This document shows positions 1-32,000 of a stretch of 32,000 nucleotides of DNA, in pieces. Under the pieces are notes generated by a model, which did not search any database, was not told where the DNA came from, and saw only the letters and a program-made list of their open reading frames with translations. The stretch spans positions 540,001-572,000 of the forward strand of contig BA000021.3 of the NCBI GenBank assembly GCA_000008885.1, read 5' to 3'. The translations under genes and the position numbers were made by a program. Positions within the stretch are counted from its first letter, which is position 1, and each line of letters opens with the position of its first letter. The DNA comes from Wigglesworthia glossinidia endosymbiont of Glossina brevipalpis (GTDB taxonomy: Bacteria; Pseudomonadota; Gammaproteobacteria; Enterobacterales; Enterobacteriaceae).

Positions 1-654
1 GGATTATTTGATAATTTAAATTATTTTAACGTTAAATTAATAGGAGGAGACTTAAATAAAGGTCCATTAAGTATTACTATCACAGCATGTGGAACAATTC
101 CAAAAAAAAAAATAAAAATGACTCGTTCTGGAGCTAAAATAAATGATTTGATTTATATTACTGGAACTTTAGGAGATAGTGCAGCTGGTCTTGCTATTTT
201 AATGAAAAATCTTAAAATAAACAATACAAACAGCAAAAAATATTTATTAAAACGTCATTTCAGACCTTCTCCAAGAATAAGAGAAGGTATAATGTTAAGT
301 AATTTTGCTAATTCAGCATGTGATATATCTGACGGAATTTTAATCGATTTAAAAAAAATACTTTCTTGTAGTAATTGTGGGGCTAATATTTATATAGATA
401 GAATTCCAATGTCCAATCATTTATTAAATAATGTTGAATATAAAAAAGCAATAAATTTCGCATTAAATGGCGGAGAAGACTATGAATTATGCGTCACTGT
501 TCCTATAAAAAAATATTACGAATTTAATTCTATGATAAAAAAAAATAAGATTTTTATTACATACATAGGAAATATTTGTTCAAAAAAAGTAGGATTGAAA
601 TTAATAGGAGATGTTGACATAATAAAAAAATCTGAAGGATATAAACATTTTTAA
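1..654 (+). CDS. thiL: Thiamine-monophosphate kinase ThiL, C-terminal part (5' end lies outside the window)
   Basis: Frame 1 is open from nt 1 (GLFDNLNYFNVKLIGGDLNKGPLSITITACGTIPKKKIKMTRSGAKINDLIYITGTLGDSAAGL...). This matches the conserved ThiL core (GGD..GPL.I..TA.G....TRSGAK.GD.IYVTGTLGD.AAGL). The track ORF 118..654 is only the part after an internal Met. pgpA follows, as in E. coli. TAA stop at 652-654. Confidence 0.9.
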   Translation, partial: GLFDNLNYFNVKLIGGDLNKGPLSITITACGTIPKKKIKMTRSGAKINDLIYITGTLGDSAAGLAILMKNLKINNTNSKKYLLKRHFRPSPRIREGIMLSNFANSACDISDGILIDLKKILSCSNCGANIYIDRIPMSNHLLNNVEYKKAINFALNGGEDYELCVTVPIKKYYEFNSMIKKNKIFITYIGNICSKKVGLKLIGDVDIIKKSEGYKHF

Positions 655-658
655 AATT

Positions 659-1159
659 ATGAAAAAAAATAGAAAATCTAAATTTTTTATTAATTTATTT
701 AACCCAATTAATATTATATCTACTTTTTTTGGAATCGGATTAATTCCGTATGTTTCTGGTACATTAGGATCTATTATTTCAATTATAATATGGTATTACT
801 CAAATAATATTTTTATAAAATATGAATGGATTTTTATCACCTTAGGAGTAATGCTAGGAATTTATTGTTGTGAAAAAACTTCTTTATACATAAAACATCA
901 TGATCATTATTGTATTATTTTTGATGAAATAGTAGGTATGTGGATAGTTTTGTTAAATTGTTCTATAAATGATTACAAATCTATAATATTAGGATTATTT
1001 TTTTTTAGAATATTTGATATTATAAAGCCTTGGCCAATTAATTGGATTAATAAAAACATTTTAAATGGATTTGGAATAATATTAGATGACTTATTAGCCG
1101 GGATTTATTCGTTAATAATGCTTTTTATTTATAATGCAATATTATTGTTTAATATGTAA
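659..1159 (+). CDS. pgpA: Phosphatidylglycerophosphatase A
   Basis: 166 aa. Motifs FGIGLIPYVSGTLGS, HDH..IIFDEIVGMW, FRIFDIIKPWPINW and GIILDDLLAG match E. coli PgpA. thiL-pgpA adjacency is conserved. ATG at 659. Confidence 0.9.
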   Translation: MKKNRKSKFFINLFNPINIISTFFGIGLIPYVSGTLGSIISIIIWYYSNNIFIKYEWIFITLGVMLGIYCCEKTSLYIKHHDHYCIIFDEIVGMWIVLLNCSINDYKSIILGLFFFRIFDIIKPWPINWINKNILNGFGIILDDLLAGIYSLIMLFIYNAILLFNM

Positions 1160-1308
1160 ATATAAATTTTTATTTAAAATATTTTATTTAAAAAAAAGAT
1201 TTTAATATATTACATAATAATAAATTTTTATTTTTCTAAAACTCTAAAAAATATTAGATACTATAATTTTATATATTAAAAAATTGAATAATAAAAATTT
1301 TTTATGAT

Positions 1309-1352
1309 AAAATAAAAATAATAATTTAAATTTAAATTATTATTTTTATTTT
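1309..1352. repeat. Perfect 44-nt palindrome (22+22 nt, all A/T) in the pgpA / regulator intergenic region
   Basis: aaaataaaaataataatttaaa|tttaaattattatttttatttt. I checked every one of the 22 position pairs as complementary around the centre at 1330/1331. The first mismatch is at 1308/1353. Confidence 0.95.
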
Positions 1353-1394
1353 TGAAAAACGGTTACATATAATATATTGAATATGGAGTAGCCG

Positions 1395-2198
1395 ATGAAA
1401 TATATAATTAATTCATTAGTTATTTTTGATACAATTGAATATAATCTAAGCTTATTTAAAAAAAAAAACAAACATATCAAATTATCACATTCTGCTGGAA
1501 GAGTTTTAGAAGAACTTATTAAATTTCATAAAAATTCTTCTCCAATATCAAGGGAATATCTTTTTAAGAATATTTGGATAATACATGGATTACAACCATC
1601 TAATGGAAATTTGAATCAACAAATTAGTTTAATAAGAAAAGGTTTAAAACATCTTGGATTAAACTCTTCAGTTATAGTAACAATTCCAAAAAAAGGTTTA
1701 AAATTAAATGATAAATTAAAGATAAAAAAGTTAGAAAAAAATAATGCAAAAGATTTCATAATAGATGAAATTAGTTCTTCTTTTAAGAAAAGAACTTTAT
1801 TTAATTTATCAAGAATAAATTTTAAATATAAAATTATTTTCTCTTTAATATCTTTTATAATATTATTTATCTTTTTTAGCATGTTTTATTCTTTTAAATA
1901 CAAAAATAACTTAAATCAAAAATTATATTTCTTTGATCAAGTAAATTCTTGCAAGGTATACACATTTCATCCTATTTCTATTTTAGAAAAAAAAGAATAC
2001 GACATTAAAGTTGCAGCAGCTTTTGAAGAAAATGATTATAAATGCAAAAAAAATTATATTGTAATAATATCAAAATTTGTTGTATCAGACGATAACTTAA
2101 TGAAAGAAGATAAAAAAACGAACACTTTTATAGAAAAGTGTTTCAGGGATAAAAATGAAAGAATTCTAAATTGTTTAAATTTATTTTTTGTAAGTTAA
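1395..2198 (+). CDS. ToxR/CadC-like membrane-anchored transcriptional regulator: N-terminal OmpR/PhoB-type winged helix, one TM segment, small Cys-containing C-terminal domain
   Basis: The N-terminus (HIKLSHSAGRVLEELIKFHKNSSPISREYLFKNIWIIHGLQPSNGNLNQQISLIRKGLKHLGLNSSVIVTIPKKGLKL) follows the CadC/ToxR winged-helix pattern (L..L......SR..L...VW.......L...IS.LRK.L.......I.TVPK.GYKL). A hydrophobic segment KIIFSLISFIILFIFFSMFYSF lies at about aa 146-167. A C-terminal region of about 100 aa carries 4 Cys. A GGAG Shine-Dalgarno sits 6 nt upstream of the ATG. Confidence 0.6.
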   Translation: MKYIINSLVIFDTIEYNLSLFKKKNKHIKLSHSAGRVLEELIKFHKNSSPISREYLFKNIWIIHGLQPSNGNLNQQISLIRKGLKHLGLNSSVIVTIPKKGLKLNDKLKIKKLEKNNAKDFIIDEISSSFKKRTLFNLSRINFKYKIIFSLISFIILFIFFSMFYSFKYKNNLNQKLYFFDQVNSCKVYTFHPISILEKKEYDIKVAAAFEENDYKCKKNYIVIISKFVVSDDNLMKEDKKTNTFIEKCFRDKNERILNCLNLFFVS

Positions 2199-2226
2199 AA
2201 TATAATTTATTTAAAGATCAAGTAAA

Positions 2227-2299
2227 TGGCCCTTGCTGGATTTGAACCAGCGACCAAGCGATTATGAGTCGCCTGCTCTTACCTCTGAGCTAAAGGGCC
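2227..2299 (-). tRNA. ileX: tRNA-Ile2 (anticodon CAT, lysidine-modified type), 73 nt, no genomically encoded 3' CCA
   Basis: The reverse complement reads GGCCCTTTAGCTCAGAGGTAAGAGCAGGCGACTCATAATCGCTTGGTCGCTGGTTCAAATCCAGCAAGGGCCA. It folds as a cloverleaf: 7-bp acceptor GGCCCTT/AAGGGCC, anticodon stem GGCGA/TCGCT, loop CTCATAA. From memory, it is near-identical to E. coli ileX across the anticodon arm and variable loop, and it lies next to rpoD as in E. coli. The discriminator A is followed by TTTACT, not CCA. Confidence 0.92.
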
Positions 2300-2373
2300 T
2301 GAATAAAATAAACTTTAATTATATCAAATATATATTTTTTTTCAAAAATATATTTTTTTAAAATCACAATTAA

Positions 2374-4179
2374 TTAATCGTCTAAAAAGCTACGCAAAAT
2401 TTCAGAACGACTTGGATGACGTAATTTTCTTAAAGCTTTTGCTTCAATTTGTCTAATTCTTTCTCTTGTTACATCAAATTGTTTTCCTACTTCTTCTAAA
2501 GTATGATCAGTGCTCATATCAATTCCAAATCTCATTTTCAATACTTTTGCTTCTCTTGCTGTTAAACCAGACAATACATCATGAGTAGCGGATCGCAAAC
2601 TTTCTGATGTAGCAGAATCAAGAGGTAAATCTAAAGATGTATCTTCTAAAAAATCTCCTAAATGTGAATCTTCGTCATCTCCTATTGGAGTTTCCATAGA
2701 TATTGGTTCTTTTGCTATTTTAAGAACTTTTCTTATTTTATCTTCTGGTATTAACATTTTTTCTGACAGTTCTTCTGGAGTAGGTTCTCTTCCTATTTCT
2801 TGTAGCATTTGCCTAGATATTCTATTTAATTTATTTATTGTTTCAATCATATGAACTGGTATTCTGATAGTTCTAGCTTGATCTGCAATAGATCTGGTAA
2901 TTGCTTGTCTAATCCACCATGTTGCATATGTAGAAAATTTATAACCCCTTCTGTATTCGAATTTATCTACAGCTTTCATTAGACCTATATTTCCTTCTTG
3001 TATTAAATCTAAAAACTGCAATCCTCTATTGGTGTATTTTTTAGCTATAGATATTACTAATCTTAAATTTGCTTCAACCATTTCTTTTTTAGCTCTTTTA
3101 GCTTTTGCCTCTCCAATAGACATTCTTTTATTTATATCTTTTGCTTGTTCTATAGTTATTCCTGAATTAATTTCTATTATTTTTAATTTATTTAATATCA
3201 GACATATAGGTTTATTCAATTTATAAAGTTTTCTAGACCAAGGTTTATCTAAAGATAAAGCTTTTTTCAACCAAACATCATTTGTTTCATTTCCAGAAAA
3301 CAAAGAAATAAAAAATTTTTTAGGCATTTTGCATATATTAACGCATATTCTCATGATTCTTCTTTCATAAAACCTAATTTTTTCTATTTCTGACCTTATT
3401 ATAAATACTAAATAATCAAATTGTTTTGGAACTAATCTAAATTGTTTAAATATATCTGCAAGATAAATTATTTCTTTAATAGAAAATTCATGCATTCTTC
3501 CATATTCTTTTATAGTATTAAACGATATTTTATATTGTTCTTGTAATTCAATAAATCTTTTATTAGCCAATTCTTTATCTATATCAATTTCTTCTGAAGT
3601 GTTGTTTTCCTCTTCGCTAGAAATATCTTCCGTATTTAAATCAATATTGGAAGAGTCAACTACTATGTTCGGATCAACAAAACCAGTAATTAATTCTGAT
3701 AATTTTGATTCACCTGTAGTGGTTTTTTTGTATTGATCTAAAAGATAAATAATTGCTTTTGGATATTCTACAATCGCACATTGAATTTGATTTATTCCAT
3801 ATTCTATGCGTTTAGCAAGATCTATTTCGCCTTCTCTTGTCAATAGCTGTACACTTCCCATTTCTCTCATGTACATTCTAACCGGATCTGTAGTTTTTCC
3901 AAATTCTGATTCTACATTTGATAAAACCTGAGCGGCTGCTTCAGCTACATCTTCGTCTGAATTATTATTAGAATCTGGAAGCAATAAGTTTTCTGAATTT
4001 GGAGCTTCATCCATAACTTGTATTCCCATATCATTTATCATTTGAATGATATCTTCTATTTGATGGGAATCAATAATATTTTCTGGTAAAAAATCATTTA
4101 CTTCGGAAAAAGTCAAGTAGCCCTGTTCTTTACCACGAGTTACTAGTAGTTTAAGTTGTGACTGTTGATTTTTTTCCAT
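2374..4179 (-). CDS. rpoD: RNA polymerase sigma-70 factor RpoD
   Basis: 601 aa. N-terminus [18 protein letters not shown]. Regions 2-4 are highly conserved ([75 protein letters not shown] ... [34 protein letters not shown]). It has the rpsU-dnaG-rpoD operon order. Confidence 0.98.
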
Positions 4180-4258
4180 AAAAAATAAATAACCTCAAGT
4201 GATATATTATAAATCTATTAAATTATATTTAAATAAAAAAAGTTCTATTTAAAAATTT

Positions 4259-6007
4259 TTATTTTTTTGATAATTTTTTGTTTATACACCATAGTTCTTT
4301 TTTTTCTTCAACGCTTAAATCTTGAATTCTAGCACGAGAAATTAGAATATTTTGTCGTGAAACTAATATTATTTTATATAAACTTGATAAGGTTTCAATG
4401 AATATCTGTTTTATTAAATTTTCTGAAATCATATGATCCCAAATTGCTAAATTTTCAAGATGATTATGATATTTTTTCCCTCTATAATGTTCAAGTATTT
4501 GACTTGTATTTATATTAGTATTATTTTTACATATTTTAATTAATTCTATAAAAAATGGAATTTCTTTTATTCTAATATTATATAATTTTATTTCATTTTT
4601 TTTAGATATTAATTTTGATAATTTAGGATTTTGAATCAATAATCCAATTAGAGTATTCATAATATTGTTTTTATATTTTATTTGTTTATTTTTTTTATAT
4701 TTTATTTCTTTTAAAGATAAAAATTTTTCTAATTGGTAATCTTCTAGTATTCCTATTTTATAGCCTATTTCTTTTCTAATATATAATCGTAAATTTTTTC
4801 CTGGAATTTTTTTTATTATAGGTAAAATTAATTTTATAAATTTTACTTTTCCGTCTAAATGATATAAATTAGATTTCTTTATCAAAGTATCAAATAAAAA
4901 AGATGACATTGGTTTTGCATCTTCAATAAGAATTTCAAATGATTTTTTTCCTATTTTTCTTATTAAAGAATCAGGATCTTCGTTGTTTGGAAGAAATATA
5001 AAAAAAATTTCTCTTCCATCTTCAAGGTAAGACAATGAATTTATCAATGTTTTCCATGCAGATCTTCTACCAGCGGAATCTCCGTCATAACAACAAATAA
5101 TTTTATTTGTTAATCTAAAAATTATTTTTATTTGAAAAGGTGTTGTGCATCCTAAAGAAGCTACAGAATAATAAATTCCATATTGGGATAAAGAAATAAC
5201 GTCAAAATATCCTTCTACTAAAAGTATTTTTAATATTTTTATTTTTCTTTTTTTTATTTCATAAATTCCATACAAATAATTACTTTTTTTAAATATTAAT
5301 GTTTCTTTAGAATTTAAATATTTTGGAAAAAAATTATTTATAGATCTTCCTCCAAAGGCAATAACGTTTCCGTATTTATCTTTCATTGGAATCATTATTC
5401 TATTTTTAAATATATTGCTTAATTTTTTTTTTTCATTTATTAAAAAAATTCCAGAAGATTTTAATAAATAAAAATTTTGTAAAGATTGTTTTAAATAATT
5501 TAAAATATTAATATTTATACTAGAAAAACCAATAGAAAATTCTTCTATAGAATCAATATTCAAACCACGATTATTTAAATAATCGTTCGCTTCAATAAAA
5601 ATCTTTGAATTTAATATTTTTTTATATATCATGCTTACTTGGTTCATAAGTTTATATATATCACTTCTTTTTTTTAACTCTTCGTTGTTTATAATTTTTT
5701 TTGATTGTGCTTTTTTAAAAGCAAACCCTGCAATATTAGATAATTCTTCTATTGATTCTATAAAAGTTAAATTATTGTAATTCATTAAGAAATCAATTGC
5801 ATTTCCATGAATGCCACAACCAAAACAATGAAAAAACTGTTTTTCGTAACTTACAGAAAATGAAGGTGTTTTCTCTTGATGAAACGGACAGAGCGCGAAA
5901 TAATTTTTTCCTGATTTTTTTAAATTAATTATTGAACTAATCAGTTCAATTATGTTTATATTTTCTAACAATCTATTAATAAATAAATTTGAAATATAAG
6001 CATTCAT
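4259..6007 (-). CDS. dnaG: DNA primase DnaG
   Basis: 582 aa. Zinc-ribbon CPFHQEKTPSFSVSYEKQFFHCFGCGIHGNAIDFLM and TOPRIM region LLVEGYFDVISL...CCYDGDSAGRRSAW. It lies between rpsU and rpoD. Confidence 0.97.
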   Translation of the reverse strand: MNAYISNLFINRLLENINIIELISSIINLKKSGKNYFALCPFHQEKTPSFSVSYEKQFFHCFGCGIHGNAIDFLMNYNNLTFIESIEELSNIAGFAFKKAQSKKIINNEELKKRSDIYKLMNQVSMIYKKILNSKIFIEANDYLNNRGLNIDSIEEFSIGFSSININILNYLKQSLQNFYLLKSSGIFLINEKKKLSNIFKNRIMIPMKDKYGNVIAFGGRSINNFFPKYLNSKETLIFKKSNYLYGIYEIKKRKIKILKILLVEGYFDVISLSQYGIYYSVASLGCTTPFQIKIIFRLTNKIICCYDGDSAGRRSAWKTLINSLSYLEDGREIFFIFLPNNEDPDSLIRKIGKKSFEILIEDAKPMSSFLFDTLIKKSNLYHLDGKVKFIKLILPIIKKIPGKNLRLYIRKEIGYKIGILEDYQLEKFLSLKEIKYKKNKQIKYKNNIMNTLIGLLIQNPKLSKLISKKNEIKLYNIRIKEIPFFIELIKICKNNTNINTSQILEHYRGKKYHNHLENLAIWDHMISENLIKQIFIETLSSLYKIILVSRQNILISRARIQDLSVEEKKELWCINKKLSKK

Positions 6008-6066
6008 ATAACTTTTAAAAATTTTATTTTTATAAATTCATATTTATTTATTATTATCAATAATAA

Positions 6067-6282
6067 TTAATAAAATTTAGTTTTTTTTAAATTTTCTCTA
6101 GCCATTTTTTTTGCATGCCTCTTTATAGCAGAAGCTTTAGCTCTTTTTCTCTCAGTGGTGGGTTTTTCATAAAATTCTCTACGTCTTACTTCTGATAAAA
6201 TCCCAGCTTTTTCGCAAGATCTTTTGAATCTTCTCAACGCTACATCAAATGGTTCATTTTCTCTTATTTTAATAATTGGCAT
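6067..6282 (-). CDS. rpsU: 30S ribosomal protein S21
   Basis: [71 protein letters not shown] (71 aa) is nearly identical to E. coli S21. The track ORF starts 4 codons earlier at a TTG (6294). That extension contains the GGAG Shine-Dalgarno (6289-6292) serving the ATG at 6282, so I use the shorter start. Confidence 0.95.
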
Positions 6283-6460
6283 TTTATTCTCCAATATTGT
6301 TATTAATTTTATTATATAAAATAATATTTATAAAAATTTTTGATAAAAAATTATTTTTTAATATATTACTTTAATATAAATTATACTAAAATAACAGTTA
6401 AACTTTTAATATTTTAAATAAAAATTTATAATTTAAAAATAAATATAATTTTAATATTTT

Positions 6461-7483
6461 ATGTTAATCCTAGGAATAGAAACATCTTGTGATGATACTG
6501 GAGCTGCAATTTATGATTTAGAAAAAGGACTAATTATACATAAAGTAATTAGCCAAAATAATATACATTCAAAATATGGAGGAGTAGTACCAGAAAAATC
6601 ATCTAAATATCATTTAAAAAACATACAACCTTTAGTTGAAAATATTTTCAAGAATTCTAATATATCTTTGTCTAAAATAGATGGAATAGCATACACTGCC
6701 GGTCCAGGTTTGGTTGGATCTTTAATAATAGGTGCAACATTTGCTTGTTCTTTAGCTTATACATTGCAAATACCATCAATAGCAATAAATCATTTAGAAG
6801 GTCATTTATTAACTCCAATGATAAAATATAAACGTCCAAAATTTCCTTTTTTGGGGTTAATTATTTCAGGAGCACATACTCAATTTGTATTAGCCGAAGA
6901 TATTGGGAAATATAAAATAATTGGAGATTGCTTAGATGACGCTTTAGGAGAAGCTTTTGACAAAGTAGCAAAATTATTAGGAATTAAATATCCAGGTGGA
7001 AAAAAGTTATCAATTATAGCAAAACAGGGGAATTCTAAAAGGTTTTTTTTTCCTAGACCTATGACAAAAAAACCAGGAATAAATTTTAGTTTTTCTGGAT
7101 TAAAAACTTATGCTAAAAATCTTGTATCTTCTTTTTCAAAAATAGATAATCAAACAAAATGCGATATAGCTCGTGCATTTGAAGATTCTATAATTGATAC
7201 TGTTATTATTAAATGCAAAAGAGCTTTGGATATAACTAATTCTAAAATATTGTTAATATCTGGAGGAGTTAGCGCAAATGAACCATTAAGAAAAAATTTA
7301 AGAAATTTAATGAAATCAAGAAATGGAAAATTATTTTTTTCAAAAAAATCTTTATGCACTGACAATGCAGCAATGATAGCTTATGTTGGTTCTATAAGAT
7401 TTAAAAAAAATAAAACAAAAGATCTATCAGTATTAATTAATCCTAAATGGTCATTAGAAGATATTTCACGACTTGAAAATTAA
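6461..7483 (+). CDS. tsaD: tRNA N6-adenosine threonylcarbamoyltransferase TsaD (YgjD/Gcp)
   Basis: 340 aa. Motifs ILGIETSCDDTGAAIYD, YGGVVPE, AYTAGPGLVGSLIIGA, HLEGHLL, GEAFDKVAKLLGIKYPGG, FSFSGLKT, GGVSAN and CTDNAAMIA. It is divergent from rpsU as in E. coli. Confidence 0.96.
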   Translation: MLILGIETSCDDTGAAIYDLEKGLIIHKVISQNNIHSKYGGVVPEKSSKYHLKNIQPLVENIFKNSNISLSKIDGIAYTAGPGLVGSLIIGATFACSLAYTLQIPSIAINHLEGHLLTPMIKYKRPKFPFLGLIISGAHTQFVLAEDIGKYKIIGDCLDDALGEAFDKVAKLLGIKYPGGKKLSIIAKQGNSKRFFFPRPMTKKPGINFSFSGLKTYAKNLVSSFSKIDNQTKCDIARAFEDSIIDTVIIKCKRALDITNSKILLISGGVSANEPLRKNLRNLMKSRNGKLFFSKKSLCTDNAAMIAYVGSIRFKKNKTKDLSVLINPKWSLEDISRLEN

Positions 7484-7486
7484 AAT

Positions 7487-7846
7487 ATGAATACTTTATT
7501 TATTAATAAATTATGTGTTATGACTTCAGTTGGAATTCATAAATGGGAAAAATCTATTTTACAAAAAATATTGTTAGATATTAAAATAAAATTAGATATA
7601 AAAAAAAATTTTTATTTAGATGATATAAGATATTCTATAGATTATACTAAAGTTCATAAAGAAGTTATTAATTTAATACAAAAAAAACATTTTAACTTGA
7701 TAGAAACAATAGCAATTGAATTATCAGATATGATAATAGATAAATTTTTAGTTAGCTATGTGAAAATAAAAATAACTAAACCTTCTGCGATACCAGAGGC
7801 GTTAAATGTAGGAATTATTATTGAAAAATATTTAAAGTCAAAATAA
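7487..7846 (+). CDS. folB: Dihydroneopterin aldolase FolB
   Basis: 119 aa. It is collinear with E. coli FolB (IFIE.L.V.T.IGV..WE....QKL..DI ... DY..V ... L.E..A.E.. ... V.IK..KP.A...A.NVG.IIE). It is followed by uppP as in E. coli (folB-bacA). Confidence 0.88.
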   Translation: MNTLFINKLCVMTSVGIHKWEKSILQKILLDIKIKLDIKKNFYLDDIRYSIDYTKVHKEVINLIQKKHFNLIETIAIELSDMIIDKFLVSYVKIKITKPSAIPEALNVGIIIEKYLKSK

Positions 7847-7878
7847 ATAATACTAAATAAAATAAATTTGGAATTATA

Positions 7879-8682
7879 ATGAAAGAGATTCTAATTATTA
7901 TTATTTTAGGAATAGTTGAAGGAATAACGGAGTTTTTTCCAATTTCTTCAAATGGTCATTTAATATTAATTAATTATATATTTAATATAGACAAAGAAAA
8001 CATACAAAATATAATAAAAATTATACAAATCGGTCCAATTTTTTCTATAATCCTTTTGTTTAAAGAAAAAATAAAAAAAAGCATTACTTTTTTTTATTTT
8101 AATATTAATAATATAAAAAAAAAATTAATATTAATTTTATTTAATTTAGTATTAAGTTGTATTCCTATATCAATTTTAGGATTTATGTTTTATAAAAAAT
8201 TAGAAGAATTTTATTCTCCTAAATATATTTCTTATTTTTTAATATTAGGCTCTATTTTTTTTATTTTATCAGAATTTATAAGTTTAAAAAAAATTAAAAT
8301 TGATAATTTTAAAAAAATAAGTTTTTTAAAATATTTTATTATTGGATCTTCTCAATGTTTTTCATTATTACCTGGAGTTTCTAGATTAGGAATAACAATT
8401 TCTATTGGATTAATTTTAAATATTGATAGATATGTATTGTTTAAATTTTCTATGATTTTATTTTCTTCAATAATGCCAGCAGTGCTTATTTTGGAAGTAT
8501 ATAAAAATTTTTTTTATTTAAAAGAAAATATTTTTTTTGTTATTATTGGTGTAATGTCTTCTTTTTTAACTTCATTGATTTTTGGAAGAACAGCTATTAA
8601 AATAATGAAAAATACATCTTTAATAATTTTTGCAATATATAGAATATTTATTGCATGTATTATACTTTTTACATGTAATTAA
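7879..8682 (+). CDS. uppP: Undecaprenyl-diphosphate phosphatase UppP (BacA)
   Basis: 267 aa polytopic membrane protein. N-terminal signature GIVEGITEFFPISSNGHL and second motif LLPGVSRLGITIS. It has the folB-uppP order. Confidence 0.93.
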   Translation: MKEILIIIILGIVEGITEFFPISSNGHLILINYIFNIDKENIQNIIKIIQIGPIFSIILLFKEKIKKSITFFYFNINNIKKKLILILFNLVLSCIPISILGFMFYKKLEEFYSPKYISYFLILGSIFFILSEFISLKKIKIDNFKKISFLKYFIIGSSQCFSLLPGVSRLGITISIGLILNIDRYVLFKFSMILFSSIMPAVLILEVYKNFFYLKENIFFVIIGVMSSFLTSLIFGRTAIKIMKNTSLIIFAIYRIFIACIILFTCN

Positions 8683-9860
8683 AATAAACCAGAAGCATAT
8701 TTAATAATAAATTTTTTTATTAAATTAGAGCATTCTACAGAATGTAAAGCTAAATTTCTTATTTTTTTAATAATCCATATATCATTAGAAAATAATAAAC
8801 GAAATAAGTCTATATTAAATTGCATAATAGTGTTATAAGTTTTGCAATTATTTTCATACTTTTTTAAAGTATTTAATTCATACCAATTTTTCTTTGTGCA
8901 TTTAGATTCAATTAATACATCAGAAAGTTGTTTTACGTCTCTGAAACCTAAGTTTCCTCCTTGTCCAGCTAAAGGATGTATAGTATGAACAGCATCGCCT
9001 AAAAGAGCTAACCCTTGTTTAACGTACTGATATCCATATAAAAAAGTCAAAGGTACTATTTCTTTTTTGTGTAAAGTGACTGGACCTAATCTTTTTGGAA
9101 ATTTAGACATAATCAATTTTTCTATTAAATTAAAAGACATATTGTTTATTTCATGTAAATATTCTGTTAAATCATACCAAATTAATAATGCCCAATCATC
9201 ATATAAAGGCAAATATGCTTTTGGACCATTTAAATCTATAGATTGCCATACAGTATAATTTTTTTTAGTTCTAATTTTTACAATAAACAACATGCAAGAC
9301 TGACTATAATTAAATTTTATAAAAGGAATTCCAGATTTTTTTCTTACCCAAGAATTTTTTCCATCTGCTCCAATTATCAAATTACTAAATATATATTTTC
9401 CATTATTTAATATAATTTTCCATACTTTTTTTATATCATCATAATACATATTTCTTATTCCTATGGAATTTTTTATTATAAATTTTTTGTACTTATTTTC
9501 AGTCTCAATCAAAGCTTTGTTCAATCTATGATTTTCTATGATATAACCTAATCCAGATAAATCTATTGAATCAGAACAAAACTTAACAGGAAAAAAAGAA
9601 TTTTCCCAAGTTTCTATATATTTATATTTAGTGCAAAATTTCAGATCAATTTTATTCCATACGTCTATATCGTATAAAAATTTTATAGTAGAATAATTTA
9701 GAGCTAATATTTTAAAATCTGGTATTTCATCATATGAAAAACTTTTTTTGTTTTCTAATTCAATTAATTTTATTAAAAATCCATGTTTAGCTAATTTTAT
9801 AGATAAACTTTTTCCTAAAATTCCAGAGCCAATAATTACAATATCAAAAAATTTTTTCAT
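8679..9860 (-). CDS. ubiF: FAD-dependent ubiquinone-biosynthesis hydroxylase of the UbiH/UbiF/UbiI family, best recalled match UbiF
   Basis: 393 aa. Motifs: GxGxxG DIVIIGSGILGKSL, IIGADGKNSWVRK and LLGDAVHTIHPLAGQGGNLGFRDV. From memory, blocks YSQSCMLFIV, GPKAYLPLYDDWALLIWYD and C-terminal IKYASGL parallel E. coli UbiF. Its stop codon overlaps the uppP stop (convergent). Confidence 0.7.
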   Translation of the reverse strand: MKKFFDIVIIGSGILGKSLSIKLAKHGFLIKLIELENKKSFSYDEIPDFKILALNYSTIKFLYDIDVWNKIDLKFCTKYKYIETWENSFFPVKFCSDSIDLSGLGYIIENHRLNKALIETENKYKKFIIKNSIGIRNMYYDDIKKVWKIILNNGKYIFSNLIIGADGKNSWVRKKSGIPFIKFNYSQSCMLFIVKIRTKKNYTVWQSIDLNGPKAYLPLYDDWALLIWYDLTEYLHEINNMSFNLIEKLIMSKFPKRLGPVTLHKKEIVPLTFLYGYQYVKQGLALLGDAVHTIHPLAGQGGNLGFRDVKQLSDVLIESKCTKKNWYELNTLKKYENNCKTYNTIMQFNIDLFRLLFSNDIWIIKKIRNLALHSVECSNLIKKFIIKYASGLF

Positions 9861-9912
9861 TTTTAAATTTTAAAAACTAAAAAATATAAAATAATTTATA
9901 AAAATATAATAT

Positions 9913-10959
<1,047 letters not shown>

Positions 10960-11027
10960 TTATTTAAAGTTTTTAAAAATTTAAATAAATAAAATGTATT
11001 TATTTTAAATAAAAATTTTTATAAAAG

Positions 11028-11291
11028 TTATTTGCATAAAATTTTTGGAATTATATTAATAAATTTTTTATTTTTCTTTTTTTTAAAAAAAACTATTCCT
11101 GATTTCAATGCATATAAGCTATAATCTTTTCCGCAACCCACATTTTTACCTGGATGAAATTTTGTACCTCTTTGTCTAACTATTATATTTCCTGGGTATG
11201 CTTTTTGTCCTCCAAAAAGTTTTACTCCAAGCCTTTTTCCAATAGAGTCTCTTCCATTTCTTGTAGATCCTCCGGCTTTTTTATGTGCCAT
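11028..11291 (-). CDS. rpmA: 50S ribosomal protein L27
   Basis: [67 protein letters not shown]... matches L27. The canonical N-terminus MAHKKAGGS starts at the ATG at 11291, so the 10-codon extension in the track ORF (to 11321) is rejected. Confidence 0.95.
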
Positions 11292-11304
11292 ATTATTTCC
11301 TTTG

Positions 11305-11616
11305 TTAACAACAAATATCAATTATTTTTATATTGGTTAATTTTTGTCTATAACCTGTTATTTTTTTAAAATGCTTTCTTCTAGAGAACTTAACAATACT
11401 AATTTTTTTGCCATTAATATGTTTTTTAATTGTTGCAATTATTCTACTATTTTTTATAAAAGGTTGCCCAAATATAATTTTTTCATCATTAAATAATGCC
11501 ATAATTTTTTTTATCTCTATAGTGCTTCCTATATCTCCAGATATTTTATTTAAACAAACAACGCTTCCTGATTTTGCTTTATATTGAACACCATTTATTT
11601 TAAAAATTGCATACAT
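11305..11616 (-). CDS. rplU: 50S ribosomal protein L21
   Basis: 103 aa. [20 protein letters not shown]...[18 protein letters not shown] is typical L21. It lies immediately upstream of rpmA. Confidence 0.95.
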
Positions 11617-11733
11617 ATCATAATCTTCCTTGATTAATTTTAGTTAAAAATTTTAATAAAAACAATATTATAATATATTTTTATTGATAAATTAAATAAT
11701 ATAAAAAATTAAATATATTTAAATTTTATAAAA

Positions 11734-12705
11734 ATGAACTTTGAAAAAATTTTTAAACTTATAAATAAAGATATAATAAATTTTCAAATTGAACTTGAAA
11801 GGTCTTTATATTCCAATGTTGATTTAATTAAAAAATGCAATAAATATATTTTAAATAATAATGGAAAATTTATTAGACCAATAGCAATAATATTAGCTGC
11901 AAAATCATTATTTTATAATAAAAAGAAACATATTATTTTAGCTTCACTAATTGAATTAATACATATGTCTACATTGTTGCACGATGATATAATAGATGAT
12001 GCAAAAAAAAGAAGAGGAAATGCATCTGTAAATGTAGTTTTCGGAAATATTCCAACAATTTTAATTGGAGATTTTATATACACTAGAGCATTTCAAATGA
12101 TTTCTAAGCTTAGATCTTTTAAGATTTTTAAAATTATTTCTAATGCAGTAAATATGATAGTAGAAGGAGAAATATTACAATTAACTTATTGTAATAGTGT
12201 TGATATTACAATAAAAAATTATATGCAAATTATATATAAAAAAACAGCAAAATTGTTTGAAGTTTCATTACAATCTGCAGCTATTTTATCTAAATCTTCT
12301 TATAAAGAAGAGCAAGCTTTTAAAAATTATGGTCGTTATTTAGGAATTTCTTTTCAAATAATAGATGATTTTTTAGATTACAAATCAGATTTTAAAAAAT
12401 TTGGAAAAATATTAGGAAATGATCTAAAAGAAGGTAAAGTAACATTACCCTTGATTCATGCTATGAAAAATAGCAACAATTCGCAATTTCTTTTAATTAA
12501 AGAAGCAATACAGAAAGGAAATCATAGTCATTTATTAAATGATATTTTAAAAATAATGGAAGAACATAGATCTTTAGAATATACTAGAGAGTATGCTAAA
12601 AAGAAAATAGAAAAAGCTATTTCTTTTTTAAACGAATTGAAATATTCCATTTATATAGAAGCTTTAGAAAATCTAGCTAAATTTTATTTGAATTGTATTA
12701 AATAA
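11734..12705 (+). CDS. ispB: Octaprenyl-diphosphate synthase IspB
   Basis: 323 aa trans-prenyltransferase. First DDxxD block LLHDDIIDDAKKRRG, second block FQIIDDFLDY, and GKILGNDLKEGKVTLPLIHA. It is divergent from rplU as in E. coli. Confidence 0.93.
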   Translation: MNFEKIFKLINKDIINFQIELERSLYSNVDLIKKCNKYILNNNGKFIRPIAIILAAKSLFYNKKKHIILASLIELIHMSTLLHDDIIDDAKKRRGNASVNVVFGNIPTILIGDFIYTRAFQMISKLRSFKIFKIISNAVNMIVEGEILQLTYCNSVDITIKNYMQIIYKKTAKLFEVSLQSAAILSKSSYKEEQAFKNYGRYLGISFQIIDDFLDYKSDFKKFGKILGNDLKEGKVTLPLIHAMKNSNNSQFLLIKEAIQKGNHSHLLNDILKIMEEHRSLEYTREYAKKKIEKAISFLNELKYSIYIEALENLAKFYLNCIK

Positions 12706-13001
12706 TAATTTTTAAATCAATTTTTAAAAGTTAAAATTATAATAGTAAATATATTTTTATATGTATTATTTAATATAAATTATTTCATGCAATGAAAATA
12801 TAATTTTTAAATTAAAAACATTAATTATATAATTTTATTTTATAAATAAATTATTTAATAGTATTTTATTTATATTATAATTTTAATTTATTAAATTTTT
12901 ATTTTAGTTTTATTAAAAATTATTTAATTAAAATAAAATATTATAAATATTTTTAATAGAATTAAAGTAGTTATTATTAATTTATATTTTAGAGGATTTA
13001 A

Positions 13002-13988
13002 ATGATCTCATTAAGAGAATTTATTTTTAGCAATAACGTTAATAAATACATTTCTAAAGAAGATTTGTATTCTTTGTTTATTATAATAGAATTAACTTCT
13101 AAAATTATTCATAATTATATTATTTTAAATAATATAACCAGAATAAAACAAGAAAAAATAAAGAAAAATATACATGGAGAACACCAAACTAAATTAGACT
13201 TATTATCAAACAAAAAATTTATAGATATGATAAAAACTCATTATAATATTGCAGGAATAGCTTCAGAAGAAGAAGCGAAATTTATTTCTTTTAAACAAGA
13301 AAAATATGGAAAATATATATTTTTAATTGATCCATTGGATGGATCTTTAAGTGCAGATTGTAATACTCCAGTAGGTACTATATTTTCTTTATATTGTAGA
13401 GTTACTCCTATAGGAGTAGAGATAAGCGAAAAAGATTTTTTACAACCTGGAAATAAACAGATATTGTCTGGATATATTTTATATGGATCTTCAACAATTT
13501 TAGTTTTTACGGTAAAATCTGGAGTTCATATTTTTACTTATCATCCATTTTTTAGTACTTTTTTTTTATCAAAAAAGAACTTTAATTATCCAAAAAAAAA
13601 CAATATTTATTCAATTAATGAAGCAAATTATAATAATTTTTCATTAGGAATAAAAAAATATATAATGTCTTGTAAAAGCAATAATAATATATCTTCAAGA
13701 TATACTGGTTCTTTAGTTGCTGATTTTCATAGAAATTTGATAAAAGGAGGAATATATTTATATCCAAATACCAAAATCTATAAACATGGAAAATTAAGAT
13801 TAATGTATGAATGCAATCCTATCGCCTTAATATCTTCACAAGCTAATGGTAGTTCAAGTGATGGTAATATAAATATTTTAGACATAAATCCTAAAATTTT
13901 ACACCAATGTTCTCCCTTTTTTGTTGGTACAAAATCTATGGTTAAATTAGTAAATAAATTTATTTTAGGTTATTATAATCATAATTAA
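13002..13988 (+). CDS. fbp: Fructose-1,6-bisphosphatase class 1
   Basis: 328 aa. Motifs GIASEEE, IDPLDGS, VGTIFSLYCRVTP, DFLQPGNKQILSGYILYGSST, YSINEANY, RYTGSLVADFHRNLIKGGIYLYP and GKLRLMYECNP. An AGAGGA Shine-Dalgarno lies upstream. Confidence 0.95.
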   Translation: MISLREFIFSNNVNKYISKEDLYSLFIIIELTSKIIHNYIILNNITRIKQEKIKKNIHGEHQTKLDLLSNKKFIDMIKTHYNIAGIASEEEAKFISFKQEKYGKYIFLIDPLDGSLSADCNTPVGTIFSLYCRVTPIGVEISEKDFLQPGNKQILSGYILYGSSTILVFTVKSGVHIFTYHPFFSTFFLSKKNFNYPKKNNIYSINEANYNNFSLGIKKYIMSCKSNNNISSRYTGSLVADFHRNLIKGGIYLYPNTKIYKHGKLRLMYECNPIALISSQANGSSSDGNINILDINPKILHQCSPFFVGTKSMVKLVNKFILGYYNHN

Positions 13989-14082
13989 TAATATTATTTT
14001 GTTCTTAATAAATTTAAAATTTATAATTATATAAGAATTGTTTTTTTAATATATCTTTAACCCTAAATATTAGGAAAATTTT

Positions 14083-14622
14083 ATGAATTTAAATTCAGTA
14101 CCAGCGGGAGAAAAGCTCCCAAATGATATTTATGCAATAATAGAAATCCCTACAAATTCAAATCCAATTAAGTATGAAGTAGATAAAAAAACAGGAATAT
14201 TATTTGTTAATAGATTTATTCCTACTTCTATGTTTTATCCATGTAATTATGGATATATAAATCATACTATTTCTTTAGACGGAGATCCATTGGATATATT
14301 GGTTCCAACACCATATCCAGTTTTGCATGGATCTGTCATTAGATGCAATCCTATTGGAGTTTTAAAAATGATTGATGAATCTGGAGAAGATGCTAAAATA
14401 ATAGCTATGCCTCATCAAAAATTATTAGCGGGATATAATAATAATATTAAAAATATAGATGATATTTCAAATTTAATGAAATCACAAATTTCTCATTTTT
14501 TTGAACATTACAAAGATCTTGAGAAAAAAAAATGGACAAAAGTAATTTCTTGGGAAGATGTAAAATCTGCTGAAAAAGAAATTTTATCTTCTTTTAATAG
14601 AAAAAAAACTTTAAATATTTAA
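14083..14622 (+). CDS. ppa: Inorganic pyrophosphatase
   Basis: 179 aa. Motifs [57 protein letters not shown] and [10 protein letters not shown]. Confidence 0.96.
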
Positions 14623-14699
14623 TATAAATATTTTAATAATTAATTTGTATTATTTTTTCAAATAAGTTCAAAAATGATTTTAAAAAGTTTTATTAAATA

Positions 14700-17600
14700 T
14701 TAAAAATCAAAACGGTAGATTACATCTACCGCTTGATTTTTATCTGAAATTGCTTCCAAATATATTTTGTTGGTTAATTTATAATTTATTTTTAACATAA
14801 AAGAATTTCTATCAAATGTTTTTATTCCATATTTTATCTTTAATTTTTTAAGAAAATTTCCACTAACTATAATTCTAGATTGATTTCCGAATCCTTGAGC
14901 CTTTAAATAAAGGTTTTTAATTCCTACTTTTTGTCCTATTTTTTGTATTAAATATTCGCTTTTTATTACGCTAATTCCTATTATCATAGAAGTTAATATA
15001 TTTTCTCCTTCAAAACTAGAAAAAGAAATTTTATTTTTATTTATTAAGTAAGAAAATTTTTCTTTATCATATTGTTCTGGATCAGAGAATATATATAATT
15101 TAGAATTGTTAGCAATCCCAAAAATTTTAATTCCTGAAATTGTATGATTCATGTTTGATAGTTCATATTTAACAGCTTCTATATCTATATATGGTTTATC
15201 TATAGGGCCAGAAAATATTAATTGACCTTTTCTTACATATAATTCTTGTCCGTAAATATGTATAATTCCTGAAATTATTTTAATTTGTCCATTTAATTTA
15301 GAGCGATTTTTATCCGTGATTAATTTTAAATTTCCTTGCAATTTAGCTTTTAATCCAAGAACATTAATATATACATTATCATCAATAATTATTGATATAT
15401 TTGAATTTATGCTAATATTATTAGTTTCTTTTTTGTTTGAAAAAATTAATGTATTTATATTATCAAGTATAATCTCATCTTTAGATATTATAGAATAATT
15501 ATTAGAAATTTTTTCATTTTCTATAAAAATATTAGAAACATTTATATTTCCTGATATATATAATTTTTTTTGATTTATTTCTAAATATATATTTGGAGAG
15601 ATTTTTATATGAATAAAATCTAATATAATAAATTTTAATTTTTCTCCAGAAATTTTAATTAAAATTTTACAATTTTTTTCGTTTCTCCATTCAGAGAATC
15701 CATTTATCTTTAATTTTTCTTTAAAACCATTAATCGAGCTATCTATAAAAAAATATTTTCCTAAAAATTTTATATTAATAAAAAAATTTTTAAAGTTTGT
15801 TTTTATTACATTATTGCTTAAATTAAAAAAATTAATATTTAATTTTCCATTAATATTTATTCCTTGGAAATTATTAAAGTATAATTTTGAATTTATTTCT
15901 CCATCAACATCAAAATCATATAAAAGAATTTTAAATAATTTTAATGGAGTTTTTTTTGTATATATATATCCATTTATATTTTTGTTAATTACATTAAAGC
16001 ATCCATAAAAATAATCATTCTTATAAATATTTAATATCCATTTAAAATAAAAGTATGATTTTTCATATAAAATATTAATATTAATATAATTAAAATTTTT
16101 TTCAAAAATTTTATTTAAATAAATTTGTTTTATTTTTATGTTTTTCCCGGAAAAAAAAATATTTATTTTTGGAAAAAAATTGTTTAAACTCCAAAGTATT
16201 TCTATTTTACTTTGTATTATTCCAGAAATGACATTCCTTTTGGGAAGAAGTGGTTGAATTCTTGATAAATCAAAATTTTTTATATTAATTACTACGTATT
16301 TATTTTCTTTTTTTATATAATTATCAAAAATATTTTCTAAAAAATTTTTTTTATTATTAAAATAATTTTTATCATAAATTTTATTTTCATATATTAAAAA
16401 ATCAATTAAAAAATTTTTATTTGTTTTTTTATTAAAAAATTCAAATATTTGAATCCATCCATTATATTTGTTATTTTTAATATCGTACTTTAAGTATAAA
16501 TCAATATTTTTATTATATAGTTCATTGTTAGATGAAATAATAAATTCATTTTGTATTTTGTTTTTCCAATTATTAAAATAAAATTTATTTATTAATAATT
16601 TATTTAATAAAAAAATTTTTTCTATTTTTATTTTTAAATAATTAAATTGAAATAATTCATTTATATTTAATTGAATATTAGAATATTTTATTTTTATATC
16701 TTTTATAACAAGATCTTTTATTTTAAATAATAAATTTGCATTTAATTCATTATTTTTTGTATATATAAAGATCTTTCCGTTTATTTTTCCGTAAAAATTT
16801 TTAGAAAGTAAATTAAAATCAAAATAAATATTTGAGTTGTTTTTATTTTCTTGAAAAATAAAAAAATTTTTTTCAAAATATAAAAAAAATTTAGAAATAT
16901 AAAAAAATTTTTTTATATTTTTTTTTAAAATTAAATTTATTTTAAACAACTCGTACGATTTATTATAAATTGATTCAACATCTAATTTTATTAATTCATT
17001 TGTTTTATTGATTTTTCCTTGAAAAAAAAAGCAATTAGAAGTCCTATTTTTATATACTTCTAACCCTAAAAATTTTATTTTTTTTGATATTGTATTTATT
17101 TTAAAAATATAAGAAGAATTTTTATAAAATAATTTTCCGTAAATTTTTAAATTTACTTCTAATATAATTGTTTGATAATTTAAATTTGTTAAATTTTTTT
17201 TTTTATATTTAATTTATTATGAAAATTTTTAAAAAAAAATAATTTATATAAAGATTCTAATTGATTATTAAAAATTAAAGGATATTTTATATCTTGTTTT
17301 TTTTTATTTTTTTTAAAAAAACTGACTTTATCAAAAACAAAAATATTTTCCCACTTTTTTATATTTTCATATAAATTTTCCAAATTATAAATTTTTATTG
17401 ATGCTTGATATAAATCTATATATTTAATATTAACTTCATTTTTATTAAATATTAATTTTGTATTAATTCTTTCAAAAAATAAAGATAAATCTTTATAGTA
17501 AATTTTAACTTTTTGCATAAAAATATTTTTTATCATTAATTTAACTAATTTAGTAATAAATACATTATTATTAAAATCAAATACATAGTTAGAATTAATT

Positions 17601-17908
17601 TTTATTGTTATTTCTTCAAAAGAAGATAATCCTGAAAAAGATTTTTCATAATCAAGCAAATTTTTATTAAAATTAAATTGATACTCTTTAATAAAGATAT
17701 CAAAATTTGAATTTTTATATTTAATATCATTAATAGTTAATTTTTCTAAATCTATATTAATAGAACCTATTGTAAAATCATTAATTTTAAAATTGATTTT
17801 GTTTTCTGATATATATGTACAATAAAAAAAATGAAAAAATAGAAGACAAGTGTTAAATATCAAATTAATAAAAAATATTTTTAAATAAATTTTGCAAGAA
17901 AAGCTCAC
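14700..17908 (-). pseudogene. tamB: tamB (ytfN) translocation-and-assembly-module inner-membrane subunit. As written it is split into two ORFs by a frame change inside an A11 tract, so it is either a pseudogene or a slippage-dependent CDS.
   Basis: The upstream ORF 17908..17189 has a GTG start overlapping the tamA stop (GTGA) and an N-terminal signal-anchor (IFFINLIFNTCLLFFHFF). The downstream frame is open from 17213 to 14700 and ends in a DUF490-like C-terminus (...KINYKLTNKIYLEAISDKNQAVDVIYRFDF). The two frames overlap only over 17189..17213. It lies immediately downstream of tamA, as in E. coli tamA-tamB. Confidence 0.75.
17194..17204 (-). repeat. Sense-strand poly(A) tract, 11 nt, at the tamB frame junction
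   Basis: The plus strand is T x11 at 17194-17204. The upstream frame reads ATA AAA AAA AAA ATT TAA. The downstream frame reads AAA AAA AAA AAT TTA ACA ... Confidence 0.95.
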
Positions 17909-19644
17909 AATTCAGATCCTAATCCTATATAAAATTCCAAGCTATTTTCTTTAAAAAAAGATATTGGCTTAGCTATATCAAGTTTGATTGTTCCAAAATT
18001 CGCAGGCCACCTTATTCCAAGGCCTATTCCAGTATGTAAATTTTTATAATTTAATGAATCACTTGCATCTCCATTGTCAACAAATAAAGCAAACCATAAA
18101 TTTTTATAAAAATTATATTGATATTCTAATGAAATAGTAAAAAGCTTTAAAGATCCTATAACGTTATTATCTTTATCTAAAGATGATAAAGTTTTATATT
18201 TAAATCCACGAATACTTTTATCTCCTCCAGCAAAAAATTTCATAGATGAAGGAATGTCATTAGAAAAATTAGTAAATATATATCCAATATTATTTCTTAT
18301 AATATATCTATGTTTTTCTAAATAAGTATTAATAAAGGTATTATTTACTTTTAACATAAAAAAATTTACACTAGATCCAAAAATCTTGTTAGATAAATTG
18401 AATTCGTAATTTTGATTTAATCCAAAAAAAGGGAAGGATATTTCATCATAATTTATTTTATTAATTTGAAAGCTAGGATAAATTAATATTTTTTTTTTTA
18501 TTTTAAAATTATTAACAATATAGTTATCTAAAACAAAGTATATATTAATAGATTTTTTAAAATTATCATTAATATTCCAATTTTTTGATATATTAAATGT
18601 AATTGATCTGTATTTATATTGATTTAAATAAAAATTTTTTATTTGAGATTGCAATAAATAATATTCATTAATAGGATTTTTTATTATTGGTATTTTATAT
18701 TTTAAATTAAATATTTTTTCATATATTGAAAAATATAATTTATTTTTTATGCTATGTCCTAAACTATTAATCCATGGTATTTCTAAATAACTTGTAATAT
18801 GAAATTTATTTCTTGAGTTATATCCTAATCCTACTTCCAATCTGTTTTTGTTATTAGGAGATAAAATAACATTCAAAGGTACAACATTTTTATATTTTGA
18901 ATTATTATATATATCTGGTGATACCGTAACTGAATTAAACCAATTAGTTGAAATTAGCTTATTATTTAGATCTGATATTAATTCAATATTATAAAGTTTA
19001 TTATAATAATTATTAGAAATATTTTTTAAATATGATTTATGTATTTTTGATCCATAAAAATTAATTTTTCCAAATCTATATCTATAACCACTATTAAATA
19101 CAATAAACCAACGTGCTACATTATAATTAGGAAATACTTGTAATTCACTTACTTCAAAGTCTGCGTCAAAATATCCTTTTTTAATAGAAATATCTAATAA
19201 ACCTTGTTTAAATTTTTCATATTTATAATGATTCAATTGACTTCCTATTTTAGGAAAATTATTTTTTATCCATGCATTATAGTCAGTATCGTTTTTAGAA
19301 TCTCCGTTTAATATAATTTTTGAATCTAACATTTTTATAAAATCACCCTGTACAACATAAATAGTTATTATATTTCTATTTTTTTTAGGGCTAGAATATT
19401 TTATATTAATTTTAGGATAATAATAACCTATAGATCTTAAACAATTTTTAACAATCTTTTCAGTTTTTTTTTTGAAAATAATTTTATCTAAAATATCTTC
19501 ATTTTTAATATCATATAAACAATTTATAATTTTATTTTTGATAATTTTATTTGAACTTTTAGTTTTTACTATAAAAATGTTTCCATGAGACAAAAAAATT
19601 AAAAAATAAAATGATAAAGAAAAATAAAAAAATTTTTTATACAT
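17905..19644 (-). CDS. tamA: TamA (YtfM) Omp85-family outer-membrane subunit of the translocation and assembly module
   Basis: 579 aa (E. coli TamA is about 577 aa). It has an N-terminal signal-like segment, a POTRA-like N-terminal third, and a C-terminal beta-barrel with an Omp85 signature (FFAGGDKSIRGFKYKTL ... GIGLGIRWPANFGTIKLDIAKP). The terminal residues FYIGLGSEL lack the usual aromatic last residue. It is followed by tamB. Confidence 0.85.
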   Translation of the reverse strand: MYKKFFYFSLSFYFLIFLSHGNIFIVKTKSSNKIIKNKIINCLYDIKNEDILDKIIFKKKTEKIVKNCLRSIGYYYPKINIKYSSPKKNRNIITIYVVQGDFIKMLDSKIILNGDSKNDTDYNAWIKNNFPKIGSQLNHYKYEKFKQGLLDISIKKGYFDADFEVSELQVFPNYNVARWFIVFNSGYRYRFGKINFYGSKIHKSYLKNISNNYYNKLYNIELISDLNNKLISTNWFNSVTVSPDIYNNSKYKNVVPLNVILSPNNKNRLEVGLGYNSRNKFHITSYLEIPWINSLGHSIKNKLYFSIYEKIFNLKYKIPIIKNPINEYYLLQSQIKNFYLNQYKYRSITFNISKNWNINDNFKKSINIYFVLDNYIVNNFKIKKKILIYPSFQINKINYDEISFPFFGLNQNYEFNLSNKIFGSSVNFFMLKVNNTFINTYLEKHRYIIRNNIGYIFTNFSNDIPSSMKFFAGGDKSIRGFKYKTLSSLDKDNNVIGSLKLFTISLEYQYNFYKNLWFALFVDNGDASDSLNYKNLHTGIGLGIRWPANFGTIKLDIAKPISFFKENSLEFYIGLGSEL

Positions 19645-19825
19645 TTTTATTAAAAAAATTAAATTTATTTAAATAAATAAATTAAATTATTAAGTAATAT
19701 TAATATATTTTTTAATAAATATTGTTATGTAAAATTTTTATACATTTATAATATTAATATAATATCAAAATTATTTATAATGAATAAATTTTAAATTTAA
19801 TAATATATAAATGTGTGTTAATTGA

Positions 19826-21490
19826 TCAATCACTTTTAGTAGCAGCTTTAAACGCTTCAGTCATAACATTAGAAAAAGAATCTTCTATAGAATTGTTTTT
19901 CTTGTCATTTTTATTAGATTTTTTTTTATAATCATCAATTATAAATGATAAATTAATTGTACGATTTTTTCTATCAATTCCGATAATTTTTAATTTTAAT
20001 ATATTTGATATTTTAAAATTTTTTGTTATATTTTCTTCTTTTTTATCTGCAATATTTACATAACCTTCTACGAATGAATCTAATTTAATTACAAATTTGC
20101 TTTTTTCTATTATAGATATAGTTCCATCAACTATATCTCCTATTTTGTTATTTTTAACATAATAATTAAAAGGATCTTCAGATAATTGCTTAATACCCAA
20201 AGAAATTCTCTCTCTATCTGAATCTACTTGTAAAACCATAGCTGAAATTATATCTCCTTTTTTATATTCTTTAACAGCTTCTTCTCCTTGAATATTCCAA
20301 GATACATCTGATAAATGTACTAGTCCGTCTATTCCTCCTTCTAATCCGATAAAAATACCGAAATCAGTGATAGACTTAATTCTTCCTTGTACTTTATCTC
20401 CTTTTTTATTTAATTTAGAAAAATTTTTCCAAGGATTTGGTTTACATTGTTTCAATCCAAGAGAAATTCTTCTACGTTCTTCATCTATATCTAATACTAA
20501 TACATTAACTGTATCTCCTACATTTACTACTTTTGATGGATGAATATTTTTGTTTGTCCAATCCATTTCTGAAATGTGAACCAAACCTTCAACTCCTTCT
20601 TCTATTTCTACAAAACATCCATAATCTGTAAGATTTGTTACTTTACCTGATATTTTTACGTTTTCTGGATATCTTTTAGATATTTCTATCCATGGATCTT
20701 GTCCTAGTTGTTTTAAACCTAAAGATACACGTGTTTTTTCTTTGTCAAACTTTAAAATTTTAACAGTAATTTCGTCTCCTATACTAACTATTTCATTTGG
20801 ATGTTTTACTCTTTTCCAAGCCATATCTGTTATATGTAATAAACCGTCTACTCCTCCTAGATCTATAAATGCTCCATAATCAGTTAAATTTTTTACAACA
20901 CCAACCGCTTTAGATCCCTCTTGTAAAATTTTTAAAATATGATCACGTTCTGCGCTATTTTCAGACTCTATAACTGCTCTTCTAGAAACAACCACATTGT
21001 TTCTTTTTTGATCTAATTTAATAACTTTAAATTCAAGATCTTTTCCTTCTAAATGAATAGTATCTCTAATTGGTCTAATATCAACTAAAGATCCAGGGAG
21101 AAAAGCTCTAATTCCGTTAAGCTCTACAGTAAAACCTCCTTTAACTTTTCCGTTTATTATTCCATTAACTGTAATGGAATCTAAATGAGCTTTTTCTAAA
21201 TTAAGCCAAGCTTCTTTTCTTTTAGCTTTTTCTCTAGATAATATTGTTTCTCCAAACCCATCTTCTATTGCATCTAAAGTAACGTCTATTACGTCTCCTA
21301 CTTTAACCTCTAAATGTCCCTTATTGTTTAAAAATTGTTCGATAGGAACTGCAGATTCTGATTTTAATCCTGCATCTACTAATACTATGTCTTTTAAAAT
21401 TGCAATAACTGTTCCTTTTACTAAGGAGCCAGGACGAGTTTGAATTTTTTTTAATGATTCTTCAAAAAGTCGAGCAAAGGATTCTGTCAT
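19826..21490 (-). CDS. rpsA: 30S ribosomal protein S1
   Basis: 554 aa. [14 protein letters not shown]... is followed by six S1 repeats (e.g. [57 protein letters not shown]). It has the cmk-rpsA order. Confidence 0.98.
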
Positions 21491-21557
21491 GTTAGATATT
21501 CTTCAAATATTATAATTAATTGATTAAGGTTTAAACATAAAATTTATTTTTTTTAAT

Positions 21558-22261
21558 TTAAATAAATATTTTTTTAATTTTTTTTACATAGTTAAATATT
21601 ATATCTATTACTTCTTCAGTTCTTAATAATGTAGAATCAATTATAAAAGATTGTGAATCTGGAATTAAAGGAGAAATAGATCTATTTATATCTAATTCGT
21701 CTCTTTTTTTCATATCATACATTATATTATTAAAATTAACATTAAAGCCTTTTTTCTGCAACTGTATAGTTCTGCGTATTGCTCTTTCTTTTATAGAAGC
21801 ATGAAGAAATATTTTTATTTCAGCCTCAGGAAATACAACAGATCCCATATCTCTTCCTTCTGCTATAAGCCCTGGAATTTTATAAAAATTTTTTTGAATT
21901 TTAATTAAAAATTTTCTTAAAATAGGAAACAGAGAAATTTTTGAAGCAATACAAACTATTTTTTCATCTAAAATTTCTAAAGTAACGTCTTTTCCATTAA
22001 GTATGGTATGCAATTTATTTTTTTTAATTTCAAATTTTACATTTAAACACTTGCAAAGTAATATTAAGTTCTTTTCATTAAATTTTAATTTACTATACTT
22101 ACTCCATAGCAAACTCAAAGATCTATATATAGCTCCTGAGTTTAAAATATTCCATTTAAAATTTTTTGCAATTATTTTTGAAATAGTGCTTTTCCCTGAC
22201 CCACTAGGTCCATCTATAGTTATTATATTTTTTTTTTTAATATTTTTATATTATTTATCAT
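21558..22261 (-). CDS. cmk: Cytidylate kinase. The P-loop N-terminus is in frame but has no ATG/GTG/TTG start. The nearest ATG (22261) is in the -1 frame, upstream of an A11 tract.
   Basis: The in-frame reading from 22250 is YKNIKKKNIITIDGPSGSGKSTISKIIAKNFKWNILNSGAIYRSLSLLWS... This is the Cmk P-loop ITIDGPSGSGKST, followed by GLIAEGRDMGSVVFPEAEIKIFLHASIKERAIRR. The track ORF (22118, TTG) lacks the P-loop and cannot be the true start. Alternative starts are ATT at 22241, or ATG at 22261 with one extra A in the tract. Confidence 0.85.
22228..22238 (-). repeat. Sense-strand poly(A) tract, 11 nt, between the only upstream ATG and the cmk P-loop
   Basis: The plus strand is T x11 at 22228-22238, counted directly. 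Confidence 0.95.
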
Positions 22262-22334
22262 ATATAATATTTTTAAACAATATTTGCTTGTAAAGTATAT
22301 AATAATAAAAAATTATTTATATATAATAATATGC

Positions 22335-23420
22335 TTATCCATAACGTTTTTCAAAATATTTCATAAAATTTGCTAATTTTTTTGCTCCTTTTATAGTCAT
22401 AGAATTATACATTGAAGCCCTTATTCCTCCAACAGCTCTATGTCCTTTCAAAAATAATAAACCGTTAATTTTAGATAATTTCAAAAAAAGATTATTTAAT
22501 TTTTTATTTGGAAGATAAAATATAATATTCATATATGAACGATATTCATCATATATATTGTTTTTGTAAAATTTACTTTTATCTATTATATCATATATTA
22601 ATTTAGATTTAATTTTATTGATATTGTTAATCTTTTTTACTCCTCCTTGATCTATTAGCCATTTTAATACTAATCCAGAAACATACCAATTAAAAGTAGG
22701 AGGTGTATTAAACAAAGAATTATTTTTATAAATTATTTCGTAATTCAAAATAGAAGGTGTAAATTTATTTTGTTTTAAAAAAATATTTTTTTTAAAAATC
22801 ATTATAGTCATTCCAGAAACACCAATATTCTTTTGAGAACTAGCATAAATAATATCAAATTTATTTACATCAATAGGCCTAGACAATATAGTAGAAGAAA
22901 AATCAGCTACAACAATTTTATTTTTAAATTTTGGAGTTTCATAAATAGCAGTTCCATTTATAGTTTCATTAGGGCAGTAATGCAAGTAAACGCTGTTTTT
23001 AGATATATTCCAGTTCTTCATAGGTAAAATTGACAATTTGTCTTTTTTTTCAATTACATCAATTATATTAACCGAACAATATTTTTTTGCCTCTATTGCG
23101 GCATACATACCCCAATATCCTGTATTTATATAATCTGCTAAATCAGAAAAATTATTGGTAAGATTCATGGGTATACCAGAAAATTGGGCACGCGCACCTC
23201 CTTGAAGCAATATTATATTATAATCGTTAGAAACTGATAATAAAAATTTTATATCGTTTTTAATATTTTCAATAACTTTTAGAAAGTTTTTGTTACGATG
23301 ACTAATTTCCATTACAGAAACATTAGTATTTTTCCAATTAAATAAATCGCGCTTTATTTTTTTTAATACTATTTTTGGCAACATTGATGGACCAGAACCA
23401 AAATTAAATATATCTTTCAT
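22335..23420 (-). CDS. serC: Phosphoserine aminotransferase SerC (also 3-phosphohydroxythreonine aminotransferase, PdxF)
   Basis: 361 aa. Motifs FNFGSGPSMLP, MEISHR, LLQGGARAQFSGIPMNL, PLP-lysine region YASSQKNIGVSGMTI, and GHRAVGGIRASMYNSM. Confidence 0.95.
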   Translation of the reverse strand: MKDIFNFGSGPSMLPKIVLKKIKRDLFNWKNTNVSVMEISHRNKNFLKVIENIKNDIKFLLSVSNDYNIILLQGGARAQFSGIPMNLTNNFSDLADYINTGYWGMYAAIEAKKYCSVNIIDVIEKKDKLSILPMKNWNISKNSVYLHYCPNETINGTAIYETPKFKNKIVVADFSSTILSRPIDVNKFDIIYASSQKNIGVSGMTIMIFKKNIFLKQNKFTPSILNYEIIYKNNSLFNTPPTFNWYVSGLVLKWLIDQGGVKKINNINKIKSKLIYDIIDKSKFYKNNIYDEYRSYMNIIFYLPNKKLNNLFLKLSKINGLLFLKGHRAVGGIRASMYNSMTIKGAKKLANFMKYFEKRYG

Positions 23421-23663
23421 ATTTGATATTTTTAATTATTTTGAAACATAAATGAAATAATATTTTATTGTTTAATTTGTTAATTAAAAACTTTTATTAA
23501 ATTTTAATATATATATGCAAAAATTTTTTTAAACATATATTATTATGATAAATATTTTATAATAATTATATAAAAAATAATTTTTAAAACAAATTTTTAT
23601 TTTAATAAATTAAAAATTTTTATAAAAATTAATAATATATAATAAATAACAGGGGAAATTATT

Positions 23664-24263
23664 ATGTTAGTCGCCAATAAATTTATTGATTTCACTGCTC
23701 CTGCCATACTCTCAAACGGAGAAATAGTACAAAATTTTAATTTATCAAATTACATAAAAAATAAAGTTTCCGTTTTATTTTTTTGGCCGATGAATTTTAC
23801 TTTTGTATGTCCATCGGAATTAATTGCTTTTGATAAACGTTTTTTTGAATTTAAAAATAGAAATGTTAAATTAGTGGGAGTGTCTTTAGACACTGTTTAT
23901 TCTCACCAAGCTTGGAGATCTACTAGTACTAAATTAGGAGGTATAGGAGAAGTAAGATATCCAATGGTATCTGATATTAAAAGAAATATTATGAAATCAT
24001 ATAATGTTGAACATCCAGAAATTGGAGTAGCTTTAAGAGCTTCTTTTTTAATAGATAAAGCTGGAATAGTTAGACATCAAATAATTAATGATTTACCTAT
24101 AGGAAGAGACATCAATGAAATGATAAGGGTTATTGATGCTTTGTTATTTCATGAAAAACATGGAGAGGTATGCCCTGCTCAATGGAAAAAAAATAGAGAA
24201 GGAATAGTTCCTTCTAGGGAAGGGATATCTCAATATTTGTCTGAAAACTTAAATGATTTATAA
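23664..24263 (+). CDS. ahpC: Typical 2-Cys peroxiredoxin (AhpC/TsaA, Prx1 type)
   Basis: 199 aa. The peroxidatic Cys motif is FFWPMNFTFVCPSELIAF. The resolving Cys motif is GEVCPAQWKK, with a long Prx1-like tail. A GGGGA Shine-Dalgarno lies upstream. Confidence 0.92.
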   Translation: MLVANKFIDFTAPAILSNGEIVQNFNLSNYIKNKVSVLFFWPMNFTFVCPSELIAFDKRFFEFKNRNVKLVGVSLDTVYSHQAWRSTSTKLGGIGEVRYPMVSDIKRNIMKSYNVEHPEIGVALRASFLIDKAGIVRHQIINDLPIGRDINEMIRVIDALLFHEKHGEVCPAQWKKNREGIVPSREGISQYLSENLNDL

Positions 24264-24278
24264 TAAAATTATATTACT

Positions 24279-24295
24279 GGGGCTTTATAAGCCCC
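24279..24295. terminator. GC-rich hairpin between convergent ahpC and brnQ, a candidate bidirectional intrinsic terminator
   Basis: GGGGCTT-TAT-AAGCCCC has a 7-bp stem (5 G:C pairs) and a 3-nt loop. It lies 16 nt after the ahpC stop and 12 nt after the brnQ stop. T-rich sequence follows a few nt downstream on the plus strand, and A-rich sequence lies upstream. Confidence 0.6.
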
Positions 24296-24306
24296 TAAAT
24301 TAATTT

Positions 24307-25626
24307 TTAAAAATTTTTATTTTTATATTTTTTTATAATTTTTAAAATATATCCAATTAATAATATTGTAAAAGTTGGTAAAACCCATCTCATGTTAAAA
24401 TCTGAAAAAGGCAATATATTGATAAATATAGGTATATATTTAGAGTAATAAGTTAAGTTAATTGAATCTAAAAACCCTATAAAAAAACTTATTAATACAG
24501 CTAAAATTGCTAAAAAATTAATTTTATTATTGTCTAATATTAAATTAGATATTATTAGCGTAATACAAGGAGGATAAATAATAGATAATACTGGAAGAGC
24601 AATAAACAATAATTGATTTAAGTTAAAATTAGAAATTAAGCTAGAAATTATGCTAATAAAAATAACTAAATAAATATTTTTTATATTAAAATATTGTTTT
24701 AAAAATTCTGCACAAGAACAAGTCAAACTTACTGCTGTTGAAAAACATGTTATAAAAATAGCAATTGAAAAGAATATATGCCCAAAATCTCCAAACATAT
24801 ATTTAATATATTTATTGAGTAAAATTAATCCATCTTCATGGTCAGGAAAAATAAATTTACTAATTATTCCAACTTTAAATAAAAGTATATATATTATAGA
24901 CAAAATAAAAGAAACAATTGTTCCAGTAATTATAATATATTTAGTAATTAGTTTTTTATCTTTTACTCCGCATAAATTAATAGATTTAACAATCATTAAT
25001 CCAAATACCATAGATCCAAGTATATCCATAGTCAAATACCCATGTAACAAACCATAAAAAAATTGATAAAAATTTGAAAAAATTTTTTCTGGATATATGC
25101 TTGAAATATATTTATCTGAAATAAATATAGAAGAAACGCATAAAATAATTAAAATTGTAATTTTAATAGGATTTAAAATTAAACCAATTATTTTTAATAA
25201 ATATTTTGGATTATAAGAAACAACAGATACAAAAAGAAAATAAAAAAAGTTATAAAAAATGTTTAAAGCAACTCCATTTCCAAAGAATGGAGCAAATACT
25301 ATTTCAAAAGATGCTATAGAAGTTCTAGGTATTGCAAATAAAGGACCTACCATAATGTGGCATAATGCAAATAAAATAAAACTTAATTTTTTACCAATTA
25401 TTTGACCTAGTATATTTTTTTTGACTTTTTTATCTTTTGATAAAGAAAATATAACTAGCATCGGAAAAATAACCGAAGTTATTAAAAATCCTATAATTGA
25501 TAAAAAAACATTGTTTGATTTTATAGAAACTATAATAGGAATTACTATATTGCTTATTCCTAAAAAAAATCCTAAAAGTAAAAAGCTTATTGATATAATA
25601 TTTTTATAACTTATTCTTTTAAACAT
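24307..25626 (-). CDS. brnQ: Branched-chain amino acid transport system II carrier BrnQ (LIVCS family)
   Basis: 439 aa polytopic membrane protein, the same length as E. coli BrnQ. Conserved blocks include GFFLGISNIVIP and MVGPLFAIPRTSIASFEIVFAPFFG (E. coli [25 protein letters not shown]). Confidence 0.88.
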   Translation of the reverse strand: MFKRISYKNIISISFLLLGFFLGISNIVIPIIVSIKSNNVFLSIIGFLITSVIFPMLVIFSLSKDKKVKKNILGQIIGKKLSFILFALCHIMVGPLFAIPRTSIASFEIVFAPFFGNGVALNIFYNFFYFLFVSVVSYNPKYLLKIIGLILNPIKITILIILCVSSIFISDKYISSIYPEKIFSNFYQFFYGLLHGYLTMDILGSMVFGLMIVKSINLCGVKDKKLITKYIIITGTIVSFILSIIYILLFKVGIISKFIFPDHEDGLILLNKYIKYMFGDFGHIFFSIAIFITCFSTAVSLTCSCAEFLKQYFNIKNIYLVIFISIISSLISNFNLNQLLFIALPVLSIIYPPCITLIISNLILDNNKINFLAILAVLISFFIGFLDSINLTYYSKYIPIFINILPFSDFNMRWVLPTFTILLIGYILKIIKKYKNKNF

Positions 25627-25683
25627 TTTTTACAAAAAATATAATTTTTATTATATTTAATATATAATATTTTTTTAAAAATA

Positions 25684-26973
25684 TTACTTAATTAATTTTA
25701 ATCCATCCATATAAGGTTGTAATATTTTGGGAACTTTAATATTACCTTCTTTAGTTTGATAATTTTCTATTATAGAAGCTAGAGTTCTGCTTATAGCTAA
25801 AGCAGATCCATTTAATATATGAGTTAAATGTATTTCTTTATTTGAAATTTTTCTATAACGAATTTTAGTTCTTCTAGATTGAAAATCACTTGTATTAGAA
25901 CAAGAAGATACTTCTATGTATTTATTTCTAGAAGGCATCCAAACTTCTAAATCATATGTTTTACAAGAAGAAAATCCAGTATCACCAGAACATAATAATA
26001 TTTTTCTATATGGTAAATCTAACAGCTGAAGTACACGTTCTGCATGATGAGTGATTTCTTCTAAAGCTTTTATAGAATTTTCTGGAGATACTATTTGTAC
26101 AATTTCTACTTTATCAAACTGATGCATACGTATCAAACCTTTAGTATCTTTTCCATAGGATCCTGCTTCTGATCTAAAACAAGGAGTATGAGAAGTCATT
26201 TTTATAGGCAAATAATTTTCATCAATAATTTCATTTCTCATTAAATTTGTTAGAGGAACTTCTGCTGTAGGTATTAGTGCATAACAACTTTGTATGTCCT
26301 CAAAAAATGATTTTGCATAAAAAAAATCATTATAAAATTTAGGTAGCTGACCAGTACCATATAGCATGTTTTTATTTACCAAATATGGTACATAATATTC
26401 TTCATATCCATGTTGATTTGTATGTAAATTTAGCATAAATTGGGACAAAGCTCGATGCATGTATGATATTTTATTTTTCATAACCACAAACCTACTACCA
26501 GATATTTTTGCGGATCTTGAAAAATCTAGATATTTAATTTTTTCTCCTATTTCTACGTGGCTTTTTATTTTAAAATTGTATATTTTTGGAGATCCCCATT
26601 TTTTCACTTCAATATTATTTTTTTGATCTTTTCCTATTGGAACTTTTTCGTCTAGAATATTTGGAATTGTAGATAAATAATTGTCAATTTCTTTTTTTAT
26701 TTTTTTTAATTTTTGTTTTTTTTCATTTAATAAAATATTAATTTTATTAGATTTATTTTTATAAATATCAATATTTTTATTATTAATTTTTATTTTACTT
26801 ATTATTTTAGATTGTAAATTGCGTTTATTTTGTAATTTTTCTACTTCTATTTGTAATATTTTTCTTTTTTGATCTTGAAGCAATATTTTTTTTTTATCTA
26901 AATAAAAATTTCTCAAAATCAATTTTTTACAAACTTCTTCTATATTTTTTATTATTAGTTTATGATCTATCAT
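25684..26973 (-). CDS. serS: Seryl-tRNA synthetase
   Basis: 429 aa. It has an N-terminal coiled-coil arm. Class II motifs include IPTAEVPLTN, CFRSEAGSYGKDTKGLIRMHQFDKVE and NGSALAISRTLASIIENYQ. Confidence 0.97.
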   Translation of the reverse strand: MIDHKLIIKNIEEVCKKLILRNFYLDKKKILLQDQKRKILQIEVEKLQNKRNLQSKIISKIKINNKNIDIYKNKSNKINILLNEKKQKLKKIKKEIDNYLSTIPNILDEKVPIGKDQKNNIEVKKWGSPKIYNFKIKSHVEIGEKIKYLDFSRSAKISGSRFVVMKNKISYMHRALSQFMLNLHTNQHGYEEYYVPYLVNKNMLYGTGQLPKFYNDFFYAKSFFEDIQSCYALIPTAEVPLTNLMRNEIIDENYLPIKMTSHTPCFRSEAGSYGKDTKGLIRMHQFDKVEIVQIVSPENSIKALEEITHHAERVLQLLDLPYRKILLCSGDTGFSSCKTYDLEVWMPSRNKYIEVSSCSNTSDFQSRRTKIRYRKISNKEIHLTHILNGSALAISRTLASIIENYQTKEGNIKVPKILQPYMDGLKLIK

Positions 26974-27054
26974 TTTTTTAAAAAAATTAAAATATTTTTG
27001 TAATTTTAATATATTTAAATATAATTTAAAGTTTAAAAAACTATTTTTTTAGTT

Positions 27055-27675
27055 CTATCTTTGGTCATCTATATATGCTCCTTTAGGTATTTTAAAGTTA
27101 AAATTAAAATCTGAAGATATAATAGTTTTTTTTATATTGAAAGTATAATAGGTTTTATAATTTGTATTACTTAATATAATTAAGTTTTTCAAAATTCCTT
27201 TTTTATCAATTATAATTGTAATTTTTCTAAAACTAGAATTTAGTTTTTTTGAATAAATATAAAATGTATCATTTATATTTTTTATATTGAAATTTTCCCA
27301 ACTATTTTTATTGTTTTTAATTATTAAATATAATGGAGAATCAGATATAATATTTTTAATCCAATTTATGGTAACTTGATTAGTTTCAGAATCATACAAC
27401 CATAAAGTATTTCCATCAGATGATGCAATATTTTCATATGGAGAAAATAAAATTGATTTAAATAAATTTGGTTTTTTTATCCAAATTTCTCCTTTGCTTT
27501 CTTGAACAATATCACCAGAAGAACTTGTTACTTTTTGTCTGACAGTAGAATAAAAACTATTAATTAAATTTAATCTTTCAGACAAAATACCAGAACTATC
27601 CGAAATGCTTGAAAAAGCATATAAGTACAGGCTAAACAAAATAAATTTAGGTAATTTTTTTATTAAATAAAACAT
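27055..27675 (-). CDS. lolA: Outer-membrane lipoprotein carrier protein LolA
   Basis: 206 aa. It has a signal peptide and is collinear with E. coli LolA (F.Q.V....G..VQE..G.LW.KRPNLF ... SDG.TLW.Y ... F.F..P.G..VDDQR). It has the ftsK-lolA-serS order. Confidence 0.9.
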   Translation of the reverse strand: MFYLIKKLPKFILFSLYLYAFSSISDSSGILSERLNLINSFYSTVRQKVTSSSGDIVQESKGEIWIKKPNLFKSILFSPYENIASSDGNTLWLYDSETNQVTINWIKNIISDSPLYLIIKNNKNSWENFNIKNINDTFYIYSKKLNSSFRKITIIIDKKGILKNLIILSNTNYKTYYTFNIKKTIISSDFNFNFKIPKGAYIDDQR

Positions 27676-27752
27676 TATATTTGAATTTTAATTAAATTTT
27701 AAAAAAATTATTTATATTATAAATAATAACATACATTATATATTTTTTATAA

Positions 27753-28247
27753 TTAAAAAAATGTTAACAAAAAAGATATTAATATACAAATAAAAACTAA
27801 AAAATAAAAAATATATAATTTATTATTTATTAATTGATACATAACATTATTTAATATATTTCCAATAATACCACCAAAATATATTCCACTGTAATTATCA
27901 TCAAACAAGAAAGATAAAAAACAACAACAAAATAAAATTAATAAAAACATATGAATTATTTTATATGATAATTTTATTAAGTTAATTTTTTTTTTTGTAT
28001 AAAAACAACAATCTAAAAAAAAAGATAAAAAAAATAAAGGAATAAAATAAGTCATTTTCCCAATCATAATAAACAATGTTCCTGATATATATGCTCCGTA
28101 CTTACCTCCAAAATTAAATATATAGTCGTTAGATGATGTTTTTAATAAATTTGGATCATCTTCATTAAAAGATATAATAGAAATTAATAAATACAAAGTT
28201 ATTATGAAAACAAGAAATACTTTTTTTTTATTATATTCATTTAACAT
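27753..28247 (-). CDS. ftsK: FtsK N-terminal membrane (division-septum targeting) domain only. The linker and C-terminal DNA-translocase motor are absent.
   Basis: 164 aa aligning with E. coli FtsK residues of about 20-185. Paired blocks are ISFNEDDPNLL / LSFNPSDPSW, NFGGKYGAYISGTLFIMIGKMTYFIP / [26 protein letters not shown], and FGGIIGNIL / SGGVIGSLL. It sits at the syntenic position (trxB-[lrp]-ftsK-lolA). Only 77 bp separate its stop from the lolA start. Confidence 0.75.
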   Translation of the reverse strand: MLNEYNKKKVFLVFIITLYLLISIISFNEDDPNLLKTSSNDYIFNFGGKYGAYISGTLFIMIGKMTYFIPLFFLSFFLDCCFYTKKKINLIKLSYKIIHMFLLILFCCCFLSFLFDDNYSGIYFGGIIGNILNNVMYQLINNKLYIFYFLVFICILISFLLTFF

Positions 28248-28537
28248 GATATGAATTCTTTAATAAAAGAAATAAATAATAAGTTTTATATAAAATATAA
28301 ATTTATAAAATTTTTTATTTATTTTAATAAATAAAATAATAAAAAAATGTATAATAAATCAAATTTTTATAAAAAAATTTATTTTACAATTTTTAAGTTT
28401 AATATTTAAAATATTCTATAAATATTAATTTTTGTTAACATATAATAATTATATTTCAATTTTATGATAATATAAGTTCTGTTTTAATAAATATTAAATA
28501 ATCGAGATATATATAAATTAAATATTTTGAAAAATAA

Positions 28538-29482
28538 ATGAAAATTAAATCTAAATTACTAATTTTAGGATCTGGACCAGCAGGTTTTACATCTGCAATA
28601 TATTCTTCTAGAGCTGGAATTAATCCAATTTTAATTACAGGTTCTCAATTAGGAGGTCAGTTAACAACAACTGACAAAATTGAAAATTGGCCTGGAGATT
28701 CAAAATCTTTGACAGGATCTGAATTAATTAAAAGAATGCGTGACCATGCAATAAAATTTGGAACAAAAATTTTTTACGATCATATAAATGAAGTAAATTT
28801 TAACAAAAAACCTTTTATTTGCAAAGGAGAAAAAGAATACATATCGGATGCAATCATTATTGCCACTGGATCTTCAGCTAGATATTTGGGTTTATCTTCT
28901 GAACAATTGTATAAAGGAAAAGGTGTATCAACTTGCGCTGTATGTGACGGTTTTTTTTATAAAAATAAAATTGTTGCTGTAATAGGAGGAGGTAACACAG
29001 CTTTAGAAGAAGCATTATACTTATCTAATATAGCATCTAAGGTGTATTTAATACATCGCAGAGATATTTTTACAGCAGAAAAAATATTAGTAGATAGAAT
29101 TTTTAAAAAAAGAAATAATGGAAATATTTCTATATATAATAATTTTGTAGTAAAAAAAATAATTGGAAATGATAAACAGGTAAGTTCTATTTTATTGGAA
29201 TCAACTACAAGCAAAAAAGAAAAAATTATATCAGTCTCTGGAATATTTATAGCAATAGGTCACATTCCAAATACAAAAATATTTGAAAATCAAATTACGC
29301 TTAAAAATTATTATATATGCATATCTAATAAATATAACAAAAAATATCGTACTTCCACATCAATACCAGGAATATTTTCTGCTGGAGACGTTTCAGATTA
29401 TTTATATCGTCAAGCAATTACAGCTTCTGGATTTGGATGCATGGCTGCTTTAGACGCAGAAAAATATCTTTCTTCATTATAA
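28538..29482 (+). CDS. trxB: Thioredoxin reductase
   Basis: 314 aa. Motifs: FAD GxGxxG LILGSGPAG, redox-active CAVCDG, NADPH site VIGGGNTALEEALYL, HRR, and GIFSAGDV. Confidence 0.96.
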   Translation: MKIKSKLLILGSGPAGFTSAIYSSRAGINPILITGSQLGGQLTTTDKIENWPGDSKSLTGSELIKRMRDHAIKFGTKIFYDHINEVNFNKKPFICKGEKEYISDAIIIATGSSARYLGLSSEQLYKGKGVSTCAVCDGFFYKNKIVAVIGGGNTALEEALYLSNIASKVYLIHRRDIFTAEKILVDRIFKKRNNGNISIYNNFVVKKIIGNDKQVSSILLESTTSKKEKIISVSGIFIAIGHIPNTKIFENQITLKNYYICISNKYNKKYRTSTSIPGIFSAGDVSDYLYRQAITASGFGCMAALDAEKYLSSL

Positions 29483-29559
29483 AATAATTTTAATTTTTAT
29501 AAATTTTAAATAATAAAAATATAGGTCTAAATTTAAATTAAACATATTATGGTGATTAT

Positions 29560-30849
29560 ATGTTTTATAAAAAACATAAAAATATATGTAATATATGTAA
29601 TAATAATTACAAAAAATCAAATTTAATATGGATATTAAGCTTATATGGTACAGCAATAGGGGCTGGAGTTTTGTTTCTTCCAATTAATATTGGAATTAAT
29701 GGCTTATTTTCTTTATTGATTATTATGATAATCGCTTTTCCAATGGCATTTTTTTCTCATAGAGGATTAACAAGGTTTGTATTGTCTAGCAAAAAACCAA
29801 ATAAAAATTTATTTAATGTTATACATGAAAACTTTAATAAACAAACATCTTTTATATTTATTTTATTTTATTTTTTTTCTATTTATCCAATACTATTAAT
29901 TTATAGTACTGCTATAACCAATACAGTAATGTCTTTTATTATTCATCAATTAAATATTGCGGAACAATCACGTGTTTTTGTGTCTTTTATACTTATTTCT
30001 GTTTTAATGGGAATTATTATTTTAGGAGAAAAAGTAATAATTAAGTTCATGAGTTTTTTAGTAATTCCATTTATACTTTCTTTAATTTTTTTTTCTTTTT
30101 ATATAATTCAATTTTGGAATTATTCATTATTTTATGAAATAAAAAATATTTTTAATTTAGATATAAATAGTTTATTAAAAATTATTTGGTATATTATACC
30201 TGTAACTGTATTTTCATTTAATCATTCTCCTATAATATCTTCTTTTGCAGTTTTCAAAAAAAGAGAATGTAGTAATTGTTGCGAAAAAACATGCTCTAAA
30301 ATACTATTTTATAGTAATTTATTAATGATTTTTACAGTAATTTTCTTTGTATTTAGTTGCATACTTAGTGTTCCTAGAGAAGCTATGCAAGAAGCAAAAG
30401 ATAAAAATTTATCTGTATTATCTTATTTTTCAATATATTTTGAAGATAATTTAATGAATTTTTTAGGCCCTATCATAGCTATTATTGCTATAATAAAATC
30501 TTTTTTTGGTCATTATTTAGGAGCTAAAGAAAGCATCAATAAAATATTAATGACGACTTTTCCTAAATTAAAAAATAAAAAAAGAACATATTTAACAAAT
30601 TTTACAACTAACTCTTTAATATTTACTAGTTCTTGGATTATTGCAATATTTAATCCTAGTATTTTAAATATAATAGAAGCAATAATTGGACCTATTATTT
30701 CTATAATTTTATTTTTAATTCCTGCATATTCAATATATAAAGTTCCTAATATGAAACGTTATAAAAAAGAAAAATTTACTAATTTATTTTTATTTGTTAT
30801 TGGAATTTTTTCATTTTTAGCTATGATGCATAAATTGATTATATTTTAA
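29560..30849 (+). CDS. sdaC: Serine transporter of the HAAAP family (SdaC-like)
   Basis: 429 aa, the same length as E. coli SdaC. It is strongly collinear: LSLYGTAIGAGVLFLPIN, FSHRGLTRFVLS, YFFSIYPILLIYSTAITNTV, VFSFNHSPIISSFAV, CSKIL, SILSY-type block, IIAIIAIIKSFFGHYLGAKE and NPSILNIIEAIIGPII. Confidence 0.9.
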   Translation: MFYKKHKNICNICNNNYKKSNLIWILSLYGTAIGAGVLFLPINIGINGLFSLLIIMIIAFPMAFFSHRGLTRFVLSSKKPNKNLFNVIHENFNKQTSFIFILFYFFSIYPILLIYSTAITNTVMSFIIHQLNIAEQSRVFVSFILISVLMGIIILGEKVIIKFMSFLVIPFILSLIFFSFYIIQFWNYSLFYEIKNIFNLDINSLLKIIWYIIPVTVFSFNHSPIISSFAVFKKRECSNCCEKTCSKILFYSNLLMIFTVIFFVFSCILSVPREAMQEAKDKNLSVLSYFSIYFEDNLMNFLGPIIAIIAIIKSFFGHYLGAKESINKILMTTFPKLKNKKRTYLTNFTTNSLIFTSSWIIAIFNPSILNIIEAIIGPIISIILFLIPAYSIYKVPNMKRYKKEKFTNLFLFVIGIFSFLAMMHKLIIF

Positions 30850-30865
30850 TAAATTTAATAAAAAA

Positions 30866-32000
30866 TTATAAAAAAAAAGGATTAGGTTCAAATAAAAGTT
30901 CTATGTCTTTTATAAATTTTTTATCAGTTAAAAAAATAATAAAATGATCGTTTTGTTGAACTGGGTTATAATTTTTTTCAGAAATAATTTCTGAATTTCT
31001 AATAATTGCGCCTATAATTGTTCCAGGAGGGAATTTAATTTCATATAGTGATTTTCCAATAACTTGAGAAGTACTTTCGTCACCTCTTGTTACAGCTTCT
31101 ACTACTTCTGCTAAACCATGTCTAATAGAAAAAATATTTACTATACTTTTATTTTTTAAGTATTTAAAAAAATCAGAAATTGTTGACTCCTGAGGGGATA
31201 TTGAAATATCAATGATACTTTTTTGCATCAAATCAGCATAAGCTCTTCTTTGTATCAAAACTAATACTTTTTTAGCTCCCATTTTTTTAGCTAACATTGC
31301 AGACATGATGTTAACTTCATCATCATTAGTAATAGAAATAAAAACTTCTACTTGTTCTATATTTTCTTGCATTAAAAGTTCTTCGTTGGAAGCATCTCCA
31401 TAAAATACCGTAGTATTTTTTAATTTTTTTGCTAGTTCTGATGCACGTTTTTGATCTATTTCTATTAACTTAACTTGATAATTTTTATCAAGTTTATCAG
31501 CTAACATAGCCCCTATATTTCCACCTCCAACTATCATAATTCTTTTGTATGGTTTTTCATATTTTTGTAATTCATTGACTATTAATTTTATATTTTGAGA
31601 TATAGTTATGAAAAATATTTCATCTCCTGTTTGCAGCTCTGTGGAAAGCTCTGGGAGAATAAATTTTTTATTTCTATAAACTGCTGCTATTTTCATTCCA
31701 GATTCTATTACTGAATCCGGAAACATAGAAATTATATTTTCTATTAATTTTATTTCTGGATCATCTAATTTAATAGCTAATAAATTAATATTTTTATTAG
31801 AAAAAATAGTAATTTGTAAAGCTCCTGGATATTCAATTAAATTACAAATATTATTTGCTATTGTCATTTCTGGAGAAATTACATGATCAATTGGTATTGA
31901 AGCTGGGCTGAATAACTTGCAAGATTCTTGTATATAATCAGAAGATCTAATTCTAGCAATACGATTTGGAGTTTTGAATAATGTATAAGCAATATGACAT
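30866..32000 (-). CDS. trkA: Trk potassium-uptake system NAD-binding protein TrkA (5' end lies beyond the window)
   Basis: The frame stays open upstream of the track's Met (31867) to nt 32000: CHIAYTLFKTPNRIARIRSSDYIQESCKLFSPASIPIDHVISPEMTIANNICNLIEYPGALQ. This matches E. coli TrkA residues of about 93-150. The C-terminus LFEPNPFFL matches LFQPSPFFL. The second Rossmann motif is MIVGGGNIGAML. Confidence 0.95.
   Translation of the reverse strand, partial: CHIAYTLFKTPNRIARIRSSDYIQESCKLFSPASIPIDHVISPEMTIANNICNLIEYPGALQITIFSNKNINLLAIKLDDPEIKLIENIISMFPDSVIESGMKIAAVYRNKKFILPELSTELQTGDEIFFITISQNIKLIVNELQKYEKPYKRIMIVGGGNIGAMLADKLDKNYQVKLIEIDQKRASELAKKLKNTTVFYGDASNEELLMQENIEQVEVFISITNDDEVNIMSAMLAKKMGAKKVLVLIQRRAYADLMQKSIIDISISPQESTISDFFKYLKNKSIVNIFSIRHGLAEVVEAVTRGDESTSQVIGKSLYEIKFPPGTIIGAIIRNSEIISEKNYNPVQQNDHFIIFLTDKKFIKDIELLFEPNPFFL

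Follow-up and report, generated by a model that had tools for sequence, protein, structure and literature searches.

The window, that is, the whole 32,000-nucleotide stretch analysed here from the Wigglesworthia glossinidia endosymbiont of Glossina brevipalpis (Wgb), carries on its minus strand an intact tamA gene followed by two long open reading frames, which GenBank lists as an orphan, 'Wg004' (239 aa), and as 'ytfN' (749 aa). The features of the locus are:

17905-19644, minus strand: tamA (ytfM), intact (NCBIfam TamA, E 1e-158)
17917-17920, minus strand: AGGA, a Shine-Dalgarno-like motif 8 nt 5' of the tamB GTG, read from the sequence
17189-17908, minus strand: tamB N-terminal frame, 239 codons, GTG at 17908-17906; GenBank 'Wg004', BAC24628.1 (exact-sequence match)
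17189-17213, minus strand: 25-nt interval in which both frames are open (three-frame translation)
17194-17204, minus strand: A11 run at the frame break (T11 on the plus strand); A12 or A9 restores a single ORF
14700-17213, minus strand: tamB C-terminal frame, 837 codons plus stop, holding 'ytfN' (14700-16949) and the TamB/DUF490 domain
14710-14734, minus strand: G+C-rich hairpin followed by a T-run, within the last tamB codons (terminator scan)

Two frames, one tamB gene

The N-terminal frame starts at GTG 17908, which overlaps the TGA stop of tamA (GTGA), and ends ...AAT ATA AAA AAA AAA ATT TAA, with the stop at 17191-17189. The C-terminal frame is open from 17213 (IKYKKKNLTNLNYQTIILEVNLKIYGKLFYK...) to a stop at 14702-14700 and contains zero stops in between; the annotated start of the 749-aa ORF is an internal TTG at 16949, the sole ATG, GTG or TTG among the first 330 codons of this frame, and no Shine-Dalgarno motif was found before it in the sequence. 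Both frames are open only in 17189-17213, so a single indel must fall there. Adding one A to the A11 run gives a stop-free ORF of 1069 codons, and the junction of the conceptual 1069-aa fusion, ...LNIKKKNLTNLNYQ... (ATA AAA AAA AAA AAT TTA), has three lysines and reads ...NIKKKNLTNL, with a predicted junction peptide NLTNLNYQTIILE preceded by ...NIKKK. A sequence-only reading of this stretch had proposed the same N frame ending after the A run, a C frame entering the 749-aa ORF upstream of an internal TTG, an overlap limited to the 25 nt around the A11, and a fusion of about 1069 aa on addition of one A; the ORF listing and translations agree on all four counts, but the four lysines it placed at the junction are not what the codons give. 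At the far end of the gene, the hairpin at 14710-14734 is predicted to act as a terminator for both strands, serving tamB and the convergent ppa (the scan found 2 such structures vs 0.2 expected), and three Wigglesworthia lineages agree at 40 of 45 bases there.

The frame arrangement is more than chance. Open runs in the other frames of tamB (15% G+C) average 6-21 codons, and under an independent-base model the chance of an 837-codon open frame is about 1e-44; for the 88 start-less open codons 5' of TTG 16949 it is about 2e-5. In the 3.2-kb tamB the only run of at least 10 sits in the 25-nt shift interval, for which the chance is roughly 1%, and the C part contains three further runs of 9.

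Comparison within the genus points the same way. The W. glossinidia morsitans genome (CP003315) carries an intact tamB of 1077 aa, and a close relative, the Logan assembly L004, one of 1076 aa; the order rpsA-tamA-tamB-ppa-fbp is common to the W. morsitans and Logan assembly tamB loci, and L001, L004 and L006 all keep tamB directly after tamA. By composition-adjusted BLASTP the 239-aa ORF matches residues 2-238 of W. morsitans TamB (34% identity, E 1e-11), and the C frame matches residues 253-1077 (BLASTP, 36% identity, E 6e-128), the 88 open codons 5' of TTG 16949 being homologous to TamB. The fusion aligns end to end with both intact orthologues, ungapped at the junction. In W. morsitans and L004 alike the ORF is uninterrupted, and no homopolymer occurs at the homologous position. 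L001, a palpalis-lineage metagenome-assembled genome (MAG), has an N-gap there, and its apparent second frameshift at this position is that scaffold gap of 10 N. None of these three relatives is close to the brevipalpis strain, and none of the other sampled lineages with sequence at the site shares the frameshift.

TamB is an inner-membrane-anchored partner of TamA in envelope assembly, an AsmA-like lipid-bridge protein. The C part matches PF04357 (Pfam, E 1e-35, profile positions 12-381 of 381) and NF047952 (NCBIfam TamB, E 6e-118, positions 526-1240). The alignment to the TamB/DUF490 profile that had been suggested as a check succeeds for the C-terminal domain, but not for the full-length NF047952 score, which at 394 bits is below the curated equivalog cut-off of 825. 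Since the intact TamBs of W. morsitans and L004 also fall below this cut-off (425 and 421 bits), the low score stems from genus-wide divergence, not from the frameshift; in all Wigglesworthia, intact ones included, the N-terminal third has diverged too far to match NF047952. W. morsitans TamB has a precomputed Pfam TamB_N match (PF27051), and in Wgb a hydrophobic stretch near the N-terminus, KIYLKIFFINLIFNTCLLFFHFF, can be read from the sequence as a putative signal-anchor. E. coli TamB is similar in its C-terminal DUF490/TamB domain, in the position of its gene 3' of tamA and in its hydrophobic N-terminal anchor, but with 1259 aa it is longer than the Wigglesworthia fusion by about 190 aa.

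These data support a single tamB gene interrupted by a one-base frameshift located in the A11 run. The deposited annotation instead implies two separate functional proteins, an orphan Wg004 and a 749-aa YtfN starting at TTG 16949. We find this scarcely credible: Wg004 corresponds to the TamB N-terminus, the 88 codons 5' of the TTG are both open and TamB-homologous, the TTG lacks a Shine-Dalgarno motif, and, judging from established TamB topology, a C-terminal fragment with no membrane anchor would remain cytoplasmic. With one poor start codon in its frame, the C part cannot plausibly be made alone. Identifying Wg004 as this part of TamB takes one presumed orphan gene off the Wigglesworthia list, and Wg004 and the 749-aa 'ytfN' should be annotated jointly as one frameshifted 1069-codon gene.

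Constraint on both parts of the gene

In the genus as a whole tamB is under purifying selection, with a dN/dS of 0.27 at dS 0.25 for the L004/L006 pair. Synonymous sites between Wgb and its relatives are saturated (pS about 0.47-0.55), so dN/dS is uninformative for Wgb itself, and we used relative dN instead. When dN on the Wgb branch is divided by dN between L001 and L006, the N part scores 1.35 and the C part 1.68; both values fall within the 0.85-1.89 spanned by eight intact neighbouring genes, so neither part evolves faster than these. Wgb retains 60% of the residues on each side of the break at positions that do not vary among three other TamBs, vs 29-30% elsewhere. A stop would arise from 495 of the 7533 single substitutions possible in the C part, and the presence of zero stops limits its unselected divergence to less than about 0.018 substitutions per site (95%). 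Both halves thus look constrained, and the case previously made against old pseudogenisation is sound, in that the open frame, the rate ratios and the kept conserved columns exclude old decay. These 'no decay' observations fit rescue of the gene by slippage, a sequencing error and a very recent mutation equally.

If the mutation is real, very recent and inactivating, tamB would be a young pseudogene with too little slippage product to be of consequence, and erosion would follow. Gene loss in endosymbionts usually begins with homopolymer indels (PMC3017870), the frameshift is lineage-specific, and tamB is among the fastest-evolving genes in the window and the most A+T-rich (15% G+C, dN 0.53 vs W. 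morsitans). Even so, we judge such a pseudogene unlikely. It would require unselected divergence below that limit in a lineage saturated at synonymous sites compared with its relatives, and the 837 codons show no second lesion despite their three further runs of 9. Furthermore, tamA, whose product has to our knowledge no partner other than TamB, is intact. Finally, Wigglesworthia (morsitans genome) is listed with TamB and without YhdP, and at least one TamB/YhdP-type protein is retained in every reduced endosymbiont surveyed (PMC8593681, Table S2). TamB being the only protein of this family reported for Wigglesworthia, its gene is likely indispensable.

Reliability of the tract length

The same observations would fit perfectly if the deposited run were one base short, the true genome carrying A12 (or A9) and an intact 1069-aa tamB, and the 2002 Sanger consensus having missed one A, an alternative that the sequence-only reading had itself raised. 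A missing A is exactly the typical homopolymer error, and the runs in the window show an odd excess at length 11 with nothing longer (18 runs of 9, 3 of 10, 8 of 11 and none of 12 or more), while relatives carry A12 in rplU. Such an error is possible, yet we hold it to be somewhat doubtful, given how the reference performs elsewhere. All seven remaining A11 runs of the window lie in frame in conserved genes, namely thiL, dnaG, obg, tamA, the body of cmk, an ftsK fragment and ORF 1395, and were therefore called correctly, or are wrong only by multiples of three. Three of them are placed as follows:

5423-5433: in-frame A11 run in dnaG
10253-10263: in-frame A11 run in obg
18489-18499: in-frame A11 run in tamA, the partner gene itself

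Two independent Logan contigs, probably derived from SRP408059, cover 2.9 kb of the window neighbouring the tamB site, including the A11 run at 22228-22238 and five runs of 8-9, and show 0 indels relative to the reference. Wherever testable, the reference is thus reliable at homopolymers. In addition, genuine homopolymer frameshifts occur in 4-8 genes per Blochmannia genome (PMC3017870), so a real frameshift is not unexpected.

Two other A11 runs in the window resemble frame breaks at first sight. The run at 102-112 appears to split thiL, but the frame runs through from the window edge; that at 22228-22238 appears to need an extra A in cmk, but an in-frame ATT start yields a complete 227-aa protein.

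Searches of sequence collections returned no independent assembly of the locus and no independent contig across the site. Full-length TamB versions with A9, A12 and A15 have no exact match in a collection of 15 billion proteins, and exact look-ups of TamA, ytfN, ppa, obg and serS gave no independent record. A junction-centred, word-indexed protein search recovered Wg004 only; since it missed even ytfN, the absence of other matches is uninformative. With the full fusion as query, the word-indexed search gave ytfN and one distant TamB only, amid K/N/I-rich spurious matches. A scan of genome contigs with Wgb TamA gave low-complexity matches only and no relative, and a Wigglesworthia-specific DNA pattern taken from the 3' end of tamB found only the palpalis MAG, in a contig collection that lacks the brevipalpis and morsitans genomes.

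Proposed slippage at the A11 run and comparison with known systems

The most plausible reading, in our analysis and in keeping with what the sequence-only reading had proposed, is that the frameshift is real and that tamB is rescued by transcriptional and/or ribosomal slippage, as in the published Buchnera and Blochmannia cases; we would place its probability only just short of even. Under this reading tamB, translationally coupled to tamA, would have acquired a long poly(A) from a Lys-rich stretch in the G. brevipalpis lineage and then lost one A (A12 to A11), so that the DNA frame ends two codons past the run, the deposited A11 being taken as the true genomic length. RNA polymerase would stutter on the T11 template and add one A, giving an A12 mRNA, and/or ribosomes would slip back one base on A-AAA-AAA with tRNA-Lys. 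Either route would yield ...NIKKKNLTNL..., with 1069-aa TamB made from a minority of messages and a 239-aa membrane-anchored stub from the unslipped remainder. We infer that slippage occurs in Wigglesworthia and that the amount of protein suffices for function. Baranov et al. 2005 (PMC1088944) argued from run statistics, on the other side, that slippage during transcription may be of no importance to W. glossinidia. The stronger proposition, that A11 is fixed in the G. brevipalpis symbiont and that its sole TamB/YhdP-type factor is made exclusively via slipped transcripts or ribosomes, we advance more tentatively. If true, expression of a seemingly indispensable envelope protein would depend entirely on polymerase infidelity, with tract length setting the level.

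An evolved, programmed -1 ribosomal frameshift of the dnaX/IS type, set to produce a fixed ratio of the 239-aa product to full-length TamB, would also exploit the run. Perfect A-AAA-AAA slippery heptamers lie in the N frame, with the 0-frame stop two codons 3', and the heptamer and the -1 direction resemble those of dnaX (A-AAA-AAG). We nevertheless consider this very improbable. We found neither a stimulatory RNA structure nor a Shine-Dalgarno motif flanking the A11 run: the upstream region has no Shine-Dalgarno-like element and almost no G, and the downstream region folds with an MFE of only -5.5 kcal/mol (z 0.31). The slippery site is also unconserved, W. morsitans and L004 encoding a continuous ORF. 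Moreover, the shift in dnaX truncates the protein, whereas in tamB it would be needed for completion.

The closest parallels to slippage rescue of tamB are in other insect symbionts. Tamas et al. reportedly found, in PNAS in 2008, that poly(A) frameshifts in Buchnera and Blochmannia are rescued by transcriptional slippage, and Wernegreen et al. are said to have described ancient, maintained homopolymer frameshifts in MBE in 2010. According to Williams & Wernegreen 2010 (PMC3017870), citing Tamas 2008, homopolymer slippage in Buchnera and Blochmannia leads to mixed mRNA pools and full-length protein. Like these cases, tamB belongs to an A+T-rich obligate insect endosymbiont and has a single-base indel in a sense poly(A) of 9-12. 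Its shift lies within a run of about 9 or more, as in the Tamas 2008 class, the A11 falling inside the 25-nt interval, and relative rates and conserved sites indicate a gene otherwise intact on either side, without rate acceleration or relaxed evolution. In contrast to the Buchnera and Blochmannia cases, it is known here from the deposited genome sequence. It differs from the Wernegreen 2010 class in that the frameshift is not conserved; being unshared, and the relatives having no homopolymer at the site, it cannot be claimed to be ancient and maintained.

We found no description of the Wigglesworthia tamB frameshift in the searchable literature. Rio et al. 2012 (PMC3280448) report W. morsitans 'pseudogenes' with frameshifts of 1-2 indels and suggest that homopolymer ones may be bypassed in transcription or translation; these are from the same genus, but from the morsitans genome, which has an intact tamB, and the three shared pseudogenes that they name are ftsK, nusB and nlpB, with brevipalpis tamB not among them. 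The partner gene is itself a published case, Blochmannia ytfM (tamA) having independent homopolymer frameshifts (PMC3017870). The tamB lesion is thus of a type known in insect symbionts and reveals no new mechanism; if the A11 is real, slippage-dependent gene rescue would be extended from Buchnera and Blochmannia to Wigglesworthia, with tamB as a clean test case.

The interrupted tamB gene and its annotation

Along the window, which is very A+T-rich (G+C 13-28%), tamB lies directly downstream of tamA (profile search, E 1e-158), and the pair is flanked by rpsA on one side and by ppa and fbp on the other. The break in tamB is defined by three features:

17908-17906 (GTG) to 17191-17189 (TAA), minus strand: N-terminal ORF, 239 codons, ending ...AAT ATA AAA AAA AAA ATT TAA
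17213 to stop 14702-14700, minus strand: C-terminal frame, 837 codons, stop-free
17194-17204, minus (sense) strand: run of eleven A's (A11), inside the two-frame overlap at 17189-17213

The GTG start shares bases with the TGA stop of tamA (GTGA) and has an AGGA motif 8 nt 5' of it. Both frames are simultaneously open in 17189-17213 only, and insertion of one A yields an ORF of 1069 codons without a stop, with the junction ...LNIKKKNLTNLNYQ... (ATA AAA AAA AAA AAT TTA). On re-translation, the frames, stop, overlap interval and A11 position of the sequence-only reading were all correct, as was its estimate that one extra A would fuse the halves at about 1069 aa; its junction peptide carried one Lys too many.

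The identification as TamB, made there without database searches, agrees with profile comparison: the C-terminal frame matches PF04357 (TamB/DUF490 domain; Pfam, E 1e-35) and the NCBIfam TamB equivalog (profile positions 526-1240, E 6e-118). The latter spans the C-terminal two-thirds only, also in intact Wigglesworthia orthologues, whose N-termini likewise fall outside it, so the lack of a family match for the N-terminal ORF is a genus-wide trait. The 749-aa ORF within the C-terminal frame is 100% identical to the deposited 'ytfN' of Wigglesworthia glossinidia (host Glossina brevipalpis), and the 239-aa ORF is the deposited orphan 'Wg004' (BAC24628.1); public annotation thus splits one gene into two unrelated ones. 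Correcting this, with Wg004 and ytfN together constituting tamB, is the main concrete yield of the analysis.

If the halves were two separate proteins, the second would need a start of its own. The sole candidate in the first 330 codons of the C-terminal frame is a TTG at codon 88, with no Shine-Dalgarno motif before it; as had been proposed, this TTG is internal, the 88 codons ahead of it being open and homologous to TamB. TamB meets TamA in the periplasm, and from this established topology a C-terminal fragment lacking the anchor at the N-terminus would not be expected to get there. The poor internal start, the homologous codons before it and the missing anchor together argue that function requires fusion.

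The gene's 3' end holds a further element:

14710-14734, both strands: G+C-rich hairpin GCGGTAGAT-nTA-ATCTACCG, then a T-run, in the last ten codons of tamB

This hairpin is terminator-like on both strands and faces the convergent ppa. Three Wigglesworthia lineages agree at 40 of 45 bases in its region, against about 62% identity for the gene there; the same bases seem to serve both the TamB C-terminus and a bidirectional terminator.

Relatives and selective constraint

Three further Wigglesworthia loci with identical gene order were reached via TamA homologues. As the sequence-only reading had suggested, the orthologous tracts were compared: tamB is continuous in W. glossinidia morsitans (CP003315, L006; 1077 codons) and in a close relative represented by a Logan assembly (L004; 1076 codons), and no homopolymer occurs at the homologous DNA position in the relatives compared, so both tract and shift are specific to the brevipalpis lineage. 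A break at the same place in a palpalis-lineage MAG (L001) was rejected as a second frameshift, being a 10-N scaffold gap (10430-10439) that spans the stretch, about 28 codons, corresponding to the frameshift region of the brevipalpis strain; this locus is therefore uninformative on the tamB frame. Two palpalis-lineage Logan contigs from two runs (L002, end 10429; L003, end 8801) stop within ~50 nt of the gap, a stretch apparently hard for short-read assembly too.

In composition-adjusted BLASTP, the N-terminal ORF (239 aa) aligns with residues 2-238 of W. morsitans TamB (34% identity, E 1e-11) and residues 17-837 of the C-terminal frame with 253-1077 (36% identity, E 6e-128). In a multiple alignment the conceptual product with A11 read as A12 is colinear with intact TamBs and gapless at the junction. 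Neither a stimulatory structure nor a Shine-Dalgarno motif was found at the A11 run (MFE z 0.31), and the site lacks conservation as well, which makes an evolved programmed frameshift unlikely; even taken together with two separate proteins, we consider it very improbable.

Within Wigglesworthia tamB is under constraint, the L004/L006 pair giving dS 0.25 and dN/dS 0.27 (N-terminal 0.30, middle 0.29, C-terminal 0.22). Synonymous sites are saturated against the brevipalpis strain, so non-synonymous distances alone were compared, as the dN of its branch divided by dN(L001-L006). This relative rate is 1.35 upstream of the break and 1.68 downstream, with eight intact neighbours at 0.85-1.89. At columns invariant in three other TamBs the brevipalpis protein retains 60% either side of the break, and at the remaining columns 29-30% of residues. 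A stop would arise from 495 of the 7533 single substitutions possible in the 837-codon part; as no stop is present, unselected divergence since the shift is below ~0.018 substitutions per site (95%). The remaining frames of tamB stay open for 6-21 codons on average. Rates, conserved columns and absent stops exclude old pseudogenisation, bearing out an argument first made from the long open halves.

This lack of decay fits a very recent lesion, a bypassed lesion or a database-only lesion alike. That tamB died very recently nevertheless seems rather improbable: TamB, and no YhdP, is listed for Wigglesworthia (morsitans genome; Ruiz et al. 2021, PMC8593681 Table S2), and the reduced endosymbionts surveyed there all retain one or the other, which makes simple loss less likely.

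Homopolymers and the reliability of the reference

An assembly error, the true tract being A12, is unlikely in our judgement, if a serious rival. The window holds 18 runs of length 9, three of 10, eight of 11 and none of at least 12, an uneven fall-off with an excess at 11 over 10. Codon structure could account for this, as could an upper limit to the length at which tracts are stable, or the way bases were habitually called in the 2002 assembly. All eleven runs of at least 10 are sense poly(A), made up of three AAA Lys codons and flanking A's; runs of 9 split equally between sense A and sense T. In rplU, relatives have A12 and the brevipalpis strain A7. Of the eight A11 runs only that of tamB breaks a frame. 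The other seven are in frame, six of them within identifiable genes (thiL, dnaG, obg, tamA, the cmk body and an ftsK fragment). Three of the loci concerned are:

1395-2198, plus strand: 267-aa ORF, in-frame A11 at 1458-1468 near its 5' end; no NCBIfam family at E 1e-5
21558-22250, minus strand: cmk
27753-28247, minus strand: truncated ftsK (164 aa; FtsK profile positions 28-160 of 1355 only), in-frame A11 at 27986-27996; a pseudogene common to both Wigglesworthia genomes (Rio et al. 2012)

Two independent Logan contigs (SRR22299872 and SRR22299856), probably from the G. brevipalpis bacteriome RNA-seq of PMC10126493, span 22682-19770, ending just before tamA. Over this stretch, which takes in five runs of 8-9 as well as the A11 at 22228-22238, they differ from the reference by zero indels and one common substitution. 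At the homopolymers covered by these contigs the reference looks good; sequence look-ups and searches retrieved no independent contig over tamB. At 22109, within cmk, the reference has a minus-strand C and both contigs T, a difference due either to polymorphism in the colony or to an error in the reference.

Between the upstream stop and the P-loop of cmk (ITIDGPSGSGKS; 22228-22262) none of the start codons ATG, GTG and TTG occurs. The GenBank start (TTG 22118; 186 aa, BAC24631.1) leaves out the P-loop, and a start at the in-frame ATT right ahead of the A11 yields a complete 227-aa product, a version present in UniParc. An upstream ATG in a different frame reaches the cmk body only with one A added to the A11, as in tamB; the length of this A11 is confirmed by both Logan contigs. 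At 22119-22334 aroA is missing, which sits between serC and cmk in L001, L004 and L006; its absence fits the chorismate-pathway loss reported for the brevipalpis symbiont (PMC3280448).

Possible bypass of the shift and comparison with other endosymbionts

The gene-structure interpretation of tamB is supported. As to mechanism, we tentatively favour a real A11 frameshift bypassed by slippage; the likelihoods attached to the several readings are judgements, not computed values. If the A11 is real, one and the same fused protein would result from either of two known processes, transcriptional slippage or a -1 ribosomal slip on A-AAA-AAA. The slippage account for Buchnera and Blochmannia reportedly goes back to Tamas et al. 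in 2008.

Bypass of homopolymer frameshifts has already been raised for W. morsitans pseudogenes (Rio et al. 2012, PMC3280448). Baranov et al. 2005 (PMC1088944) used run statistics to argue that slippage may be of no importance in W. glossinidia, which counts, indirectly, against it. The locus is a well-posed test case for public reads, and under any reading it is a further instance of a well-described kind, with no new phenomenon. Passages of PMC3017870 describe mixed mRNA pools and full-length protein for homopolymer-frameshifted genes of Buchnera and Blochmannia; for each Blochmannia genome they give 4-8 such genes out of 114-153 coding poly(A) runs of at least 9. Independent homopolymer frameshifts are reported there for Blochmannia ytfM, which is tamA, the partner of the gene broken here.

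Follow-up and report, generated by a model that had tools for sequence, protein, structure and literature searches.

A two-nucleotide poly(A) expansion separates the start codon of cmk from its kinase body in the Wigglesworthia symbiont of Glossina brevipalpis, a lesion that slippage may bridge

The cmk locus and its 5′ end

The DNA analysed here – a window of 32,000 nucleotides with a GC content of 21%, whose coordinates are used throughout – belongs to the 697,724-bp genome of Wigglesworthia glossinidia, which lives as an obligate symbiont in the tsetse fly Glossina brevipalpis. The minus strand carries, in order, serC (23420-22335), cmk, rpsA (21490-19826), tamA (19644-17905) and tamB. The body of cmk extends from an Asn codon at the 3′ edge of a poly(A) tract to the stop codon (21558-22229, minus strand); the frame that contains it, opened at 22250, scores 216.1 bits against TIGR00017 (cutoff 135.55), covering positions 2-216 of the 217 in that profile, and 209.6 bits against PF02224. 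The P-loop found by translation, GPSGSGKS (22188-22211, minus strand), aligns with GPSGAGKG of E. coli Cmk, and the CMP-binding motifs NSGAIYR, GRDMG and RDxxDxNR are all present and colinear with those of the solved E. coli Cmk 1KDO, residues 7-221 of which align colinearly with the window protein. Judged by profile, motifs and alignment, cmk is a real, full-length (d)CMP kinase gene.

The public record gives a different picture. The top protein match for the window cmk is the annotated cmk BAC24631, a model of 186 amino acids that begins at a TTG (22116-22118, minus strand) and does not include the P-loop. This model is certainly wrong. An AGGAG lies 5′ of the TTG (22118-22140), formed by the codons for S-G-A, a conserved stretch of Cmk, and is the probable reason why both the GenBank and the Logan annotations settled on the 186-residue form. 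A TTG start also occurs elsewhere in the window, in the rpmA reading frame (11028-11321), where it overlaps rplU; the L27 profile begins at residue 11 of that frame, and the real rpmA start is probably the ATG at 11291.

The difficulty with cmk is at its beginning. A TAA (22251-22253, minus strand) closes the kinase frame upstream, and from there the frame reads TAT AAA AAT ATT AAA AAA AAA AAT ATA ATA ACT ATA GAT GGA…. The initial annotation had claimed that the frame is open from 22250, that it encodes the P-loop, and that between the TAA and the P-loop there is no ATG, GTG or TTG. All of the minus-strand coordinates check, and on re-reading the first of these three codons in the frame is indeed the TTG at 22118, past the P-loop. 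What the frame does contain ahead of the P-loop are near-cognate codons: an ATT at 22241 and ATA codons at 22226, 22223 and 22217. By itself the missing start is unremarkable, a stretch of 44 codons lacking a canonical start being expected with P about 0.18 from composition alone; it becomes meaningful because comparison with sister genomes reveals a 2-nt insertion in the tract.

An ATG is present just upstream, in another frame (22259-22261, minus strand). It opens a 12-codon reading frame, MINNIKILKKKI followed by TAA (22223-22261, minus strand), which reads ATG ATA AAT AAT ATA AAA ATA TTA AAA AAA AAA ATA TAA, with its stop at 22225-22223 and a second TAA immediately after. A minus-strand reading agrees with the earlier description of this frame as one that runs through a sense-strand tract of eleven adenines (22228-22238, minus strand), which begins 23 nt past the ATG start codon and is the site of the expansion, and the proposed site of the slippage, discussed below. 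A single added adenine (A12) joins the ATG to cmk, as had been claimed, giving MINNIKILKKKNIITIDG… (equivalently MINNIKILKKKN…), a protein of 234 amino acids interrupted by no other stop. The peptide first proposed for this junction, with four consecutive lysines, does not stand: A12 encodes three, and four would need A15. Removal of two adenines (A9) likewise restores the frame, with 233 amino acids and again no other stop.

Origin of the frameshift

A first question is whether the tract length is real. Over 2.8-2.9 kb the window is matched colinearly by two Logan assemblies built from other read sets, SRR22299872 and SRR22299856. Both have A11, and each differs from the window at a single synonymous site, 22109. 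A11 is the true genomic length of the tract. A homopolymer sequencing error, listed among the alternatives in the initial annotation, is ruled out because two independent read-set assemblies, marked by their SNP, also have A11, and the genomic A12 that had been named as counting against a frameshift is, at assembly level, found in neither. There is a broader form of this reading, in which an in-frame allele (A12 or A9) is the true one, or a common one, and A11 reflects a miscalled homopolymer or a consensus over genome copies that differ. In its favour one can cite the age of the reference genome, which is from 2002, the polyploidy of endosymbionts and the hypermutability of long A-runs; against this stand the two SNP-bearing assemblies, both A11, although Logan contigs are consensus sequences in which minor tract-length variants are invisible. 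On balance we regard a miscall or a mixture of alleles as very improbable. The two contigs (22682-19770 and 22611-19813) start within serC, towards its 3′ end, and stop 13-56 nt past rpsA; such limits would suit contigs assembled from RNA-seq reads of a cmk-rpsA unit into which transcription continues from serC.

The nature of the lesion emerges from comparison with three sister lineages: one represented by contig L003, the G. morsitans symbiont (WGM, contig L005) and the lineage to which the MAG-1 genome belongs (contigs L004 and L006). All three encode full-length Cmk read in a single frame, with the N-termini MKRINTKIKKN-VITIDG (L003), MKRTNRKTKKN-VITIDG (WGM) and MIRINQNQKQN-IITIDG (L004/L006). 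The ATG at 22261 in the window aligns with the cmk start codons of L003, L004 and WGM, and in 4/4 sequences – the window and its three sisters – it is preceded by AATATTA-N2-3. From this ATG to the GAT of …IDG… there are 47 nt in the window and 45 nt in the sisters, and where the window has A11 the sisters have ATA AAA AAA AAT (A9, L003), ACC AAA AAA AAT (A8, WGM) or the interrupted CAA AAA CAA AAC (L004). The A12 product, at 234 aa, equals WGM Cmk in length. Read against these alignments, the cmk lesion is an insertion of 2 nt that lengthened an older A-run encoding lysine, because the sisters have 45 nt in place of 47 and an A8, A9 or interrupted run. The same alignments mark the ATG at 22261 as the true start inherited by cmk, whose first 11 codons have been severed from the kinase body; the 12-codon frame, which sits where the sister N-termini sit, is what remains of that leader. 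The comparison of sister 5′ ends that the initial annotation had called for thus placed the upstream ATG as orthologous to three sister starts and the parting of the frames at A11.

The frameshift is common only to near-identical isolates (1 SNP in 2.9 kb), the three sister lineages being in frame. Scans of genome contigs added nothing to this sample: the window Cmk retrieved no relatives, and a Cmk alignment retrieved just the Wigglesworthia MAG already included together with distant bacteria.

The surroundings of cmk have changed as well. In the sisters aroA lies between serC and cmk (L003 1672-2955, L004 1660-2940, L005 8670-9953), and tblastn finds no match to it in the window. Its loss has left a serC-cmk spacer of 73 nt (22262-22334, minus strand), of which just the ~30 nt adjoining cmk can still be aligned to the sisters, these being homologous to the sister aroA-cmk spacer. 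Gene content also differs at a second place in the window, where brnQ, encoding a branched-chain amino acid carrier of 439 aa, occupies 24307-25626; the G. morsitans symbiont has in its place a gene-less serS-ahpC spacer of 970 bp (L005 5722-6692), in which tblastn finds no remnant.

Integrity and expression of cmk

A critical issue is whether a gene that has lost its start codon in this way still makes a protein. One answer is that it does not, and that cmk is a recent pseudogene at the first step of erosion, producing no functional Cmk, with an open frame that has not yet had time to decay. The frameshift has, after all, cost the gene its only canonical start, the neighbourhood is eroding in this lineage – the adjacent aroA is deleted – and cmk is dispensable in E. 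coli, where knockouts are viable, so that loss is conceivable. The state of the gene argues otherwise. No further lesion occurs across 227 codons, at a GC content of 21% and in a genome where a random codon would be a stop ~10% of the time; from composition, 227 open codons would be expected with P about 5e-11, and the catalytic motifs are intact. Measured against WGM, dN/dS is 0.29 for cmk and 0.10-0.39 for its intact neighbours, and in a three-taxon decomposition the share of dN falling on the G. brevipalpis branch is 0.55 for cmk, 0.62 for serC and 0.59 for rpsA. On the affected lineage cmk has not accelerated relative to its neighbours, a result that could be uninformative if the frameshift is very recent, the samples within the lineage being so nearly identical that an old age for the frameshift is not demonstrable from them. 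The same argument from intactness and rate was applied in PMC3017870 to Blochmannia genes with single tract indels. Two genes in 32 kb (tamB, treated below, is the other) have a tract frameshift as their sole lesion, a pattern deemed potentially functional in Blochmannia; tamB can also be cited on the opposite side, with the same lesion and a high dN/dS of 0.69-0.80. Weighing these points together, we think it unlikely, though by no means negligible as a rival, that cmk is dead.

Our preferred account is the following. Replication slippage in the G. brevipalpis lineage would have added two bases to the 5′-proximal poly(A) run of cmk, most simply taking A9 to A11, and would thereby have put the ancestral ATG and the first 11 codons out of the kinase frame. 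On this account cmk is still needed and still made: ribosomes would initiate at the ancestral ATG (22261), and some expression events would switch to the kinase frame on A11. This could occur by two routes. RNA polymerase may slip on the tract and produce A12 (or A9) transcripts, which would be read through from the ancestral ATG; alternatively, the ribosome may slide back one base (-1) on the three AAA lysine codons. The initial annotation had considered only A12 transcripts, but a -1 ribosomal slide on A11 and an A12 at the level of the transcript give the same product. Either kind of slippage would yield MINNIKILKK(K)NIITIDGPSGSGKS…, a protein of 233-234 aa, the size of the sister proteins, and initiation at the ATT may contribute a small amount besides. 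We infer, from the arrangement of the sequence and from precedent, that slippage on A11 from the ancestral ATG, by RNA polymerase and/or by a -1 slide of the ribosome, is the main source of Cmk; we would put the probability at about 0.55, somewhat better than even.

Precedent is of two kinds. In endosymbionts, corrected transcripts at poly(A) runs amount to 12-50% in Buchnera and Blochmannia (PMC5009743), and full-length transcripts to about 30% at such tracts (PMC3017870). In E. coli, ribosomes slide robustly on K3/A11 and little on A9 or A10 (PMC4363877). For Wigglesworthia itself, Rio et al. 2012 raised transcriptional or translational rescue at homopolymer tracts as a possibility for those genes of the G. 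morsitans symbiont that carry frameshifts (PMC3280448). Against our account stands the inference of Baranov et al. 2005 that Wigglesworthia may not slip in transcription, A/T runs being equally common in coding and non-coding sequence (PMC1088944). A literature search returned no mention of the frameshifted cmk of the G. brevipalpis symbiont.

Slippage is not the only way in which a kinase with a P-loop could be made. Cmk may instead be initiated at the near-cognate ATT (22239-22241, minus strand), or at an ATA in the kinase frame, to give a 227-aa protein beginning MKKKNIITIDG…, in which case the ATG would be a relic or the start of a short upstream reading frame. A UniParc entry (UPI0005A512D0), an automated database model, is identical to the 227-aa ATT-start product. 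The product has the length of E. coli Cmk, and the ATT precedes position 2 of TIGR00017 by three residues. In E. coli, infC and pcnB demonstrably start at AUU, and many genes of the window are likewise without a Shine-Dalgarno match. AUU and AUA are, nonetheless, poor initiators, with an efficiency in E. coli only about 1-2% that of AUG (10.1101/063800), and the expected yield is about ten-fold below published slippage rates. The ATT is, moreover, not inherited: it is in frame only through the 2-nt insertion, and the sisters use an ATG 20 nt upstream. A canonical ATG in a conserved context also opens a reading frame that passes over the ATT, and ribosomes elongating along that frame would be expected to occlude it. 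We favour slippage because the ATG and its context are inherited and because published yields are ~10x those of near-cognate initiation, and favour it over the ATT in particular because the ATT owes its place in the frame to the shift itself and sits where ribosomes from the ATG would be translating. Near-cognate initiation as the main source of Cmk seems to us unlikely, though a serious rival.

The surroundings of the tract count against slippage. Folding revealed no stimulatory structure in the RNA near it (z = -0.81; a 5-bp hairpin ~17 nt downstream is all there is), and upstream of it there is no anti-SD pairing. The ATG at 22261 has no Shine-Dalgarno match, which is uninformative given that about half of the genes here are also without one. 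A promoter scan returned 16 sites, against 9.9±3.7 in shuffles; a leaderless mRNA, suggested by TTTACA-17-AATATT ending 5 nt before the ATG, was considered and dropped as unsupported.

Comparison with known systems helps to place cmk. Tamas et al. and Wernegreen et al. are said to have found, in 2008 and 2010 respectively, that frameshifted poly(A) genes of Buchnera and Blochmannia are rescued by transcriptional slippage, and Williams & Wernegreen 2010 belongs to the same body of work. The cmk gene shares with these cases an AT-rich, obligate insect endosymbiont as its host, a single indel in a sense poly(A) of ~10-11, a sequence that is otherwise intact and unaccelerated, and company, since a genome holds several genes of this kind (here cmk and tamB in 32 kb). 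By sequence criteria of the Tamas 2008 type it presents a lesion in an A/T run of at least about 9, no other lesion, an unaccelerated rate and a confirmed tract length. Two differences deserve emphasis. In Wigglesworthia slippage has been suggested and was once argued to be absent (PMC1088944), and the cmk lesion removes the start codon where the others truncate the protein, which opens a near-cognate route to rescue. On these features cmk appears to belong to the endosymbiont class of poly(A) frameshifts that are potentially rescued, by a mechanism established elsewhere and suggested in print for Wigglesworthia.

The parallel with ribosome sliding, as described by Koutmou et al. 2015, lies in the three AAA codons set in exactly 11 A's and in a -1 movement that leads into the kinase frame; in that work sliding is a cost, with truncated products, whereas in cmk it would be productive. 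With the -1 frameshift of E. coli dnaX the tract shares A AAA AAA, within TTA AAA AAA AAA ATA, the potential for tandem tRNA-Lys re-pairing and the direction of the shift, but it has neither the downstream stem-loop nor a Shine-Dalgarno-like stimulator upstream, and in the sisters it is not conserved. By these sequence features the cmk tract is not a programmed frameshift signal of the dnaX type, because stimulatory structure and Shine-Dalgarno element are both missing and the two-frame layout is absent in the sisters. As for the AUU starts of infC and pcnB, the likeness is an in-frame ATT at the expected N-terminus; the cmk ATT differs in being a frameshift by-product, without a recognisable ribosome-binding site or regulatory logic, and it is not conserved, all three sister cmk genes starting at the upstream ATG.

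tamB, other poly(A) tracts and wider implications

A second out-of-frame A11 occurs in tamB (17194-17204, minus strand), where frame comparison calls for the same correction. The gene (14700-17908) is split only at this tract, the N-terminal frame ending just past it and the C-terminal frame opening just ahead of it; one added adenine gives an ORF of 1069 codons with no other stop and a predicted junction peptide …LNIKKKNLTNLN…. The initial annotation was right that the shift has the same direction and size as in cmk, codon starts passing from 1 mod 3 to 2 mod 3 across the A11. WGM TamB, of 1077 aa, has no tract at that site. Exact-product look-ups in independent assemblies (tamA, ppa and the tamB N-fragment) returned no match, and the tamB A11 is known from the window alone. 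Its dN/dS against WGM, given above, is far above that of its neighbours, and tamB may be under relaxed selection or may be a fast-evolving gene.

The remaining A11 tracts of the window, six in number, are all in frame: they lie in thiL, dnaG, obgE, tamA, the ftsK remnant and an unnamed ORF. The tract in thiL (102-112) was examined as a third candidate frameshift and rejected, the frame reading straight through. The ftsK remnant is a 164-aa ORF (27753-28247) whose match to FtsK is confined to the N-terminal membrane portion, a truncated ftsK with its in-frame A11 at 27986-27996; Rio et al. 2012 (PMC3280448) describe ftsK as truncated in both Wigglesworthia genomes. A 267-aa ORF (1395-2198), with a good Shine-Dalgarno match and no NCBIfam match, has an in-frame A11 at 1458-1468. 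Across the 32 kb, A/T runs number 59 of length 8, 18 of length 9, three of length 10, eight of length 11 and none of 12 or more; of those of at least 10 nt, 11/11 are sense-strand poly(A) encoding KKK. The excess of runs of exactly 11, above which they stop abruptly, coincides with the published E. coli sliding threshold, a coincidence of uncertain significance in 32 kb only.

It is tempting to go further, and to suppose that cmk and tamB are expressed mainly by ribosome sliding on K3/A11 and not by slippage of RNA polymerase. We rate this bolder proposal as a long shot. Were it true, sliding would reconcile the published inference that transcriptional slippage has left no selective footprint in this genome with the retention of two genes that are otherwise intact and call for a -1 shift, the pile-up at 11 would mark a translational threshold, and these would be the first natural bacterial genes dependent on poly(A) ribosome sliding.

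Whatever the route, the cmk tract is distinctive in its position, downstream of the start codon but ahead of the P-loop, so that a polymerase slip, a ribosome slide and a near-cognate start give distinguishable N-termini. The predicted peptides are MINNIKILKK(K)NIITIDGPSGSGK for slippage, MKKKNIITIDGPSGSGK for the ATT start and the 12-mer MINNIKILKKKI for the unshifted leader. In annotation, cmk is better described as tract-frameshifted yet probably functional, and tamB likewise; counting such genes as present or not changes metabolic reconstructions of the tsetse symbiont. Together cmk and tamB offer a direct test of whether Wigglesworthia tolerates, or even exploits, poly(A) slippage, contrary to the genome survey of 2005.

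Follow-up and report, generated by a model that had tools for sequence, protein, structure and literature searches.

The window analyzed here is a 32,000-nt stretch of the genome of Wigglesworthia glossinidia, the endosymbiont of Glossina brevipalpis (contig BA000021.3, positions 540,001 to 572,000), with a G+C content of ~20%. In its second half lie trxB (28538..29482, plus strand; 314 aa; TIGR01292, E=2e-111) and, on the minus strand, a short open reading frame (27753..28247), lolA (27055..27675; 206 aa; TIGR00547, E=4.5e-40) and serS (25684..26973). The short frame, hereafter ftsK', has no other long ORF beside it in the trxB-lolA interval; it starts with ATG, runs uninterrupted for 164 aa and ends at a TAA stop (27753-27755). 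The gene order trxB-[lrp lost]-ftsK'-lolA-[rarA lost]-serS places it at the orthologous position of ftsK in the trxB-lrp-ftsK-lolA-rarA-serS order of Escherichia coli K-12, with trxB as the upstream syntenic anchor and lolA as the same downstream neighbour. The 290-bp spacer between the divergent ftsK' and trxB (28248..28537) occupies the former position of lrp, and the 81-bp spacer between lolA and serS (26974..27054) marks the lost rarA. Searched by tblastn with the E. coli proteins, the whole genome yielded no homologue of Lrp, and RarA gave only two weak partial matches of AAA+ type (28% over 197 residues and 32% over 71) and no convincing orthologue. The spacer from the ftsK' stop to the lolA ATG (27676..27752) is exactly 77 bp long, and the linker and motor regions, about 1150 codons in E. 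coli, are wholly deleted. No terminator-like hairpin was found in this spacer, and promoter-like matches around the ORF were no more frequent than in shuffled sequences.

The identity of the ftsK' product was assigned by profile and pairwise comparison. The Pfam profile FtsK_4TM (PF13491; cut-off 23.1 bits) matched it with E=5.2e-23 and 82 bits, residues 11-163 covering HMM positions 10-161 of 171, while the match to the NCBIfam FtsK equivalog was limited to model positions 28-160 of 1355. BLASTP aligned residues 10-142 with residues 27-160 of E. coli K-12 FtsK at 30% identity (E=2e-18). A chance ORF or a chance Pfam match was rejected on the E-values, the synteny and the conservation in three species described below. 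Hydropathy analysis found four hydrophobic segments in register with TM1-4 of E. coli FtsK, and together with the alignment they define TM1 (residues 7-29; 28161..28229), the TM2 region (residues 57-84; 27996..28079), TM3 (residues 90-118; 27894..27980) and TM4 (residues 139-164; 27756..27833), all on the minus strand. The periplasmic loop before TM2 carries the family-invariant N45, G48 and G51 in an N-F-G-G-x-x-G motif, and the one after TM3 carries D116-D117, which correspond to E. coli D135-D136, followed by the invariant G125, G126 and G129 of a GGxxG motif. The last residue of TM4 is the C-terminus of the protein, which thus has no cytoplasmic tail. An AlphaFold2 model built from the single sequence was helical but too uncertain for use (pLDDT 54, pTM 0.27), and a word-index protein search with the 164-aa query returned the query alone, the index being too coarse for AT-biased sequence.

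The product therefore resembles the N-terminal domain of E. coli FtsK, FtsK(N) (residues ~1-200 of 1329), in its Pfam domain, its four-TM layout, its position by trxB/(lrp) and lolA, its two glycine motifs (NxGG and GGxxG) and the acidic pair of the periplasmic loop between TM3 and TM4. It differs from full-length E. coli FtsK in standing alone, without the linker, the alpha/beta/gamma motor or the juxtamembrane cytoplasmic segment, and from E. coli FtsK(N) in its low identity and in the loop motif 'NDYIF', where E. coli has the HExxH-like 'HEPIH'. These results bear out three claims of an earlier note made from the letters of the window: that an FtsK N-terminal domain lies at the ancestral ftsK position, that its frame stops right after the last TM segment, and that the linker and motor were cleanly removed, leaving 77 bp before lolA.

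The whole genome of 703,004 bp, in two contigs (C1, 697,724 bp; C2, 5,280 bp) that were both covered in the motor searches, was then considered for the missing parts of FtsK and its partners. The best genome-wide match to the FtsK_SpoIIIE motor profile (PF01580) had E=0.046 and fell in a 458-aa frame with no relation to ftsK. When the six-frame translated genome was searched with full-length E. coli FtsK, residues 27-161 alone were matched, and nothing past residue 161 was found, the C-terminal gamma (KOPS/XerD-interacting winged-helix) domain included. A motor hidden elsewhere or on a plasmid, which would have spoken against the reading in the earlier note, was ruled out by the coverage of both contigs, and no second, full-length ftsK was found. 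Of the features that make up FtsK, the 4TM domain and the orthologous position are thus present in this genome, and the alpha/beta ATPase motor (Walker A/B) and the gamma domain are missing. For XerC/XerD-type tyrosine recombinases (PF00589, Phage_integrase), no match at E<=1 was obtained in the genome, while all 14 control genomes scored. No dif-like 28-mer was found in the genome either, the only matches having 7-8 mismatches, 7 in the best one, and being fewer than in shuffled sequence. The XerCD/dif system for chromosome-dimer resolution is absent from this genome, in agreement with Carnoy & Roten 2009 (PMC2731167), who list Wigglesworthia among the symbionts without dif/Xer.

The homologous recombination genes are largely retained. 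RecA, for which the earlier note proposed a search, was found with E=2e-137 (C1:278610-279395), and tblastn with the E. coli proteins located RecC, RecB and RecD (C1:308131-316009; RecB with 34% identity over 1171 aa) and RuvC (C1:124416-124883). Since RecA, RecBCD and RuvC are kept, recombination able to make dimers is retained, and dimer resolution is gone without being obviously irrelevant. Of the earlier prediction that xerC, xerD and dif would be absent or irrelevant, the absence is therefore confirmed and the irrelevance is not evident. How such genomes, with RecA, RecBCD and RuvC and without dimer resolution, deal with dimers is a question already raised by Carnoy & Roten (2009). As a separate observation, RuvA and RuvB gave no match at E<=1e-3 to the E. 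coli queries by tblastn over the whole genome, so that the RuvC resolvase is retained without its branch-migration partners.

We next compared the locus in two sister Wigglesworthia species, G001 and G002, the latter copy lying on a 719,535-bp contig. Both carry the same truncated frame between trxB and lolA with the same end-point after TM4 ('..CF[FI]KK' and stop), and no FtsK motor was found in either genome. Since the truncation and its end-point are common to the three species, the deletion is older than their divergence. Each sister copy has a single 1-nt homopolymer frameshift, and the rest of its frame is conserved. In G001 (locus L037, 2806-2822), the shift lies in an A11 tract directly after ATG-TTA and separates the ATG from the frame; this tract is homologous to the in-frame A9 tract near the start of ftsK' in the window (Lys7-9; 28221..28229, minus strand). 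In G002 (locus L038, 3285-3305), the shift lies mid-gene in a T10A9 tract in the TM2-TM3 loop, homologous to the in-frame A11 tract of the window's copy (Thr-Lys-Lys-Lys, TM2-TM3 cytoplasmic loop; 27986..27996, minus strand). Downstream of this shift ~90 codons remain open, in which the first ATG, GTG or TTG leaves just a 37-aa ORF. The window's own reading frame is unbroken through both tracts. The two shifts are independent and lineage-specific. Recent inactivation, errors of assembly or a lesion that polymerase slippage rescues could each explain them; unless slippage rescue or sequencing errors account for them, the genus does not have a strictly intact gene throughout. In Buchnera and Blochmannia, genes with homopolymer frameshifts are reportedly rescued by transcriptional slippage (Tamas et al. 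2008; Wernegreen et al. 2010). The sister copies resemble those genes in that their one defect is an A11 or T10A9 tract whose length has changed by 1 nt; the likeness concerns the sister species only, where slippage is putative, whereas the ftsK' of the window is in frame. For Wigglesworthia, slippage was discussed by Rio et al. 2012 (PMC3280448).

The three species were also used to estimate selection on ftsK'. Pairwise dN/dS was 0.32 (G001-G002), 0.40 and 0.54, at an amino-acid identity of 40-62%, versus 0.10-0.30 and 62-90% for the neighbours trxB, lolA and serS; dS was ~0.5-1.05 over the four genes and ~0.7-1.0 for ftsK'. With a dN/dS 1.5-3x that of its neighbours, ftsK' is clearly under relaxed constraint relative to them. 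Neutral evolution was simulated in 2000 replicates that started from the real sequences, used the base composition of the spacers and were run to the observed divergence. On average 9.5-14 in-frame stops accumulated in the simulated ftsK', versus none observed, and not one of the 2000 replicates was stop-free. The simulated dN/dS had a median of 1.2-1.35 and a minimum of 0.51-0.67, and the three observed values lay below every simulation. The ORF is 61-76% identical at the nucleotide level with codon-sized gaps only, versus 51-69% and heavy gapping in the flanking spacers. These comparisons indicate that the stub has been under purifying selection and is not a neutral remnant.

An alignment of 11 FtsK(N) sequences from Wigglesworthia, Profftia, Hamiltonella, Serratia symbiotica, two further symbionts and E. 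coli contained ten invariant columns, including N45, G48, G51, G63, C108, G125, G126 and G129. The acidic pair aligned with E. coli D135-D136, which Berezuk et al. (PMC6113214) place in a functional periplasmic loop, reads NN or ND in the sister species. All the divisome proteins searched for around FtsK(N), namely FtsL, FtsB, FtsQ, FtsW and FtsA, and FtsZ and FtsI in an intact dcw cluster, are present in the genome. The sole SPOR-domain protein of the genome (C1:649280-650104, plus strand; 274 aa) is similar to DamX over the C-terminal part of the latter (NF008153, E=2.6e-21, short of the cut-off), and no SPOR protein of FtsN or RlpA type was detected in the three Wigglesworthia genomes. The requirement for FtsK(N) in E. 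coli can be bypassed genetically. Deletion of rlpA is one partial bypass (PMC6113214).

A broader comparison placed the stub among those of other symbionts. Among small Enterobacterales symbiont genomes with a 4TM match, the motor was absent in 25 of 42; uninterrupted motor-less 4TM frames of 166-379 aa occurred in 15 genera, and broken remnants in four more genomes. Two intermediate states were seen. In G031 a 278-aa stub is separated from lolA by 1.1 kb of non-coding DNA, and in G010 a 243-aa stub lies within a gene-poor stretch. Together with the same stub in the two sister species, this survey answers the locus comparison proposed in the earlier note, and it shows that erosion of ftsK in Enterobacterales symbionts commonly converges on the 4TM-only state as its end-point. 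In a profile-free HMMER search, 1.84 billion representatives gave 335 matches, many of them short and some bound to be contig-end fragments; complete 4TM-only proteins that could be named from their clusters included those of Ca. Profftia tarda (190 aa), Ca. Profftia lariciata (197 aa), Ca. Hamiltonella defensa (201 aa, in a cluster of 19 members) and Serratia symbiotica with a 650-kb genome (205 aa). Like the stubs of S. symbiotica SCc and STs, Profftia and Hamiltonella, that of Wigglesworthia consists of the N-terminal 4TM domain only, with no motor in the genome; unlike them, it lacks anything after TM4, where those proteins of 190-290 aa carry 20-100 further residues including the TGxSWLxIxEK segment. 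Of the surveyed frames spanning almost the full 4TM domain, those of Wigglesworthia (164-168 aa) and G411 (168 aa) were the shortest, and in both this conserved post-TM4 segment, kept by the other natural stubs, is absent. G411 is a genome of ~0.2 Mb and 79% completeness from the same family, whose motor-less open FtsK_4TM frame (C1:11008-11442, minus strand) scored E=7e-21. Of 401 genomes sampled from that GTDB family, about 100, mostly tiny ones, lacked FtsK_4TM altogether, which indicates that FtsK(N) is dispensable in some reduced symbionts.

The reading that best accounts for these data, to which we give a probability of about 0.7, is that ftsK' encodes a selectively maintained, motor-less FtsK(N) component of the divisome. 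Under it, ftsK' is the ftsK orthologue of this symbiont, which an old, clean deletion had already cut down to the N-terminal four-helix membrane domain when the lineages of the sampled Wigglesworthia species split; the functions in DNA translocation, KOPS reading and XerCD activation have gone along with xerC, xerD and dif; and the stub, presumably still translated, would be kept as a protein by selection. By analogy with E. coli, the product would be a septal inner-membrane protein that serves the divisome as a scaffold or checkpoint subunit, and may link the early FtsZ/FtsA ring to FtsQLB-FtsWI through contacts like those of its E. coli counterpart. The suggestion of the earlier note that the gene is a natural minimal FtsK gains support from the purifying selection over three Wigglesworthia species and from the retention of FtsQLB, FtsW, FtsI, FtsA and FtsZ. 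It also fits the E. coli work: the division function of FtsK is carried by the N-terminal part alone, as cited in PMC5013485 and PMC6113214, and residues 1-200 suffice for division according to the work cited in the former. Weighing against this reading are the homopolymer frameshifts of both sister copies, the relaxed constraint on ftsK', the NN or ND that replaces the acidic pair in the sister species, the missing post-TM4 segment, the lack of FtsK_4TM in some reduced symbionts and the genetic bypass of FtsK(N) in E. coli.

A published alternative is that the gene is a non-functional pseudogene remnant, in which case the open frame in this genome would survive because decay has not reached it yet. 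Rio et al. 2012 (PMC3280448) found ftsK truncated by at least 50% in the Wigglesworthia of G. morsitans and 'similarly truncated' in that of G. brevipalpis, and classed it as a pseudogene in both genomes. The frameshifts in two of the three species, the raised rate of ftsK' relative to its neighbours and the lack of FtsK in many tiny symbiont genomes are in keeping with such decay. However, a truncation common to three species at dS ~0.7-1.0 is old, and over that divergence none of the 2000 neutral simulations kept the frame open or reached the observed dN/dS, even in G002 the frame past the shift stays open although it has no early canonical start of its own, the family-invariant residues are retained, and uninterrupted 4TM-only frames recur in 15 genera. 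If a pseudogene is taken to be a gene with a disrupted frame or one that evolves neutrally, neither applies here, the frame being intact in this genome and its evolution non-neutral. We consider decay unlikely as an explanation, and Wigglesworthia ftsK has probably been mislabelled in print as a 'pseudogene'. We think it less likely still that the ORF is kept for a reason outside the divisome, such as translation for polarity-free read-through into lolA or a new role as a generic membrane protein. ftsK' may be transcribed together with lolA, since the 77-bp gap holds no terminator-like structure and promoter-like matches are at the level of shuffles, and the strong divergence from canonical FtsK(N), with 'NDYIF' in place of the E. 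coli 'HEPIH', would suit a new role. Selection for translation alone, though, would not lower dN/dS or keep NxGG, GGxxG, C108 and the four-TM architecture, and the divisome partners of FtsK(N) are all retained.

Parts of this picture have been published. The truncation itself was reported as a pseudogene (PMC3280448) and the absence of dif/Xer by PMC2731167, and the idea of a functional stub was put forward for Serratia symbiotica, and not for the Wigglesworthia gene, by Manzano-Marín & Latorre 2016 (PMC5013485), who took the truncated FtsK of strains SCc and STs as sufficient for division from experiments with E. coli FtsK(1-200). New here are the quantitative evidence for purifying selection on the Wigglesworthia stub and the survey of the 4TM-only state in Enterobacterales symbionts. 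If the stub is functional as a motor-less FtsK(N), it would be a natural experiment agreeing with E. coli genetics that the membrane domain is the part of FtsK needed for cell division, and it would show that a small genome confined to a host can do without the DNA pump and its partners XerCD/dif. Tentatively, and with less than even odds in our judgement, the 164-aa protein could be read as a natural lower bound for a working FtsK, with four TM helices and zero cytoplasmic residues past TM4, in a RecA+ RecBCD+ RuvC+ cell that lacks XerCD, dif and the motor of FtsK. What is essential for division in FtsK(N) would then lie wholly in its membrane and periplasmic parts, division would not need the contacts that the juxtamembrane and linker regions make with FtsQ, FtsI and FtsZ, and such a cell would have to tolerate chromosome dimers or resolve them by another route, e.g. 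polyploidy. The Wigglesworthia version, being among the shortest found, could guide the design of minimal constructs for structural and interaction studies of FtsK(N), and the 'pseudogene' label may be wrong for similar stubs elsewhere too.

The opposite miniaturization was seen at the trxB-ftsK-lolA locus of a 599-kb relative (G009; L042, C1:309000-315500, ORF 2570-3907 on the plus strand). Its FtsK, of 445 aa, begins with a short hydrophobic anchor that leads straight into the alpha/beta motor (PF01580, E=3.7e-58); FtsK_4TM does not match it, the linker is missing, and so, it appears, is the gamma domain.
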